Shown here: one piece after another, positions 1 to 64,000 of the stretch
Layout of the letters: every line of letters begins with the position of its first letter
Numbering within the stretch: position 1 is the first letter of the stretch
Source of the DNA: Clostridia bacterium
Lineage (GTDB): Bacteria; Bacillota; Clostridia; Oscillospirales; UBA644
Reading direction: 5' to 3'
NCBI GenBank assembly: GCA_017623595.1
Contig: JAGAOU010000044.1
Location: forward strand, 173,319 to 237,318
Length of the DNA stretch: 64,000 nucleotides
Notes under the pieces: generated by a model
The model's input: the letters and a program-made list of their open reading frames with translations, nothing else
Database searches by the model: none
Told to the model about the DNA's origin: nothing
Position numbers and translations under genes: made by a program

Positions 1-668
1 TTATTTTATATTCAACCGTTTTGGATGCCTTTGACAACCAGTGTGTTACACTACAACCGTACAAGTTCCGCGACAGAGCAAATTTTTACGTTGACAACCA
101 ATGGCTTGCAACGTTTACAAGAGATAGAGAAACAATAAAAATTGCAGACGGCGTTCAAACTGTTGGCGGTTTACCTGCTATTACTCAAAACGGATCCAAG
201 AGAAAAATTGATGTTCTTGTAGAAAATATAGGACGCGTCAACTTCGGAAAGGAAATCTGTGACGAACGAAAAGGTTTAGAAGATGCAATTCTATCCTCAA
301 AGGCCAAACTATTCGGCTATGAAACACGGACACTGCCTCTAAACGATCTTTCAAAACTTGAATGGAGTAAGGAAAAAAACAAAAGCGTACGCCCGTGCTT
401 CTTCAAAGGGCATTTTGAAGCCAAAAGCGGCATCGATACGTATGTGGACTTTTCGAAATTCGGTCACGGGTACATTTGGATCAATGGATTCAATCTCGGC
501 AGATACGACAGTTTAGGACCTCAACTGACTCTGTATGTACCGGGCGGACTTTTACGTGAAAGAAATAACGAAATCATTGTTTTGGATATTGATCCGATCG
601 AAAAAAGGAACTATATCTCACTTTTGGATCATGAAATACTTGAAGGAGACGCCGCAGATCTGTCATAG
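1..668 (+). CDS. Beta-galactosidase, GH35 family, C-terminal part (5' end lies outside the window)
   Basis: The frame is open from base 3. The C-terminal sequence GYIWINGFNLGRYDSLGPQLTLYVPGGLL...NEIIVLDI is typical of the bacterial GH35 (BgaC-like) C-terminal beta-sandwich. Stop codon TAG at 666-668. Confidence 0.75.
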   Translation, partial: ILYSTVLDAFDNQCVTLQPYKFRDRANFYVDNQWLATFTRDRETIKIADGVQTVGGLPAITQNGSKRKIDVLVENIGRVNFGKEICDERKGLEDAILSSKAKLFGYETRTLPLNDLSKLEWSKEKNKSVRPCFFKGHFEAKSGIDTYVDFSKFGHGYIWINGFNLGRYDSLGPQLTLYVPGGLLRERNNEIIVLDIDPIEKRNYISLLDHEILEGDAADLS

Positions 669-836
669 CAGTACTTCAAGAGCATCGAGCAGGTGGAGTA
701 TGAGGTTTGAGGTTGCTCTGTTGTCGATCCCGTTTGCCTTCTGTTTAAGTCTCTTTGCGTTGAGAGCTTCGATAGCAACTCGTAGTTCAAAGGGGGTGAG
801 TTTAAGCCTGCGAACCATGGTATATCCGTTTTTCAT
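663..836 (-). CDS. Small hypothetical protein, 57 aa (MKNGYTMVRRLKLTPFELRVAIEALNAKRLKQKANGIDNRATSNLILHLLDALEVLL); below the 60-aa cutoff of the ORF track
   Basis: ATG at 836 lies about 8 nt downstream of a GAGGA Shine-Dalgarno, with a sigma-A-like promoter at 870-898. Stop TGA at 663-665 overlaps the convergent GH35 stop by 6 nt. I recognise no family. Confidence 0.5.
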   Translation of the reverse strand: MKNGYTMVRRLKLTPFELRVAIEALNAKRLKQKANGIDNRATSNLILHLLDALEVLL

Positions 837-869
837 CTGTAAATCCTCGCTTTCCTTCTTTCTGTCTAT

Positions 870-898
870 ATTATATCAGAAAAGCGGGTATTTCTCAA
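870..898 (-). promoter_or_regulatory. Sigma-A-type promoter for the 57-aa ORF
   Basis: On the minus strand: TTGAGA (898-893), 17-nt spacer, TATAAT (875-870). Confidence 0.45.
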
Positions 899-1086
899 AT
901 GTGCGATAAAGTTGCAGGTTCAAGTCCATAAGGTTCAAGGAAAGGTGCAATGGTGAAAAGGGGGTGTTTTTTTACCCCTAAAAACACGAAAAGCTCTTGA
1001 AAATCAAGGAGTTTTGTGTTCGGGTGCAAAATTGTTGCCCCAATATGCGCTCGTAGTACAAAAATGCAACTCTTGAATTTAGTGGA

Positions 1087-1256
1087 ATATTCGGCGCTGC
1101 CGAATGTGAAATAATGTGCTATCGCACATTGTGAAATATCTCACTTCGTTCGATGTGAAATGAAATTCGCCCACATTCGCGCAGCGAATATTTCACATTT
1201 GCGGAGCAAATATTTCACAGCAGAGCTATTTCACTTGCCCGCAAGGGCAAATTTCG
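1087..1256. repeat. Dyad-symmetric array: 3x TGTGAAAT, then 3-4x ATTTCAC(A), with a different short perfect hairpin in each interval
   Basis: TGTGAAAT at 1105-1112, 1130-1137 and 1154-1161. ATTTCACA/ATTTCAC at 1190-1197, 1212-1219 and 1228-1234, with a degenerate ATTTCG at 1251-1256. Hairpins at 1089-1105, 1113-1130, 1175-1189, 1197-1211 and 1235-1250. Stops in all frames. Confidence 0.6.
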
Positions 1257-1259
1257 TTG

Positions 1260-1293
1260 AAAAAAGACGGTTACTTCCGTAACCGTCTTTTTT
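1260..1293. terminator. Bidirectional intrinsic terminator; ends the tRNA-Asn transcript on the minus strand and could end a plus-strand transcript
   Basis: AGACGGTTAC-ttcc-GTAACCGTCT, a 10-bp stem flanked by an A-run upstream and TTTTTT downstream. Confidence 0.7.
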
Positions 1294-1294
1294 C

Positions 1295-1370
1295 TGGCTC
1301 CCCCTGTAGGACTCGAACCTACGACAACGCGGTTAACAGCCGCGGGCTCTACCAACTGAGCTAAGGAGGA
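1295..1370 (-). tRNA. tRNA-Asn (anticodon GTT), CCA encoded
   Basis: The reverse complement TCCTCCTTAGCTCAGTTGGTAGAGCCCGCGGCTGTTAACCGCGTTGTCGTAGGTTCGAGTCCTACAGGGGGAGCCA folds by hand into a full cloverleaf. Anticodon loop is CT-GTT-AA and the T-loop is TTCGAGT. Confidence 0.95.
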
Positions 1371-1393
1371 ATATTTCGTTTTGTTGCTTGGTT

Positions 1394-1422
1394 ATTATAA
1401 CACTTTTTTTCTCAATTGTCAA
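1394..1422 (-). promoter_or_regulatory. Sigma-A-type promoter for tRNA-Asn
   Basis: On the minus strand: TTGACA (1422-1417), 17-nt spacer, TATAAT (1399-1394), about 24 nt upstream of the mature tRNA 5' end. Confidence 0.6.
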
Positions 1423-1512
1423 GGGGGTTTGCAAAAAGTTCACAAAGAATTTTTTTGGTCCGTTTTTCCCTTGTAAAAAAGGGTTTTCTTGTAAAATTTA
1501 GCAAGAATTCTG

Positions 1513-1541
1513 TTGACTTCCTTTCCGAATTGTGCTATAAT
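1513..1541 (+). promoter_or_regulatory. Sigma-A-type promoter with extended -10 for the M20 peptidase gene
   Basis: TTGACT (1513-1518), 17-nt spacer, TGcTATAAT (-10 at 1536-1541). Confidence 0.55.
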
Positions 1542-1571
1542 CAGTATGTAAATTTAATTTGGAGGATTCCT

Positions 1572-2717
1572 ATGTGGCAGAAGGTTTTTGATACCATCGA
1601 TTCTCTTGCGGATGAGTATCTTTTGATCTGGAAAGAATTTTGCGATATTGAGAGTCCCACCTCTTATAAAGAAGGCGTGGATAAAGCTTCCCGATATATG
1701 GTTGCGCTCGCGGAAAAAATGGGTTGGCAGGTGGAATACAATCGTCAGTCCGTTTCGGGAGATTGTGTTTGCATCACCATGAATCCCGGTGCGCCCGGTC
1801 GTCCCGTTGCAATGTCGGGGCACGTGGATACTGTGCATCCCGTAGGTTCCTTCGGCAATCCCGCCACCCGCATTGAAGGGGATAAGATCTTTGGACCCGG
1901 CGTTGTCGATTGCAAAGGGGGCGTTGTGGCGTCATTTCTTGCCATGGCTGCGCTGCAGCAATGCGGCTTTCAGGATCGCCCCATTATCAATCTGCTTCAA
2001 AGTGATGAGGAAATCAGCAGCATCACCAGCAATAAGCAGACTGTCGCTTATATGGGTGAAAAGGCAAAGAATTGCGCAGTATTTATGAATACGGAAGGTT
2101 GTGCGCCCGGAACCCTTACCATCGAGCGAAAAGGAATTCAGCGCTATGTCTTTGATATACGGGGAAGGGCGGTTCATTCCTCCGAATGCTATGAAGGGAT
2201 CAATCCCGTGACCGAGGCGGCGCATAAAATCCTTGCCCTGGAACAGTTTAAGGATCCTGAGGGAATTACCTGTAACTGCAGTGTGATTCAAGGAGGGACG
2301 ACTCCCAACACCGTTCCCGATTCCTGCTCTTTTCTTGCCGATTTTCGATATAGGACTATGGCGCAACGGGATTATATCGAGCAATTTGTGCGTGATTTGG
2401 CCGCAAAATCCTTTGTGGAAGGATCTGTCTGCACCGTCACCGAGAAGAGTCGTCGGATCTGTATGGAGCGGACGGATTTTAACGAGGAATTATTGTGTAA
2501 CATCTGTAATATATATGAAAAAACCGGCCTTCCTGCCGTGAAGGGTGTCTTCGGCAAAGGTGGCTCCGATGCGGCGGATATGACTGCCCGCGGAATTCCC
2601 TGCCTTGACGGCTTTGGTGTGTACGGAAAACGGGTGCATTCCGTGGAAGAATATGCATACATTGATTCTCTTGCGCAGGCGGCCAAGGCAATGGCTGCCA
2701 TCACCTTGTATCTCTGA
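1572..2717 (+). CDS. M20 family metallopeptidase (carboxypeptidase G2 / glutamate carboxypeptidase-like)
   Basis: ATG at 1572 follows GGAGGA. The track's start at 1416 would run through the promoter. Motifs SGHVDTVHP, DCKGG and SDEEISS are typical of M20. Confidence 0.8.
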   Translation: MWQKVFDTIDSLADEYLLIWKEFCDIESPTSYKEGVDKASRYMVALAEKMGWQVEYNRQSVSGDCVCITMNPGAPGRPVAMSGHVDTVHPVGSFGNPATRIEGDKIFGPGVVDCKGGVVASFLAMAALQQCGFQDRPIINLLQSDEEISSITSNKQTVAYMGEKAKNCAVFMNTEGCAPGTLTIERKGIQRYVFDIRGRAVHSSECYEGINPVTEAAHKILALEQFKDPEGITCNCSVIQGGTTPNTVPDSCSFLADFRYRTMAQRDYIEQFVRDLAAKSFVEGSVCTVTEKSRRICMERTDFNEELLCNICNIYEKTGLPAVKGVFGKGGSDAADMTARGIPCLDGFGVYGKRVHSVEEYAYIDSLAQAAKAMAAITLYL

Positions 2718-2743
2718 TTTAATACGGATTGCGAATTTTGAGA

Positions 2744-2778
2744 AGCCCTTCCCGATATAATATAGGGGAGGGCTTTTT
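2744..2778 (+). terminator. Intrinsic terminator of the M20 gene; its 3' arm contains the Shine-Dalgarno of the next gene
   Basis: AGCCCTTCCC (2744-2753) pairs with GGGGAGGGCT (2765-2774) with one G-U pair. The 11-nt loop is gatataatata, followed by a TTTTT tract directly before ATG 2779. Confidence 0.6.
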
Positions 2779-3816
2779 ATGTCTTTTTTTGAATGGATAA
2801 CATGTGTTATTTCCTCTGTTCCGTTGGCATGTCTGACTTTTTTGACTCTGTGTGTAATTTTTGTTAACGGCTGGACCGATGCTCCCAATGCGATTGCTTC
2901 CTGCGTGGTAACGAGAGTGCTGACGCCAAAAGGTGCTGTTGTCATGGCTTCAATCTGCAATTTTTTTGGGCTGATTCTTTCCGTGGCCGTGAATCGTACC
3001 GTTACTGACACCGTCTATTCCATGGTGGATTTCGGTCCGGATGTCTCCTTGTCCCGTATCGCTCTTTGTGCGGCGCTGACTGCGGTTGTTGTTTGGGCGG
3101 TTTCCGCATGGTTTTTTGGGATTCCTACCAGCGAAAGTCATGCTCTGATAGCCGGTATTACAGGTGCTGCATTCGCTTTGCGCGGGGGAGACGGAATCCG
3201 TTTTTCTGTCTGGAGTCGCGTTTTGTGGGGTTTGCTCCTATCAGTAGGAATCGGTTTTTTGTTCGGCTGGCTTTCAACCCGTATGATACTTTATTTTTTT
3301 TCAAAGATAAGAAGAGACCGCGCACAATTTATCTTTTTCCGTACTCAAATTTTGGGTGGTGCGATGAATGCGTTTCTCCATGGCGCACAGGACGGTCAAA
3401 AATTTATTGGAGTTCTTCTGTTGTCCGTGGCCGCGCACACAGGGGAATCCGTGGCTGAAATTCCGTTATGGATGGTTCTTCTTTGTTCGGTAGTTCTCTC
3501 TTGCGGGACGGCTCTCGGTGGGGGACGAATTATTCGTGCTGTTGGAATGAAAATGTTGAAGCTTGAGCGATTTCAAGGGGTTGCTTCGGATGTTGCTTCT
3601 GCCGTCAGCCTTCTGATTTGTTCCGTGTTTGGGCTTCCCGTCAGCACTACTCACGTAAAAACAACCTCTGTTATGGGCGCAGGCTCCGCCGTTCGTATCC
3701 GTTCTGTGAATTGGAGTATTGCGGGACAGATGGTTGTCGCCTGGTGCCTAACCTTTCCCGGTTGCGGTCTTTTAGGATACGGGATGGCAAAGGTGTTCCT
3801 GATGCTGTTTCAATAA
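2779..3816 (+). CDS. pit: Inorganic phosphate transporter, PiT (PHO4) family
   Basis: Multi-pass membrane protein with the N-terminal NGWTDAPNAIA motif and the second GAQDGQKFIG motif characteristic of PiT. Confidence 0.85.
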   Translation: MSFFEWITCVISSVPLACLTFLTLCVIFVNGWTDAPNAIASCVVTRVLTPKGAVVMASICNFFGLILSVAVNRTVTDTVYSMVDFGPDVSLSRIALCAALTAVVVWAVSAWFFGIPTSESHALIAGITGAAFALRGGDGIRFSVWSRVLWGLLLSVGIGFLFGWLSTRMILYFFSKIRRDRAQFIFFRTQILGGAMNAFLHGAQDGQKFIGVLLLSVAAHTGESVAEIPLWMVLLCSVVLSCGTALGGGRIIRAVGMKMLKLERFQGVASDVASAVSLLICSVFGLPVSTTHVKTTSVMGAGSAVRIRSVNWSIAGQMVVAWCLTFPGCGLLGYGMAKVFLMLFQ

Positions 3817-3835
3817 TAACGATCGTTACACAATA

Positions 3836-3871
3836 AAGCACTTGCGAACAAAATCCGCAAGTGCTTTGCTT
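3836..3871. terminator. Bidirectional terminator between the convergent pit and pdaA-like genes
   Basis: AAGCACTTGCG-9 nt-CGCAAGTGCTT, an 11-bp stem. Confidence 0.7.
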
Positions 3872-4690
3872 TCATTGTGTTACCAGATCCTCCAGTCGTC
3901 CGAATGTGTATCCCATGGCTTTCCATTCAACAACAAGGCGTTCCAGAATGTCCCGATTGGTTTCTGATGTGCTGTGAAGCAGTACGATTGCCCCATTGTG
4001 GATTCTTGAATTGAGTTTTTGAATTGCTTTTTGTGGATCAGGTTGGTTTGTGTTGTCCCAATCTGCATAGGCAAGGCTCCAGAATACGGTAGCATATCCC
4101 AATTCTTTTGCTTGAATCAGATTGGTTTCACTGAATTTCCCTTGGGGTGGACGATACACCTTTTTCATATCCAATCCGGTGATTTCCTTATATTTTTCCT
4201 CTACTGCCGTCAATTCTGCCTGCAATGCCTGCGACGTATCCAGCTTGCTCATGTCGGGATGGGATGCTGTGTGGTTTGCTATCAGATGTCCTTCCTCCGC
4301 CATTCGTTTCACCAAATCAGGCGAGGTTTTCATATAGTGCTCCACTAAAAAGAATGTGGCGGGAACATTGTGCTTTTTCAGTGTGTCCAAAATATCCGAT
4401 GTGTAACCGTTTTCATAGCCCGCATCAAAGGTAAGATAGATGATTTTTTCTTCGGTGTTTCCTATAAAATACGCGTTATATAACGCAAGTTCTTCTTTTG
4501 TTGCGTTTCCCTGTGGCGGAGCGCCCGTAACGCCGAAGGAGAGGCCCCAATCCGAAGTTGCGAACGTCTCTGCCGTCTGTGCTTCAAAGGCGGCAACCGC
4601 CGCAAGCGAGAGGCACAGACAGAGGGCGCAAAGGGCTATGGTTTGCCAATGATGCTCCAGTGTTTGTAAGAGATGAATCTTTTTTTTCAC
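3872..4690 (-). CDS. pdaA: Polysaccharide deacetylase, PdaA-like (spore cortex delta-lactam type)
   Basis: LTFDAGYENGYT...VPATFFLVEHY...GHLIANHTASHPD closely follows the B. subtilis PdaA pattern. N-terminal signal/anchor. GTG start with GGAG upstream. Confidence 0.75.
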   Translation of the reverse strand: MKKKIHLLQTLEHHWQTIALCALCLCLSLAAVAAFEAQTAETFATSDWGLSFGVTGAPPQGNATKEELALYNAYFIGNTEEKIIYLTFDAGYENGYTSDILDTLKKHNVPATFFLVEHYMKTSPDLVKRMAEEGHLIANHTASHPDMSKLDTSQALQAELTAVEEKYKEITGLDMKKVYRPPQGKFSETNLIQAKELGYATVFWSLAYADWDNTNQPDPQKAIQKLNSRIHNGAIVLLHSTSETNRDILERLVVEWKAMGYTFGRLEDLVTQ

Positions 4691-4762
4691 AAATCAATCA
4701 CTCCTTTTCCGTTTATTTTATGACATATCCCGGGGATTTATCCATAATATGGAACAGAAAGG

Positions 4763-5335
4763 ATGATTCGCTTGATCGGTTGGATTTGCTTTTTATTGTT
4801 TTTTTTCGGCGTTTTATACAGTGTGATTTTCGGAACCTCTCAACAAGTGCTGGCAGATTTTTTGGACTTGCCGTCGCAAAGTGTAACGCTTGTTATAAAT
4901 CTTACTGGCACCATCTGCTTCTTTTCCGGTATTATGAATGTGGCGAAGCAGACCGGGTTGATTGATCGTTTTGCCCGTTTTCTTTCCCGTCCGCTTGGTG
5001 CACTGATTCCCGATATTCGAAAGAATCAGGTCGTGCGCTCCGATGTGACAATGAATCTTGCATCGAATTTTTTTGGTCTTGGAAATGCGGCAACTCCCTT
5101 TGGTATCCGCGGTTCTATGGGGTTGGTAAAGGAAAGCATGACCCGCTCTCTGGCAACGTTTTTGATTTTGAACACCTGTTCGGTCCAGTTGATTCCTACC
5201 ACGGTCTGTGCCTTGCGGCAGGCAAACGGTGCGGAAAACCCCACGGATATTCTCCCTGCCGTGTGGCTGGTTCAGGTTTTTTCCTGTATCTTCGGAATTC
5301 TGCTTGTTCGTGTCTTGTTTCGGGAGGAAAAATGA
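4763..5335 (+). CDS. spmA: Spore maturation protein A (nucleoside-recognition domain membrane protein)
   Basis: Membrane protein of SpmA size and pattern, directly followed by a spmB-like gene with an ATGA overlap. Confidence 0.8.
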   Translation: MIRLIGWICFLLFFFGVLYSVIFGTSQQVLADFLDLPSQSVTLVINLTGTICFFSGIMNVAKQTGLIDRFARFLSRPLGALIPDIRKNQVVRSDVTMNLASNFFGLGNAATPFGIRGSMGLVKESMTRSLATFLILNTCSVQLIPTTVCALRQANGAENPTDILPAVWLVQVFSCIFGILLVRVLFREEK

Positions 5336-5838
5336 GGGGAATATTACCGATTCTGATTCTCTTTGTGTTTGGCTTCGCGCTGATAAAGAAAAGGCCTGTT
5401 TTTGCGGATTTTTGCGACGGTGTCAAGGATGGGCTGCGCGTTTGTCTCAATATTTTCCCTACGTTGCTTTTGGTGCTAACCGCCGTGGGTGTTTTTCGAT
5501 CCTCGGGGGCCATGGAGGGGTTGATTGGGGCGCTGGCGCCCCTTTGTCAAGTATCGAATTTCCCCACCGAAATTCTTCCCCTTGCTCTGATTCGCCCTCT
5601 GTCGGGAGGTGGTGCTCTTTCGGTCTGTGAGTCAATGCTGAAGACATACGGTGCGAATTCTTTTGTCGGGCGTATGGCTTCTGTGTTATCTGCTTCTACC
5701 GAAACGACCTTTTATACCTTAGCCGTCTATTTGCCGAAGAAGTCGATGAAAGGAACAGGGCGTTTTATTGTTTGTGCTCTTCTTTGTGATTGTTTTACGC
5801 TGTTTTTGTCTGTTTTTATTTGCCGCTTGATTCTATAA
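5332..5838 (+). CDS. spmB: Spore maturation protein B
   Basis: ATG at 5332 (GGAGGAAAAATG) overlaps the spmA stop by 4 nt. The track ORF beginning at 5263 is an upstream extension in the same frame. Confidence 0.8.
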   Translation: MRGILPILILFVFGFALIKKRPVFADFCDGVKDGLRVCLNIFPTLLLVLTAVGVFRSSGAMEGLIGALAPLCQVSNFPTEILPLALIRPLSGGGALSVCESMLKTYGANSFVGRMASVLSASTETTFYTLAVYLPKKSMKGTGRFIVCALLCDCFTLFLSVFICRLIL

Positions 5839-5840
5839 AA

Positions 5841-5864
5841 ACGGAGCACCGAAAGGTGCTCCGT
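5841..5864. terminator. Stem-loop terminator between spmB and the convergent ABC operon
   Basis: ACGGAGCACC-gaaa-GGTGCTCCGT, a 10-bp stem with a GAAA loop. Confidence 0.6.
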
Positions 5865-5877
5865 TGCGCTTGTTTAA

Positions 5878-6891
5878 TTATCGTTCTTCTCGGAAATAGG
5901 GGAGACCGAGATTTGCGGGAGGCTGGTTTTCTTTTTTCTTGCGGATGCTGGTCAGAATCAAGACGAACATGGTCGCCAGATAGGGAAGCATCTTGAAGAT
6001 TGGCTGGAAGCTGCGGGTGAGGGTGAATCCGAACAGACCCGTGTACAAATACATCCAGTAGAGCATCCCGAACAGATAGGAGCCCCAAATGGCGTTGAGA
6101 GGCTTCCATGTTGTGAAGATAACCAAAGCGACCGCCAACCAACCAAGGGTTTCGATGGTGCCGTCGTTTGCCCAGGTGCCCTTGGTGAAGTCAACAACGT
6201 AATACAGACCGCCCAAGCCGGCAATTCCGCACCCGATGCAGGTGGAAAGATACTTATACTTGGTAACGTTGATGCCTGCAGCGTCTGCTGTTGCAGGGTT
6301 TTCACCTACAGCACGCAGATTCAGACCTGCGCGGGAGCGCTTGAGGAAAATTGCCATAAGAATGGCAATAATCACCGCAAGGTATGCAAGAAAACCATAG
6401 GAGAAGAAGAGCTTGCCAAAGCTTCCCATCTTGTCAAGGAAGGGTACGGTGGTTCGGAAGGCTTCACTTGTCGAAGAGATAGAGATTTGGCCCACACCGC
6501 CTGCTAATTTGTTCAGAGAGCCCCCGAAAAAATTGGCAATACCTGCCCCGAAGATGGTCAGAGTAAGACCTGTAACGTTTTGATTCGCTCTCAGGGTTGT
6601 GGTAAGAAAACTGAAAATCAGACCGCCCAGAGCGCCGGCACCGAAAGCACAGACGAAGGCAATGAGAATGCAAAGGATGGCGTTTGGTTCAATCCCTGCT
6701 TGCGTACAGGCGTTCTCGTAGAAAAAGGCGCCCGCCAAGCTGGCGATGCCACCCAAGTACATGGTGCCGGGAATACCGAGGTTCAGGTTTCCCGATTTCT
6801 CGGTCAGAATTTCACCGCAACAGCCGTACATGATCACGGTTCCGAAGATGATTGCGGATTGAATCCATTGAATCAAAGAGTCGATATTCAT
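5878..6891 (-). CDS. ABC transporter permease (BMP/nucleoside-type importer, second permease)
   Basis: Polytopic membrane protein and last gene of the SBP-ATPase-permease-permease operon. The pattern resembles the NupQ/RnsD family. Confidence 0.85.
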   Translation of the reverse strand: MNIDSLIQWIQSAIIFGTVIMYGCCGEILTEKSGNLNLGIPGTMYLGGIASLAGAFFYENACTQAGIEPNAILCILIAFVCAFGAGALGGLIFSFLTTTLRANQNVTGLTLTIFGAGIANFFGGSLNKLAGGVGQISISSTSEAFRTTVPFLDKMGSFGKLFFSYGFLAYLAVIIAILMAIFLKRSRAGLNLRAVGENPATADAAGINVTKYKYLSTCIGCGIAGLGGLYYVVDFTKGTWANDGTIETLGWLAVALVIFTTWKPLNAIWGSYLFGMLYWMYLYTGLFGFTLTRSFQPIFKMLPYLATMFVLILTSIRKKKENQPPANLGLPYFREER

Positions 6892-6894
6892 GGG

Positions 6895-8019
6895 TTACGC
6901 CTCCTTCTTATCTTTCTTGCGGAAGATCAAACGGTAGTTGATGAAAAACTCGCTGGCAAGAACGAAGAACAGAATGATGCCCTTCATGATCTCAGAGGCT
7001 TCGTTGTTCAATCCGTGATCGGATGCGATCTGTGATGCGCCCTTTTCCAGGAAAATCAGAAGCAACGATACGAAAATCATTACAAATGCGTTGAATTTTG
7101 CAAGCCACGCTACGATAATTGCCGTAAAGCCGCGGCCGCCCGCAATATTCGTGGAAATGGTATGGCTTGCCCCCGCAACATTAATGAAGCCTGCAATGCC
7201 ACAAATGCCGCCGGAAATAAGCATTGTGCGAAGAACGATCTTTTTCACGTTCATTCCTGCATATCGAGCGGTGTTTTCACTGTCACCCACGATGGAAATC
7301 TCGTATCCGTGTTTGCTGTTACGCAGATAGAAGAACATGCAGACCGTCAAAATCAGAACAATGGCGACGGGCAGAACATAGGGGGAAACCATACGGTTGG
7401 ATCCGATTTCCGGGAGCCAACCGCCCTTGGTGTCGGGATTAATAATACCTACACTGTTGGAGCCGAAAGGGTTTTCCCATTTAGAGACGAAGAACGCCGT
7501 CAGTTGAATGGCGATGTAGTTCATCATCAGGGTGAACAACGTTTCGTTGGTGTTCCATTTTGCTTTAAACAAGGCAGGAATCAAGCCCCAAAGAGCACCG
7601 GAAAGGGAAGATGCGACCACCATGATGATGATATTCAGCCAGAGAGGGAGTAGATCTCCCAAATAGATCATACATGCAGCCGTTGTAATGCCGCCGACCA
7701 GAATCTGCCCTTCACCGCCGATATTCCAGAACTTCATCTTGAAGGCAGGGGCCAGACCCAACGCAACGCAGAGTAGAATTGCCGTATCCTGAAGGGTGAT
7801 CCAGATGCGACGGGTGGTCCCGAAGGCACCCTTCGCCATGGAACTGTAAACGTCCAGAGGGTTAAGCTTTGTCAGCGCGAATACAAACAAAGCACAGAGA
7901 AGCAAGGCACAGATCAGCGCGATACCGCGGATGCCCCAAGCCTTCCATGGATTCAGTCCTTCCCGTTTTGCAATGCGCAGGAAGGGTTCTTTTGTTTTTG
8001 TTGTAACAGCTGCGCTCAT
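6895..8019 (-). CDS. ABC transporter permease (BMP/nucleoside-type importer, first permease)
   Basis: Polytopic membrane protein. Its start overlaps the ATPase stop by 4 nt. Confidence 0.85.
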   Translation of the reverse strand: MSAAVTTKTKEPFLRIAKREGLNPWKAWGIRGIALICALLLCALFVFALTKLNPLDVYSSMAKGAFGTTRRIWITLQDTAILLCVALGLAPAFKMKFWNIGGEGQILVGGITTAACMIYLGDLLPLWLNIIIMVVASSLSGALWGLIPALFKAKWNTNETLFTLMMNYIAIQLTAFFVSKWENPFGSNSVGIINPDTKGGWLPEIGSNRMVSPYVLPVAIVLILTVCMFFYLRNSKHGYEISIVGDSENTARYAGMNVKKIVLRTMLISGGICGIAGFINVAGASHTISTNIAGGRGFTAIIVAWLAKFNAFVMIFVSLLLIFLEKGASQIASDHGLNNEASEIMKGIILFFVLASEFFINYRLIFRKKDKKEA

Positions 8020-9596
8020 TTTGTCCCCTCCTCAATGTAGGAATCTTTTGCAATACCGGGTTTTTTGTCCTCCGTTGCACGGCTTTCTGTCAGGTTGATC
8101 GCACCGGTCATCATCAGACCGAGCTCTTCCTTTGAGGTGTTTTCCGCATTGACAATGCCCATGACCTTACCATGGCAAAGAACCATGATCTTGTCGCACA
8201 GAGAAAGCATAACGTCCAGGTCTTCACCAATGAAGAGAATACCAACATCCTTCTTTTTCTGTTCGTTCAGAATGTCATAGATAAGGTATGAAGAGTTGAT
8301 GTCCAAGCCGCGGACCGGATAAGCGGTGATAATAACGTTGGGGCCGCTTTTGATCTCTCTGCCCAGCAGTACTTTTTGTACGTTACCACCGGAGAGACGG
8401 CGAACCGGTGTTTCGGTGGAGGGGGTAACTACGCCCAGATCGTTGATGATTTTTTCTGCTTCCTGACGGCCGCGTTTACGATCCACAAAGAAGGATTTCC
8501 CTTCCGAATAGGTTTTAAGGATCATATTGTCGGTGATGGAGAGAGACGGTGCAAGCCCCATGCCGAGACGATCCTCCGGGATAAAGCTCATGGAGATGCC
8601 CTTTGCAAGAATCTGCTTCGGCGTCATAGTAGAGATGTCTTCTCCCTGATGGATCATCTTACCGCCTTCAATTTTACGCAGGCCCGCAATGGCTTCGCAC
8701 AGTTCCTTCTGTCCGCATCCCGCAATTCCTGCGACCCCTAGGATTTCACCGCCGCGAATGTAAAAATTTACGTTGTCAATGGCGATATGTCCTTCATCAT
8801 TCTTGATGGAAAGATCTCGAATCTCCAGCAGAGGCTTTTTCTTTTCCACTTGAGGACGTGCAATGTCTAAGCTGACCTTTTTGCCCACCATCATTTCGGT
8901 CAGAGATAATTCGGTTGCATCCTTTGTCTCTACCGTTCCGATGTATTCGCCGCGGCGAAGAATGGAAACGCGGTCCGAGATTTCAAGCACCTCATTCAGC
9001 TTGTGAGTAATGATAACAACTGCTTTTCCCGCTTCCCTCATGTTGCGCAGAACCTTGAACAGCTTCTCGGTTTCCTGCAGGGTCAAAACGGCCGTGGGTT
9101 CGTCAAGAATCAGGATTTCCGCTCCGTGATAGAGGACCTTAACGATCTCCAGTGTCTGTTTTTGTGAAACAGACATGTTGTAAACCTTTTGGTCCGGATC
9201 TACATCAAATCCGTATTGATCGCAGATTTCCCGAATTCGGGCAGCAGCGGCCTTCAGGCTCTCTTTTTTCTTTGCACTTCTGCCGAGCACTACGTTTTCC
9301 GTTGCTGTGAAAATGTCAACAAGCTTAAAGTGCTGATGGATCATACCGATGTTCAGATCATAGGCATCCTTGGGGGAACGGATGGAAACTTCTTTATCCT
9401 TCGCATAGATCTTTCCTGCATCGGGGAAATAGATGCCGGAGAGCATGTTCATCAGCGTTGTTTTCCCGCTTCCGTTTTCTCCCAGCAGGGACAAAATCTC
9501 TCCGTATCGGATGTCAAGACATATGTCCTTGTTTGCAACCACGGACCCAAAGGTTTTGGTTACGTTTTCCAAGCGAATGGCGCTGGAGTGTTCCAT
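8016..9596 (-). CDS. ABC transporter ATP-binding protein with duplicated ATPase domains
   Basis: Walker A GENGSGKTT, signature LSGGNVQK and Walker B ILILDEPT, in two tandem NBDs as in sugar/nucleoside CUT2 importers. Confidence 0.9.
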   Translation of the reverse strand: MEHSSAIRLENVTKTFGSVVANKDICLDIRYGEILSLLGENGSGKTTLMNMLSGIYFPDAGKIYAKDKEVSIRSPKDAYDLNIGMIHQHFKLVDIFTATENVVLGRSAKKKESLKAAAARIREICDQYGFDVDPDQKVYNMSVSQKQTLEIVKVLYHGAEILILDEPTAVLTLQETEKLFKVLRNMREAGKAVVIITHKLNEVLEISDRVSILRRGEYIGTVETKDATELSLTEMMVGKKVSLDIARPQVEKKKPLLEIRDLSIKNDEGHIAIDNVNFYIRGGEILGVAGIAGCGQKELCEAIAGLRKIEGGKMIHQGEDISTMTPKQILAKGISMSFIPEDRLGMGLAPSLSITDNMILKTYSEGKSFFVDRKRGRQEAEKIINDLGVVTPSTETPVRRLSGGNVQKVLLGREIKSGPNVIITAYPVRGLDINSSYLIYDILNEQKKKDVGILFIGEDLDVMLSLCDKIMVLCHGKVMGIVNAENTSKEELGLMMTGAINLTESRATEDKKPGIAKDSYIEEGTK

Positions 9597-9748
9597 GGGC
9601 AGATCTCCTTTGTTTAAAATTCCCGTAAAGGGGAGGAATGTTATTTTGGGGCCAAAGCAGACGGGGACTCCGTCCTTTTTGACGTATATGAAAATCGGAA
9701 AAAGGGAAGCCCCGGAGGGGACCTCCCTTTTATTCCGTAAAAAACCTA

Positions 9749-11008
9749 TCAGGATTCAGACTTCATGTGTTCAACGATGCCGTCGATGCGCAGCGCAAAG
9801 TAGGGAGCACTGCGGAATTCGTCAGCGTTGGATTCGTCGATATAACCGTCCTTGACAACGTTGGTTTCGCCGGTGAAGTCGCCGTCGATGTCTGCCAGGT
9901 ATTCGGTAACTTTACCGTTTGCGTCAACCTTGACACCGTCAGCAGCCTGAGCGGTGAAGGTGTTCAGATCGAAGACCTTCAGAGTGCCGTTCTTCAGAGC
10001 GGCTTCCACTTCGGCAACCTTTTCGGCCGTGCCGGCAGCGCAGGCAGTACCGAGGGCAGTGATGCCAACAGCGCCGTCGGAGTAACCCTTCGCCCAGTTG
10101 GTTGCGATCTTTTCGCCCTTCAGAGCCTGACCGATGGCATAGGTGTAGTAAACAGACCAGTCATTGGTGGCAGAGGTCAGAGCGGCGTCGGGAGCGACTG
10201 CCAGCATGTCGATGTTGTAACCCACACAGTAGACAACGGTGCCTTCCTTATTCTTGGCCTGAACGGCAGAGGGAGCACCGGTGGAGTCAGCGTGCTGAGA
10301 GATGATAACGCAACCGTCAGCAATGAAAGCTTCGGCAGCAGCGCCTTCATCGGGAATGGAGAACCAGGAGTTGGTGTAGGAAACGTCCATAACAACGTCA
10401 GCATAAACAGACTTAATGCCCAGGTAGAAAGCGGTGTAACCGGAAACCACTTCAGCGTAGGGGAAAGCACCGACGTAGCCGATCTTAACCTTGCCGTCTC
10501 TGTAGTTCTTGTCGGTCAGCTTGTTGCCTTCGACCAATTCTTTGATCTTCATACCGGCAACAACACCGGAAACATAACGGGATTCATAGGTGTCATTGAA
10601 TGCGTTGGAGAAATTGTCCAGGTTTGCAGTCTTTGCAGTGTCACCGGTGACGGCAACAAAATTGACTTCGGGGTTTTCCTGAGCAGCCTTGAGCATGTGG
10701 CTCTGATGGCCATAGGAGTTGGAGAAGATGTAGGTGCAGCCCTGTTCGACCAGGTCGATAGCAGCGTTGTAAGCCTTTTCGTCTTCACCCACGGTGTACT
10801 TCCAGATCACTTCGATCTTGTCTTCGCCCAGAGCTTTTACAGCGTCTTTGATCCCCTTGATGTGAGCGAAGGTGTATCCTTCGTTTTCATCACCGATGAG
10901 GATAGCGCCGATCTTCAGCTTGCCGCCGTCGGTATCACCGCCGCCGCAGCCGACCAAAAGGGCAGTTGCCATGCAAAGGACCAGGAGAAGCGCAAAAATC
11001 TTTTTCAT
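9749..11008 (-). CDS. BMP family (Med/PnrA-like) ABC substrate-binding lipoprotein
   Basis: ATG at 11008 follows GGAGGA. Signal peptide with lipobox LLVGC. The body resembles basic-membrane-protein purine-nucleoside binders. Confidence 0.85.
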   Translation of the reverse strand: MKKIFALLLVLCMATALLVGCGGGDTDGGKLKIGAILIGDENEGYTFAHIKGIKDAVKALGEDKIEVIWKYTVGEDEKAYNAAIDLVEQGCTYIFSNSYGHQSHMLKAAQENPEVNFVAVTGDTAKTANLDNFSNAFNDTYESRYVSGVVAGMKIKELVEGNKLTDKNYRDGKVKIGYVGAFPYAEVVSGYTAFYLGIKSVYADVVMDVSYTNSWFSIPDEGAAAEAFIADGCVIISQHADSTGAPSAVQAKNKEGTVVYCVGYNIDMLAVAPDAALTSATNDWSVYYTYAIGQALKGEKIATNWAKGYSDGAVGITALGTACAAGTAEKVAEVEAALKNGTLKVFDLNTFTAQAADGVKVDANGKVTEYLADIDGDFTGETNVVKDGYIDESNADEFRSAPYFALRIDGIVEHMKSES

Positions 11009-11075
11009 TTTTTTTCCTCCTTGCTTTTTCAAGCAAAATTTTTCTATATGTAAATTTTTTACATATCAAGGTAAA

Positions 11076-11657
11076 TCATTTGCTCTGAGTGCGGAATATT
11101 ACATCCGTGTCTGTCATTTCGTCGATGATCGCCATGGATTCTACGCGGATTCCCTTGGCACGCAGGCTGTCGCCGCCACCCTGGAAGCCCTTTTCAATGG
11201 CCACTGCCATGCCGACGACCTCGGCTTTGGCTTGTCCGACAATATCCATCAGCCCGTTCAGGGCGTTGCCCACAGCAAGAAAATCGTCAACGATCAGAAC
11301 CCGTTCTCCTTCATGAAGATATTCCTTGCTGATGTAGACCGTGTAATCTCTGTTGTGTGTAAAGGAGTGGACAATGGCGGAGTAGAGGTCGGAAGAGAGG
11401 TTGGAGGACTTGTGTTTCTTTGCGTAGACAACGGGCACGTGCATGATTGCCGCCGCCGCGAAGGCCACCGCAACCCCGGAGGTTTCAATGGTAACGATCT
11501 TGTCGATGCGCTCCCCGTTGTAAAGCTCTGCAATTTCCCGTCCGACTTCCATCAGAAAGTCAGTGTCAAGTTGGTGGTTAAGAAAACTTCCCACCTTCAA
11601 AATGTTACCCGGGAAAACCTTGCCTTCGTTCAAGATCTTTTTTTCCATAGCCTTCAT
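11076..11657 (-). CDS. xpt: Xanthine phosphoribosyltransferase
   Basis: Strong by-eye similarity to B. subtilis Xpt (ILKVGSFLNHQ..., VTIETSGVA, VLIVDDFLAVGNA). The start at 11657 has the best spacing from GGGAGGA; 11663 and 11648 are alternatives. Confidence 0.9.
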   Translation of the reverse strand: MKAMEKKILNEGKVFPGNILKVGSFLNHQLDTDFLMEVGREIAELYNGERIDKIVTIETSGVAVAFAAAAIMHVPVVYAKKHKSSNLSSDLYSAIVHSFTHNRDYTVYISKEYLHEGERVLIVDDFLAVGNALNGLMDIVGQAKAEVVGMAVAIEKGFQGGGDSLRAKGIRVESMAIIDEMTDTDVIFRTQSK

Positions 11658-11694
11658 AGGCATATCCTCCCTACTTTGACAAACTATGATATCT

Positions 11695-11724
11695 ATTATA
11701 GCATATTTAATTGTTTTTTGTCAA
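11695..11724 (-). promoter_or_regulatory. Sigma-A-type promoter (extended -10) for xpt and the ABC importer
   Basis: On the minus strand: TTGACA (11724-11719), 18-nt spacer, TGcTATAAT (-10 at 11700-11695). The leader is only about 30 nt, which leaves no room for a purine riboswitch. Confidence 0.55.
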
Positions 11725-11838
11725 CGGATGTTTCACACAGTTAATAAAAATGTTAATTTAAAGACGATTCTTTTTTGCTCTTTTTTTTGAATCCTTTATC
11801 TGTTTCGAAAATGTCACAAATTCCGATTCTCTCGACCC

Positions 11839-11867
11839 TTGACAAAATCTTCGTTTTGCGTTATAGT
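11839..11867 (+). promoter_or_regulatory. Sigma-A-type promoter for the GLUG/metallophosphoesterase gene
   Basis: TTGACA (11839-11844), 17-nt spacer, TATAGT (11862-11867). The track's TTG start at 11839 is this -35 box. Confidence 0.55.
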
Positions 11868-11898
11868 AAATAATAAAGTAAGCCCTTGGAGGTTTTTG

Positions 11899-14556
11899 AT
11901 GAAACAGATTCTTTCCTTTATGATTGCCATCGTTTTGATTGCGTCGGTGTGCCCCGTTTCTTTTTCTGCGGCGGGGGAGATTGAGATCTCCAATGCATCG
12001 GAGCTGAGACGAATCGGCGTCGATCCGGCGTTGCCCTTAGGCGGAAACTATAAACTGACTGCGGACATTGATCTTTCGGGGACGCAATGGTTCCCAATCG
12101 GCAATTCCGACGGATCGGAAACCTTGCCTTTTACCGGTTCCTTTGACGGACAGGGGCATGTTATTTCCGGATTGGTATCGGGCGGAAAGAGGCCCTTTGC
12201 CCAGGAGGATGACGGTTGGGGTTTGTTTGCCTCTTTGAACAATGCCACCGTGAAAAATCTGATTCTCAAGGACGTTTCCTTTTATGTTTATGCGCAATAT
12301 GATCTTGCTGATGGTGTCCCAGAGGGGTATAACGGTGTTGGGGCCATTGCGGGATATGCAAACGGAAGCACCAAGATCGAAAATATTTCCGTCGTCGATG
12401 CGACCTTGATTGATATCGGTTCCCGCCAGACCCGCATCGGTGGTATTGTGGGATCTGTAAACGGCAGTGCGGTCTCCGTTCGCAATTGTCTGTTCTCCGG
12501 CAGTGTGCGCGGCGCTTTTGGCTATCAGAAAACCATTGACTACATGAATTACCAATGCTCTGCCGCAGGAATTGTGGGGAATGCTACCTCCGCCTGCAAT
12601 ATCGAAAATTGTCTCGTTGTCGGAGATGTTTCCGTGGCGGACGGTTACGGCTATGCCCATCCCGTTGCATCGTGTTGTACCCAGCCTGAGGTTGCGGCAA
12701 ACCTGCGTAATTGTTACTATTTCAAAGAGCCCGATTTGGGTTTTTGCGGGACAAGATCTGTCGATCGGGGCGGTTGCCTTTCCCTTTATACGGAGGAGTT
12801 GTATAACGGCACCTTTGATAAGCTTGGTGCCGATTGGACCGTTAAAGAAAATCAAATTCCTTATCCTACCGCCGCCCCTGTGGCCCTAAATGCCATGACT
12901 TTTACAGATGGAAAGACCGCATTGGAGGATGCGTTGAAGGATTTTTACCCCTCCAATTATACCACAGCCGAGGATTTGGTGCGGTATGCTCAATCGGTTC
13001 TTCATGGCGTGTTTGAGGTGAAAATCGGAGGTGAGATTACGGTAACAAAATCCACCGATCAGGATGGTCTCCTGCGGGGATCGCTTATCCTTTCGAGTGG
13101 GGGGGAGACCGCAGCGATATCCGTGGATCGCGTCATTGAAGCCCTGCCCGAGATGACCTATGAGTTTTCTTCTCAGGTGAAAGGGCTTGCCCACGGAACG
13201 ATTACATTGCGGTTTGCCGTAAAAAACGAGCGCACATACACACTTCGTTGGGGAACCGCTGAAGGGCCGATTGCCGGATATACTCCCGTAGATGTATTCA
13301 AGAATCAAGGGAAGACCGTACATTCCGTGTTCCGTCGCAATGATCTGATTCCCATGGGTGTTACTCATCTTTGGCTTTGTGATGGGGATACCCTTGTTCT
13401 GCCCCTTGCTCTTCCCTCCGAGCGCCTTTTGCCTGCAGGGGATGCTAAATATGTGTTCGGGGTTGTTTCCGATATGCATTTGGACAATGATACCAATACC
13501 AAGGCTGTGGATACCGTTTTGAAGCAGTTTGCTGCCGATAAAGTGGATTTTGTTGCGTCCTTGGGGGACAACACCACTAACAATAAGGTAGAACAATTGG
13601 GAAATTGGAAGCAGCTGAAGCTGAAATATCCCTCCCTGTCCGTCTATTCCACTTTGGGAAATCATGATATCCTGCCTCGTCATACCGCAGGGGGAATCGG
13701 GAAGTATGATGAGTCAAAGTACAGTTCCTTCGTGACCGCTTCTCTCAATCGTTTTAAGCAATATTTTGAAAATACGGAGGATTATGACTATACTCTGGAA
13801 CAAGGCGATGATCTGATCATTTTCCTTGGCCTCGGAAAAGCGGATGAAATCACGGAATCTGCCACGAAAGGCGGTCAGGCTCTCGGGAAGGCACAGTTGG
13901 ATTGGCTGGACGAAACACTGGATCAGTATTACAATAAAGACAAAAAGACCGGTCATGTCTTTCTGATGTTCCATTATTACACTCGCGGAACGATTGACAC
14001 AGTTACCACCGCCTCTGCTCTTCAGGAAGGCTCTTCCAAAAAACTGGAAGCGGTGCTTGCAAAATACAAGGATCGCGGTTTGATTTACTTCAGCGGACAT
14101 AATCATTATTCCTTTGACGTCGGCATGAATATTTTCGACAGTCGACCGGGATATACTATGGTTCACTGTCCTTCTGCCAGCCGTTCCACTTCTTTGAATG
14201 ATGCGGGGCACAATATGGGACGTGAGGGCTTTTATGTGGAGGTGTATGATAACTTTGTTCTTGTGAAAGGGTACAACTTCCTTCGCAAGGAGGTCCAGAC
14301 AAATGCGCTCTATATGCTCTCTGTTAAGGATTCGATGACACTGACCGATGCCGCAGAATCGGTTACGGTTGGGGGTGCGGAAGGAACAACGCCTCCCGTC
14401 TCCGACCATCCCGCAGGGGAGACCAATGTTTCGGGAAATAATGCCCCTCAGAATGAGCAAAATTCTTCGGTTGTCCTTTGGATTCTGGTGGGCGGACTTG
14501 TGATTTTGGCTGCAGGGGGCGCCCTTCTTGTAATTCTTATGAAAAAGAAAAAATAA
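11899..14556 (+). CDS. Large secreted, C-terminally anchored protein: signal peptide, GLUG-motif beta-helix region, middle domain, calcineurin-like metallophosphoesterase, TM anchor
   Basis: ATG at 11899 follows GGAGG. Signal peptide ends ...VSFSA. Repeated G(A/I)(A/V)G...N(I/L)xN segments (GAIAGYANGS, GGIVGSVNGS, AAGIVGNATS). Phosphoesterase motifs VVSDMHLD, SLGDNTTN, GNHD, GHNH. C-terminal TM segment plus KKKK. Confidence 0.75.
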   Translation: MKQILSFMIAIVLIASVCPVSFSAAGEIEISNASELRRIGVDPALPLGGNYKLTADIDLSGTQWFPIGNSDGSETLPFTGSFDGQGHVISGLVSGGKRPFAQEDDGWGLFASLNNATVKNLILKDVSFYVYAQYDLADGVPEGYNGVGAIAGYANGSTKIENISVVDATLIDIGSRQTRIGGIVGSVNGSAVSVRNCLFSGSVRGAFGYQKTIDYMNYQCSAAGIVGNATSACNIENCLVVGDVSVADGYGYAHPVASCCTQPEVAANLRNCYYFKEPDLGFCGTRSVDRGGCLSLYTEELYNGTFDKLGADWTVKENQIPYPTAAPVALNAMTFTDGKTALEDALKDFYPSNYTTAEDLVRYAQSVLHGVFEVKIGGEITVTKSTDQDGLLRGSLILSSGGETAAISVDRVIEALPEMTYEFSSQVKGLAHGTITLRFAVKNERTYTLRWGTAEGPIAGYTPVDVFKNQGKTVHSVFRRNDLIPMGVTHLWLCDGDTLVLPLALPSERLLPAGDAKYVFGVVSDMHLDNDTNTKAVDTVLKQFAADKVDFVASLGDNTTNNKVEQLGNWKQLKLKYPSLSVYSTLGNHDILPRHTAGGIGKYDESKYSSFVTASLNRFKQYFENTEDYDYTLEQGDDLIIFLGLGKADEITESATKGGQALGKAQLDWLDETLDQYYNKDKKTGHVFLMFHYYTRGTIDTVTTASALQEGSSKKLEAVLAKYKDRGLIYFSGHNHYSFDVGMNIFDSRPGYTMVHCPSASRSTSLNDAGHNMGREGFYVEVYDNFVLVKGYNFLRKEVQTNALYMLSVKDSMTLTDAAESVTVGGAEGTTPPVSDHPAGETNVSGNNAPQNEQNSSVVLWILVGGLVILAAGGALLVILMKKKK

Positions 14557-14573
14557 TCAGACTGCAATAAAGA

Positions 14574-14610
14574 TTGCCCGTCACGGATTCTGTGACGGGC
14601 AAATTTCTTT
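14574..14610. terminator. Bidirectional terminator between convergent genes
   Basis: TTGCCCGTCAC-7 nt-GTGACGGGCAA, an 11-bp stem followed by a T-rich tract. Confidence 0.7.
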
Positions 14611-14613
14611 ATC

Positions 14614-16260
14614 TCATTTTTTCAGAAGTTCCTTCAGGGAGGTGAACGCCTTCTCTTCGAAGGGGGTTGGCAGTCCTGCATTTTTCAGAGTGCCTCTAAA
14701 ATCGCTGTCTTCACCGATTTCTTCCACCAGCTTGCGGTAGATCTCCATCGCGCTTTTGTAGTCCTGTTCACAAATGCCGTAGAGGTTCAGCACCGCAATT
14801 GCAGAGGTTGCATAACTGATGTAATAGACCGGGCTTGTCAGGCAAACTTCCTTCCAGTACAATAACAGAACCTCTTTTGCTTCCTCTGAAAGATTATACT
14901 GCTCAAGCACCTTTTTCATGAGGTCATCATATTGTTCTGTGGTGAATCGGGAACTGTTTGGGTTGTTGTAAACCATTTCTTCGAAATGGTCGATGACGGT
15001 TGACAATATGATGGAGTTGACGAATTCGTATATCGTATAATTCACCAGTGCTTCATGAACCTCGGGATCCAGGCGGGTTTCCAGATGCTTCATGAGCAGC
15101 ATTTCGTTTCCCTGGGAATGGGTTTCCGCAATGTCAAAAGATAATTCCTGATCTTCTTCCAAGTGAAGCTCTGCGTAATAATGTCCCAGCTCGTGGGCAA
15201 CGGTGAATGTGGTTTGGTAAACACCGGGGCCGAAATAGCAGAAGGGGTCCTCCAATGTGATGGTAAATGCGCCTGCGTTGGAATCTTCCCAGCTTGCACA
15301 GATGAAGTTGTGATGCTCAAACATATGCATCATCCCTTCCTTTGTGCTGCCCGTAAGGGAGTTGAGATACCCCATCAGATAACTGTCGTCCAACTCGTCA
15401 TAAGCCATGGTGTCGATCAGGCGGGAGAGTTGGGACTGCTGAACATAGGTCAGCTTGTCCATAGACTGGGCGAATGCATCTCCAGATTCGCTCAACAAAG
15501 GAATTACGTACCGGTTTACATAGCTTCGGAAGGCTTCTCTCTGTTCTTTTCCGTAATCTCTGTGGTACATGTTTTCGGTTGCGTAATCGTAGAAATTATC
15601 AAAATCCGCCGTCTTTGCAACGTCATTTCCCATTTTAATATAGGAATTATAAAGTTTGTCAATCTTTGTGCGGTCCTCATATTCGGGATTTGTGTAGAAG
15701 TCCGTGGTGATCTGGGATTTCAGAACTCCCAGCTCGGTTTCCTTTTCCCGTTGCTTCACCAGCCGATCCAGTTCGTCCGGTGTCATTCCGTCGAAGTATT
15801 CATCCTTATAAGGCGGATTTGCATTGTAGATTTCTTCTTCCAGTTCCACCAGTGCTTTGTATGCGGCGCCAAGTGTTTCTTTTGCAAAAAGATAATTCTG
15901 CATCGCAGTTTTGTCCGATTGATGGCAATAATATAAAACCTCCGCAACCCCGGACTGTATCATGATAAAATCAAATTTCTCTTCCAGAGGCTTCATTTCC
16001 GCTTCTGCTGCATCATTCGTCTCCGCTGTTAGCATTTTCTCCTTGACGGAGGGAATCATCGCTTTCAGATCGGTCAGATCCTGTTCTGTCAAGGTGAATT
16101 TCAGCGGTGTGTCTTCGGGCAGAATATCTTCGATGGAGAGTTCTTTGTTTGTCTCCTCTGTTCCTTCGGTGGTGTTGTCCGTGCCGACACAACCGCTGAA
16201 GAGCGATAAGGTCATGCACAGAAGCAGGAACAAGGATAACAAGCGTTTTGACAGTTTCAT
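14614..16260 (-). CDS. M3 family oligoendopeptidase (PepF-like) lipoprotein
   Basis: ATG at 16260 follows GGAGGG. The longer track ORF would run into tRNA-Arg. Lipobox LFSGC and zinc motif HELGH. Confidence 0.8.
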   Translation of the reverse strand: MKLSKRLLSLFLLLCMTLSLFSGCVGTDNTTEGTEETNKELSIEDILPEDTPLKFTLTEQDLTDLKAMIPSVKEKMLTAETNDAAEAEMKPLEEKFDFIMIQSGVAEVLYYCHQSDKTAMQNYLFAKETLGAAYKALVELEEEIYNANPPYKDEYFDGMTPDELDRLVKQREKETELGVLKSQITTDFYTNPEYEDRTKIDKLYNSYIKMGNDVAKTADFDNFYDYATENMYHRDYGKEQREAFRSYVNRYVIPLLSESGDAFAQSMDKLTYVQQSQLSRLIDTMAYDELDDSYLMGYLNSLTGSTKEGMMHMFEHHNFICASWEDSNAGAFTITLEDPFCYFGPGVYQTTFTVAHELGHYYAELHLEEDQELSFDIAETHSQGNEMLLMKHLETRLDPEVHEALVNYTIYEFVNSIILSTVIDHFEEMVYNNPNSSRFTTEQYDDLMKKVLEQYNLSEEAKEVLLLYWKEVCLTSPVYYISYATSAIAVLNLYGICEQDYKSAMEIYRKLVEEIGEDSDFRGTLKNAGLPTPFEEKAFTSLKELLKK

Positions 16261-16303
16261 AGGGACCCTCCTTTTGATAATAAAAAATCTTGGTAATTCA
16301 GTC

Positions 16304-16330
16304 AAAAATACCCCGGATCTTCTCCGGGGT
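16304..16330 (-). terminator. Intrinsic terminator after tRNA-Arg
   Basis: On the minus strand: CCCCGGA-gaaga-TCCGGGG followed by TATTTTT. Confidence 0.6.
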
Positions 16331-16332
16331 GC

Positions 16333-16407
16333 TGGCACCCCCAACAGGAATCGAACCTGTAACTAGCCCTTAGGAGGGGCTTGTTATATCCATTTAACTA
16401 TGGGGGC
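16333..16407 (-). tRNA. tRNA-Arg (anticodon CCT), CCA encoded
   Basis: The reverse complement GCCCCCATAGTTAAATGGATATAACAAGCCCCTCCTAAGGGCTAGTTACAGGTTCGATTCCTGTTGGGGGTGCCA folds by hand into a cloverleaf. Anticodon loop is CT-CCT-AA. Confidence 0.95.
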
Positions 16408-16454
16408 ATATAACGGGTTGCGCCTTTGTACGGAGCAACCCGTCGGTCATTTGA

Positions 16455-17099
16455 TTATTCGTTTGTTTCGTTCTTGAAAAAGCGTAGTTCGATCATCTCG
16501 CGGATCAGGTGCACCGCTTCTTCAATACCGCCGATCTTGGAAACATTGATGCAGAGATCATAGTTTGTCAGATCGGTCCATTTGTTATTGGTGTGGAAAT
16601 TGTAATAGTTGGCGCGGGTTTTATCCTTTTTCTTGATAATATCCGCCGCTTTTTCAAGGGAAATTCCCGCTTCGGCAGCAATGCGAGCCTTGCGATCTTC
16701 CAGATCCGACTGGATAAAGACGCGGTAAACATTGGGATTGTCCCAAAGCAGATAGTCCGCACAGCGACCGATGAACACGCAGGATTCTTCCTCCGCGGCC
16801 TTGCGGATAAAACTTGCCTGGGCTTTGTAAATCCGATCGTTCAGCGAATCCTCGGTCCAGTTCAAAAAGTGGGAGGCTGCGGCGTGGGGCGCCAGAACCA
16901 TCGAGTAAAGGAAGCTCCCCGTGGGCTTTTCGTCTTCCTGCGCCATGACATGCTCACACATGCCGCTTTCCTTTGCGGCCTGGATGACCAGATCCTTGTC
17001 GTAGTATTTTATGCCCAGTTCCTGCGCCAGACGGTAGCCGATTTCGCTACCTCCGCTACCAAACTGACGGCAAATTGTGACGATGAATTTTTTGCTCAT
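16455..17099 (-). CDS. Cytidylate kinase-like family protein (P-loop NTPase)
   Basis: N-terminal RQFGSGGSEIG P-loop variant and the overall pattern of the Cytidylate_kin2-type family. Confidence 0.75.
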   Translation of the reverse strand: MSKKFIVTICRQFGSGGSEIGYRLAQELGIKYYDKDLVIQAAKESGMCEHVMAQEDEKPTGSFLYSMVLAPHAAASHFLNWTEDSLNDRIYKAQASFIRKAAEEESCVFIGRCADYLLWDNPNVYRVFIQSDLEDRKARIAAEAGISLEKAADIIKKKDKTRANYYNFHTNNKWTDLTNYDLCINVSKIGGIEEAVHLIREMIELRFFKNETNE

Positions 17100-17117
17100 G
17101 TGGGCTCCTTTCGCAAT

Positions 17118-18116
17118 TTAGTCCTGATTGTTGACGGTGAATCTCCAAGAGTCTTCGCACATTTCTTCAATGCCCATGGTGGCCTTCCATCCCAGTTCCT
17201 TGAAGGATTTTTCGGGATCGGCATAGCAAGTGGGGATATCGCCGGGACGGCGGGGATCAATGACATAAGGAATCTTATTTCCGCAAGCCTTTTCGTATGC
17301 TTTGATGATGTCCAAAACACTGTATCCCTTACCCGTGCCAAGATTGTACACATTGACACCGGTGGTGGTCATGGCCTTTTCCATCGCCTTGACGTGACCG
17401 AGGGCCAGGTCAACTACGTGGATGTAGTCGCGCACGCCGGTTCCGTCGGGTGTGGGGTAGTCATTGCCGAATACGTGTACTTCGGGATATTTTCCGCAGG
17501 CAACACGTGCAACGTAAGGAACAAGATTGTTGGGAATGCCGTTGGGGTTTTCTCCGATCAGACCGCTCTTATGGGCGCCGATGGGGTTAAAGTAGCGGAG
17601 GAGAACCACGCTCCAATCGGGATTTGCAACAACCACGTCTTCCAAAATGCGTTCGATCATCAACTTGGTGGTGCCGTAAGGATTGGTGGTGGACAGGGGG
17701 AAGTCCTCACGGATGGGAACGGTGGCGGGATTGCCGTATACGGTGGCGGAAGAGGAGAAGAGCATCTTTGTGCAGCCGTATTTCTTCATGGCTTCACATA
17801 AAACCATGGTTCCGAGCAGATTGTTGCGATAGTACATCAAGGGTTTTTTGACCGATTCTCCAACGGCTTTGTAGCCTGCAAAATGAATAACGGAATCGAT
17901 TTTGTTTTCTGCGAAGATCTTGTCCATGGCAACGTCGTCGCACATGTCTGCTTCGTAGAATTTGAAATCCTTGCCTGTAATCTTGCGGATTTTATCCAGT
18001 GCATCGGGCTTTGAGTTGCTGAAATTGTCCATGATGACGATTTCATAGCCTCTGTTGAGCAATTCCACGCAGGTATGGCTTCCGATGTAACCCGCGCCTC
18101 CGGTAACTAAAATCAT
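17118..18116 (-). CDS. galE: UDP-glucose 4-epimerase
   Basis: GGAGYIGSH Rossmann motif, YGxxK-type region (PYGTTK) and a GalE-like C-terminus. Confidence 0.9.
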   Translation of the reverse strand: MILVTGGAGYIGSHTCVELLNRGYEIVIMDNFSNSKPDALDKIRKITGKDFKFYEADMCDDVAMDKIFAENKIDSVIHFAGYKAVGESVKKPLMYYRNNLLGTMVLCEAMKKYGCTKMLFSSSATVYGNPATVPIREDFPLSTTNPYGTTKLMIERILEDVVVANPDWSVVLLRYFNPIGAHKSGLIGENPNGIPNNLVPYVARVACGKYPEVHVFGNDYPTPDGTGVRDYIHVVDLALGHVKAMEKAMTTTGVNVYNLGTGKGYSVLDIIKAYEKACGNKIPYVIDPRRPGDIPTCYADPEKSFKELGWKATMGIEEMCEDSWRFTVNNQD

Positions 18117-18161
18117 GATTCAACACTCCTGTTTTCGTATTATTTTATGTGAGTTTTGTTT

Positions 18162-19640
18162 TTAAAATTCATCTTCATCGTCTTCATCGTTATCATCGTC
18201 GTCGGTTTTCTTGGTTTCAGGGGCGGCGATTCCGCGATGTCTGCGACCTGTGTATGCGGGTTGTTGTTCCTCTTCTTCCTCTTCTTCCTCCCGCTTCCGC
18301 TCTTCCGCGCGGCGACGCTTCCGATTGCGGCGTTGGGTTCTCTGGATGTAGGAAACGGCAACCAATGCTACTGCTAAAAGGACGATGGCAAGGATGATGT
18401 AAAGAATGATCAAAAGAACCGTTTTTACAAACCCCCAAAGCTTTGATCCGAAGGACTGGGGAACAACAGTCTGCGACCCCAGCGAGCCCGTGTCGGTGGA
18501 GACGGGGGGCTGATCCTCTTTTGTGGTAACGTCAAGAATTACCGATCCGAGCACCACGGTGATGTTGTTGTCATCCTTTGCAGAGACGGTTAATGTGATA
18601 TTTGTAGCGCCTTCCATCACCGATGTGGGCAGGGAAGAGACTGTCATTGTTCCTTCTTTGTATTCCACATTGGTGGAGAGCTTTGTTCCTTCGGGAATGG
18701 AAACCAGGATCTTGCGAACGGTCTGTCCGTCCTTGATGACGGGAATTTCGGTGGGCTGAAGTAAGGACGTGGGAACATCAACATTGCGGTAAGCACCGAA
18801 GGAATAATCAAACAGAGCAATGGTTTCCGTGTAGCGTTGCTTGGAGTTTTCAGCGCCGAGAACCACGCAGATCAGCGTTCTTCCGTCCCGCTCCGCAATG
18901 GAAACCATAGTGTATTTTGCATCCTTGTTCCATCCGGATTTTCCGCCCACAGCGCCTTCGTATTTCACATTCATGTCGCTGTTTTTCATCAGAAGGCAGA
19001 TGGTGGTGAAGGAGCGCTCGGAGGCATTTTTGTTGGTGGCGCCCATAGTGTAGGTGACAGCGGTGAAGATTTGACGGAATTCATCGTTCTTCATTGCTTC
19101 TTTGACCAAAAGTGCCAGGTCTCTTGCCGTAGTCCGGTTTCCGGCAGCGGGTTCACCGTCCGCATTGGCAAAGGTAGAGCTCTGTGTTCCCGTGATGGCC
19201 TGGATGCGTGCTGTCATTTTCTCCGCAAAGGCGGTTTCGGATCCGCTGATCGCCGCCGCCACGGTCTTGGCTGCATCGGAATAAGATCCCAGCATGATGG
19301 CATAGAGGAGATCTCGGATCTTCACTTCTTCGCCTTCCACCAAAGGAAGGTTTGTTCCCTTGGGATCAAAGGTTGCGGTAATGTCCTTAGTAACGGTTAC
19401 GGTTTGGTCCGCTTTTCCCGATTCCAACGCCAGCAGCACCGTCATGATCTGCGCGGGATCTGCAGGGGGAAGTTGGGATTTTTCATTTTTCTGGAAAAGG
19501 GTTGCTCCCGTGTCGGCATCAATGACCAGTGCCGCTTCGGAACCGATTTCGGGTTTTACGGGTGCGTCGGCTGCTGCGGAAATCCCAAACATGGAGACCG
19601 CCAAAGCAAATACGCACAGCAGAATTGTTATACGTTTCAT
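18162..19640 (-). CDS. S11 (PBP5/DacB-like) D-Ala-D-Ala carboxypeptidase homologue with a degenerate active site, a C-terminal TM and a highly charged tail
   Basis: Signal peptide and S11-like layout. Where S11 enzymes have PPASxTKxMT this protein reads PPADPAQIMT. SxN is SYS and KTG is KSG. A TM segment is followed by RRNRKRRRAEERKREEEEEEEE...DDDDNDEDDEDEF. Confidence 0.8.
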   Translation of the reverse strand: MKRITILLCVFALAVSMFGISAAADAPVKPEIGSEAALVIDADTGATLFQKNEKSQLPPADPAQIMTVLLALESGKADQTVTVTKDITATFDPKGTNLPLVEGEEVKIRDLLYAIMLGSYSDAAKTVAAAISGSETAFAEKMTARIQAITGTQSSTFANADGEPAAGNRTTARDLALLVKEAMKNDEFRQIFTAVTYTMGATNKNASERSFTTICLLMKNSDMNVKYEGAVGGKSGWNKDAKYTMVSIAERDGRTLICVVLGAENSKQRYTETIALFDYSFGAYRNVDVPTSLLQPTEIPVIKDGQTVRKILVSIPEGTKLSTNVEYKEGTMTVSSLPTSVMEGATNITLTVSAKDDNNITVVLGSVILDVTTKEDQPPVSTDTGSLGSQTVVPQSFGSKLWGFVKTVLLIILYIILAIVLLAVALVAVSYIQRTQRRNRKRRRAEERKREEEEEEEEQQPAYTGRRHRGIAAPETKKTDDDDNDEDDEDEF

Positions 19641-19687
19641 ACTACGTTCCTCGCATTATGTATAATGGCAAAATACGGTATGTATAT

Positions 19688-19716
19688 ATTATACTATATA
19701 TTTTCGAAAATGTCAA
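19688..19716 (-). promoter_or_regulatory. Consensus sigma-A-type promoter for the DacB-like gene
   Basis: On the minus strand: TTGACA (19716-19711), 17-nt spacer, TATAAT (19693-19688). Confidence 0.55.
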
Positions 19717-19726
19717 GTACATTTCG

Positions 19727-19755
19727 GAATATTGTTCGTTTTCCCCTCATAGATT
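19727..19755 (+). promoter_or_regulatory. Sigma-E-like promoter upstream of spoIIID
   Basis: GAATATT (19727-19733), 14 nt, CATAGATT (19748-19755), compared with the B. subtilis sigma-E consensus (-35 ATATT-type, -10 CATACA-T). spoIIID is sigma-E dependent in Bacillus. Confidence 0.4.
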
Positions 19756-19786
19756 CTCTTAGAATCACGATTGGAGGCGTTGAGAT

Positions 19787-20056
19787 ATGGATGATTTGCG
19801 GGAGCGTGTTCTCACCCTGGCGTTGTATATTGCGGAAAACGGTGCGACCGTGCGGGATGCCGCAAAGCAGTTCGGTGTTTCAAAATCCACGGTACACAAA
19901 GACGTAACCTGTCGATTGAAGGAATACCACACCGGATTGTTTGAGCGGGTTCGGGATGTTTTGGAGCAGAATAAATCGGAACGTCATCTGCGCGGCGGAT
20001 ATGCTACACGGGAGAAATACCGACTTTTGCAGAAAAATGAAGCGCATACCACTTGA
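19787..20056 (+). CDS. spoIIID: Sporulation transcriptional regulator SpoIIID
   Basis: Size (89 aa) and HTH sequence ATVRDAAKQFGVSKSTVHKDV match SpoIIID. A GGAGG Shine-Dalgarno is present. Confidence 0.9.
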   Translation: MDDLRERVLTLALYIAENGATVRDAAKQFGVSKSTVHKDVTCRLKEYHTGLFERVRDVLEQNKSERHLRGGYATREKYRLLQKNEAHTT

Positions 20057-20117
20057 CAATTTCTTCGGACGGTGTTATAATAAACACAGACGTTTGTAGC
20101 GATTCGGAGGTGGGGTT

Positions 20118-21149
20118 ATGCAGGAATTGGATTTTTCTCATTTTGATGGGGTGCTTTCTCCCATCATGGTCCTGTCTCCTGCGCTGACGCCCTTGTATGC
20201 GAATCGGGTGGCGATGCGTTCCTATCCCGTGCTCGCCTCCCGAGGCCCGCAGTTTTATTTTGCGGAGGAGACGCTTTGTGCAATCGGAGAAAAATTGAGC
20301 AACGGACAAGCTGTGACCCTGCCTCCCGACAGCAATGTGGATGGCGAAATTCTGTTCAACCCTGTTTTTACACCAAAGGGCGAGCTTTCGTATGTTCTTC
20401 TCTTTGCGGTAAATCCCGAGATGTCCGCCGAAGAGGCTCTTTCTTTGACGGGGGACGAGCTGTTTCGTTCCATTCAATCCGAGATCGTGGAGCCTGCATA
20501 CGATCTTCTCCGCCTGACCGACCGTTTGGAGCGCTCTCGCATTGCTTCCGCTTCCGATCTGGAATTGGGGTACACTCTGTCGGTGATCCGCAAGCGTTTG
20601 GTTCGTATCCTGCGTTTTATTGTGCATAACAGTGAAGAGAGACCCTCGCAGGGGAATCTTGTTGTTACGGATTTTTCGGCGGTGTTGGCTATGTGTGCAA
20701 CATCCTTCCCGCTGCTCGACATTCGTTTCGAAGGACGCTTCTTTGTTCCTCTGTCCCGTGACAGAGCCATTCATCTTGTGGTTACCCTTCTGTCTTCGGT
20801 TCTCTTTTCCCGTGTGAAGGGGAGCCACGTGACGGTTTCTGCGGAGCGTCTTTCTCGGGAAATGGCGTTTTTTATCCGCTTTCGTCGTTCGAGAGAATTT
20901 GACGATTCGGAGTTTTCCGAGAAGGATTTGATCGGCGGTCATTATTATGTCCTTCGAGCCCTATCGGACGTGGGTGGCCATATGGAGATAACTCCCGAAG
21001 AAAAGGATGTTTGCTGTATTAAGCTGTTCTTTCCCGAGGTTCGCTTTGCTTCCTCCGAGGTGGTGCTCGGAGAGCCGAAGTTCGGTCTTACGGATGCGGA
21101 AGATCTTGCATTGCGTTGCCTTCGCCTGCTTATGGATACGGAAGTATAA
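20118..21149 (+). CDS. Hypothetical protein; possibly a degenerate PAS/histidine-kinase-like protein
   Basis: Good Shine-Dalgarno (GGAGGTGGGG). By eye the layout is sensor-like N-terminus, helical DHp-like segment (FRSIQSEIVEPAYDLL, with Ser where the phospho-His would sit) and a C-terminal alpha/beta region ending GGHMEI...KLFFPE. The functional reading is weak. Confidence 0.7.
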   Translation: MQELDFSHFDGVLSPIMVLSPALTPLYANRVAMRSYPVLASRGPQFYFAEETLCAIGEKLSNGQAVTLPPDSNVDGEILFNPVFTPKGELSYVLLFAVNPEMSAEEALSLTGDELFRSIQSEIVEPAYDLLRLTDRLERSRIASASDLELGYTLSVIRKRLVRILRFIVHNSEERPSQGNLVVTDFSAVLAMCATSFPLLDIRFEGRFFVPLSRDRAIHLVVTLLSSVLFSRVKGSHVTVSAERLSREMAFFIRFRRSREFDDSEFSEKDLIGGHYYVLRALSDVGGHMEITPEEKDVCCIKLFFPEVRFASSEVVLGEPKFGLTDAEDLALRCLRLLMDTEV

Positions 21150-22638
21150 ATTTTTTATGACGCTTTCGATCGGTGAGTCCATAGAGAAACAGAAGAAACA
21201 TGGGGATGGACAAGGCTCCTATAAGCAATACCGATCCTTTGGCCAGATTTGCAAAGATTTTCAGCGGAAGCATCGCTGCCAACGCCGCTGTCATCGGGAT
21301 CAGAACACCTTTCCGGAACGGGAAACGAATTCCGCATTCCCGTTTCAGAGAACGGAAGGAAAGTATAAAATTGAACGCAGCGCCGCTGCAAAAAAGGGCG
21401 AAGTAACCACAAATCCCGGTATGGGGAAGGATAAATAGTGCGCCTGCCGTCTGCAGGATGCTTTCCGCAAGATTGATTTTCATAGTGTCCAGCTGGCGGT
21501 TGTATCCTTTCATAATTCCGTCGGTTACTCTGTCGCAGTAGAGAATTGGGACGGTGGGTGCAAGGAGCATGATGTATGTTCCGCAGGTGCCGTCGCTGTA
21601 TAAAGCGAGCCCCAATTCCTTACCGAAGAGCAGTACAAAGACGCAAACAAACATGGCGTATGTCAAGGTCCATTGTAGGACGGATTCGGTTGTTTTTTTG
21701 TTGTCATCCTTGTGCCCGATTGCATTCTCTGCGGTGATCTCGGGAACCAGAAGTTTTGAAACTACCGCAAGAAGTGCCGCAGGAAAGAGAATGACAGGAA
21801 TTGCCATTCCTTCCAGTTTTCCTATGGCGGAAAGAGCTTGCTCCTGTGTCAAGCCGGATGCTTTGAGCCCTTGGGGAACGAGAATCCCCTCCACCATGCC
21901 GATTCCCGATCGGATATATGCGCTGAATGCGCAAGGAAGTGCGATTTTTGCAACCTCCGAGAAGAGATTTTTTGCGGGGGTGTTCGGGTTGTTGAGGGTG
22001 CTTGCTTTTTTGAGATACAACCAATAACCGAAGATACAGGATGAGATTTCCCCCAGGGCCATTCCCGCCACCAGTGCACAGAGGGCAGCGTTTGGGCCTC
22101 GGTCCAGAAATAATGTGAAAAGAAGGACCGTTCCACCGATTTTTGACAGATCTTCCGTGACCTGAAGAATTGTTGAATATGTTGCTTTTCTCAGTGATAA
22201 AAAGAAGCCCTGCAGACTGTTCGCCGCAGACAAGAAGGGGAGCGCAAAGGCTAAAATTTTCAGAGGAGTCTCTGCCTGAGGACAGTGCAACCAATGCCGT
22301 GCGATGCCTTCTGCGCCGAAGAAGAGAAGCACAAAGGTGCCTGCGCCGAAAAGAATACCGTAAAGCAGGCAGTTGTTTAATATTTTTTTAACGCTTCGAT
22401 CCTTTCGTGCCAAAGCTTCCGCGCAGAGCCGTGTGGACGCCACATACACTCCTGAGGAAGCCAACGTGCAGGCGGGGTAGTAGACCGAAAGGACTAACTG
22501 CAGCAGGCCCAACACCTCCGCACCTACCCGATTGGAAACATAAGTGCGGAAGAAAATCCCTACAGTGCTCATAATCAGCGATACGGCCGAGACCGCCGCG
22601 GCGTTTTTGAGAAAACTTTTCCGAATCAAGTAAATCAC
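21130..22638 (-). CDS. spoVB: Stage V sporulation protein B-like MOP-superfamily flippase
   Basis: About 14 TM segments. The N-terminus KSFLKNAAAVSAVSL...RVGAEVLGL parallels B. subtilis SpoVB. GTG start at 22638. The 3' end overlaps the convergent upstream gene by 20 nt. Confidence 0.75.
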   Translation of the reverse strand: MIYLIRKSFLKNAAAVSAVSLIMSTVGIFFRTYVSNRVGAEVLGLLQLVLSVYYPACTLASSGVYVASTRLCAEALARKDRSVKKILNNCLLYGILFGAGTFVLLFFGAEGIARHWLHCPQAETPLKILAFALPFLSAANSLQGFFLSLRKATYSTILQVTEDLSKIGGTVLLFTLFLDRGPNAALCALVAGMALGEISSCIFGYWLYLKKASTLNNPNTPAKNLFSEVAKIALPCAFSAYIRSGIGMVEGILVPQGLKASGLTQEQALSAIGKLEGMAIPVILFPAALLAVVSKLLVPEITAENAIGHKDDNKKTTESVLQWTLTYAMFVCVFVLLFGKELGLALYSDGTCGTYIMLLAPTVPILYCDRVTDGIMKGYNRQLDTMKINLAESILQTAGALFILPHTGICGYFALFCSGAAFNFILSFRSLKRECGIRFPFRKGVLIPMTAALAAMLPLKIFANLAKGSVLLIGALSIPMFLLFLYGLTDRKRHKKFILPYP

Positions 22639-22644
22639 CGGGAA

Positions 22645-22674
22645 ATCTTATGCAGATTTCACTTGCAAATATTC
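22645..22674 (-). promoter_or_regulatory. Sigma-E-like promoter abutting the spoVB-like start codon
   Basis: On the minus strand: GAATATT (22674-22668), 15 nt, CATAAGAT (22652-22645). Only 6 nt separate the -10 from GTG 22638, and no Shine-Dalgarno is visible. Confidence 0.3.
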
Positions 22675-22702
22675 GTCCCACAGGACAGAAAGGCGGCTTC
22701 GC

Positions 22703-23806
22703 GTGGCGAAATACACCGTAAAAAAGCTGGACGTGTCCCGTCCCGCAGTTCAACAAACATCCTTCCGTATTCTTTTTACGGCCTTTAACGATTCTACCGA
22801 CCGAAGAGTTGCCGGGAATATGATCCCCAAAAATACGAATATGTTCAAAAAACTGGAATTGACCGAATGTTACGGCGTTTTTCGCGGCGCTACGCAGATC
22901 GGTTTCGGTATTTTGCGTGATTTGAAAAACGATACCTACCGCATTTCACATATTGCTGTTGACCCCATGGCTCGTCATGACGGCGCCGGCGGAAAATTGG
23001 TCCGTGCCATGCTTCGTGCGGTCGCACAAAAGGGTGGCGGAACGGTGATTCTGCAGACCGATCCTTCGAAGAAATATGAGCGTAAATGGTTTCAAAGCAT
23101 GGGATTTTCTCCTTCCAAACGAGGTACCGATGACGGTGCATCTTTGAGCCTTACTGTTGACGAACGGATTCTGCGATACTTGGATCTCTGCGAATCTCTG
23201 GATCAGTATGTGGATCTGATGTACGGCTTTTATGCGGTGGATGAGGAGCCCTACAGCGATACCTATCCCGTGGCTCTCGTTTTGATGCGCCCCTTCCGCT
23301 GTACCGGCTTTGAAAGCGATGATGCCTATCATGAATTGCTTCTGCGGGAAAAAGACCGCCTGAATGAGGTTCTTCGCTCTGTTGCCATTTCACTGAACGA
23401 TCTCGGCATTCAGAATCTGCCCATGCCTCTGCATCGTCATGATGTGGATGAAAGTCTTGCCCGTAAGGCGGCCGCCCTGCGCGCCGGTCTTGGATGGCTG
23501 GGTAAAAACGACCGTGTGGTGCATCGAATTTACGGGTCTCAGACCGTTTCCTGCCGTATTTACATCAATTCCGATTTTCCCGTCAATTCCCATATCCGTC
23601 ATAATCATTGCGGCGATTGCCGTGCCTGTGTGGATGCCTGTCCTGCCGAATGCCTGAAAAACAAAAAGTGGAGCACCCGCGTGTCTCGTAAGGATATTAT
23701 CGACGAAGCGGCATGTCTTGAGTATCGATCCCGTGCCTATTCTCAGACAGGGCTTTATTCCGAATGTGACCGCTGTGTTCGTTGCTGTCCCGGAAAAACA
23801 AAATAA
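22703..23806 (+). CDS. Fusion protein: N-terminal GNAT acetyltransferase domain plus a C-terminal QueG-like (epoxyqueuosine reductase / reductive dehalogenase family) 2x[4Fe-4S] domain
   Basis: GNAT motif A region IAVDPMARHDGAGGKLV. QueG-like LRAGLGWLGKN, CGDCRACVDACP and CDRCVRCCP. GTG start with a weak Shine-Dalgarno, so the start is uncertain. Confidence 0.7.
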   Translation: MAKYTVKKLDVSRPAVQQTSFRILFTAFNDSTDRRVAGNMIPKNTNMFKKLELTECYGVFRGATQIGFGILRDLKNDTYRISHIAVDPMARHDGAGGKLVRAMLRAVAQKGGGTVILQTDPSKKYERKWFQSMGFSPSKRGTDDGASLSLTVDERILRYLDLCESLDQYVDLMYGFYAVDEEPYSDTYPVALVLMRPFRCTGFESDDAYHELLLREKDRLNEVLRSVAISLNDLGIQNLPMPLHRHDVDESLARKAAALRAGLGWLGKNDRVVHRIYGSQTVSCRIYINSDFPVNSHIRHNHCGDCRACVDACPAECLKNKKWSTRVSRKDIIDEAACLEYRSRAYSQTGLYSECDRCVRCCPGKTK

Positions 23807-23822
23807 TGCCGCATTTTCCTTG

Positions 23823-23849
23823 AAAATCCCCCGAAACGGGGGATTTTTC
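23823..23849 (+). terminator. Intrinsic terminator
   Basis: AAAATCCCCCG-aaa-CGGGGGATTTT followed by T. Confidence 0.75.
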
Positions 23850-23851
23850 TG

Positions 23852-23880
23852 TTGACAAAAACGATAAATTGTGATATAAT
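23852..23880 (+). promoter_or_regulatory. Consensus sigma-A-type promoter (extended -10) upstream of yqfC
   Basis: TTGACA (23852-23857), 17-nt spacer, TGaTATAAT (-10 at 23875-23880). Confidence 0.55.
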
Positions 23881-23957
23881 AATTATAATATAGTCCAATA
23901 TATGGATTGCGGCGGTTTCATATTTTTTTCCTCCTTTGAATATCATGCATCGAAGGA

Positions 23958-24197
23958 GTGGTTGTTATGAAGCATGTCGGTCGGCGATCGGAGATTCCTC
24001 CCATGGAGATCGCCGGAAATTCCCGAATTCTTGTGGGATGCTGCGAGGGTATTTTGGAGTATGAGCCCGAAACTGTTAAGCTGCGTGCGGGCAAGAGAAT
24101 GCTTCGCATTAGCGGTATGGATCTGGATCTTTGCAATCTGACGGAGAATACGGTGCTGATTCGCGGAATTCTGGATTCGGTCGCCTTTGAGGATTGA
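23958..24197 (+). CDS. yqfC: Sporulation protein YqfC (YabP/YqfC family)
   Basis: 79 aa. The pattern ...ILEYEPETVKLRAGKRMLRISGMDLDLCNLTENTVLIRGILDSVAF is typical of YqfC, and yqfD follows. Confidence 0.85.
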   Translation: MVVMKHVGRRSEIPPMEIAGNSRILVGCCEGILEYEPETVKLRAGKRMLRISGMDLDLCNLTENTVLIRGILDSVAFED

Positions 24198-24200
24198 GCC

Positions 24201-25397
24201 ATGTATGTGCTATGGTCCTGGCTTCGATGGTTGATCGGATATGCGGAGGTTGAGATCCGCGGTGTCTACGGAGAGCGTTTTTTAACGCTCTGCATGAAGG
24301 AAGAAATCGATCTTTGGGCGATCCGTCGGGTTTGTCCCGGTATCATTCGTGTTTGCCTGTTTTCTTTTTCTCTTGGGAAATTGGAGCCCTTGGCCCGTAA
24401 AAGCGGCGTTACGTTGGATCATTGCCGTCGCGTGGGGTTTCCGACGGTTTTAAAGCGATACCGACTCCGTCCGGGGCTGTTTCTCGGCGGATTGCTTTAT
24501 CTGGGACTGATGCTGTTGCTTCCTTGTTTTGTCTGGTCTGTGGAAATTCCCGAGGCAAATCCGGTGCAGGCGGCACAGATTCGGTCTATCCTTGCGGACG
24601 AGGGGGTTGGCGTGGGAACCTTCGCTCCCTCTGTGGATTTTCGTCGGTTGAAATATCGTTTGATGCTGGAGGATGACGATGTATCCTTTGTGTCGGTGAA
24701 TATGCAAGGCTCCCGTGCCGTTGTGGTTGTGCATTTTGCCAAACCGGCGCCTGAAATTTCGGACAAAACGCCCTGTAACATCGTCGCTTCCCGTGATGGA
24801 CAGATTGTGTCGATTCTGGTGCGCAACGGTATTCGTTGTGTTCAAAAGGGGCAAACTGTTCAAAAGGGAGACCTGCTGGTGGGCGGTCTTGTGGATACCC
24901 GCTTGGGATATTATGCGGTCCATTCCGATGCGCAGATTTTCGCCCGTGTCACTGATATGGTGTCAGAAACCGTTTCTTTGACCCAAACCGTTGCCGAGCG
25001 GACCGGAAGGGTTTCTGTGCGGCGGATTTGGAATTTGTTCGGCAAGGAAATTGATGTTACACCCCACTTTTCCTGCCCTTATGCGCAATACGATACGGTA
25101 ACCGAGAAAAAGCACCTTTCCTTTGGAGAAGAGTCTGTGGTTCCCATCACTCTTACCGAGGTGTATTACTACGAAACGGTATCGCATCAAAAACAAATTT
25201 CACCCGAAGAGGCTGAGTTTTTCGCTCGCCGTCGGCTGGATGAAACCGACCGTCTGCGCCTTTGCGGCGTTCGGGTCGAATCGGTCAAGGAATCTGTATC
25301 TGCTTCCGCACAGGAGGTTACCGTTACCCGCGTGCGAAGTCTGATCGTGGATATTTGTGAGAAAAAAGAATTTTATTTTGAAAACGAAGGATCTTGA
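24201..25397 (+). CDS. yqfD: Sporulation protein YqfD
   Basis: Size, a single central TM and synteny (yqfC-yqfD-phoH) as in Bacillus. Confidence 0.85.
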   Translation: MYVLWSWLRWLIGYAEVEIRGVYGERFLTLCMKEEIDLWAIRRVCPGIIRVCLFSFSLGKLEPLARKSGVTLDHCRRVGFPTVLKRYRLRPGLFLGGLLYLGLMLLLPCFVWSVEIPEANPVQAAQIRSILADEGVGVGTFAPSVDFRRLKYRLMLEDDDVSFVSVNMQGSRAVVVVHFAKPAPEISDKTPCNIVASRDGQIVSILVRNGIRCVQKGQTVQKGDLLVGGLVDTRLGYYAVHSDAQIFARVTDMVSETVSLTQTVAERTGRVSVRRIWNLFGKEIDVTPHFSCPYAQYDTVTEKKHLSFGEESVVPITLTEVYYYETVSHQKQISPEEAEFFARRRLDETDRLRLCGVRVESVKESVSASAQEVTVTRVRSLIVDICEKKEFYFENEGS

Positions 25398-25401
25398 TAC
25401 T

Positions 25402-26367
25402 GTGGAAGAAATTTTAACCTTTGAATCCTTGGATGTCTTGTCCAATTTGTTCGGCCATCTGGATGAAAACATCCGTCGCATCGAAAATGAATTGAAGGTT
25501 TCTGTGACAAATCGGGGCGAGGAACTGAAAATCTCGGGCGCTCCGGAGGATGTGGCCGATGCAAAGAAGGTCATCGAGCTTCTGTCTGCGCTGGCGCAAA
25601 AGGGCGAGTTGATCGACGGGCAGACGGTGGCTTATTTTATCCTTTCCGTTCGGGAAGGAAGAGAAGAGTCTCTGTCCGACCTGGGTGGGGATTGCATCTG
25701 TATCACCTCCCGCGGTAAGCCCATTAAGCCGAAAACGCTGGGGCAAAAGGAATATATTGCTGCCATCCGTTCCAACACCGTCACCCTCGGCGTAGGGCCT
25801 GCGGGAACGGGGAAGACCTATCTTGCCGTTGCTATGGCGGTGACTGCTCTTCGGAACAAACAGGTTGATCGTATTGTTCTTACTCGTCCTGCTGTGGAAG
25901 CAGGGGAGAAACTGGGCTTTCTTCCCGGGGATCTGCAGGATAAGGTGGATCCCTATCTGCGTCCGCTCCACGATGCCCTTTTTGATTTTCTCGGTGTGGA
26001 CACTTATCAGAACTATCTGGAGAAAAATATTATCGAGGTTGCCCCTCTTGCCTATATGCGCGGTCGCACGTTGGACGATTCTTTTATCATTCTCGATGAA
26101 GCGCAAAACACCACCTGCGAGCAGATGAAAATGTTTCTGACCCGCCTTGGATTTCGCTCCAAGATTGTTATTACGGGGGATATCACTCAGATCGACCTTC
26201 CCGAAGGAAAGCAAAGCGGTTTGAAGCAGGCTATGAAGGTGCTTGAAAATATTGACGATATTTCCATACAGAAGCTTTCCGCCAAGGACGTGGTGCGTCA
26301 TGCGTTGGTTCAGAAGATCATTCGCGCCTACGATACCTATGCCGAAAAGCAGGGCCGCAAAAATTAA
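25402..26367 (+). CDS. phoH: PhoH family ATPase
   Basis: Walker A GPAGTGKTY and ILDEAQN. GTG at 25402 lies 10 nt after GAAGGA and 4 nt after the yqfD stop, giving about 321 aa. The track start at 25357 would overlap yqfD by 41 nt. Confidence 0.85.
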   Translation: MEEILTFESLDVLSNLFGHLDENIRRIENELKVSVTNRGEELKISGAPEDVADAKKVIELLSALAQKGELIDGQTVAYFILSVREGREESLSDLGGDCICITSRGKPIKPKTLGQKEYIAAIRSNTVTLGVGPAGTGKTYLAVAMAVTALRNKQVDRIVLTRPAVEAGEKLGFLPGDLQDKVDPYLRPLHDALFDFLGVDTYQNYLEKNIIEVAPLAYMRGRTLDDSFIILDEAQNTTCEQMKMFLTRLGFRSKIVITGDITQIDLPEGKQSGLKQAMKVLENIDDISIQKLSAKDVVRHALVQKIIRAYDTYAEKQGRKN

Positions 26368-26379
26368 GGAGATTGCGAA

Positions 26380-26847
26380 ATGAACCGTTGCCATGTCAGT
26401 TTTACCAATCAACAACGCAAGGAGCGCACGCCCAAGGTTTTGAAGGATTTGATTCGTTCTGCGGTGAATGCCGTGTTGGAATACGAGGGTGTGTTAGTGG
26501 AGAGCGAAATGTCTGTTCTCTTGGTTGACGATAGGGGAATTCGTGAGTTGAACCGGGATTTCCGCAACATCGACCGAGCTACCGACGTTCTTTCTTTTCC
26601 CTCAGGGGATTACCCCTTAGAAGATGGGGCGGATTACTTATACGTGGGAGATATGGCTCTCTCCTTGGAGCGAGCCCGCAAGCAGGCCGAGGAATACGGT
26701 CATTCCTATGAGCGGGAGGTTGCTTTCCTCACCGCCCATTCGGTGCTCCATTGTCTCGGCTATGATCATGTGGACGGGCCCGAGCAGGAGAAAGAGATGT
26801 TTTCCCGCCAAGAGGCCATCCTGCAAGGGATGGGGTTGACCCGATGA
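26380..26847 (+). CDS. ybeY: rRNA maturation endoribonuclease YbeY
   Basis: HSVLHCLGYDH zinc motif; 155 aa. Confidence 0.9.
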   Translation: MNRCHVSFTNQQRKERTPKVLKDLIRSAVNAVLEYEGVLVESEMSVLLVDDRGIRELNRDFRNIDRATDVLSFPSGDYPLEDGADYLYVGDMALSLERARKQAEEYGHSYEREVAFLTAHSVLHCLGYDHVDGPEQEKEMFSRQEAILQGMGLTR

Positions 26848-27314
26848 TTCATATGTTTCAGGCGATTTTTCGCGGATTCGGCTATGCCTTTCAAGGAATA
26901 TTCCGAACGGTGAAAGAAGAACGGAACTTCCGCATCCATCTGGTGGCCGTGCTTTCCGTAACGTGGTTCGCCTTTCTTTACGAAGTCACGGCAGGACAAG
27001 CCCTTGTTCTTGTGATCCTTTTCGCTCTTGTGCTTTCTCTGGAACTTCTGAACACCGCCGTGGAGCATACGGTGGATCTGATCACAAAAGAACCTTCCCT
27101 TCTTGCGAAAAAGGCAAAAGATGCCGCCGCAGGTGCGGTTCTCGTCTCCGCTCTCGGATCGGTAATTGTGGCCGTGCTGATGTTTTGTGATCCCGTCCAT
27201 TGGGCGATGGTGGGAGAGAAAATGACCTCTCCCATCCGCATTGTATGTTTGATTGTTTTTATCGTTTTTGCCCTATTCTTTGTCAAAGGGCGTACATCCC
27301 ATAAAAAAGATTGA
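26844..27314 (+). CDS. dgkA: Diacylglycerol kinase family protein (DgkA / undecaprenol kinase type)
   Basis: Small 3-TM protein with the ELLNTAVE motif. Its position after ybeY matches Bacillus. Confidence 0.85.
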   Translation: MIHMFQAIFRGFGYAFQGIFRTVKEERNFRIHLVAVLSVTWFAFLYEVTAGQALVLVILFALVLSLELLNTAVEHTVDLITKEPSLLAKKAKDAAAGAVLVSALGSVIVAVLMFCDPVHWAMVGEKMTSPIRIVCLIVFIVFALFFVKGRTSHKKD

Positions 27315-27330
27315 TTTTGAGAGGTAGTTT

Positions 27331-28212
27331 ATGAAAACCGCATTTGTATCCATTATCGGCCGCACCAATGTGGGCAAATCCACGCTGCTCAATGCCATTC
27401 TCGGAGAAAAAATCTCCATCATTTCCGATAAGCCTCAAACCACCCGCAGCCGCATCGTCGGAGTCTACAACGATAAGGATGTACAGATCGCCTTTATCGA
27501 TACGCCCGGCTTCCACCGTCCCGAAAACAAATTGGGAGCAAAAATGGTGGAGGTTGCCGAAGAGTCTATCGGGGATGTGGATCTGCTTCTGTTTGTGGCC
27601 GAGTGTCGCGCTCCCGGTTCCACCGAACGGGAGGTTCTGCGCCGTATCGCTCAATCGGGCCTTCCCTGTATTCTTGTCCTCAATAAGATCGACAAGGTTC
27701 GCAAGGACGAGATTCTCAAGGTTATCGCCGCCTATGCGGAGTTGCACGAATTCGATTCCGTCGTTCCCATCAGCGCTCTTCAGAAGGACGGTGTTAAGAT
27801 CGTTTTGGAGGAGATTCTCAAGCATACCGAGGACTCCGATATCGCATATTATCCCACCGATGCCGCCACCGATCGCTCCGAGCGTTATCTGGCAAGCGAA
27901 CTGGTTCGGGAAAAGCTTTTGCGGAATCTGCGGGAAGAGGTTCCCCACGGAACTGCCGTGGAAACGGTGCTTTTCCGCGACCGAGAGGACGGAAATCTGA
28001 CCGAGATTTATGTTAATATCATCTGCGAACGGGAGTCTCATAAAGGGATCATCATCGGGAAGCAGGGCACTATGCTCAAGAAAATTGCCACCGAAGCCCG
28101 CTCCGAGATCGAAAATCTCCTCGGCCGTAAGGTCTATTTGGAGTGCCGCGTCAAGGTGAAGGAAGATTGGCGCAATAATGAGTCTTTGATCAACGAATAC
28201 AATGAATTCTGA
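27331..28212 (+). CDS. era: GTPase Era
   Basis: GRTNVGKST (G1), DTPG (G3), NKID (G4) and a KH domain at the C-terminus. Confidence 0.95.
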   Translation: MKTAFVSIIGRTNVGKSTLLNAILGEKISIISDKPQTTRSRIVGVYNDKDVQIAFIDTPGFHRPENKLGAKMVEVAEESIGDVDLLLFVAECRAPGSTEREVLRRIAQSGLPCILVLNKIDKVRKDEILKVIAAYAELHEFDSVVPISALQKDGVKIVLEEILKHTEDSDIAYYPTDAATDRSERYLASELVREKLLRNLREEVPHGTAVETVLFRDREDGNLTEIYVNIICERESHKGIIIGKQGTMLKKIATEARSEIENLLGRKVYLECRVKVKEDWRNNESLINEYNEF

Positions 28213-28228
28213 GTAAGGAGTTTCTTGC

Positions 28229-28942
28229 ATGGATGTTCTCACCGACGGGATCGTACTCAAGTCTCGCCCCTATGGGGAGCGGGATCGGATCCTGACCCTT
28301 TTGACCCCGGAACACGGACGGATCACCGTTCTTGCCCGTTCTGTGGGGAAAAATAAAAAGCAGTCGGTGTTGTATGCTCAGAATTTCGTCTTTTCTCATT
28401 ATGTGCTTTTCAAGGGAAAAGGTATGTATGTTGTGGATTCCGCAGAGGTTGCGGAGTCCTTTTACGGTCTGCGGCAGGACATTACCCGTCTTGCTTTGGC
28501 GCAGTATTTTGCCGATGTGGCGTCAAAAAGCGGTGAGGAGAGCGATGCCGCCGCGTTGTGCTCGTTGCTCCTCAATTCCCTGTATCTTCTTAGTGCTACA
28601 GAGTTGGATGAGCGACTGATCAAACTGGTGTTTGAGACAAAGTATTGTGTGATCGAAGGTTTGTTTCCTTCGGTTCGTTGTGTACATTGCGACAAAGAAC
28701 CTACAAAATGGTCCTTTAAAGGGGGCTTTTTCTGCGATTCCTGCGGAGATGGCTATCCCATTACCCAAGGAATGGTTGCGGCTTTGCGCCATATGGCGGA
28801 AACGGAAGGAAAGAAGGCTTATCTTTTCTCCATGAACGAGGATTCCTCCCGCTACCTTTCCAAGCTTCTCTCCGATTATGTTTCCTATGTCACCGATACG
28901 GAGTATTCCTCCCTTGCCTATTACAAATCACTTCTTATCTGA
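28229..28942 (+). CDS. recO: DNA repair protein RecO
   Basis: OB-fold N-terminus, a CxxC...CxxC zinc motif (CVHCDK...CDSCGD) and synteny after era. Confidence 0.9.
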   Translation: MDVLTDGIVLKSRPYGERDRILTLLTPEHGRITVLARSVGKNKKQSVLYAQNFVFSHYVLFKGKGMYVVDSAEVAESFYGLRQDITRLALAQYFADVASKSGEESDAAALCSLLLNSLYLLSATELDERLIKLVFETKYCVIEGLFPSVRCVHCDKEPTKWSFKGGFFCDSCGDGYPITQGMVAALRHMAETEGKKAYLFSMNEDSSRYLSKLLSDYVSYVTDTEYSSLAYYKSLLI

Positions 28943-28951
28943 GGTCAATCT

Positions 28952-31303
28952 ATGGATGAATTGAATTCTCTCGAATATTATAAAATTTTGGAACGGCTGG
29001 CTGTTCATGCCATTTCCGATCCCGCAAAAGAGCTCTGTCGGGATCTGCGTCCCCATGCTACGGCATGGGAAGCCCGCCGTGCTTTGGAAGAGACCGATGC
29101 GGCGCTGACCATTCTGCAACGCTACGGAGCTCCTTCTTTTTCCGATTTGAAAAATATTGTTTCTGCCGCCCGACGTGCTCAGAACGGTGCAACCTTGGCG
29201 ATTTCCGAACTGTTGGCGGTGGCGGATTTGTTGCGTATTGTCCGTGCCCTTGGGGAAAATCGCCCTTCGGAAAGCGGCGCCTTGTCCGAATATTTCGACG
29301 GTCTTGTGTCCGATGTTTTGCTGGAAAACAGCATTAACGCCGCCTTCCCCTCGCCTGAAGAGGTGTCCGATGCGGCTTCGTCCACCTTGCGCGATATTCG
29401 TCGTAAACAATCCAATGCCCGTGCCAAAATTCGAAATGTGCTGGACAGTTATCTCCGTTCCGCAGGGCAATATCTGCAGGACGCTATTGTTACCATTCGT
29501 AACGACCGTTATGTATTGCCCGTTCGTGCCGAATGCCGCAATGATGTCCCCGGTTTGGTGCATGATACCTCCTCCAGTGGGGCTACGGTGTTTATCGAAC
29601 CAATGGCCGTTGTGAATGCCAACAATGAAATTGCCGTCCTTGCTGCAGAAGAACGGCGGGAGATTGATAAGATCCTTATGTCCTTCTCTCAGCAGGTGGG
29701 GGATCGGGCCGATTGGCTGATTCACGACTTCAAAACTGTTTGTTTCTTCGATTTCTGTTTTGCAAAGGCTCGCTATGCTACCGAAATTTCCGCCTTCATG
29801 CCAAACCTCACCGAGGACGGACATACGGTGCTCACGGCCGCCCGTCATCCCTTGATTTCCAAGGATAAAGTGGTGGCTATCGATGTTTCCATCGGCAAGG
29901 ATTATTCGGTTCTCATCGTCACGGGTCCCAACACCGGCGGTAAGACCGTTTCTTTGAAAACGCTGGGATTGGCCTGTCTGATGGCGAAATCGGGGCTCTT
30001 TGTCTGCGCCAAGGAAGGCTCTCCCGTGGCGTTCTATGACCGCATTTTTGCCGATATCGGTGATGAGCAGAGCATTGAGCAATCCCTTTCTACCTTCTCG
30101 GCCCATATGACCAATATCATCTCCATTTTAGGACAGTTGACCGAGAATTCCTTGGTTCTTTTGGATGAATTGGGCAGCGGAACCGATCCTTCGGAAGGTG
30201 CGGCTCTGGCCATGTCCATTATTGAGACCATTCAATCCATGGGTGCAAAGATCATGTGCACCACCCACTATGCGGAGTTGAAGCTTTATGCTTTGGAGAC
30301 GCCCGATGTGGAAAATGCCTCCTGCGAGTTCGATGTGGCCACCCTGCGTCCCACCTACCGTCTGATTACGGGAATTCCCGGGAAATCCAACGCCTTTGCT
30401 ATTGTGAGCAAATTGGGGATGGATGATCTGGTTATTCAGGGGGCAAAATATCACCTCGACAACGAAACGGTAAAGCTGGAAAGTGTTCTTGCCGATCTTG
30501 AAACCACACGAAAAACGCTGGAATACGATAAAAAGCAGGCGGAAGAACTCCGCTTTGAGGCACAATGTGCGCTGAACCGCGCAAAAGCCGAACGGGAAGA
30601 GCTGGAAGCAAAGGCGCAGGCACAGTTGGATGAAGCCAAGCGTAAAGCTGCCGACATCATCGATCAGGCGCGCAGAGATACCGATCGTCTTTTGGATGAA
30701 ATCGATGAATTGCGTAAGGCGAAGGATCGGGAAGATTTTCGTGAGAAAATCGGCGCCGTTAAAAAATCCACCGCCGATAAACTGGATCAGATGGAATCTT
30801 CCGTCACTCCCAAACGTGAAAAGAAACCCTTGCCCCGACCCTTGAAGGTAGGGGATACGGTGAAGGTGGTCTCCCTGGGGAAAACCGCCGCTGTTCTTGC
30901 GTTGCCTGACAACAAGAAGGCAGTGCAGGTTCAGATCGGTATTATCAAAACAAAGGTTGCTCTGGACGATCTGGAGTTAGTGGAGCAGAAGGCTAAGGCC
31001 CCTCAACCTCCCAAGGGAAAGAGTGTCTATTCCCTCGGACGGGAAACCCGTGATGTTACCAACGAGCTGGATCTCCGCGGTATGACGATTTTGGAAGCCG
31101 AACCCTTAGTGGAAAGCTTTTTGGACAGTTGCCAAATGTCGGGGCTCACCACCGTGAGCATAATTCACGGAAAAGGAACGGGTGCACTCCGTCAGGGCGT
31201 CCATGCTATGCTCCGTCGTGAGCGATCGGTTCAATCCTTCCGCCTCGGTGTTTACGGAGAAGGGGAGACAGGGGTTACCATCGTTACCCTGAAACAGGGA
31301 TGA
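28952..31303 (+). CDS. mutS2: Endonuclease MutS2
   Basis: Walker A GPNTGGKT, MutS domain V and a C-terminal Smr domain (LDLRG...IIHGKGTGALR). Confidence 0.95.
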   Translation: MDELNSLEYYKILERLAVHAISDPAKELCRDLRPHATAWEARRALEETDAALTILQRYGAPSFSDLKNIVSAARRAQNGATLAISELLAVADLLRIVRALGENRPSESGALSEYFDGLVSDVLLENSINAAFPSPEEVSDAASSTLRDIRRKQSNARAKIRNVLDSYLRSAGQYLQDAIVTIRNDRYVLPVRAECRNDVPGLVHDTSSSGATVFIEPMAVVNANNEIAVLAAEERREIDKILMSFSQQVGDRADWLIHDFKTVCFFDFCFAKARYATEISAFMPNLTEDGHTVLTAARHPLISKDKVVAIDVSIGKDYSVLIVTGPNTGGKTVSLKTLGLACLMAKSGLFVCAKEGSPVAFYDRIFADIGDEQSIEQSLSTFSAHMTNIISILGQLTENSLVLLDELGSGTDPSEGAALAMSIIETIQSMGAKIMCTTHYAELKLYALETPDVENASCEFDVATLRPTYRLITGIPGKSNAFAIVSKLGMDDLVIQGAKYHLDNETVKLESVLADLETTRKTLEYDKKQAEELRFEAQCALNRAKAEREELEAKAQAQLDEAKRKAADIIDQARRDTDRLLDEIDELRKAKDREDFREKIGAVKKSTADKLDQMESSVTPKREKKPLPRPLKVGDTVKVVSLGKTAAVLALPDNKKAVQVQIGIIKTKVALDDLELVEQKAKAPQPPKGKSVYSLGRETRDVTNELDLRGMTILEAEPLVESFLDSCQMSGLTTVSIIHGKGTGALRQGVHAMLRRERSVQSFRLGVYGEGETGVTIVTLKQG

Positions 31304-33681
31304 GGCGCGGATCCTTTTCTGCCGCAATCATTCTGTGCATCGTCTCGCTTCTGAGTTGGTTTGTACCGTCGTTGATCCTTCCCTTGATCGGTGTTTCGGC
31401 GCTTCTTGCAATTGTTTCTCTGATCATTTTTTTGAAAAACCGCAAAATTATCTTTCGGGATCTTTTGTTTTATGCGGTGTGCCTTCTTTTGTCCTTGTCC
31501 TTCTTTTTCCCTGTAGTGACCGATCATTATCGCACTGCGGAGGCTTTTGAGGGGCAGCAGGTGAGTGGCACTGTTGTGCTGACCGAGGATCCGAAATTGA
31601 TGTCGACGGGGACATATCGCTATACGGTCCGCTTTGTGGATGGAGAGCCCTTTTCACAGAAATTCATTTTTTTCAGCCAAATGTATTTTACCGAAGCGGG
31701 CGGCACGGTGACTGCGGAATTCACTTTCTCGCTGCCCGAAGATGAATATGCCTTTCAGAATCTTTCCGAGGGCGTTGTTCTGATGGCGAAGCTGGATACA
31801 TATTGGGAGGAGGTCGTTTATACCGATCCCGAATCATCCTTTACCGCATTGACGGGAAAGGTTCAGCGGTATGTACAGACCACCCTTCTTCGCCACATGG
31901 GCGAGGGCTTTGGTGGGTTTATGACCGCCGTGCTCACAGGGAATAAGGAATCCATGTCTGCCCGTGATTACGCCGCTCTTTCCAATACCGGAATGCTTCA
32001 TATTGTGGCGGTTTCGGGGCTGCATGTGTCGATTTTTGTGTCCTTTGTGCTTTTCTTTTTGCAGAAGCTCCGCGCACCCCGCTTGCGTATTGTTTTATCC
32101 TTTTTGTCCCTCTTCTGTATTCTCTTCTTTTCGGGCTTTACACCCTCGGTCTGCCGTGCGGTGATAATGAACGGGATTGTCTTTCTCCATCGGGGACTGT
32201 CCCGCGATTCCGATGGATTGAATCGTCTTGGGGTTGCGGCCATTGTTGTCCTTTTGGTATCTCCTTATGCGGGATTGTCTCTTTCGTTTCAATTGTCCTT
32301 TGCGGCGGCGCTGGGAATTCTTCTTTTTGCTTCGCCCATGACTGACACATTGATCCAATTCCTCTTTGTCAAAGCCCATGTAATCTGCGGAAGTGTGTTG
32401 CGAAACGGTATCTCCCTCTTTTCCATGTCTGCCGCATCCTTCCTCTTAACATTGCCGATTCTTTGGCTTCGCATCGGGACCTATTCTGTGTGGTCACTGC
32501 TTCTTTCTCCCGTGATTTTGCCCGTGTTGGAGGTCTGCTTCTTCGCGGTGTTGGTTCTTTTGATCTTGTCTTTGATTCCTTTTCTCGGTGTTGTATGCCA
32601 ATTTCTCGGATCTTTAATTCGTTACGGAGTGAATTTTATGACGTTTCTTGCTTCTTCTGCCGCGTCGATTATTGAAATGGTTCAGTCGATCCCGCCCATG
32701 GCGGTTTGGATCATTGCAGGTGCATTGATTCTTCTTTCGGTTGTGATGTTCCTGATTCCCGGTGCGAACACCAAAGGAAAACGGAAAAAGAAACAGATGA
32801 TTCGTAAGGGGATCTCGCTGATACTATTTGCCATTGCCCTTCTTTCTGCTTATCAGGTTGCGGACCATGTGGGCGGAAATATTGCCGAAGGGCAGGTTTC
32901 GCCCGACAAAGGAGTGCTTCAGACCGCATTTCTTGATGTGGGGCAGGGAAACTGCTTTGTTTCGGTTTTGGACGATATGGCTTATGTTGTGGACTGCGGC
33001 GGAACCAAGGATCCCGGGCATGTGGCCTCCGATTACCTGACCTCTATGGGCATCGATACTGTGGAATTTGTCCTTATTTCTCATCTCCACTCCGACCACG
33101 CCAACGGTCTTGAAGATCTCTGCGAGGAAAAGCAAATCAAAGAGATCATTATTCCCTATACCGAAGGCGATGCCTCTCTGTATGCGAAAATCACAGCTCT
33201 TGCCGCCGAAGAAGGGGCAACGTTGACCGTTTTGCAGGAGGATGCGGTGCGCTCTTTCGGTGCCTCCACCCTGCGAATGCTGACCAAGCATCTGGATCCC
33301 ACCTCCGATGATCAGAACGAAAATTCCATCGTCGGGCTCTGTGAATACGGTAATTACCGCGTTCTGTTTACGGGTGACATTACCGACGATGCGGAAAAGC
33401 GCCTTGTGAATGCATACAAAAGCGGGCTGAAATGCGATGTGCTGTCGGTTCCGCACCATGGGTCCAAGAGTTCTTCCTGTGATGAATTTTTGCAGGCGAC
33501 TTCTCCCGTGTATGCCGTCATTTCTGTCGGCGCAAAGAATACATACGGTCATCCCACCGTTGAGGCAATGAATCGTATTGCCGCGATTGGGGCTACCATA
33601 CTGCGGACCGATGAAGCTTCTACCGTTGTGATTCGTTCCGACGGTGTAAAGATGGAGGTTGTGTCTTCCGATGAGTCTTGA
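31300..33681 (+). CDS. comEC: DNA internalization-related competence protein ComEC/Rec2
   Basis: Polytopic competence domain plus a C-terminal metallo-beta-lactamase domain (HLHSDH). ATGA overlap with mutS2. Confidence 0.9.
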   Translation: MRRGSFSAAIILCIVSLLSWFVPSLILPLIGVSALLAIVSLIIFLKNRKIIFRDLLFYAVCLLLSLSFFFPVVTDHYRTAEAFEGQQVSGTVVLTEDPKLMSTGTYRYTVRFVDGEPFSQKFIFFSQMYFTEAGGTVTAEFTFSLPEDEYAFQNLSEGVVLMAKLDTYWEEVVYTDPESSFTALTGKVQRYVQTTLLRHMGEGFGGFMTAVLTGNKESMSARDYAALSNTGMLHIVAVSGLHVSIFVSFVLFFLQKLRAPRLRIVLSFLSLFCILFFSGFTPSVCRAVIMNGIVFLHRGLSRDSDGLNRLGVAAIVVLLVSPYAGLSLSFQLSFAAALGILLFASPMTDTLIQFLFVKAHVICGSVLRNGISLFSMSAASFLLTLPILWLRIGTYSVWSLLLSPVILPVLEVCFFAVLVLLILSLIPFLGVVCQFLGSLIRYGVNFMTFLASSAASIIEMVQSIPPMAVWIIAGALILLSVVMFLIPGANTKGKRKKKQMIRKGISLILFAIALLSAYQVADHVGGNIAEGQVSPDKGVLQTAFLDVGQGNCFVSVLDDMAYVVDCGGTKDPGHVASDYLTSMGIDTVEFVLISHLHSDHANGLEDLCEEKQIKEIIIPYTEGDASLYAKITALAAEEGATLTVLQEDAVRSFGASTLRMLTKHLDPTSDDQNENSIVGLCEYGNYRVLFTGDITDDAEKRLVNAYKSGLKCDVLSVPHHGSKSSSCDEFLQATSPVYAVISVGAKNTYGHPTVEAMNRIAAIGATILRTDEASTVVIRSDGVKMEVVSSDES

Positions 33682-34663
33682 ACACCTCAAACAGGATATT
33701 GAAACAAAATCCTTTCGTCGAATCTATTATTTTTATGGTTCTGAGCCCTATCTCAAGCGGTTTTATTTGAATTCTCTCTTTTCTGCGGTTCTGCCCGACA
33801 ATCGGGATACCGATTTGCACCGTTATGAGGGCAAAGGTTTGGATGTGGATATTTTTTCCGAAGAGCTTTGGCTTTGCCCCATGGGGGAATACAAGGTTAT
33901 GCTGATTTCGGATCTGCCAAACACCTCACCTGTAGCGGAATTTCTGGCAAGCGATGAGTGTGACATCGGGGAAGATACGGTGGTTGTGATCTATCAACAA
34001 ACTGAGTCTCCCGATACGCGCACCAAAGCATTTAAGGCCTTGAAGCATAGGCTGGACAAGGACGGCCTCTTGGTTGAAATCAAAACGGTGGATGAAGCCA
34101 CCTTGACCCGTTGGGTTGCCCAGCAGTTTCGTCGTCACGGTTGTGAGATTGCACCGCCCGAGGTGGCGTATTTTCTGTCTGTGGAAGAGCGCAATATGGA
34201 ATCCATGCTCACTGAGATTGAGAAAATCTCCGCTTATTGCAACGGCACTGTTACCCGCGATGCACTTGAGCGCCTTTGTGTGAAAACCGTGCAGGCAAGA
34301 GCCTATGAATTGAACGACCTTTTGCTTCAGAAAAAGCCCGATGCAGTATTTGCCGTTTGGAACGATCTCAGGGCTCTTCGTACACCTCCGCAGATGGTTC
34401 TCGGATCTCTTTTTTCTTGTTTTGCCAATTTGTACAAGCTTAAAATTCTGGAAAATCAGCCTGAGGCTGTCCGTGTGAAGGAAACGGGGCTGAAGTCGTT
34501 CCCTGTGCGAAAATACGGGGAATATCTGGCGAAAATCCCCTTGGCGCGCATTGATCGTCTGATGGAATCCTGCGCTGAAATCGACGTGCTTTCCAAGTCC
34601 TCTCGCATTGACGGAGATCTTTTGGTTGTACGGCTTCTCAACGAAGCCTTGGAGTTGTTATGA
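33671..34663 (+). CDS. holA: DNA polymerase III subunit delta
   Basis: ATG at 33671 overlaps the comEC stop. HolA-like length and pattern, and the classic comEC-holA synteny. Confidence 0.85.
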   Translation: MSLEHLKQDIETKSFRRIYYFYGSEPYLKRFYLNSLFSAVLPDNRDTDLHRYEGKGLDVDIFSEELWLCPMGEYKVMLISDLPNTSPVAEFLASDECDIGEDTVVVIYQQTESPDTRTKAFKALKHRLDKDGLLVEIKTVDEATLTRWVAQQFRRHGCEIAPPEVAYFLSVEERNMESMLTEIEKISAYCNGTVTRDALERLCVKTVQARAYELNDLLLQKKPDAVFAVWNDLRALRTPPQMVLGSLFSCFANLYKLKILENQPEAVRVKETGLKSFPVRKYGEYLAKIPLARIDRLMESCAEIDVLSKSSRIDGDLLVVRLLNEALELL

Positions 34664-35235
34664 TCCGTGTCGACAGAGCGATCGTTGTGGAGGGAAAGTA
34701 CGACCGCATAGCTTTGACCCGTGTTGTGGATGGGGTGATAGTGGAAACCGGAGGCTTCGGGATCTTTTCCGATGACAAAAAGCTGGAGACCCTTCGCACT
34801 CTTGCCCGACAAAGGGGTTTGATTTTGCTTACCGATTCCGATCGGTCGGGAATGGCGATCCGTAATTATCTCATCGGCGCCATCGGTCCGCAATACATTC
34901 TGAATGCCTATATTCCCGATTGCTACGGCAAGGAAAAGCGTAAGAAGCATCCTTCCGTCGAAGGAAAATTAGGGGTGGAAGGCATGTCCGAAGAGGTTTT
35001 GTCTCAGGTGTTGGGATTTGCCGCCCGTCCTCGGGAGAGAAAGACCGATCCCATCACCAATGCTGATCTTTTTAATCGAGGCTTTCTTGGAAAACCCGAC
35101 AGTAGTGCGCGTCGCGCCGAATATCAGAAAAAGCTGGGACTTCCTGCCCACCTTTCCCCTCGGAAATTTGCGGAGATTCTGAATTTTCTGCGCTCCCGAG
35201 AAGAATTTTTCCGTGAAACGGAGGAGTTATTATGA
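34660..35235 (+). CDS. Toprim domain protein (RNase M5-like / DUF4093-type)
   Basis: IVVEGKYD...LLTDSDRSG is a Toprim signature; 191 aa. Confidence 0.65.
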   Translation: MIRVDRAIVVEGKYDRIALTRVVDGVIVETGGFGIFSDDKKLETLRTLARQRGLILLTDSDRSGMAIRNYLIGAIGPQYILNAYIPDCYGKEKRKKHPSVEGKLGVEGMSEEVLSQVLGFAARPRERKTDPITNADLFNRGFLGKPDSSARRAEYQKKLGLPAHLSPRKFAEILNFLRSREEFFRETEELL

Positions 35236-36431
35236 CCGAATTTGAATTTGTTGTCCCTCTGCCCGAAGAGGAATACCGATCCTTTGTTGCAGGGCTGACC
35301 CACTGCAATTTCATGCAAAAGGATATGTGGGCGAAGGTGAAGACCGGCTGGACCGGTGTGCTTTGCGGCCTTAGTCGTGAAGGCGAAATCGTGGCTGCCG
35401 CCCATCTTTTGATCCGACGTCTTCCCACGGGACAGAAGCTGATCTATTCCCCCCGTGGCTTTCTTTTGGATTATTCCGATAAAGATATTCTTGACCGCTT
35501 CACCTCAGAGGTGCGCGGTTATGCCAAGTCGATCGGTGCTTATATGGTTCGTATTGACCCGGAAATCGTTCTTTCCCGCAAGTATAAAGGGGAAGCAGAG
35601 GACGATGTGGGGTATAATGCCCTGGAATTGCTGAAGAATTCAGGCTGGAAACACATGGGCTTCGCCACAGATTTTCATTCCTATACGCAACCCCGATTCA
35701 ATGCGGAATATCCCTTGGTGCGGGACGGTCAACCCTAATCCGATGAGGAAATGGTCAAAGGCTTTGACAAGAAAATCCGTAAGTTCGTTGGGGCATATAC
35801 CGAAAAGCGAGGCATCTTTTTTACCTGCGGCAACTCAGAGGAGGATATTAAGCTGTTTTGTGATATCAGCTCCCATACGGAGGAGCGTCAGCATATTCTA
35901 TTGAGGGATTCCGCTTATTTTTCCCGCATGACCGAGGCTTACGGAGAAGATTGCATGTTCTTTTTTGCAAAAATGGATTTGCACAAATTTATCGCATTTT
36001 TGGATACGCAACCACAGGATGAACAGACTCAAAAGGATAGGGAAGAGGCTGAGAGGTGGCTGGAGCACGGAGATGTTGTCCCCATGTCCGCCCTGCAGAT
36101 GATTCGCAGCAACGATACTGCCTACCTTCTTTACAGCGGCTTTGATGACAGGGTGTTTCCCCGATTTCGCACCACGAATCAAATTCGCTATGAGGCTATG
36201 AAGTATTTCCGTGACCGCGGCTGCTCTGTCTTCAGCTTTATGGGAATCAAGGGCGATTTGAATGATCCTCTTTCTGATTTTAAGCTGAAGTTTAACCCTA
36301 CTGTAGTGGAATATATCGGAGAGTTGGAATTACCCGTCCGTCCCATGCTTTATCGCTTTATGAATAAATTTCTGCCCTTTGCCAAGCGGGTGTACATTCG
36401 TGCCGCATTGTTGATAAAAGGCAAGAAGTGA
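35232..36431 (+). pseudogene. FemAB-family peptidoglycan aminoacyltransferase interrupted by one in-frame TAA (35736-35738)
   Basis: ORFs 35232-35738 and 35751-36431 share a frame. Translation reads ...YPLVRDGQP*SDEEMVKGFDKKIRKF... Together they give about 399 aa with a FemAB-like pattern. Confidence 0.6.
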
Positions 36432-36454
36432 CCGATGTTTTTACAAATTCATTC

Positions 36455-36484
36455 TTGAAAATACAATCTTTTCTGTGTTATACT
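36455..36484 (+). promoter_or_regulatory. Sigma-A-type promoter for the AraM/EgsA-like gene
   Basis: TTGAAA (36455-36460), 18-nt spacer, TGtTATACT (-10 at 36479-36484). Confidence 0.45.
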
Positions 36485-36512
36485 GAAAGAAAGAATAAAA
36501 AGGAGTACTATT

Positions 36513-37793
36513 ATGGATCTGAACAAAATTTTGAAGGATATGGAAAACTGTCCTTGCGGCAGAGTACATACTTTTGACACCAAGGTCGTGGAAATCGGAA
36601 GCGGAATCACCGCCAAGACGGGCAAGATCCTTGCCGATGCGGGGTTCCCTAAAAATATTCTGCTCGTTGCAGATGACAATACCTGGGCCGCCGCCGATGG
36701 TATTCTTCCCGCCCTTCTTTCGGAAGGATTCCATGTGAAAAAACTGATTTATGAAAATATGATGTATGCCCGTGTGGAGCAGGTTGTGGAAGTAGAAGGC
36801 CTTGCAGAGGATGTGGACGGTATCATTTCCGTGGGCACCGGTTCGCTCAATGATATCTGCCGTGTAGCTTCCTTCCGTAAAAAGAAGATGTTCTGTATCT
36901 TTGCCACTGCGCCTTCCATGGATGGTTTTGCTTCCGATACCGCTCCTATTATTGAGAACAACTTCAAATCCTCCTGGCAGGCGGCGCAGCCCGCGGTAAT
37001 TATTGCCGATACCAAAATCCTTGCAGCCGCACCCGTCGAGTTGAAATCCTCCGGCTTTGGCGACATGGTTGCCAAATACATTGGTCTTGCGGATTGGAAG
37101 ATTTCCACTCTTCTGACCGGAGAATACTATTGTGAAAAGATCGCAAATCTCACCAAAACCGCCACTGACCGCATTATGGCGTTGGCTGACCGCGTGACCG
37201 AAAACAGCGAAGAAGCCGCCGGAGCCATTATGGAATCTCTTGTTATGACAGGTCTTGCCATGAAGCTGGCAGGATGTTCCCGTCCTGCGTCGGGTGCTGA
37301 GCACGTGGTTTCCCACTATTTGGAATGTTACAAAGTAATTCGTGGTATTTGGCCCGAATTCCATGGCAAAAAGGTAGGCGTTGCTACGGTGCTTCTCAAC
37401 CGTGCATACCGCAATATTGCCGACCGTGTGGAATCGGTCAATGCGGTTCCGGATGCTACCGATTGGGATGAGGTTTATTCCAAATATGATGCCGTCCTCC
37501 ACGATGACATTAAAAAACTGAATACACCCACCATTACCGACAAGGTGGACCCCGCCTTCCTGCAGGAAAAATGGCCCGAAATCCGCGCAATCATTCGTGA
37601 TACCCTTCCCACCGATGAGGTCCTTACGGAAAAGATGACGGTGGCCGGTGCCGCAGTTACGCCCGAAGAGGTTCATGTTCCTTCTCAGCTTCTGGAGGAT
37701 GCTCTTCATTTCCACCCCTACATGCGCTATCGTATGCTTCTGACCCGTCTGATGCCTATGCTGAACATGGACATTATGGATTATTTGAATTGA
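36513..37793 (+). CDS. Iron-containing alcohol dehydrogenase superfamily; sn-glycerol-1-phosphate dehydrogenase (AraM/EgsA)-like
   Basis: GTGSLNDICR and ATAPSMDGFAS motifs with a C-terminal His-rich metal site (SGAEHVVSHYLE), as in AraM-type enzymes. Confidence 0.65.
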   Translation: MDLNKILKDMENCPCGRVHTFDTKVVEIGSGITAKTGKILADAGFPKNILLVADDNTWAAADGILPALLSEGFHVKKLIYENMMYARVEQVVEVEGLAEDVDGIISVGTGSLNDICRVASFRKKKMFCIFATAPSMDGFASDTAPIIENNFKSSWQAAQPAVIIADTKILAAAPVELKSSGFGDMVAKYIGLADWKISTLLTGEYYCEKIANLTKTATDRIMALADRVTENSEEAAGAIMESLVMTGLAMKLAGCSRPASGAEHVVSHYLECYKVIRGIWPEFHGKKVGVATVLLNRAYRNIADRVESVNAVPDATDWDEVYSKYDAVLHDDIKKLNTPTITDKVDPAFLQEKWPEIRAIIRDTLPTDEVLTEKMTVAGAAVTPEEVHVPSQLLEDALHFHPYMRYRMLLTRLMPMLNMDIMDYLN

Positions 37794-37803
37794 ACGATTG
37801 TAT

Positions 37804-37845
37804 AACAGAACCCCTTGAAGAAAAATCTTCAAGGGGTTCTGTTTG
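37804..37845. terminator. Strong bidirectional terminator between convergent genes
   Basis: AACAGAACCCCTTGAAG-aaaaat-CTTCAAGGGGTTCTGTT, a 17-bp perfect stem. Confidence 0.8.
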
Positions 37846-40080
37846 TTATTCTTCGTTTGAATTATCGTCGGTTACTTCTTCGGAATCCTCAGGGGTGTCG
37901 CTATCGGTGGTCTCTGAGTCTTCTGCAGAGTGGGAGTCTGTGTCGGGTTCAAGACCTTCTCCCGTGCGGGAATCCTCCAAAACTGTGCCGTCGGGGCCGT
38001 AGAGGGTGTAGTCAAATCCTCCGGTGGGACGGTAATAATACACCATTTTTGTTACCAAGCGGTCCTCGTTGTCATAGGTCTCTTCCATGATCACGCGCCC
38101 CTCTGAATCGTATTCAAAATGCTTGGTTTCCGAGGTGTTACTGTAGTGATCGTAGACGGTTTGTTCCACAACAAATCCGGCATCATCATAGGTTTTCTGA
38201 GCGATCACAAGTCCTTCCGAATCCTTTTCCACACAGGTGTGGAGTAATCCTTCTTCCGTGTAGGTATAAGAATACTGGATTCGTTCGCCTGTGGCCAGGT
38301 TGAGGTGTTTTTTCTGAACAACTTGATTCAGTTCATTGTATACATATTCATTGATTTCGGATTCTGCGCCGTTCTTGTGGACGGTTTCACCGATCACACG
38401 TCCTTGTGCATCCAAAGTTTCATCTCGCAGTGTTTTTCCGTTGCGGTCAAATACCGTCTGCTGATTCAGGAATCCTTCGGCGGTGTAGCGGCAAAGAATT
38501 TGTTCGTATTCTCCTGTTTCCGCATTGTCCGAGGTCTTCAGCGTAACGCGGCCCTGGTTGTCGTACTGCTCGCTGAGGAAGAGGAGCATCTGTCCCATTT
38601 CATTGAAGGTTGAAATATCCTTCTGAGCGATGTTTTGCTTTCCATCATAAGAGGTTTTTTCACTGCGAAGCATGATGCCCTGTTCGTTGTAGGTGCTGTT
38701 TTCGGTTACAAAGCCCGCTTCGTTGTAAAGAAGCTTCTCCACAAGAACATTGTTTGCATTGTATGTCATGCTCTGGGTGATTGCTCCGCTGATGGTTCGA
38801 TTGTAAAGAGTATAGCTTTGAATTGCCGTGCTGTCAATCGGGTCGTAGGTGATTGCTCTGGATACAAATCCGTTCTCATCGTAATCGTATCCCTTGCTGT
38901 AAAGGATCGTTCCGTCGGCCTTTTGACTGGTTTCCTTTGTGATCAGGTTCTTGTCGTTGTAAACCCGTTGGATCATTTCCAGAATGTTGCCGTCCTTGGA
39001 GTAGCGGATCAGTTTAATGGGGTTGTTGTTCAGATCGTAATTGTAAGTATCGTAATCAACAATTTCGCCCAAACTGTCATAACGGATCGTTTTTTTAATC
39101 AGATCGGTCTTTTCGTCATATTCCATGACAATTCGACTCAAAGGAGTGTTGTTTGCATCGTATTCGGTCTGCTTGAGCAACAGTTGCTTTTCGCGGTTGT
39201 ACTCGTTTACTGTGCGGGAGAGAAGCATACCCTCATTGTCAAATCGCTCCACCTGCGTGATCATCACGCCGTCGTAGAGATTCCGCAGGATCAAAACGCC
39301 GTTGGAGAATACCTCGCGCTGGATGATTTTCCCGTCAACCACTTTGATGACCGCATTTTCAACCCGATTTTCTTCCTTGTGGTAGGTTCGGTCTGCCTGA
39401 ACGGTCTGATCATCCTTGCGATTGTATTTCTCGGACATGATCATCTGACCGTCTTCGAAATATGCGGAAAGGGTCTTTTCGGTGCCGTCATATTCATGGG
39501 TATAATAGTAAGCAACCGATCCGTCTGCATTGTATTTGGTTTCTTTGATGCATTTGCCATCGCGGAATTCGGCAACATATTCGGGCTGACCGAGAGTGTC
39601 AAAACGGGTCATCGTTTGAATGTTTCCGAAAAAGTCATATTCGGTTACACCGTTTTCGATGTTCAGGCCCATGCCCCAATATTCATTGTAATATTCTGCC
39701 AAATTGGCATTGCGAACCGCAAAATATACAATCAAAAGGACTGCCATCACCGCAACCGCAGAAACAGAGGAGATCAAAGCGATCAACTTGATTTTTTTCT
39801 TCTTTTTTCTCTTCTTAATTTCTTCTTCGCTGGGGCGGCGAGCCCGTCTTCCGCCCGGCGGGGGAGGAGTTTTGACCTCTTCCTCCTGGGAGACCGGTGC
39901 AAATTTGATGGTCTCTTCGGTCGGCTCTTCTGCTTTCGGCTCTTCTTCCGGTGCAGAGGGCGATTCTTCCATATTCGGAACGCTCATGCGCGCAACATCA
40001 TGCAGTTTATCCATGTCCGCATCTTTCTGTTCCTTTAATTTCTTCAATTCGTCCAGATAGTTCGGATCCATACATACCAT
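37846..40080 (-). CDS. Membrane-anchored YD/RHS-like repeat protein with Pro/Glu/Lys-rich N-terminus and acidic C-terminal tail
   Basis: A KKRKKKKKIK segment followed by one TM, then more than 20 repeats of about 20 residues with a [YF][DN]xxG core (HEYDGTE, TEYDANN, IRYDSLG, YDYDENG, QYDNQGR, EYDSEGR and others). The tail is EDSETTDSDTPEDSEEVTDDNSNEE. An alternative start lies at 40071. Confidence 0.8.
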   Translation of the reverse strand: MVCMDPNYLDELKKLKEQKDADMDKLHDVARMSVPNMEESPSAPEEEPKAEEPTEETIKFAPVSQEEEVKTPPPPGGRRARRPSEEEIKKRKKKKKIKLIALISSVSAVAVMAVLLIVYFAVRNANLAEYYNEYWGMGLNIENGVTEYDFFGNIQTMTRFDTLGQPEYVAEFRDGKCIKETKYNADGSVAYYYTHEYDGTEKTLSAYFEDGQMIMSEKYNRKDDQTVQADRTYHKEENRVENAVIKVVDGKIIQREVFSNGVLILRNLYDGVMITQVERFDNEGMLLSRTVNEYNREKQLLLKQTEYDANNTPLSRIVMEYDEKTDLIKKTIRYDSLGEIVDYDTYNYDLNNNPIKLIRYSKDGNILEMIQRVYNDKNLITKETSQKADGTILYSKGYDYDENGFVSRAITYDPIDSTAIQSYTLYNRTISGAITQSMTYNANNVLVEKLLYNEAGFVTENSTYNEQGIMLRSEKTSYDGKQNIAQKDISTFNEMGQMLLFLSEQYDNQGRVTLKTSDNAETGEYEQILCRYTAEGFLNQQTVFDRNGKTLRDETLDAQGRVIGETVHKNGAESEINEYVYNELNQVVQKKHLNLATGERIQYSYTYTEEGLLHTCVEKDSEGLVIAQKTYDDAGFVVEQTVYDHYSNTSETKHFEYDSEGRVIMEETYDNEDRLVTKMVYYYRPTGGFDYTLYGPDGTVLEDSRTGEGLEPDTDSHSAEDSETTDSDTPEDSEEVTDDNSNEE

Positions 40081-40115
40081 CCTTTCTCGAGTGAGAAAAC
40101 ATTATGTTACAAATT

Positions 40116-40144
40116 ATTATAGCACATATCTTGTAAGATTGCAA
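40116..40144 (-). promoter_or_regulatory. Sigma-A-type promoter for the YD-repeat gene
   Basis: On the minus strand: TTGCAA (40144-40139), 17-nt spacer, TATAAT (40121-40116). Confidence 0.5.
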
Positions 40145-40216
40145 CTGTTTTTTGTAAATTGTAAGTATTTCGTTGGATTTTTCCCGAAATTATGGTGCGA
40201 TGCTGTATTTTTGGCG

Positions 40217-40252
40217 TAAAAAATACAACCGACCCAATAAGGACGGTTGTAT
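40217..40252 (-). terminator. Intrinsic terminator of the dnaK operon
   Basis: On the minus strand: ATACAACCG-12 nt-CGGTTGTAT followed by TTTTTT. Confidence 0.7.
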
Positions 40253-40259
40253 TTCTCGT

Positions 40260-41411
40260 TTAGCCCAAGAATTTTTTCAACTTTTCTGCAAAAGAAGATT
40301 TCTTTTCGTAGGACCGTTTGTTATCGATGTTATCGAATTCCTTCAGTAATTCCTTCTGTTTTGAGTTCAGATGCTGAGGAACTTCGACGATGATATGGAC
40401 GTACAAATTTCCCTTGCCCTTGTTGTTCAGATAGGGGACACCTTTGCCCTTCAGCGTCAGTACGGTGCCGCTTTGTGTCCCGTCAATAATACGCTGGGAT
40501 ACGATGGTTCCGTCGGGCAGCGGGACGTCAATATCGCATCCCAAAGCCGCCTGCGTAAAGGTGATGGGAATCTGGCAGTGCAGATCAAAGTTCTTGCGTT
40601 CAAAAATAGTATGAGGCTTGACCGTAATTGCAATGTTCAGATCTCCTGCGGGTCCGCCCTTCAAGCCGGCGCATCCTTGGCCGTTGAGGGTGACAACCTG
40701 CCCGTTTGCAATCCCTGCGGGAATGTTCACCGTGATGGTGCGTTGCTTGCGTTCCCGTCCCGTTCCGTTACAGTTTTTGCAGGGTGTCTTGATGATTTTG
40801 CCCGTACCGTAGCAGTTTGTGCAGGTGCGTTCGCTCTGCATAGCTCCGAACATGGTCTGTGATACCGTGCGTACCCGTCCTGTGCCGCGGCAGGTAGGAC
40901 ATGTTTCTGCGGTTGTTCCTTTTGCGGCGCCTGTTCCGTTGCATTCGGAGCAGTTTTCCTTGCGGGTGACGGTTACCGTCTTTTTGCAACCGAAAACAGC
41001 TTCCTCAAAGGTGAGGGTCAAGGTTGTGTCCACATCTTCTCCCGGAACAGCGGAGGAGCGCTTGCGTGCTGCACCGCCGCCAAAGAAGTTGCCAAATACA
41101 TCACCGAATATATCGCCGATGTCCACGTTTGTGTAACCGCCGCCGTAACCGCCGCCGTAGCCTGCGCCTGCGCCGTAGTTTGGATCAACTCCGGCATGAC
41201 CGAACTGATCATATTTTGCCCGCTTATCCGCATCGGAGAGGACTTCGTAGGCCTCGTTGATTTCCTTAAACTTCTGCTCAGCTTCCTTGTCGTTGGGGTG
41301 TAAGTCGGGATGGTATTGCTTTGCCATCTGCCGATAGGCTTTTTTCAGTTCATCGGCACTTGCGCTTTTTTGCACGCCCAAAACTTCGTAAAAATCTCTC
41401 TTGTCTGCCAT
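40260..41411 (-). CDS. dnaJ: Molecular chaperone DnaJ
   Basis: J domain with HPD, a G/F-rich region and four CxxCxGxG zinc-finger repeats. Confidence 0.95.
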
Positions 41412-41440
41412 AATTTTACGTTATCCATTCTTGACAACAC

Positions 41441-41465
41441 ATCAAGGGGAGCGACTCCCCTTGAT
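41441..41465 (-). other. Stem-loop in the dnaK-dnaJ intergenic region (no T-tract)
   Basis: ATCAAGGGGA-gcgac-TCCCCTTGAT, a 10-bp stem. It may be an mRNA stability or processing element. Confidence 0.4.
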
Positions 41466-41479
41466 ATGCCTTATTCAAA

Positions 41480-43366
<1,887 letters not shown>

Positions 43367-43387
43367 TTATTAACGTTTTTTGTTCGG

Positions 43388-43888
43388 TTAATTCGCAACT
43401 TTAACCATGGCGTGGCGAACTACCTTATCTCCGAGACGGTATCCCTTCTGCAGGACTTCCGCAACGGTGTTTTCGCCCAGTTCTTCGTCATCTACATGCA
43501 TAACCGCATTGTGGATTTGAGGATCAAAGGGATCTCCTGCCGCACCGACAGGGAAGACGTTCATGCCTTCAAATGCTTTCATTGCTTGATCTAAAACCAT
43601 TTTGACGCCATCTCTTTGAGGACCTTCCTCTACTGCGGCAACGGCTCTTTCCAGGTTGTCGATAATGGGGAGCAATTGGGATACGGCGTCGGAAATTGCA
43701 TTGGAATATACGGCATCCTTTTCTGCCTTGGAGCGCTTTTTAAAGTTGTCGAAATCAGCCGCAAGGCGTACAAAGCGGTCATGCCATTCGTCGGCAACGG
43801 GTTCTGCTTTCGGTTCTTCTTCCGTGACCTCGGTTGCTTCGGGAATTTCCTCTTCGGGAATTTCCGTTTGCTTGTTCTTGTCTTTCAT
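43388..43888 (-). CDS. grpE: Nucleotide exchange factor GrpE
   Basis: RLAADFDNFKKR motif and its position between hrcA and dnaK. Confidence 0.95.
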   Translation of the reverse strand: MKDKNKQTEIPEEEIPEATEVTEEEPKAEPVADEWHDRFVRLAADFDNFKKRSKAEKDAVYSNAISDAVSQLLPIIDNLERAVAAVEEGPQRDGVKMVLDQAMKAFEGMNVFPVGAAGDPFDPQIHNAVMHVDDEELGENTVAEVLQKGYRLGDKVVRHAMVKVAN

Positions 43889-43903
43889 GTCATGGTCCTT
43901 TCC

Positions 43904-44920
43904 TTAATATTCCCGATCGATAAAGGTTTTCAGGTGCTTTATAAAGTAATTGCACCCGGCGATCGTTCGGGCATAATCCATTCGTTTGGGCCCCATGAGC
44001 CCCAAAACGACGGGAAATTTTTCATCGCAAAAGAGGGTGATCAGACTGGCGTGGGGACTGTTGAACAGTCCGTTTTCTGCGCCGATGCGGATCTCAATCT
44101 CATCTGTGGGAAGATTGTTCAGCATTGCTTCCAAAATATGCTCTCTCGTTGAGAGCATGCCGACAAATCCGCGGGCGGTTTCAATATCGGAAAACTCCGG
44201 ATGGCTCAATAGATTTTCCGTCCCGCCGATATGCAACTCGTAATCCCGTACGCCCGCAAGAATCTTGCGGATGGTTTGCATGATTCCGATATGCTTTGGG
44301 CAGTGGGAGCGGATTTCATGCTCCAGAAGTATCGTTCTTACTTCACCAATGCGGTCGATGGGGAATCCCGCAAATACTGTATTTATGATTTTGGTCAAAG
44401 TTGCCGCATCCTGGGCGGTCACATCCTCCGATGCCCGATAAAAATAGTTCTTGACGGCACCGCCCGAGGCGATTACCATAATGGCAAGGATTCGCTTTCC
44501 TGCAGGTAGCACCTCAAATTGGTAGATTCCGTCGGGGCAGTGGGGTGAGATGCCGAATACGGTGCATCCCGAAAAGGCAGCCAGATGATGGGTGGATGCC
44601 TCAAGAAGCTCCTCAAGGCTGACAGAGGTTTCAAATGCGCTGTTCAATGCCGCGAGTTCCCCGGGAGAGAGTCGATAAGGGGTAAGGGTCTGAACGTAAT
44701 AACGATAGCCGGCGTTGGACGGGACTCTGCCGGAAGAAGTGTGGGTTTTTTGCAAATATCCCAGTCGCTCCAGCTCTGACATGTCGTTGCGCACCGTTGC
44801 GGGGGAGACGTTGAGCCGCTCCCGTGTCAGCAGGGTTTTTGATCCCACCGGTTCTCCCGTTTCGATGTATGCCGAAACGATGGCGGACAGAATCTGCTGC
44901 TTGCGCGTATCCAATGTCAT
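43904..44920 (-). CDS. hrcA: Heat-inducible transcription repressor HrcA
   Basis: N-terminal winged HTH (GSKTL...VSPATVRNDM), about 338 aa, first gene of the operon. Confidence 0.95.
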   Translation of the reverse strand: MTLDTRKQQILSAIVSAYIETGEPVGSKTLLTRERLNVSPATVRNDMSELERLGYLQKTHTSSGRVPSNAGYRYYVQTLTPYRLSPGELAALNSAFETSVSLEELLEASTHHLAAFSGCTVFGISPHCPDGIYQFEVLPAGKRILAIMVIASGGAVKNYFYRASEDVTAQDAATLTKIINTVFAGFPIDRIGEVRTILLEHEIRSHCPKHIGIMQTIRKILAGVRDYELHIGGTENLLSHPEFSDIETARGFVGMLSTREHILEAMLNNLPTDEIEIRIGAENGLFNSPHASLITLFCDEKFPVVLGLMGPKRMDYARTIAGCNYFIKHLKTFIDREY

Positions 44921-44963
44921 GTGTATTCACCCCTTCTTGATTCGTTGTGGATTTTGTATTTTG

Positions 44964-44990
44964 TTAGCACTCTTTGCTTGGGAGTGCTAA
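44964..44990. promoter_or_regulatory. CIRCE operator (HrcA binding site)
   Basis: TTAGCACTC-tttgcttgg-GAGTGCTAA is a perfect match to the consensus TTAGCACTC-N9-GAGTGCTAA. It lies between the promoter and the hrcA start. Confidence 0.95.
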
Positions 44991-44997
44991 TATGAAT

Positions 44998-45026
44998 ACT
45001 GTACCACGTTTTTTGCAATTTGTCAA
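44998..45026 (-). promoter_or_regulatory. Sigma-A-type promoter of the hrcA-grpE-dnaK-dnaJ operon
   Basis: On the minus strand: TTGACA (45026-45021), 17-nt spacer, TACAGT (45003-44998), immediately upstream of CIRCE. Confidence 0.6.
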
Positions 45027-45080
45027 GAGATTGGAAGGGATTTCCTCGAAAATGTCACAATCTTGTAACAGGACCGGGGA

Positions 45081-47108
45081 TTATTGAAGCATTGCGGAGC
45101 GGAGCATTTCCGATGCGGCGATAAAGAGCGCTCTGTTTTCGGGCAGGATAAACCAGGAGGGATCCTCAAAAAGGTGGTTTGCCACGGTCGAGACCCTCTC
45201 CAGAACCGACATATCACGCGTCAGATCCGCGATGCGGAAGGGGGGTAGACCGTGTTGACGGTTCCCCAAAAAGTCTCCCGGTCCGCGGAGCTCCAGGTCC
45301 TTGCGGCTGATCTCGAAGCCGTCATTTGTGGCGCAAAATGCGTCCATGCGAGCGGTAGCATCTTCGCTCCGGTCATCGGATACCAGGAAGCAATAAGATG
45401 CTTTTTTCCCCCGACCCACCCGACCTCGCAGCTGATGCAGTTGGGACAGGCCGAAGCGCTCTGCGTTTTCGATGATCATTGTGGTTGCATTTGGGACGTT
45501 TACGCCTACCTCAATGACCGTTGTTGAGACGAGAACCGAGATTCGGTTGTTGACAAAATCCGTTAGGATCCGTTCTTTTTCTTCGTTTTTCATCCGACCG
45601 TGGAGGTGCGCTATGGGGATGTCCCACAGATAAGTTTCCCGCAATTTCTCGCAAAAATCCACCGCACTTTTCATTTCGTCGCTTCCCTCCACCGAGGGGC
45701 AGACAATATAGGCTTGTTCGCCCGACAAGGCTTTTTCACGGAGGTAATTATACATTCTTGCCTCGGCGTCGGATCCTACCCTTCGGGTTGCTACGGGGAT
45801 CCTTCCGGGGGGGAGTTCGTCAAGCACCGAAATATCCAGATCACCGTAAAGAACCAGCCCCAAAGAGCGGGGAATCGGGGTTGCGGAGAGAAAGAGCATG
45901 TGCGGGTTGTTGCCTTTTTCCTGAATGGCGGCTCGTTGTTGTACACCGAAGCGATGTTGCTCGTCTGCGATGGCCACGGCGAGATTTCGGAACTTTACAT
46001 TCTTCTGAATCAGTGTATGGGTGCCGATTACAAGATCTGTTTCCCCCGCTTCCAGGCGGAGCATAATATCTCGCTTTTCGGCAGCACGCATGGAACCGAT
46101 CAGCAATTCCACCTTGATCCCGCAGGGGGAAAGGAGCTGATGCAGGGATTCATAATGCTGCATGGCTAAGATTTCGGTTGGCACCATCAATGCGGTTTGC
46201 ATTCCGTTTTTAGCCGTCAGATAGGCCACTGCCGCCGCGATCACCGTTTTTCCGCTGCCCACATCCCCTTGCACAAGGCGTGACATGGGATGAGAACGGC
46301 GCAATCCGTCAAAGCATTCCCGAATAACGCGCTTTTGTGCATCGGTCAATGCATAGGGGAGACGGTTCAGAAAGGGCATCAGGTCGGTGGGTTGCAGTTT
46401 TGGTGCAGTAAGTTTTTTTACACGCAATTTAAGAATCCGAACTCCAACGGTGAACAGGAACAGTTCCTCAAAGATAAAACGATTTTTGGCCCGATCCGCC
46501 TCTGCCATGGTCTTTGGAAAATGAATGGCACGGAAGGCCTCTTTGATTTCGGGCAGGTCGCATTCTTCTCTGATTTCGGGCAGGAGCATTTCCTTCAGTT
46601 GGGCTTCACATGCCTGCAGTGCCGTCGCAATATTGCGGGATAAGGATCCGTGGGTAACGCCTTCGGTGAGGGGGTATATCGCCTCAATTTCGGGGATGGC
46701 ATTGATTCTGATTTTCGGAGCATCCATGCGGCGCACACATCCAACCACTTCCACGGGCCCATATAACAATACTGTCATTCCCGGATGCAGTCGGTCCGCC
46801 GTATACTTCTGATTGTATAGTGTAACAAAGATCGTATTTCCCTTTGGATCCGATACGGAAAAAAGGAAGCGTGTTACCCGTTTCCCTACCCGTTTGGAGA
46901 CATCTGAGCTTATTTTTCCGATAACTGTAACGGTTTCACCGTTTTTCAACTGATCGATGGGGTTCACTTCGGACATGTTGAGATATCCGCGAGGAAAATA
47001 ACGGATCAGGTCCCCGCAGGTGAAGATATTCAATTTGTTCAGCAATTCGGCTCTTTTCTGTCCGATTCCCCGCAGAATTGTTACGGGACTGTTGAGAACA
47101 TCGATCAT
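45081..47108 (-). CDS. recG: ATP-dependent DNA helicase RecG
   Basis: Wedge domain followed by an SF2 helicase (GDVGSGKT, DEQHRFG). Confidence 0.95.
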   Translation of the reverse strand: MIDVLNSPVTILRGIGQKRAELLNKLNIFTCGDLIRYFPRGYLNMSEVNPIDQLKNGETVTVIGKISSDVSKRVGKRVTRFLFSVSDPKGNTIFVTLYNQKYTADRLHPGMTVLLYGPVEVVGCVRRMDAPKIRINAIPEIEAIYPLTEGVTHGSLSRNIATALQACEAQLKEMLLPEIREECDLPEIKEAFRAIHFPKTMAEADRAKNRFIFEELFLFTVGVRILKLRVKKLTAPKLQPTDLMPFLNRLPYALTDAQKRVIRECFDGLRRSHPMSRLVQGDVGSGKTVIAAAVAYLTAKNGMQTALMVPTEILAMQHYESLHQLLSPCGIKVELLIGSMRAAEKRDIMLRLEAGETDLVIGTHTLIQKNVKFRNLAVAIADEQHRFGVQQRAAIQEKGNNPHMLFLSATPIPRSLGLVLYGDLDISVLDELPPGRIPVATRRVGSDAEARMYNYLREKALSGEQAYIVCPSVEGSDEMKSAVDFCEKLRETYLWDIPIAHLHGRMKNEEKERILTDFVNNRISVLVSTTVIEVGVNVPNATTMIIENAERFGLSQLHQLRGRVGRGKKASYCFLVSDDRSEDATARMDAFCATNDGFEISRKDLELRGPGDFLGNRQHGLPPFRIADLTRDMSVLERVSTVANHLFEDPSWFILPENRALFIAASEMLRSAMLQ

Positions 47109-47126
47109 GTCAAGCTTCCAATTATA

Positions 47127-47702
47127 CTACTGTGATTCCTGTTTTAGAATCATGTCTCTTACTTTGAAAAATACGGCGGGGTCCATGCAAAATTCGCTGT
47201 CTGCGGTACGGAGTCGTTGGGACAGTTCGGAATCCTTCATCCATATTGTTTCGGAGATCTCTTCCTTTTGTGGTTTCAAAGGTATGTTTAACGGAATCTT
47301 TGCAAAATAAACCGTAAACATTTCCCGATTGCGAAACAGTTTTCCGTGAAAGGTTTCTGTTTTGTCGCAACGATGCACGAAAGCTTTCCGAAGTGTGCAG
47401 GATTCCTTCTTAATTCCCAGTTCTTCTTCCAGTTCCTTGTATGCGGTGGATAAAAAGTCCATCCCGGCCTCCATATGTCCTGCTGCGGAGGTGTCCAGAC
47501 AATTGGGATAACTGTCCTTGTTCGGGCTTCTTCTTTGTAACAGAAAATACAGGGCTCCGTGATCAAGAGCATACAGATAAATATGGGACGCACCGTGAAG
47601 AATGCCTTCCCGATGCGCCTCATTTCTGGAAACTGTCTTAGGGGAAACGGTTCCGTTTTCGTTCAAAACACAAAGAAATTCGGGGGTGGTTTCTTTGTTC
47701 AT
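47127..47702 (-). CDS. NUDIX hydrolase family protein
   Basis: Nudix-box-like GHMEAGMDFLSTAYKELEEELGI. Confidence 0.8.
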   Translation of the reverse strand: MNKETTPEFLCVLNENGTVSPKTVSRNEAHREGILHGASHIYLYALDHGALYFLLQRRSPNKDSYPNCLDTSAAGHMEAGMDFLSTAYKELEEELGIKKESCTLRKAFVHRCDKTETFHGKLFRNREMFTVYFAKIPLNIPLKPQKEEISETIWMKDSELSQRLRTADSEFCMDPAVFFKVRDMILKQESQ

Positions 47703-47705
47703 GGG

Positions 47706-49115
47706 TTATTTTTCGGCTCTCTTCCAGCGGATTCCGGAGGGGGTGTCTTCCAAAATGATGCCCATTGCGGTCAATTGATCGCGGATTGCATCTGCTTTTG
47801 CCCAATCCTTTGCCTTACGGGCGGCAGTACGTTCTTCGATCAATGCGTCGATGGCGGCATCGTCATCTCCCGTTTCTTCATCCTTGGGAAGGAGTCCCAA
47901 AACTTCAATCAACTCTTCGACTTTGTGGGCAAGAGTTTCGTAAACGGTTTTGGGCTGACCTTCTGTAATGCTGACGTTGATCTGCTTAATCAGATCAAAG
48001 ACGGCGGTGATAGCATTTGCGGTGTTCAGATCATCATCCATCGCCTCTTCAAACCGATCCCGATAGACCTTGAAGGAGGAGAGGTAGTTCTTTTGTTCCT
48101 CTGTCAAATCTCCGTCGACGGCATTTTTTGCGAGGAATTTCAAGTTTGTAAGGCAGTTGTGGATACGTTCCAGCGAAGCCTTTGCCTGCTCGATAATACC
48201 GGGTTCGTAATTGATGGGCATCCGGTAATGGGCGGAAACCGCAAAGTAGCGCAAGGGAAGATAGCCGTAAACCTTGGAAAGATCTCGTACGGTAAAGAAA
48301 TTGTTTTTGGATTTGCTCATCTTTTCATTGTTTACGTTGACAAATCCAATGTGGAACCACAGACGGGCAAACTTACATCCGTTTGCGCATTCCGACTGAG
48401 CAATCTCGTTTTCGTGGTGGGGGAACTTCAGGTCATGACCGCCGCAATGGATGTCGATGCTATCACCCAAATAACGTTTTGCCATGGCGCTGCATTCGAT
48501 GTGCCAACCGGGGCGGCCTTCTCCCCAAGGGGAGCTCCAATGAGGTTCTCCCGGTTTGGATGCCTTCCAAAGAGCAAAGTCCAGAGGATCCTCCTTGATC
48601 TCACTGACGTCGATGCGGGCGCCCGAAGCCAGATCTTCAATGGATTGCTTCAGCAGGCTGTTGCCGTATTCGGGGAAACTGCGCACGCGGAAATAAACGT
48701 CTCCGTTGCTTTCGTATGCGTGACCTTTTTCAATCAAAGAGGAAACCAAGGCGATAATTCCGTCGATGTTTTCGGTGGCACGGGGATGCACTGTAGCTCG
48801 TTTGACATTCAAGCCGTCGGCATCGGTAAAATATTCATTGATATATTTTTCAGCCACTTCGGCCACGGTAATGCCTTCTTCGTTGGCGCGTTTGATCATT
48901 TTGTCGTCCACGTCGGTGAAGTTCTGTACATATTTCACATCGTAGCCTTTGAATTCCAGATAGCGGCGCAGGGTATCGAACATCATGAAGGATCGTCCGT
49001 TTCCCACGTGGAAGAAGTTATATACGGTGGGACCGCAGGCGTAAATGCGCACAGTATTGTCCGTTACCTTGAATTCTTCTACCTTTCCCGTCAGGGAGTT
49101 GTATAATTTCAGCAT
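47706..49115 (-). CDS. cysS: Cysteine--tRNA ligase
   Basis: HVGNGR (HIGH-type) and KMSKS motifs. Confidence 0.95.
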   Translation of the reverse strand: MLKLYNSLTGKVEEFKVTDNTVRIYACGPTVYNFFHVGNGRSFMMFDTLRRYLEFKGYDVKYVQNFTDVDDKMIKRANEEGITVAEVAEKYINEYFTDADGLNVKRATVHPRATENIDGIIALVSSLIEKGHAYESNGDVYFRVRSFPEYGNSLLKQSIEDLASGARIDVSEIKEDPLDFALWKASKPGEPHWSSPWGEGRPGWHIECSAMAKRYLGDSIDIHCGGHDLKFPHHENEIAQSECANGCKFARLWFHIGFVNVNNEKMSKSKNNFFTVRDLSKVYGYLPLRYFAVSAHYRMPINYEPGIIEQAKASLERIHNCLTNLKFLAKNAVDGDLTEEQKNYLSSFKVYRDRFEEAMDDDLNTANAITAVFDLIKQINVSITEGQPKTVYETLAHKVEELIEVLGLLPKDEETGDDDAAIDALIEERTAARKAKDWAKADAIRDQLTAMGIILEDTPSGIRWKRAEK

Positions 49116-49116
49116 G

Positions 49117-49806
49117 TTATTTTTTCTCCTGTGAGTTAGTATCGTTTTTATTCACACCGTCACGCACAGCGGGCGGAGTATTGTCCTTGTCGATTTGTTT
49201 TTGCATCCGTTCCAACTGAATGCGCAATCTGCACATTTCCTGAGAAACAGGGTCGGGAATGTGAACATTGTCGAAATTGTCGACCCGAACACCGTCCCGC
49301 TTGACCACCCGGGCAGGGAAGCCCACGGCGGTACAGTTGGGGGGGATATCCTCCAAAACCACGGATCCTGCGGCGATTTTACTGTTGTCGCCCACGGTGA
49401 AGGAACCCAAAAGCTGTGAATGGGCACCGATTACTACATTGTTACCGATTGTAGGGTGGCGTTTCCCCGATTCCTTACCTGTGCCGCCCAAGGTTACGCC
49501 GTGATAAATGGTGCAATTGTCTCCGATTTCGGCGGTCTCGCCGATCACAACGCCCATGCCGTGGTCAATCAGCAGACCTCTGCCGATTTTTGCGGCAGGA
49601 TGGATTTCAATGCCGGTTCTGCGACGGGCACGCTGGGAGATCATGCGGGCAATCAGTTTGTGATTGTGGCGATAAAAGAAGTTTGCCATACGGTGATAGA
49701 TGAGAACGTGCAAGCCCGGATAGCAGAAAAATACTTCCGCATTGGAGCGGGCAGCCGGGTCTCTTTCCCGAATAGCTTTGATATCGTAACGTAATTTGCT
49801 AAACAT
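49117..49806 (-). CDS. cysE: Serine O-acetyltransferase
   Basis: IRERDPAA N-terminus and a hexapeptide-repeat body. ATG 49806 avoids overlap with pgsA; the track start at 49836 would overlap pgsA by 25 nt. Confidence 0.9.
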   Translation of the reverse strand: MFSKLRYDIKAIRERDPAARSNAEVFFCYPGLHVLIYHRMANFFYRHNHKLIARMISQRARRRTGIEIHPAAKIGRGLLIDHGMGVVIGETAEIGDNCTIYHGVTLGGTGKESGKRHPTIGNNVVIGAHSQLLGSFTVGDNSKIAAGSVVLEDIPPNCTAVGFPARVVKRDGVRVDNFDNVHIPDPVSQEMCRLRIQLERMQKQIDKDNTPPAVRDGVNKNDTNSQEKK

Positions 49807-49811
49807 GAGGT

Positions 49812-50402
49812 TCAACCTTTCAGGTAGGGTGCGCAAGCTTTGATGTACGGAATTGCGGAAATGCAGGTATAGACTGCGGTGATTGCAAACAGAATTTCAG
49901 GAATGGTATAAATGTATGCGATTCCATCACAGGCTTCGCCCAGATAGAGGCAGACAAAGGTCGTGACCAGCGTCACTCCCTGCAGGGCGGTTTTGATCTT
50001 CCCCCACCAGTTTGCGGCAACAACGCTTCCCTTGGATGCGGCGGAAAGGCGCAGACCGGTTACAAGCAACTCCCGCAGAAGGATCAGGATGGTACACCAG
50101 GTGACGAGGGACGAAAAATGCTCGATGCTGGTTACTGCAATACAGACGCTGAGAACCAGCGCTTTATCTGCCAGCGGATCGAGAAATTTTCCGAGATTTG
50201 TGGTGTAGTTGTACTTGCGGGCAATCTTTCCGTCCACAAAGTCCGAGATCATTGCAACTGCAAAAATGATACCCGCAATCATAACTGAGGTCTTATAGGT
50301 CAAGGCTTCGGTTATGAGAGAGGGGATCATGAACAAAAGCACAAAGGGAATGAGGGCAATGCGTCCCCAGCAAATTGCGTTAGGAATGTCTTTTTTCTCC
50401 AT
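49812..50402 (-). CDS. pgsA: CDP-diacylglycerol--glycerol-3-phosphate 3-phosphatidyltransferase
   Basis: CDP-alcohol phosphatidyltransferase motif DFVDGKIARK...GKFLDPLADK. Confidence 0.9.
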   Translation of the reverse strand: MEKKDIPNAICWGRIALIPFVLLFMIPSLITEALTYKTSVMIAGIIFAVAMISDFVDGKIARKYNYTTNLGKFLDPLADKALVLSVCIAVTSIEHFSSLVTWCTILILLRELLVTGLRLSAASKGSVVAANWWGKIKTALQGVTLVTTFVCLYLGEACDGIAYIYTIPEILFAITAVYTCISAIPYIKACAPYLKG

Positions 50403-50407
50403 AGTGT

Positions 50408-51706
50408 TTACTCCTGTGAGTTCGTTGCGGTTCCGTAAAAATCATATTCCCGATAACGCTTCAGAAGAACCGATACAAACTGTCCTTCTTCCACGGGGAA
50501 ATCTGCCGTGAAGATAATGCGACCGTCCACCTCGGGGGCTTGGAAGTACGCTCTGCCGTAATACTTGCCGTCCTTTCGCTTCCCTTCGCAGAGAACGTCA
50601 AGGGTTTTTCCGATGAGTGGTTTGTTGGTTTTTGGTAACAGGCTATGCTGAATCTGCATAATCAGATCGGCGCGACGTTGCTTGATCTCGTCGGGTATCT
50701 GATTGCGCATGCGTCCCGCAGGGGTGCCTTCCTCCCTCGAATAGGGAAAGACGCCGAGGTTTGCAAACTTGTTTCCCTTGACAAAGTTGCAGAGAATTTC
50801 AAAATCCTCTTCGTTTTCTCCGGGAAAACCGGTAATGAATGTAGTTCGCACGCTACATTCGGGGAGAATTTCACGGATATGTGCAATCAGGTCGGTCAAG
50901 GATCGGTCGTCGCCTGTTCGGTTCATCCGTTTCAGTACCTTGCCGGATGCGTGCTGGAGGGGAACGTCGATATAGGGCACACACTTGTCAACCTCTGCCA
51001 TTGTGTTCAGCAGCTCATCTGTAATTTCCTCGGGACGGCAATAGAGGATTCGAATCCAGCGCACGGAGTCGATCCTTGCAATGTCGCGGATGAATCGGCA
51101 GAGGTCAGGGTGTTTTGTAGTGTCCTGTGCGATCAGATTGATTTCCACCGCACCGTTTTCCGCAAGCCTTCTTGCTTCCTCCATAACCGATTCGTAGGAG
51201 CGTGGCATAAATTCGCCGCGTACCGAGGGAATCACGCAGTAAGAGCAATGGTTGGAGCATCCCTCGGCGATACGAAGATATACGGATTTATTTCCGGTTG
51301 TGAGGATTCGGTCGAATTCGGGCGGAGGGCAGGTGAGGGGCTTGTATTCCTCATAAGGCTGTTCTGCGCGCAATGCCTCGATAATTTTATCGAAACTGCG
51401 GGATCCAAGACATGCGTCTACCTCGGGCAGAAGCTTGAGAACTTCGCTTTTGTACCGTTCTGCCAGACAACCCGTAACAACCAGCCGTTTCAGCCGACCG
51501 TTGATCTTGTATGCGGCTGCTTCCAGAATCGCCTCGATGGATTCGGACTTTGCCGCATCGATGAACGTACAGGTGTGCACGATCACACCGTCGCATTGGG
51601 AGAGGTCGTTGCAGACCGTGAAGCCTTCTTCGGTTAGTTTGTGAAGCATCATTTCCGCATCAATGCGGTTCTTTGCGCAACCAAGCGCGATCATTCCGAT
51701 GTTCAA
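50408..51706 (-). CDS. rimO: Ribosomal protein S12 methylthiotransferase RimO
   Basis: MTTase N-domain cysteines, radical-SAM CSNHCSYC and a TRAM domain. Confidence 0.9.
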   Translation of the reverse strand: MNIGMIALGCAKNRIDAEMMLHKLTEEGFTVCNDLSQCDGVIVHTCTFIDAAKSESIEAILEAAAYKINGRLKRLVVTGCLAERYKSEVLKLLPEVDACLGSRSFDKIIEALRAEQPYEEYKPLTCPPPEFDRILTTGNKSVYLRIAEGCSNHCSYCVIPSVRGEFMPRSYESVMEEARRLAENGAVEINLIAQDTTKHPDLCRFIRDIARIDSVRWIRILYCRPEEITDELLNTMAEVDKCVPYIDVPLQHASGKVLKRMNRTGDDRSLTDLIAHIREILPECSVRTTFITGFPGENEEDFEILCNFVKGNKFANLGVFPYSREEGTPAGRMRNQIPDEIKQRRADLIMQIQHSLLPKTNKPLIGKTLDVLCEGKRKDGKYYGRAYFQAPEVDGRIIFTADFPVEEGQFVSVLLKRYREYDFYGTATNSQE

Positions 51707-52341
51707 AAATCTTCGTCCTTTCCTTCCGAACCGTATCGGGATAATGCCGCAGAAACGGCAGAGGAACTGTATCCCAAACGGGCAAGCTTTGCGAATATCT
51801 TGTGTCGCACCGCAGGATCCTTCAGGTCTCTTCCTTTTGCGGCGCGTGTCAGTATTTCATCTAATTTTGCATCTTCTTCGGCGGTATCGGAAAAGACCTC
51901 TTCCAATACCTCACGAACGGTTTCCCGCTCGATTCCGTGGTGATAGAGAATCTGTTCCGCACGAGCCTTCCCGTAAGAACTTTTTGCCAATTCCGCCAGG
52001 CGCTTTGCATAGCGGTAGTCATCCTGATATCCGTGCTCCGTCATATAAGAGATGGCAGCTATTGCAGCGTCCTCGGGGATCCCTTTATCACAAAGCTTTC
52101 GCAACAGTTCTTTTTTTGAGTAGTCTTTGCGGCTGAGAATATCCACACTCTTTCGTATTCCATCCAAAAGATGGGCGCGGGCGCGGAGCAGCTCAAACTC
52201 CTCTTCGTCAAACTGCTCGTGGAGCCGAATGCCGTTCTCTGTCAAGAACTTTTCATTTGCCAAAAACTCCATACCTGTTTCCGAGCTTACTTCAAACAGT
52301 TTCGTTCTCTTGTGGGGGCGGATATCGGTGATCAGTATCAT
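51703..52341 (-). CDS. recX: Recombination regulator RecX
   Basis: Repeated three-helix pattern, size, and position directly after recA. Confidence 0.85.
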   Translation of the reverse strand: MILITDIRPHKRTKLFEVSSETGMEFLANEKFLTENGIRLHEQFDEEEFELLRARAHLLDGIRKSVDILSRKDYSKKELLRKLCDKGIPEDAAIAAISYMTEHGYQDDYRYAKRLAELAKSSYGKARAEQILYHHGIERETVREVLEEVFSDTAEEDAKLDEILTRAAKGRDLKDPAVRHKIFAKLARLGYSSSAVSAALSRYGSEGKDEDF

Positions 52342-52343
52342 GA

Positions 52344-53441
52344 TTATTCTTCAAAATCGTCCGCAGAAATATTGATATTGGCGGACTTTTCCGTTGCGGT
52401 CTTGGGCTGACGGGAGGATTTTGTGACCTCTTCCACAGCTTCCGAATCACCTTTCAATTTTGCACGCAAATCTTTTTCGATACGTTCTGCCAACGCAGTA
52501 TCGGTTTCGATCATCTTTTTTACATTTTCACGGCCGGTGCCGAGACGTTCGGGGCCGTAGGAGAACCAACCGCCCGATTTGGACACGATACCAAGCTTTA
52601 CGGCGCAGTCCAGCATTTCACCCGAGCGGGAGATGCCCTTACCGTAGATCAGATCGAATTCCGCTTCACGGAAGGGAGGGGAGACCTTGTTTTTGACGAT
52701 CTTGACTTTTGTGCGGGAGCCGTAAGCCTCGGTGCCGTTTTTCAGGGTTTCGATGCGGCGTACATCAAGACGGACCGATGCATAAAATTTCAGCGCATTA
52801 CCGCCCGTGGTCACTTCGGTAGGACCGTACATAACTCCGATCTTGGAACGGAGCTGGTTGATAAAGATACAAATACACTTTGTCTTGGAGATGATACCCG
52901 CCAGTTTCCGCAGCGCCTGAGACATCATGCGGGCGTGAAGACCCACGTGGGAGTCACCCATGTCACCTTCGATTTCCGCTTTGGGGACAAGAGCGGCGAC
53001 CGAGTCTACAACGATAATGTCAACGGCGCCGGAGCGGACCAATGTTTCGGTGATTTCCAATGCTTGCTCGCCGTTGTCGGGCTGCGAGACCAGAAGAGAA
53101 TCGATATCAACGCCCAGTTGCTCCGCATATACGGGATCCAGCGCATGCTCCGCATCGATAAATGCAGCGGTACCGCCCAGCTTCTGACATTCCGCAACAG
53201 TGTGCAGGGCTACGGTAGTCTTACCGGAGCTTTCGGGTCCGTAGATTTCGATGATTCGTCCCTTGGGAAGACCTCCCACGCCCAGTGCAAGATCCAGCCC
53301 GATAGAGCCTGTGGAGATGCTTTCCACGCTCAGTGTGGAATTCTGTCCCAAAGACATAACGGAACCTTTTCCGAAGGTTTTTTCAATTTGACTCAACGCT
53401 GTTTCCAGCGCTTTTTTTCTGTTTTCCTGTGCATCGGTCAT
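52344..53441 (-). CDS. recA: Recombinase RecA
   Basis: GPESSGKTT Walker A. The sequence is canonical RecA throughout. Confidence 0.97.
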
Positions 53442-53497
53442 GGTGTTCGATTCCTCCGTATGTTCAATTGATTTAGTAACAATAGATAGATATACGT

Positions 53498-53526
53498 ATT
53501 ATACAACATGCGGATGCAAAATGCAA
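53498..53526 (-). promoter_or_regulatory. Sigma-A-type promoter for recA
   Basis: On the minus strand: TTGCAT (53526-53521), 17-nt spacer, TATAAT (53503-53498). Confidence 0.55.
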
Positions 53527-53648
53527 TAGATTTTGCTTTTTTTTTCGCTTTGCGTTTCACATTTTTATCAATTTGTTCGAAAAACCGAGATGCTTATTTT
53601 TTGATTTGTGCGAAAATCGGAACATTTTGTATATTTTTTCACAAACAC

Positions 53649-53677
53649 TTGATTTTTTTCGCGGAAAGGTATATAAT
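53649..53677 (+). promoter_or_regulatory. Sigma-A-type promoter for gdhA
   Basis: TTGATT (53649-53654), 17-nt spacer, TATAAT (53672-53677). Confidence 0.55.
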
Positions 53678-53710
53678 GTTTCCATCAAAAATCATACGGA
53701 GGTAAGCATT

Positions 53711-55066
53711 ATGAGTTTTAAGAGCAAATACCTCAACGACGTTTATGCCGGCGTTGAGAAGCGTAACCCCGGCGAGCCTGAATTCCTCCAGGCGGTTTAC
53801 GAGGTCCTGGAATCTCTCGAGCCTGTAATCGAGCAGAATCCCAAATTTGAAAAATACGGTGTTATTGAACGCATGGTTGAACCTGAGCGTCAGATTAGTT
53901 TCCGCGTGTCCTGGGTGGATGATAACGGTCAGGTCCAGGTGAACCGCGGCTACAGAATTCAGTTCAATTCCGCCATCGGTCCCTACAAGGGTGGTATCCG
54001 TTTCCATCCTTCCGTTAACTATTCCATTATGAAGTTCCTCGGTTTTGAACAGACCTTCAAGAACAGCCTGACCGGCCTTCCCATGGGCGGCGGTAAGGGT
54101 GGTTCCGACTTCGATCCCCGCGGAAAGAGCGACGGCGAAGTTATGCGGTTTTGCCAGAGCTTTATGACCGAACTTGCCAAGCACATCGGTGCAGATACCG
54201 ACGTTCCCGCAGGGGATATCGGCGTGGGTGCCCGTGAGGTCGGTTATATGTTCGGCCAGTATAAGAGACTGCGCAACGAATTTACCGGTGTTCTGACCGG
54301 TAAGGGCCGTTCCTTCGGCGGATCCCTCATCCGTCCCGAAGCTACCGGTTTCGGTGCTGTCTATTATGTTGTGGAAATGCTCAAGACCTTCGGGGAAGAA
54401 GTCAAGGGTAAGACCTTTGCTATTTCCGGTTTCGGTAATGTTGCTTGGGGTACTGCCAAGAAGGTTGCCGAATTAGGCGGCAAGGTTGTTACCATCTCCG
54501 GTCCCGACGGTTATGTTTATGATGCCGACGGTATCGTTACCGATGAAAAGATTAATTATCTTTTGGAAATGCGTGCTTCCGGCCGCGATAGGGTTCAGGA
54601 TTATGCCGATAAGTTCGGTGTTCCCTTCTTTGCCGGAAAGAAGCCTTGGGAGCAGAAGGTTGATATCTGCATGCCCTGCGCTACGCAGAACGAAGTTCGC
54701 ATTGAAGACGCAAAGAACATGGTTGCAAACGGCCTGAAGTATTACGCCGAAGTTTCCAATATGCCTACCACCGCCGAAGCGGTTGCATATTTGAAACAGA
54801 GCGGTGTAATCATCGCTCCTTCCAAGGCTGTTAATGCGGGTGGTGTTGCCGTTTCCGGTTTGGAAATGAGCCAGAACTCCATGCGTTACAGCTGGACCGC
54901 CGAAGAAGTTGATGCGAAGCTGTATCAGATTATGGCTGACATTTATAAGAATTCTTATGAAGCAGCCAAGAAGTACGGTATGGAAGGCGACCTGATCGCA
55001 GGCGCCAACATCGCCGGCTTTGAAAAGGTTGCGGAAGCCATGATCGCTCAGGGTATCGCATACTGA
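53711..55066 (+). CDS. gdhA: NADP-specific glutamate dehydrogenase
   Basis: ATG at 53711 follows GGAGG. Catalytic region GGGKGGSDFDP and a GFGNVA dinucleotide fold. Confidence 0.95.
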   Translation: MSFKSKYLNDVYAGVEKRNPGEPEFLQAVYEVLESLEPVIEQNPKFEKYGVIERMVEPERQISFRVSWVDDNGQVQVNRGYRIQFNSAIGPYKGGIRFHPSVNYSIMKFLGFEQTFKNSLTGLPMGGGKGGSDFDPRGKSDGEVMRFCQSFMTELAKHIGADTDVPAGDIGVGAREVGYMFGQYKRLRNEFTGVLTGKGRSFGGSLIRPEATGFGAVYYVVEMLKTFGEEVKGKTFAISGFGNVAWGTAKKVAELGGKVVTISGPDGYVYDADGIVTDEKINYLLEMRASGRDRVQDYADKFGVPFFAGKKPWEQKVDICMPCATQNEVRIEDAKNMVANGLKYYAEVSNMPTTAEAVAYLKQSGVIIAPSKAVNAGGVAVSGLEMSQNSMRYSWTAEEVDAKLYQIMADIYKNSYEAAKKYGMEGDLIAGANIAGFEKVAEAMIAQGIAY

Positions 55067-55137
55067 TTCATTATATTGCTTATCGAAATCGGGCTGTGCC
55101 TCTGCGCCGGCCCGGTTTTGTGTTTTAGGAGGATCCC

Positions 55138-55800
55138 ATGAAACGAGTTTTGTTTTTGGGGAATAGTTTTACCTATTACAACGATCTGCCTGCGGTTTTT
55201 GCGCAGTTGTGTGAAAAGATGGGGATGTACGTTTCGGTTTCTTCTATCACGAAGGGAGGTGCTTCTCTTCGGGAATTTTTGAATGAGGAAAATCAGATTG
55301 CCATTCAGCTTCAACAAGAACTTCTAAAGTCATGGGATGTTGTTGTTTTGCAGGAACAAAGCTTTCGTCCCATCGGAAATTCCGAGGCTTTTCTGACAGC
55401 GGCAGAGGAGATCGGAAGCAAATTCCCCGCATCACAACTCTTTTTCTATCAAACCTGGGCCTATCGGGATTGTAGTCAGAAATTGCAGGAGAAGGAACTG
55501 TCTTATGCCGAAATGCATGAGGGGTTGAAGCGATCATATTATGAGGCTGCAACCCGTTGCGGGGGAACTGTTGTTCCGGTTGGAGATCTTTTTTGTCGGA
55601 TTTGGATGCAAGGCTCCCCGTTGGATCTTTATCGTCAGGATGATTTTCATCCGTCTTTGATGGGGACTTATCTTGCGGCTTGTTCTTTTGTTGCGGAAGT
55701 TTTTAACATTAACCCGCACGATCTGCCCGATATAGAAGGTATTCCTACTGAATCTGCCTCCCTTCTTCGGGAGGTTGCCGCTCAAGGCAAAATCTCTTGA
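55138..55800 (+). CDS. SGNH/GDSL-like hydrolase family protein
   Basis: N-terminal block I VLFLGNSFTYYN and a late DxxH-like motif (DDFHPS). Confidence 0.65.
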   Translation: MKRVLFLGNSFTYYNDLPAVFAQLCEKMGMYVSVSSITKGGASLREFLNEENQIAIQLQQELLKSWDVVVLQEQSFRPIGNSEAFLTAAEEIGSKFPASQLFFYQTWAYRDCSQKLQEKELSYAEMHEGLKRSYYEAATRCGGTVVPVGDLFCRIWMQGSPLDLYRQDDFHPSLMGTYLAACSFVAEVFNINPHDLPDIEGIPTESASLLREVAAQGKIS

Positions 55801-55807
55801 TTTCAGC

Positions 55808-55845
55808 AAAAATTCATCCCTCGGTTTGTCCGAGGGATGAATTTT
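55808..55845. terminator. Bidirectional terminator
   Basis: AAAATTCATCCCTCGG-tttgt-CCGAGGGATGAATTTT, a 16-bp stem including the A/T runs. Confidence 0.8.
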
Positions 55846-55857
55846 GTTATATGAAAT

Positions 55858-56394
55858 CTATTGAGAATTCGATTCGCATTTTTTCAGATATACATGATAC
55901 TCCTTCAGTATGTCATTGCAAATTCCTTCAAATTTCACAAAATTCGCATCATGTGACAAGTAATGCTCCTTTGAGGGGATTTCCTTATATCTTGTGAATT
56001 GTATTCCGTATTTTGATTCGAAACGAATACTTTCATTGCGGCCATCGGTTTTCAAAAGAAATAATACATAGGTTCCGCTACAATTCTTTGGATCAATCCG
56101 CTCAATACGGATTTTCTTGATTTCTGCCAGCGGTTTGTTTAATACTTTAAGCCCAAAAATATCATCTTGAACAATAAGTCGCTCGGTTTTCAGATGTATT
56201 CTCAAGTAGTTGAAGGCCTGTCTGTGCCAAATAACCACACCTACAACTGTGATCAGCAGAAGGGTGATTTGTTCTATCCGATTTTCCATGTATAATGCAA
56301 CGCCAATTCCCAGTCCTACGCAAATGAATTCGAGCAAAAGGGCACAGACGCGATAGCGGAGGGAATGGATATATACTGTAATCTTGGAGCGCAT
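55858..56394 (-). CDS. Hypothetical membrane protein (2 TM plus soluble C-terminal domain), visibly AT-rich gene
   Basis: Two hydrophobic helices (VCALLLEFICVGLGIGVALY and ITLLLITVVGVVIW). No recognised motif. Flanked by stem-loops on both sides. Confidence 0.65.
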   Translation of the reverse strand: MRSKITVYIHSLRYRVCALLLEFICVGLGIGVALYMENRIEQITLLLITVVGVVIWHRQAFNYLRIHLKTERLIVQDDIFGLKVLNKPLAEIKKIRIERIDPKNCSGTYVLFLLKTDGRNESIRFESKYGIQFTRYKEIPSKEHYLSHDANFVKFEGICNDILKEYHVYLKKCESNSQ

Positions 56395-56465
56395 GCAGAC
56401 ACCTCTCTGAGCTATAGTTTTACCAATATAACGTCCCCTTGCAAATAATTCGCAAGGGGATAAGA

Positions 56466-57830
56466 TTATGCACGGTTTTCGATGGGAACGTAAGGGCGTT
56501 CTTCCTTGACTCCGATATAAGCGGGACGTAAAATCTTCTCGGCATTTTGAATTTCTTCAATGCGATGTGCACACCAGCCGGTCACGCGAGATACCGCGAA
56601 AATGGGAGTGTAGAGCTCATAGGGAAGCTCTAGCATTTTGTAGATCAGCCCCGAATAGAAATCCACATTTGGGCTGACTCCCTTATAAATCTTTCGTTTT
56701 TCTGCGATGACCTCGGGGGCGAGAATCGCAATCTGTTCGTAGAGGGCAAACTCCTTCTCAAATCCTTTTTCCTCCGACAATGCTCTTGCACAATCCTTCA
56801 AAATGTCTGCACGTGGATCGGATTTGGAATAAACCGCATGCCCCATGCCGTAAATCAATCCTTTTCTGTCAAACACTTCTTTGTCCAGTAATTGTTCCAG
56901 ATAATGGCGCACTGCGGCTTTATTATCGGTGTCGACAGAGGCTTTCATGTCCTCAAACATCTGTACAACCTTTACATTCGCGCCGCCGTGACGAGGACCT
57001 TTTAACGATCCCAGTGCTGCCGCAATGGCGGAGTAGGTGTCTGTTCCCGAGGATGTAACAACGTGGGTTGTGAAGGTGGAATTGTTCCCACCGCCGTGTT
57101 CGGCATGAAGCACGAGTGCCAGATCCAGGATTTTTGCTTCCAGCGGAGAGTATTTTCCGTCCTTTCGAAGCATGTGCAGAAAATTTTCTGCGCTTGAGAG
57201 CTTTTCGTCGGGCATACGGATGTGTAAGCTCTTTCCTTGATGATAGTGTCGGTAGGAAAGATATGCGTACACCGCCAGCAAGGGGAATGTGGAAATCATC
57301 TGCATGCTTTGGCGTAGAACGTTTTCCACGGAAATGTCATCGGGATTTTCATCGTAAGCATAAAGGGCCAAAACACAGCGGGAGAGGATGTTCATCATAT
57401 CTTTCCCCGGTGCTTTGAGTATCATGTCCCGAACAAAAGAGGGGGGAAGGCTGCGGTAAGACGCTAATTCCCGGGAAAATTCTTCCAGATCATTCTTATT
57501 CGGCAATTCGGAAAATAGAAGAAGATAAGCTGTTTCTTCAAAGCCGAAACGGTCATCCTTTTGAAAGCCGGCAACAAGATCCTTAATATTGATGCCCCGA
57601 TAATACAATCTGCCGTGACAGGGTATCAAGCTTCCGTCGGATGCCTTTTCTTTTGATATAATTGTGGATACTTCGGTCAGTCCCGTAACGACACCGTTTC
57701 CGTTCATGTCACGCAATCCGCGGTTGACATTGTGTTCTCGGTACATTTCGGGGAGAATGTTATGGTTACGGTTGGAAAGCTTAGACATTTTATTGATGTA
57801 TTCGGTGATTTCGGAATAAGAATCTTTCAT
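56466..57830 (-). CDS. Citrate synthase family protein
   Basis: GMGHAVY and HGGAN motifs; about 454 aa. Confidence 0.9.
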   Translation of the reverse strand: MKDSYSEITEYINKMSKLSNRNHNILPEMYREHNVNRGLRDMNGNGVVTGLTEVSTIISKEKASDGSLIPCHGRLYYRGINIKDLVAGFQKDDRFGFEETAYLLLFSELPNKNDLEEFSRELASYRSLPPSFVRDMILKAPGKDMMNILSRCVLALYAYDENPDDISVENVLRQSMQMISTFPLLAVYAYLSYRHYHQGKSLHIRMPDEKLSSAENFLHMLRKDGKYSPLEAKILDLALVLHAEHGGGNNSTFTTHVVTSSGTDTYSAIAAALGSLKGPRHGGANVKVVQMFEDMKASVDTDNKAAVRHYLEQLLDKEVFDRKGLIYGMGHAVYSKSDPRADILKDCARALSEEKGFEKEFALYEQIAILAPEVIAEKRKIYKGVSPNVDFYSGLIYKMLELPYELYTPIFAVSRVTGWCAHRIEEIQNAEKILRPAYIGVKEERPYVPIENRA

Positions 57831-57915
57831 GTCGGCTCCTTTCTGAATAATAGAAAATTGATATAAAAAAGCGGGTTTCGCTCTCGCAAATCCCGCTATG
57901 TGCTTTTTGATAAAA

Positions 57916-58815
57916 TCAGCGAATGATTTCGCCGTCTTTCATGAAAATGAACCCGAGACCCGTTTCTGGGGCATTGCCGTCGGCAAGCATTTTTAAATAG
58001 GCTCTCTGGAGCGAGGTTTCTGCGGGGAATCCCTCGGTGCTGCCCGAATATTCTTTTCCGAAAATTCTCCAAAGGTCATACCCTTCGGGATGGGGAGTAA
58101 CCTTGACTACGTCAAACAACTCGGCAAATTTGCGGATCCCTGTTTCGGGAGCAAGGTAGTCCTTGTGATTTCCTGCCAAAAGCCAGGAATGGCAACGGAA
58201 TTTCGCAACGCCGTCGGGAAAACGATCTGCAAAGAATTCCGAAGCTTGTCGCAGGGAATCCATGCAATCGTCGATGTTCAGTTTTCCTGCGGAGGGAATG
58301 TGGATACCGATAACCCAGTCGCCGTAATTCAGTTTGATACCGTTTTTCTCATAGCATTCCACAGAGGGATCGTCTTCAAACTGCAGGCGTCCCAGCGCAA
58401 AGCGGGACAGGTCGAAAAACCGAGGAAACCAGCTTGCTACAAAGGAGCCCCAGACGCCGTGAACCTTCTTGCATTCCATCAGTTTCCATTTCAGGTCTTT
58501 CATGGAATCGTGATAGATTCTTACGGGAATGCCGGCTTCATCATAAAGCTCTCTGCAATGTCTTGCCAAACAGATATAGAGCAGAAGGTCCAATGCGTAG
58601 CGGTTGATACCCGTAATTTCGGAAATCTTTCTCATGGCGCGCAGAGCAGCGGCATGGTCGAAGGATACATCGTCGGCTTCGTACAGATCAACATATGCAC
58701 GGAAGAGGGGATAACATTCTGTTTTCTTTAAAGCGTCAAAGTCTGCAAGTAAGGATTGAATTGCTTCTTCGGGATAATCGTATTCGGTGCAGAAGGATTT
58801 GATGTGAGCTTTCAT
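57916..58815 (-). CDS. Uncharacterised protein, possibly an N-acyltransferase-like (NAT_N / GNAT_C-type) family member
   Basis: The ORF is clear with a terminator downstream (57870-57897). The family assignment is from memory of similar Clostridial proteins and is weak. Confidence 0.45.
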   Translation of the reverse strand: MKAHIKSFCTEYDYPEEAIQSLLADFDALKKTECYPLFRAYVDLYEADDVSFDHAAALRAMRKISEITGINRYALDLLLYICLARHCRELYDEAGIPVRIYHDSMKDLKWKLMECKKVHGVWGSFVASWFPRFFDLSRFALGRLQFEDDPSVECYEKNGIKLNYGDWVIGIHIPSAGKLNIDDCMDSLRQASEFFADRFPDGVAKFRCHSWLLAGNHKDYLAPETGIRKFAELFDVVKVTPHPEGYDLWRIFGKEYSGSTEGFPAETSLQRAYLKMLADGNAPETGLGFIFMKDGEIIR

Positions 58816-58834
58816 GATGGAACTCCTTATATGA

Positions 58835-59248
58835 TTATTTCATAATGAGATCATTGCAGTCGGCAGGTGGTTGTGCCGGTGCAACGACCCTTGCTTTTAT
58901 AGGGTGTGTTCTGTTGATTTTTCTCAAAATCAAATAGTATCCTGCCAGCAAGGGCAATGCTCCAAGGGCCAGGTAGGGAAAAAGGGTATAAAGGTAATAC
59001 GAAAGAAACAGAATTGCTACGGGCGTAAGGAAGAGATAGCAAAAAATCAGAAGTGCACCTTTGTCATCGTTTGTGTCCACTGTAACCCAGTCTCCCGTTT
59101 CCGCTCCGATGTCGTTGTAGGCGCAGATTTCCACGTCCTTTTTGTTGCAGATCCCGGAATTCGCGCAGTGCTCGCAGGATTCGGGGCGAGTGGCGCGCAC
59201 AAAGACGAAGTGTTCCTTTTGTTTGATAACTTGTCCCGTAACTCTCAT
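58835..59248 (-). CDS. RseC/MucC (SoxR-reducing system) family protein
   Basis: N-terminal beta region with a cysteine cluster (CEHCANSGIC) followed by two TM helices, typical of RseC-like proteins. Confidence 0.65.
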   Translation of the reverse strand: MRVTGQVIKQKEHFVFVRATRPESCEHCANSGICNKKDVEICAYNDIGAETGDWVTVDTNDDKGALLIFCYLFLTPVAILFLSYYLYTLFPYLALGALPLLAGYYLILRKINRTHPIKARVVAPAQPPADCNDLIMK

Positions 59249-60771
59249 CGTAAACTCTCCAGAATTTGTTCCGCAACCCGCAGTCCGTCTGCGGCGGAGG
59301 ACATGATGCCTCCCGCATATCCTGCGCCTTCTCCGCAGGGATAAAGTCCTTTACAGGAGGGGGATTGCAGCGTGTTATCCCGCAGAATTCGCATGGGGGC
59401 AGAGGTTCTTGTTTCGGGGGCGGTCAGCAGAGCGGGTTCGTTGCCGAGAATCCGCTCTCGGAATCTCGCAAAGCCATCCCTCAGCCGTGCCGAAATGTCG
59501 GCGGGAAACAGTTCGTTAATGTCAAAGGGGGAGACTCCGGGGCAGAAGGTTGCCTTCGGTCCGATCAACTTGTCCGGTCGGCTTTTCGCTAAAAAATCTT
59601 TCCCCGTTGTTGCCGGCCCCAGTCCCGATGCCGCATTCCATGCGGCGGATTCGATTCTTTTCTGCAGCTCCAGCCCCTCTTCGGGGGTGTTCGGACGTAC
59701 CGATGCCAGTATGGCCGCATTTGCGTTTTCCCCGTCTCTGGCAAATACGCTCATACCGTTTGTGGTTAGGCGATTTGGCAGGGAAGATGCGTTGACCACC
59801 TGTCCTCCGGGGCACATGCAAAAGGAATATACCGCTTCCGAGGTCGCTTTGTTTGTGACGTAGCTGAATTGGTAATCAGCCGCACCTAATTGAGGCATCC
59901 CGTAATATTTTCCGTAGATGCGCTTGTTCAAGGCTTCTTGGTTATGCTCAGCGCGAAATCCCACGGAAAAAGGTTTTGCTGTGATTTCCAAAGGGGAATT
60001 CAAGAGCATACGGTAGGTGTCTTCCGCACCGTTTCCGATGGCTAAAACAACGGTATCTGTTTCATGGACCGAACCGTTGAGATAAATTGCTTTCAGTTGA
60101 CCGTTTTCGATTTTAAGCCCATCCAGCTTTGTTTCAAAACGGATCTCGCCACCCATGCGCAGAATATCTTTCCGCATCGCCTTGACCACGTGGCGTAAAC
60201 GGTCGGTTCCGATGTGGGGCTTCGCAAGATATAATATCTCTTCGGGCGCACCAAAGGAAACAAAGGTCTCAAGAATGGCTCTGCAGCGAGGGTCATGAAT
60301 CCGTGTGGTCAGTTTTCCGTCGGAAAAGGTTCCTGCGCCGCCTTCGCCGAATTGAACATTGGATTCGGGCTGAAGATCTCCGCCTTTCCAGAATCCCTCC
60401 ACATCTCGGATTCGTTCTTCTATTGGGCGACCCCGTTCAATGACCAGCGGCGTGCAACCGCACTTCGCAAGCAACCATGCACAGAAGATTCCTGCAGGTC
60501 CAAAGCCTATGATCGGAACCGTTTTGCCGCAGCTGATCGGCGAAGGAAAGGTGTAACTTGGAAAAGGGCGAAGGCAGGGGTGATCAGAATCGGTTTCCAC
60601 CGCAACGGTGTAAACGAAGGAAAAACGATCCTTTCGGGTGTCAAGAGATCTTCGATAGATGTAGGCCGGGGTGCGTTCGGGCAGATGCAGCTGCTTTCTT
60701 GCGATGGAAAGCACCTGCTGCTCGGGGCAGTCAATTGCCGCCCGAATGTCGTTAATAAGACCTTGCTTCAT
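59245..60771 (-). CDS. FAD-dependent oxidoreductase (COG2509-like uncharacterised dehydrogenase)
   Basis: GFGPAGIFCA dinucleotide motif and a C-terminal PCGEGAGYAGGI. The start is 60771 (MKQGL...) or 60789; either overlaps the cdaR 3' end. Confidence 0.7.
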   Translation of the reverse strand: MKQGLINDIRAAIDCPEQQVLSIARKQLHLPERTPAYIYRRSLDTRKDRFSFVYTVAVETDSDHPCLRPFPSYTFPSPISCGKTVPIIGFGPAGIFCAWLLAKCGCTPLVIERGRPIEERIRDVEGFWKGGDLQPESNVQFGEGGAGTFSDGKLTTRIHDPRCRAILETFVSFGAPEEILYLAKPHIGTDRLRHVVKAMRKDILRMGGEIRFETKLDGLKIENGQLKAIYLNGSVHETDTVVLAIGNGAEDTYRMLLNSPLEITAKPFSVGFRAEHNQEALNKRIYGKYYGMPQLGAADYQFSYVTNKATSEAVYSFCMCPGGQVVNASSLPNRLTTNGMSVFARDGENANAAILASVRPNTPEEGLELQKRIESAAWNAASGLGPATTGKDFLAKSRPDKLIGPKATFCPGVSPFDINELFPADISARLRDGFARFRERILGNEPALLTAPETRTSAPMRILRDNTLQSPSCKGLYPCGEGAGYAGGIMSSAADGLRVAEQILESLR

Positions 60772-62026
60772 AAATATCGATCTGCTCATTTGTTACGGAA
60801 TATTCACCGACAACCCCGAAAGATATTGCATTGCCTGCAACGGGATAAATGATGATGGGGAACGATCCGTCTTCCAGCTTATCTTTGTAGTCAATTTGGC
60901 ATTTCAGGTTATCTGTGGTCAGCGTTTCCAGATCCGAAGCCTTTGCACGGATTGTAATTTTAACATCCCCCTTATACATGACCGAGGCCTTGTCCGGGAG
61001 GTTTATGATCTGGATATCCTTCGGGCCGAAGGACAACTCTTTGGTTCCCACATCGGGAGCGATTTCTACCGTTGCGTTGACAACGTCCTTGCTGTAAACA
61101 ACGCCTTCAACGGTGGGAATAGTCAGGGGGAATACGCCATTTTCAAGAATCTTGGATGTGTCGATGGTACCAACGCTGAAGGTCTCGATGCCTGCCAACA
61201 ACTTTTCATCACCGATTGCTTGAATTGTTTTTGTGTCAAGGGTTACGGTGATATAAGATGATTCATTTCCGCCCGAGGAGTTTGTCACGTTGATTGTGGT
61301 TTCCATATCCTTGCGGTATTCCACCGAAAGGTTGGATTCCGCTTTTGTGTCACTAATGGTCAGAAAACGGCGATCCACGTTCTCTCCGTTTTTGTTTACA
61401 ATGGCGAGATCATAGGTTCCCGTAATATCTGTTTTTACGTTAGTCAAGGGAACTGAAACATATACCTTGTCAATAGATTCTACGGTGTTTGCAGGACCGA
61501 AAATTGTAATGTCTTTAGGGGAAATTGAGGATTCTTTGATTGCATATCCTTCGGGTAGGGATCCGGAAGCCTGAATCTCGATGGGCAGGGTTCTTGTGGC
61601 TTTCGTTGCAAATTCAATGGTGAAGTTTTTCGGATTGTAGTCCGTCACAACGAGGTTCTTATTTCCTGTGCTGATATTCACTGCAACACTGTGGGTTCCC
61701 GGCGTGGTGATGGGGTCAAGATTCAGAGATGCCTTGATGTCATTTGCCGTAAGGTTCAGAAGATCGGATCTGGAACCCGAAACGCTGACGCTTACCGTCA
61801 GATTTGTATCGGTGAGAAGATACATATATCCGTTTCGCTCGGGAATGGATCCCTCATAGGACAGATCAACGGAAACGCGGTTAAATTCTTTGTCGTTGAC
61901 GGGGTTAATGACATAAAGGATATAGATCCAAACAACAACCGCCAGAAGAACCGAGAGAATCTTTAAAAAGCCATTGTTGTGGAGAATACCGGAAAGTCGA
62001 GTTGCAATGCTTTTCTTTTCACTCAT
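60752..62026 (-). CDS. cdaR: YbbR-domain protein CdaR (regulator of diadenylate cyclase)
   Basis: N-terminal TM, repeated YbbR-like beta domains, and an ATGA overlap with cdaA. Confidence 0.85.
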   Translation of the reverse strand: MSEKKSIATRLSGILHNNGFLKILSVLLAVVVWIYILYVINPVNDKEFNRVSVDLSYEGSIPERNGYMYLLTDTNLTVSVSVSGSRSDLLNLTANDIKASLNLDPITTPGTHSVAVNISTGNKNLVVTDYNPKNFTIEFATKATRTLPIEIQASGSLPEGYAIKESSISPKDITIFGPANTVESIDKVYVSVPLTNVKTDITGTYDLAIVNKNGENVDRRFLTISDTKAESNLSVEYRKDMETTINVTNSSGGNESSYITVTLDTKTIQAIGDEKLLAGIETFSVGTIDTSKILENGVFPLTIPTVEGVVYSKDVVNATVEIAPDVGTKELSFGPKDIQIINLPDKASVMYKGDVKITIRAKASDLETLTTDNLKCQIDYKDKLEDGSFPIIIYPVAGNAISFGVVGEYSVTNEQIDIYEARSY

Positions 62027-62892
62027 GATTTGTTACTCCGTCCTTTCCAAAGATGTGCAAGAGGCGGTTCTTTTTTCTTTTCTTGTGGCATCAGTTCCTT
62101 GGTGAGAAGTGCTTGCAGGGCATCGGGGGTCAGTCGGCGTTGAAGATGCCCTTCCTTTGCCACCGAGATGATGCCTGTTTCCTCAGAAACCAAAATAACA
62201 ACGGAGTCGGAGATTTCGCTTACGCCGATTCCTGCACGGTGCCTGGTTCCCAGGTCACTTTCAAATTTTTTCGTAGTCAGCGGCAGGAAGCAACCTGCCG
62301 CAACGATCCGGCCGTCTCTCAGTATGGCTGCGCCGTCATGTAGCGGGGCCTTCGGATAGAAGATGTTCAAAATGACGTCGCAGATGATGGCGGAATCGAC
62401 CTTAGTTCCGGTGTTGATTACTTCACCCAATTTCGTGTTCCGCTCCACCACGAGCAGGGCTCCGGTTTTTGTTGCGGACATGTTGGAGACCGCATCCACA
62501 ATATTGCTAATGTTGTCTTCAATTTCCGCTTCCGATTGCTTCTTTTCCGTTGAGAAGAATGGAAGCCCCTTCACTTTCTCGGTGCGTCCCAAACGTTCCA
62601 AAAGAGAACGAAGTTCCGGCTGGAACACAATTAGAATGGCCAGAAGACCGAATTCCAAAGTGCTGTTCAGGATGAAGGTTGTGGCTTCCAGGTTCAACAA
62701 TTTTGCAACCTGGAAAAGGATGATTACCAAGGCGATCCCCTTCAACAGTTGTGCAGCTCGGGTGTCTCGGATGAATTTCAGGACAAAATAGATGATAACA
62801 GCTACAAAGGCAATATCGATCAAGTCCTGCCACATGAAATTTTCTACCGTCGTGATGATAAAGTCTCCGATGGTGCGGAAAAATTCAAGCAT
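62023..62892 (-). CDS. cdaA: Diadenylate cyclase CdaA
   Basis: ATG at 62892 follows AAGGAG. Three TM helices plus a DAC domain with DGAAIL and RHRAGIG motifs. Confidence 0.9.
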   Translation of the reverse strand: MLEFFRTIGDFIITTVENFMWQDLIDIAFVAVIIYFVLKFIRDTRAAQLLKGIALVIILFQVAKLLNLEATTFILNSTLEFGLLAILIVFQPELRSLLERLGRTEKVKGLPFFSTEKKQSEAEIEDNISNIVDAVSNMSATKTGALLVVERNTKLGEVINTGTKVDSAIICDVILNIFYPKAPLHDGAAILRDGRIVAAGCFLPLTTKKFESDLGTRHRAGIGVSEISDSVVILVSEETGIISVAKEGHLQRRLTPDALQALLTKELMPQEKKKEPPLAHLWKGRSNKS

Positions 62893-62989
62893 GATGTCTC
62901 GCTCCTTTTCCAGATCCTGAAGCAATGCCGCAGAAGGTGCGAGGCCTCGCGCGGTCAGTGCAATAGGATATAAACATATAGATACTATC

Positions 62990-63018
62990 ATTGTACCAGT
63001 TATTGTAAGAAAAATCAA
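62990..63018 (-). promoter_or_regulatory. Sigma-A-type promoter for cdaA-cdaR
   Basis: On the minus strand: TTGATT (63018-63013), 17-nt spacer, TACAAT (62995-62990). Confidence 0.5.
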
Positions 63019-64000
63019 GAGCGGACGCGATTATTTTGATATTTATTCAAAATTTTAACACATTCAACCACATCATACTCTGTGTTTCGGTATCCAAAGC
63101 TGATGCGTAGGGCACCAAGGTCCTCCGTTCCCAACTTTTTATGAGCAAGTGCGGCGCAATGATAACCACCTCTGGCGCAGATTCCATGTTGATTCAACCA
63201 TTGTGCGATTGTCTCAGAATGATCAGATTCGTGGACCACAGAGATTGTTCCGACAAAATCCTCGCCTTCTCCAATGGGATAAAACCCCGAAACCTCGGAA
63301 ATCTTGTGCAGAAACAGTTGTCTCAGTTTTTTTTCGTGGGCTCGGATTGTGTCTCCATACCGCAGTATGAAGCGGACTCCCTCTGCCAATCCCGCAATTC
63401 CGGGAGTGTTCAAGGTTCCACTCTCATATCCCTCGGGGAATTCCAAGGGTTGCGACCACAGAAGCGAATCGGTTCCTGTTCCTCCGAGGATCAGTGATTT
63501 CATCTCGATCTGTTTTCCGAGAATCAAGGCGCCCGTTCCTTGGGGGGCGAGCAATCCTTTATGTCCCGGTACGCACAGAAAGTCAACGGGGTCATGACTT
63601 AGATTGTATTTTTCGATTCCTGCGGTCTGTGCACCGTCAACCCCAAAGAGAATATTGTTTGCTCTGCAAATATGACCGATGTTACGGATGGGAAGAATCT
63701 GCCCCGTCACATTGGAGGCATGGGTGCAGAGGATCAGTCTTGTGTTTGGACGAAGAGCCTCAATAAAGTGTTCGACGGTCTCTTTGTCTTTTGCAGATGT
63801 TTTTACAATGTCGAATTCAATTCCTTCGGATTTCATGGAAACCAAGGGGCGCAGGACGGAATTGTGTTCCAGATCGGAGACCAGCACGTGGTCGCCGCGT
63901 TTCAAAAGTCCCCTTAGAGCCAGATTAATCGCCTCGGTTGTGTTTTTTGTGAAAATGATGTTTTGTTCCGATGCTCCGAAGAGCATTCCCATGAGCTGAC
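63015..64000 (-). CDS. Class V aminotransferase / cysteine desulfurase (SufS/CsdA-like); 5' end lies outside the window
   Basis: PLP-lysine context VPGHKGLLAPQG and the active-site motif RGGYHCA. The frame is open to the window edge. Confidence 0.8.
   Translation of the reverse strand, partial: QLMGMLFGASEQNIIFTKNTTEAINLALRGLLKRGDHVLVSDLEHNSVLRPLVSMKSEGIEFDIVKTSAKDKETVEHFIEALRPNTRLILCTHASNVTGQILPIRNIGHICRANNILFGVDGAQTAGIEKYNLSHDPVDFLCVPGHKGLLAPQGTGALILGKQIEMKSLILGGTGTDSLLWSQPLEFPEGYESGTLNTPGIAGLAEGVRFILRYGDTIRAHEKKLRQLFLHKISEVSGFYPIGEGEDFVGTISVVHESDHSETIAQWLNQHGICARGGYHCAALAHKKLGTEDLGALRISFGYRNTEYDVVECVKILNKYQNNRVRS

Follow-up and report, generated by a model that had tools for sequence, protein, structure and literature searches.

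The array of hairpins and short repeats beside the tRNA-Asn gene of the window (the whole 64-kb stretch of DNA analysed here) is, with a probability of about 0.97, a full-length Gut-1 element (Rfam RF01706), which spans positions 1082-1259 and has the window's minus strand as its sense strand. Using cmscan, the RF01706 model aligned over its full length (model positions 1-77 of 77) to 1259..1185 (-) with an E value of 7e-13, and the alignment reads CAACGAAAU, H1, GUGAAAU, h2, GUGAAAU, h3, GUGAAAU, as the Gut-1 definition requires. An earlier note on this DNA had recognised no known RNA family here, and had itself named a hit to one as a result that would count against it; that statement falls, since the match, at 66.7 bits, clears the gathering score of 50 bits. 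On the opposite strand, the same model marks a diverged, inverted Gut-1-like array at 1080..1166 (+), with 36.3 bits (E 1e-5 to 3.5e-5) and hence under the gathering score. That score is also exceeded by 16 related copies from 11 loci, and a full-length profile HMM built from 28 complete copies matches the whole of 1259..1082 (score 142.7, E 4e-42). The 64-kb window holds only this one Gut-1 locus. In the same species a second copy lies just beyond the window, on contig L002, and the copy number appears to be low.

The motif itself is already catalogued, so that its recovery here is a rediscovery and adds no new kind of element. Gut-1 was reported from human-gut sequences, with no function given, as CAaUGAAAU-hp-GUGAAAU-hp-GUGAAAU-hp-GUGAAAU, and was rated 'RNA = Y' on covariation (Weinberg et al. 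2010, Genome Biol 11:R31; PMC2864571); Rfam labels it 'Gene; sRNA'. The flanks of the published alignment already hold a tRNA-CCA or a terminator upstream and an inverted array downstream; PMC2864571 makes no mention of a link to tRNA genes and terminators or to the protein family PF05635, and both the extended architecture and the protein link are absent from the literature that we searched on Gut-1 and PF05635, which besides the 2010 paper and a review on diversity-generating retroelements gave unrelated microRNA papers. The Gut-1 consensus is exactly the heptamer-hairpin design that the earlier note had described. The window copy differs from the Rfam model in extent, the model spanning 75 of 178 nt and including neither hairpin h4, nor the covarying helix P1 that closes Side A, nor any of Side B.

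The complete composite is 178 nt long and runs, on its sense strand, from the terminator hairpin through Side A and the helix P1, which closes Side A, into Side B. Upstream of it, and co-directional with its sense strand, lies tRNA-Asn(GTT) at 1295..1370 (-), identified by ARAGORN and by Rfam (tRNA, 65 bits), with a promoter TTGACA-17-TATAAT at 1422..1394 (-) that gave 12/12 matches in a promoter scan. The two are separated by the tRNA-Asn terminator at 1259..1294, a symmetric hairpin of A-run, 16-bp stem and T-run with 100% complementarity; this perfect 16+16 nt hairpin, which the tRNA gene adjoins, is the bidirectional terminator that had been proposed, and it alone has the GC-rich stem plus T-run of an intrinsic terminator, the array hairpins being without T-runs save for a weak match at 1235-1250. 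The window's second tRNA gene, tRNA-Arg at 16333-16407, has no Gut-1 element.

Side A, whose four short hairpins are separated by GUGAAAU, opens with the anchor CAACGAAAT (1251..1259, minus strand, like all features that follow), a degenerate first heptamer that directly adjoins the terminator T-run and is kept as CAACGAAAT, CAATGAAAT or CAGTGAAAT in every copy. It continues with hairpin H1 (X:X'; TTGCCC-ttgc-GGGCAA, 1235..1250), heptamer A1 GTGAAAT (1228..1234), the weakest stem h2 (AGC-tct-GCT, 1219..1227), heptamer A2 GTGAAAT (1212..1218), hairpin h3 (ATTTGC-tcc-GCAAAT, 1197..1211), which is a perfect inverted repeat and shows covariation, heptamer A3 GTGAAAT (1190..1196) and hairpin h4 (ATTCGC-tgc-GCGAAT, 1175..1189), whose length was picked by pairing, so that its helix statistic is biased. 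The part recognised by Rfam (anchor CAACGAAAU, H1, h2, h3 and three GUGAAAU) covers 1185..1259. P1, an 11-bp helix with no counterpart in the Rfam model, pairs a 5' strand at 1245..1255 (sense GAAAUUUGCCC) with a 3' strand at 1162..1172 (sense GGGCGAAUUUC) at the junction of Side A and Side B, and because its 5' strand overlaps H1, H1 and P1 are alternative pairings.

Side B consists of three longer hairpins between AUUUCAC heptamers. Its first ATTTCAC (1155..1161) is followed by unit B1 (ATCGAACGAAGTGAGAT, 1138..1154), a poor hairpin (82.7% paired) whose 17-mer recurs unchanged in loci L024, L071, L111 and L121, then by ATTTCAC (1131..1137), hairpin B2 (AATGTGC-gata-GCACATT, 1113..1130; 95.8% paired), ATTTCAC (1106..1112), hairpin B3 (ATTCGGC-agc-GCCGAAT, 1089..1105; 95.7% paired) and, as the end of the unit, a degenerate last heptamer ATTCCAC (1082..1088; GTGGAAT on the plus strand) where relatives have ATTTCAC. 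Each half of an element carries 4-5 heptamer-like motifs. In one contig of the same species (L003) the B3 stem is broken by a G>T change. The next ORF downstream of Side B in the window, 57 aa long and unrelated, begins only after 245 nt of other sequence.

Every element that the earlier note had listed is present where it had been placed: TGTGAAAT at 1105-1112, 1130-1137 and 1154-1161; ATTTCACA at 1190-1197 and 1212-1219; ATTTCAC at 1228-1234 and ATTTCG at 1251-1256; perfect inverted repeats at 1089-1105, 1113-1130, 1175-1189, 1197-1211 and 1235-1250; and weak pairing in the intervals 1138-1153 and 1219-1227. To these we add the GTGGAAT at 1082-1088, the 11-bp complementarity 1162-1172/1245-1255 and the asymmetry of the halves, with a spacer period of 16-22 nt on one half versus 24-25 nt on the other.

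The array is real and strongly selected. The octamer has nine exact matches in 64 kb, of which five cluster inside 115 nt, the remaining four being close to the chance expectation of 3.7 per window. Compared with 200 dinucleotide shuffles, the 178-nt unit (terminator excluded) folds with z-scores of -7.05 as minus-strand RNA, -5.31 as plus-strand RNA and -7.41 as DNA, with 0/200 shuffles as good in each case, in agreement with the earlier hint of selection rather than chance. The composite was defined from about 45 related loci, and at least 28 full copies of 173-192 nt have identical part order. For covariation, a position-based construct alignment was used, as MAFFT shifted the full elements against each other by entire repeats in Side A. 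Across 28 elements, 94.8% of cells were paired against 66.0% in shuffles, with slid controls reaching at most 53.5%; the covariation score was 0.768 versus 0.216 in shuffles (reached by 0/500), and for all stems complementarity was higher within elements than between them (0/5000 permutations). Compensatory double changes were found at 40 of the 45 tested pairs in these elements, as expected from the proposal that the stems are kept as structure while their sequence is free, and the heptamers are indeed the conserved linear motif. Individually, H1, h2 and h3 were 94.6-97.6% paired with double changes at 12/13 pairs (H1, 97.6% of cells and 5/6 pairs compensatory; h2, 97.6% and 3/3), and P1 was 98.1% paired with 8/11 pairs compensatory.

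The pairs themselves are almost purely Watson-Crick: among 1187 stem pairs we counted 1139 Watson-Crick, 15 G.T and 20 A.C, with no strand bias, and this near-absence of wobble pairs suggests either Watson-Crick-only selection or a function on both strands. On the ATTTCAC strand, which is the opposite strand in the two halves, the loop sequence is C-GNA-G or C-GNNA-G; C-GNA-G is a hyperstable DNA mini-hairpin loop. C(UUCG)G tetraloops were considered and discarded, as the register gives triloops.

The relatives come from gut metagenome-assembled genomes of human, goat, sheep, deer, buffalo, horse and chicken, and all belong to Clostridia/Eubacteriales, in several families of gut Clostridia. 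Heptamers are identical inside one element, and between lineages they change in concert in both halves, the anchor and the P1 tail, giving the types GTGAAAT/ATTTCAC, GTGATAT/ATATCAC, GTGAAGT/ACTTCAC and ATGAAAT/ATTTCAT; the exceptions, where Side B is not the complement of Side A, are L012 (CATCAT), L172 (ATATCGM) and L009. Composites of GTGAAAT and GTGATAT type can stand adjacent on one contig (L272, L279). These data bear on the earlier suggestion that the octamers might pair across the centre into a nested rod, which competes with a better-supported fold: the heptamers of the two halves are complementary through three types, but the covarying P1 closes Side A on itself, and in L012 and L172 Side B is non-complementary. 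The alternative that the note had offered, an iteron-like set of direct and inverted protein-binding sites, is still live and close to the reading that we prefer. The note had not recognised a CRISPR repeat here, and we concur: instead of identical repeats of 23-50 nt in one orientation with unique, non-palindromic spacers, the array has a conserved unit of 7-9 nt, palindromic intervals of 9-18 nt and an orientation that flips at the centre. DnaA boxes and half-sites for Rex, CRP or Spo0A were considered on a partial resemblance and rejected, as the eighth base is not conserved.

The position of the element is equally constant. In all related copies a hairpin adjoins the anchor, so that the element directly follows a terminator; this upstream terminator ends a co-directional tRNA gene in 17/31 cases, and the orientation of the element agrees with that of the upstream tRNAs and genes in 17/17. 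As the neighbouring tRNA genes represent at least 12 kinds, a display of codons or anticodons (GAA, GAU, AAU) was dropped. A passive hairpin block with no specific partner, serving the tRNA gene as a back-up bidirectional terminator, as an insulator or as a barrier to 3' exonucleases, would sit exactly here, and would fit the presentation, in either direction of transcription, of a distal half made of hairpins followed by U-rich AUUUCAC, often directly before the next promoter. Such a barrier would, however, need neither an invariant 7-nt linker that changes in concert, nor a covarying long-range helix, nor a constant length of 173-192 nt; a link to one protein family would not be expected of it, and tRNA-Arg (16333-16407) does without such an element. 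We regard a purely passive role as very improbable.

The same co-orientation is what would be seen if Gut-1 were an autonomous structured RNA, produced from the tRNA-Asn 3' trailer or by read-through and acting through its own fold or pairing, with H1 and P1 as a possible switch, the A and B heptamers zipping into a rod, and the linkage to PF05635 a neighbourhood effect. Such an RNA would account for the Rfam match and the original 'RNA = Y' covariation rating, the strong folding z-scores on both RNA strands, the covariation of X, X' and X'' as a triple, the complementarity of A and B heptamers maintained through three or four types, and the heptamer change A6>G6, which preserves A-U as G.U on this strand only. 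Transcription signals tell against it. No promoter lies between terminator and element, and no regular terminator past Side B; indeed, as a strong hairpin and T-run abut the element and leave no room for a promoter, transcription of a solo copy would need read-through of the terminator. G.U makes up about 1% of stem pairs with no strand bias, and neither the identity of all heptamers within one element nor the 43/43 linkage on the protein side is explained. We consider this reading improbable. The plus-strand sRNA ending at 1260-1293 that had been suggested is doubtful: at every related locus the family's orientation is that of the upstream tRNA or gene strand, here minus, and a comparison of 33 elements showed no promoter for a plus-strand sRNA at a constant spacing beyond Side B. 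Promoters directed away from the element do abut its last heptamer in at least six loci.

The relatives link Gut-1 to genes for Avd-like PF05635 four-helix-bundle proteins. Among loci of three exact PF05635 proteins with 120 nt or more of upstream sequence, 27/27 have a full GTGAAAT-type composite that ends about 55 nt before the ATG and is on the same strand, and a second PF05635 clade has GTGATAT-type composites at 16/16 loci, in 1-3 tandem copies. Protein clade and heptamer type therefore go together, and in all, 43/43 PF05635 loci of the two clades with sufficient upstream sequence carry a composite of matching type just upstream; this pairing could be plain co-inheritance of neighbouring DNA. 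A metagenome scan for GTGATAT arrays returned about 120 loci, mostly unrelated tandem repeats, with about a dozen family members, nine of them full composites. From the DNA side, a PF05635 gene follows 6 of about 30 composites found by DNA pattern, most composites (about 24 of 30) being solos. The window copy is likewise a solo, as no PF05635 gene lies within about 60 nt past Side B; nor was one found within the 64-kb window (tblastn best E 0.75). The linked protein scores 96 bits with PF05635 and 107 bits with TIGR02436, and PADLOC defence models gave no match for it. Its closest solved relative is 2RLD, with 5 chains in its single entry, and bAvd, a member of the same family, is a nucleic-acid-binding pentamer. 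The relatives thus make this small four-helix-bundle protein the likely partner of Gut-1.

We therefore favour, tentatively and at somewhat less than even odds, a model in which Gut-1 is a multivalent platform that binds an oligomeric protein, most likely the Avd-like PF05635/TIGR02436 protein. The identical heptamers would be the functional contacts, and the sequence-free hairpins rigid spacers that keep them apart and exposed; heptamers and spacers together would offer an oligomer many sites at once. We infer the binding of heptamers by protein, and likewise the nature of the ligand, RNA or DNA, and the outcome of binding, in which the platform might serve as an operator or as a leader RNA. 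A complete unit would be a self-contained cassette of platform, promoter and protein gene, whereas the solo in the tRNA-Asn 3' trailer of the window may bind a protein encoded elsewhere in the genome. In most AAAT-type cassettes, Side B and the gene are separated by a conserved promoter (TAGACA-17-TATAAT or TACAAT), which places the element upstream of the promoter and outside the mRNA, a layout more in keeping with a DNA operator than with an RNA leader. Sense-strand transcription is plausible: at L078, 15 nt without a promoter separate Side B from the ATG, and at the P0317 loci no sense-strand terminator-like site was found in the stretch from trmO through the composite to the PF05635 gene, where promoter-like matches are weak (9-of-12) and inside the repeat unit. 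The stems hold about 1% G.T with no strand bias, which is unusual for an RNA and which we count against the mechanism, as we do the solo state of most composites, the terminator read-through that transcription of solos would need and the non-complementary Side B heptamers of L012, L172 and L009.

The way in which these cassettes are distributed raises a further alternative, that hairpin and composite, with or without the PF05635 gene, form a DNA-level mobile or recombining module that lodges behind tRNA genes and terminators, the arrays being recombination ends or ends recognised as single-stranded DNA, and the window copy a derivative that lacks the gene, much as a MITE or a solo LTR does. 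Near-identical copies with different flanks occur on one contig (L039 twice, L071 twice), and tandem units in L012, L115 and BAAZ01000130 (240-nt period). One exact PF05635 protein is present in at least five genomic contexts, and the PF05635 clade is 87-98% identical over more than 100 cluster representatives, mostly on short contigs. L274 has tRNA-Glu and a cassette where L272 has tRNA-Glu, two extra modules and the same cassette; in L272 and L279 one module stands behind two different terminators; cassette L276 has been deleted by recombination; and copies without a tRNA have 'CCAG' or a tRNA 3' half before the hairpin. Watson-Crick-only stems and C-GNA-G loops would also suit a DNA element. 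Yet no recombinase or transposase is consistently nearby, and four-helix bundles are not known to act as either; neither a target-site duplication nor a terminal inverted repeat was found; and copy number is apparently low (one in 64 kb, a second on L002). A collection of 72,556 plasmids gave no Gut-1 match, and the single match in a phage collection was an unverified faecal 'phage' contig with the same cassette. Transposon ends of Tn7 or Mu type were rejected, as there are no TG...CA termini and no target duplications, and so was an iteron-type replication origin or plasmid partition site, the neighbours being chromosomal housekeeping genes and matches among the 72,556 plasmids 0.

Against mobility there is also the retention of the element, with compensatory changes, at an orthologous tRNA-Asn locus over deep divergence. 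This locus, L130, has tRNA-Asn and the M20, PitA, deacetylase and SpmAB genes in common with the window, and keeps the whole design with different stems at an M20 protein identity of only 59%, which looks like purifying selection on a resident element and not like the decay of a relic. Two further relatives of the M20 peptidase, P0004 and P0005 (67% identity), stand without tRNA and without element; they are not syntenic and therefore offer no empty-site comparison. On balance we find a mobile module unlikely. Returning to the platform model, a fuller version, for which we hold out a modest chance, has Gut-1 not as a free-standing sRNA but as the cognate nucleic-acid partner of Avd-like PF05635 oligomers, each clade reading its own heptamer (GUGAAAU, GUGAUAU and so on) at 4-5 sites per half, with cassettes accreting behind tRNA genes and terminators and leaving functional solos behind; accretion might proceed via an RNA or single-stranded-DNA intermediate that begins at the tRNA 3' end.

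Several known systems resemble parts of this arrangement. In the trp leader (TRAP, 11-mer) and in CsrB/RsmZ (CsrA), regularly spaced copies of a short motif on one RNA bind a symmetric oligomer. Like Gut-1, these RNAs hold many copies of one short motif with sequence-free spacers; unlike it, their motifs are 3-5 nt long and lie in loops or 2-3 nt apart, with no obligate stems and no inverted second half, and binding by Gut-1 is only proposed. A hairpin or cruciform adjoins the target sites of diversity-generating retroelements (DGRs), and bAvd, the accessory protein of DGRs, shares with the Gut-1-linked protein the PF05635 family and a small, basic, four-helix-bundle oligomer working with structured nucleic acid, and shares with Gut-1 GC-rich hairpins with G..A loops beside the site of action. 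PF05635 is listed in a DGR review (PMC10053308). The Gut-1-linked gene differs in standing alone with its own promoter, and no reverse transcriptase gene or template/variable repeat pair was seen in the PF05635 contexts listed. Intervening-sequence cassettes of 23S rRNA with a PF05635 ORF are of the same family and likewise small, attached to a stable RNA and rich in inverted repeats, whereas the Gut-1 cassette lies behind tRNA genes, outside the mature RNA; we know of no heptamer-hairpin array in 23S rRNA intervening sequences. REP/BIME elements, too, form hairpins in intergenic DNA near terminators, have units in either orientation and can be in tandem, but the REP palindrome is conserved in sequence and present in hundreds per genome. 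In Gut-1 every palindrome differs and only the linker is conserved, with one locus in 64 kb, and we do not place it with REP/BIME, which the note had not recognised here either.

For the Gut-1 family, the comparison adds the full extent of the unit (173-192 nt), in which a second half and a covarying helix that closes the first are new, together with its hosts, a fixed position after the terminators of tRNA and other genes, and the concerted evolution of its heptamers. The 43/43 linkage seen from the protein side pairs an orphan motif with a very abundant stand-alone protein family, in a form that can be tested. If true, the fuller version of the platform model would provide the first function both for the orphan RNA motif and for the large family of stand-alone '23S rRNA IVS / four helix bundle' proteins.

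All elements of the array that the earlier note had listed, short variable hairpins separated by a conserved octamer, are present in the sequence at 1082-1294. TGTGAAAT occurs as three exact octamers and its reverse complement as two, all inside 115 nt, and the other four octamer matches in the 64-kb window are at chance level (3.7 expected). A repeat search of the window bore out the perfect short palindromes, and also returned a 22-nt direct repeat (1172-1193 and 1194-1215) with a compensatory change between its two stems and a perfect hairpin with arms of 16+16 nt at 1259-1294. ARAGORN calls a tRNA-Asn(GTT) gene beside that hairpin (1295-1370, minus strand). An Rfam-wide scan matched RF01706, 'Gut-1 RNA', to 1259..1185 on the minus strand with 66.7 bits over the full model (E 7e-13; gathering score 50) and to 1080..1166 on the plus strand at 36.3 bits. 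The RF01706 consensus, CAaUGAAAU-hairpin-GUGAAAU-hairpin-GUGAAAU-hairpin-GUGAAAU, is the very pattern of variable mini-hairpins with conserved octamers between them. Since the block is therefore a member of the described Gut-1 family, its identity is settled, and the proposal that it belonged to no known family fails by the criterion which the note itself had set. Gut-1 was found only in human-gut environmental sequences and was rated an RNA on covariation, with no function put forward (Weinberg et al. 2010, PMC2864571; the only paper on Gut-1 found). In the published alignment a tRNA 3' end or a terminator is already seen on the upstream flank and an inverted array on the downstream one, and GUGAUAU/AUAUCAC replaces the usual heptamers in some lineages.

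A scan for three GTGAAAT motifs at spacings of 9-20 nt, run on one genome for each of 185,579 species, gave 120 loci, about 35 of which are arrays of the form '+++(+)---(-)'; the reverse array order occurred 0 times in these Clostridia. The hosts are Clostridia, Eubacteriales, Oscillospiraceae, Ruminococcaceae, Acutalibacteraceae and Christensenellaceae, in genome assemblies from the guts of humans, ruminants, horses and chickens, and a profile built from 28 full copies picks up about 45 copies, full or partial. The unit, at 1082-1259 in the window with its sense on the minus strand, is 173-192 nt long with asymmetric halves. It begins with a hairpin and the anchor CAACGAAAT, a degenerate first heptamer, followed by Side A, in which hairpins H1, h2, h3 and h4 lie among three GTGAAAT heptamers at periods of 16-22 nt; then come a segment X'', which is reverse-complementary to the anchor together with H1's 5' arm, and Side B, with three 17-18 nt hairpins (B1-B3) among four ATTTCAC heptamers at a period of 24-25 nt. 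This extended architecture was not found in the papers searched and is an addition of this analysis, to be checked. A second full composite lies just beyond the window in the same species (L002:1926-2102, minus strand). It is flanked by a 160-aa gene and by one of the AraC family, has TCAG and a hairpin but no tRNA in front, and carries several degenerate heptamers (ATGAAAT, ATATCAC, ATTTCAT). In a variant module (L272:896-1090 and L044:~3060-2890), a hairpin and long-range stem precede a second array in which the tATTCAC or tcTTCAC heptamers (four copies in L044, three in L272) are contiguous and lack intervening hairpins.

When folded without its terminator, the 178-nt unit is far more stable than dinucleotide shuffles on both strands (z = -7.05 for minus-strand RNA, -5.31 for plus-strand RNA), and also as DNA (z = -7.41). 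Since a plain MAFFT alignment shifted by whole repeat units, the elements were cut at the heptamers and fixed-length stem ends were joined by constant linkers, so that columns were set by position and not by pairing. Across 28 distinct elements, standard pairs then fill 94.8% of cells as against 66.0% in column shuffles, 40 of the 45 stem pairs show two-sided, compensatory changes, and the covariation score of 0.768 (vs 0.216) was reached by 0/500 shuffles; sliding the partner by 1-3 columns leaves at most 53.5% paired. In a permutation test of within- versus between-element complementarity, the observed value was reached by 0/5000 permutations for every stem. In the column alignment the weakest helix is B1 (82.7% paired), and h4 is biased because its length was picked by pairing. 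The Rfam model holds H1, h2 and h3 only. P1, in which GAAAT plus six bases pair with X'' plus ATTTC (plus-strand coordinates 1245-1255 with 1162-1172), is a new long-range helix closing Side A, 98.1% paired and compensatory in 8 of its 11 pairs; P1 and H1 are alternative pairings because both use the same 5' strand. Within the window's species, a copy from another sample (L003:225-402) carries a polymorphism in a stem, a single G>T that breaks B3 (ATTCGTC vs ATTCGGC).

These pairings would suit an autonomous RNA acting through an H1/P1 switch or a rod formed between Sides A and B, a reading that we consider unlikely. In 207 unique spacers the stem pairs comprise 1139 Watson-Crick, 15 G.T and 20 A.C, such that wobble is almost absent and shows no strand bias. 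Along the GTGAAAT strand the loops are C-TNC-G or C-TNNC-G, and so C-GNA-G or C-GNNA-G along the ATTTCAC strand, a type known from hyperstable DNA mini-hairpins and from GNRA-like RNA loops; the loop-favourable strand is opposite for the two halves. The gap between terminator and anchor is too small for a promoter, and no inward-pointing promoter beyond Side B recurs among the composites examined. In favour of an RNA role, the L078 and trmO loci have neither promoter nor terminator between the upstream gene, the element and the downstream ORF, an arrangement under which the sense strand would have to be transcribed there.

In 17 of 31 composites the first GTGAAAT lies 32-85 nt past the end of a tRNA gene, which is always on the Side A side and always co-directional; at least 12 different anticodons are represented. 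The anchor always abuts a hairpin, mostly a symmetric A-run/stem/T-run and otherwise a GC hairpin, and in copies that lack a tRNA this hairpin is often preceded by 'CCAG' or by the 3' half of a tRNA. This position after tRNA genes and terminators, likewise missing from the papers searched, is a further addition to be checked. It is what a passive terminator or insulator block would show, a reading we regard as improbable. Beyond Side B in the window, 245 nt of unrelated sequence precede a 57-aa ORF (663-836, minus strand) with no Pfam match, which has a near-consensus promoter in front (898..870, TTGAGA-17-TATAAT with TG, 11/12 matches) and itself overlaps the 3' end of a convergent GH35 beta-galactosidase gene; the ORF is called as a gene on L002, of the same species, and an unrelated 66-aa ORF takes its place in L130. 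About 140 nt past Side B, gcaggttcaagtccataaggttcaagg (~905-945, plus strand) resembles a tRNA T-arm fragment and may be the remnant of a tRNA 3' end, and two terminator-like hairpins at 955-1020, one being aggggtgtttttttacccct and the other ctcttgaaaatcaaggag with TTTTGTGTT after it, both recur in the flank of the related element in L111.

The M20 peptidase adjoining the tRNA shares 59% identity with a relative at locus L130 of GCA_054291685.1, where tRNA-Asn, M20, PitA, deacetylase and SpmAB are syntenic with the window. The element stands at the same place with all heptamers GTGAAGT/ACTTCAC, the anchor CAACTAAGT and a P1 tail of ACTTA. Together with further lineage types (GTGATAT/ATATCAC and ATGAAAT/ATTTCAT), this indicates that all 8-10 motif copies in both halves change together, the exceptions being L012 (Side B CATCAT), L172 (ATATCGM) and an Akkermansia locus with a direct CGAGATT array. 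Because the whole design is kept at an orthologous site across such divergence, the comparison argues that solo copies, those lacking a PF05635 gene, are under selection. In the Akkermansia genome, assembled from a metagenome (L009:2314-2500), a second hairpin array comes after the GTGAAAT one on the same strand and uses a different linker, CGAGATT, in four copies, a hint that such arrays may form a wider class in which each lineage has its own linker. L130 also carries a ZMP/ZTP riboswitch (RF01750, 858-938, minus strand, 65 bits) upstream of a pyruvate-formate-lyase-like gene.

Six of the composites that the DNA scan gave have an ORF of 115-119 aa starting 15-55 nt past Side B on the same strand; it matches PF05635 '23S rRNA-intervening sequence protein' at 96 bits and, at 107 bits, TIGR02436 'four helix bundle protein'. 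Its nearest solved relative is 2RLD, with five chains in its one entry, and defence-system models gave no match to the protein. The clade is very abundant and unusually conserved (87-98% identity across the 120 best-matching cluster representatives), and its genes lie mostly on short contigs. From the protein side, a full composite ends about 55 nt before the ATG in 27/27 loci of three exact proteins (loci with at least 120 nt upstream), and these cassettes pass Rfam's gathering score for Gut-1. A second, more distant clade was found next to a GTGATAT-type element (L152), and the same protein-side look-up showed GTGATAT-type composites at 16/16 loci; next to trmO they occur in one to three tandem copies, the number varying between strains. 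The spacer there (L288-L297) ranges from 218 to 694 nt, the difference being the tandem units, and L288, L290 and L291 have a further composite after the PF05635 gene. Both heptamer types occur in series within one contig in L272 and L279, and protein clade and heptamer type may go together through plain co-inheritance. Most AAAT-type cassettes have a conserved promoter (TAGACA-17-TATAAT or TACAAT) directly next to the last heptamer. No PF05635 gene was found within the 64-kb window, whose copy is an ordinary solo member of a known family of unknown function. The PF05635 linkage, too, was not found in the papers searched and is to be checked.

Near-identical copies with different flanks (L039, L071), tandem units (L012, L115 and the published BAAZ01000130), one exact PF05635 protein in several contexts, the same cassette directly after tRNA-Glu in L274 but with two extra modules in between in L272, a module found behind two different terminators (L272, L279), a cassette hairpin that recurs after the gene and a recombinational deletion in L276 together show that Gut-1 units duplicate and shuffle. 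That deletion, between tandem cassettes (L276:1-250), cuts the PF05635 ORF after about 10 codons and fuses it to the 3' half of the next unit's cassette hairpin. A module that moves or recombines at the level of DNA, with the window copy as a gene-less derivative, is a possible, if doubtful, explanation; no recombinase, terminal inverted repeat or target duplication was found at the units examined. An IS3-family transposase pair (HTH_21 + rve, 2627-3813) about 400 nt downstream of a PF05635 cassette on three contigs (L252-L254) is probably an unrelated insertion.

On comparative sequence evidence we favour, with a probability of about 0.4, the reading that Gut-1 is a multivalent protein-binding platform, which is compatible with, and not exclusive of, a mobile module. 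Identical exposed heptamers would be the contacts, hairpins conserved only as structure the spacers and a PF05635 oligomer the partner; complete units would be self-contained cassettes of platform, promoter and gene, and solos such as the window copy additional sites. Such a platform would explain why heptamers are identical within an element yet change in concert from lineage to lineage and why the stems are not tied to any sequence, and would also account for the four to five motifs per half and the 43/43 linkage from the protein side. The extended architecture, the tRNA/terminator position and the PF05635 linkage make an old orphan motif directly testable.
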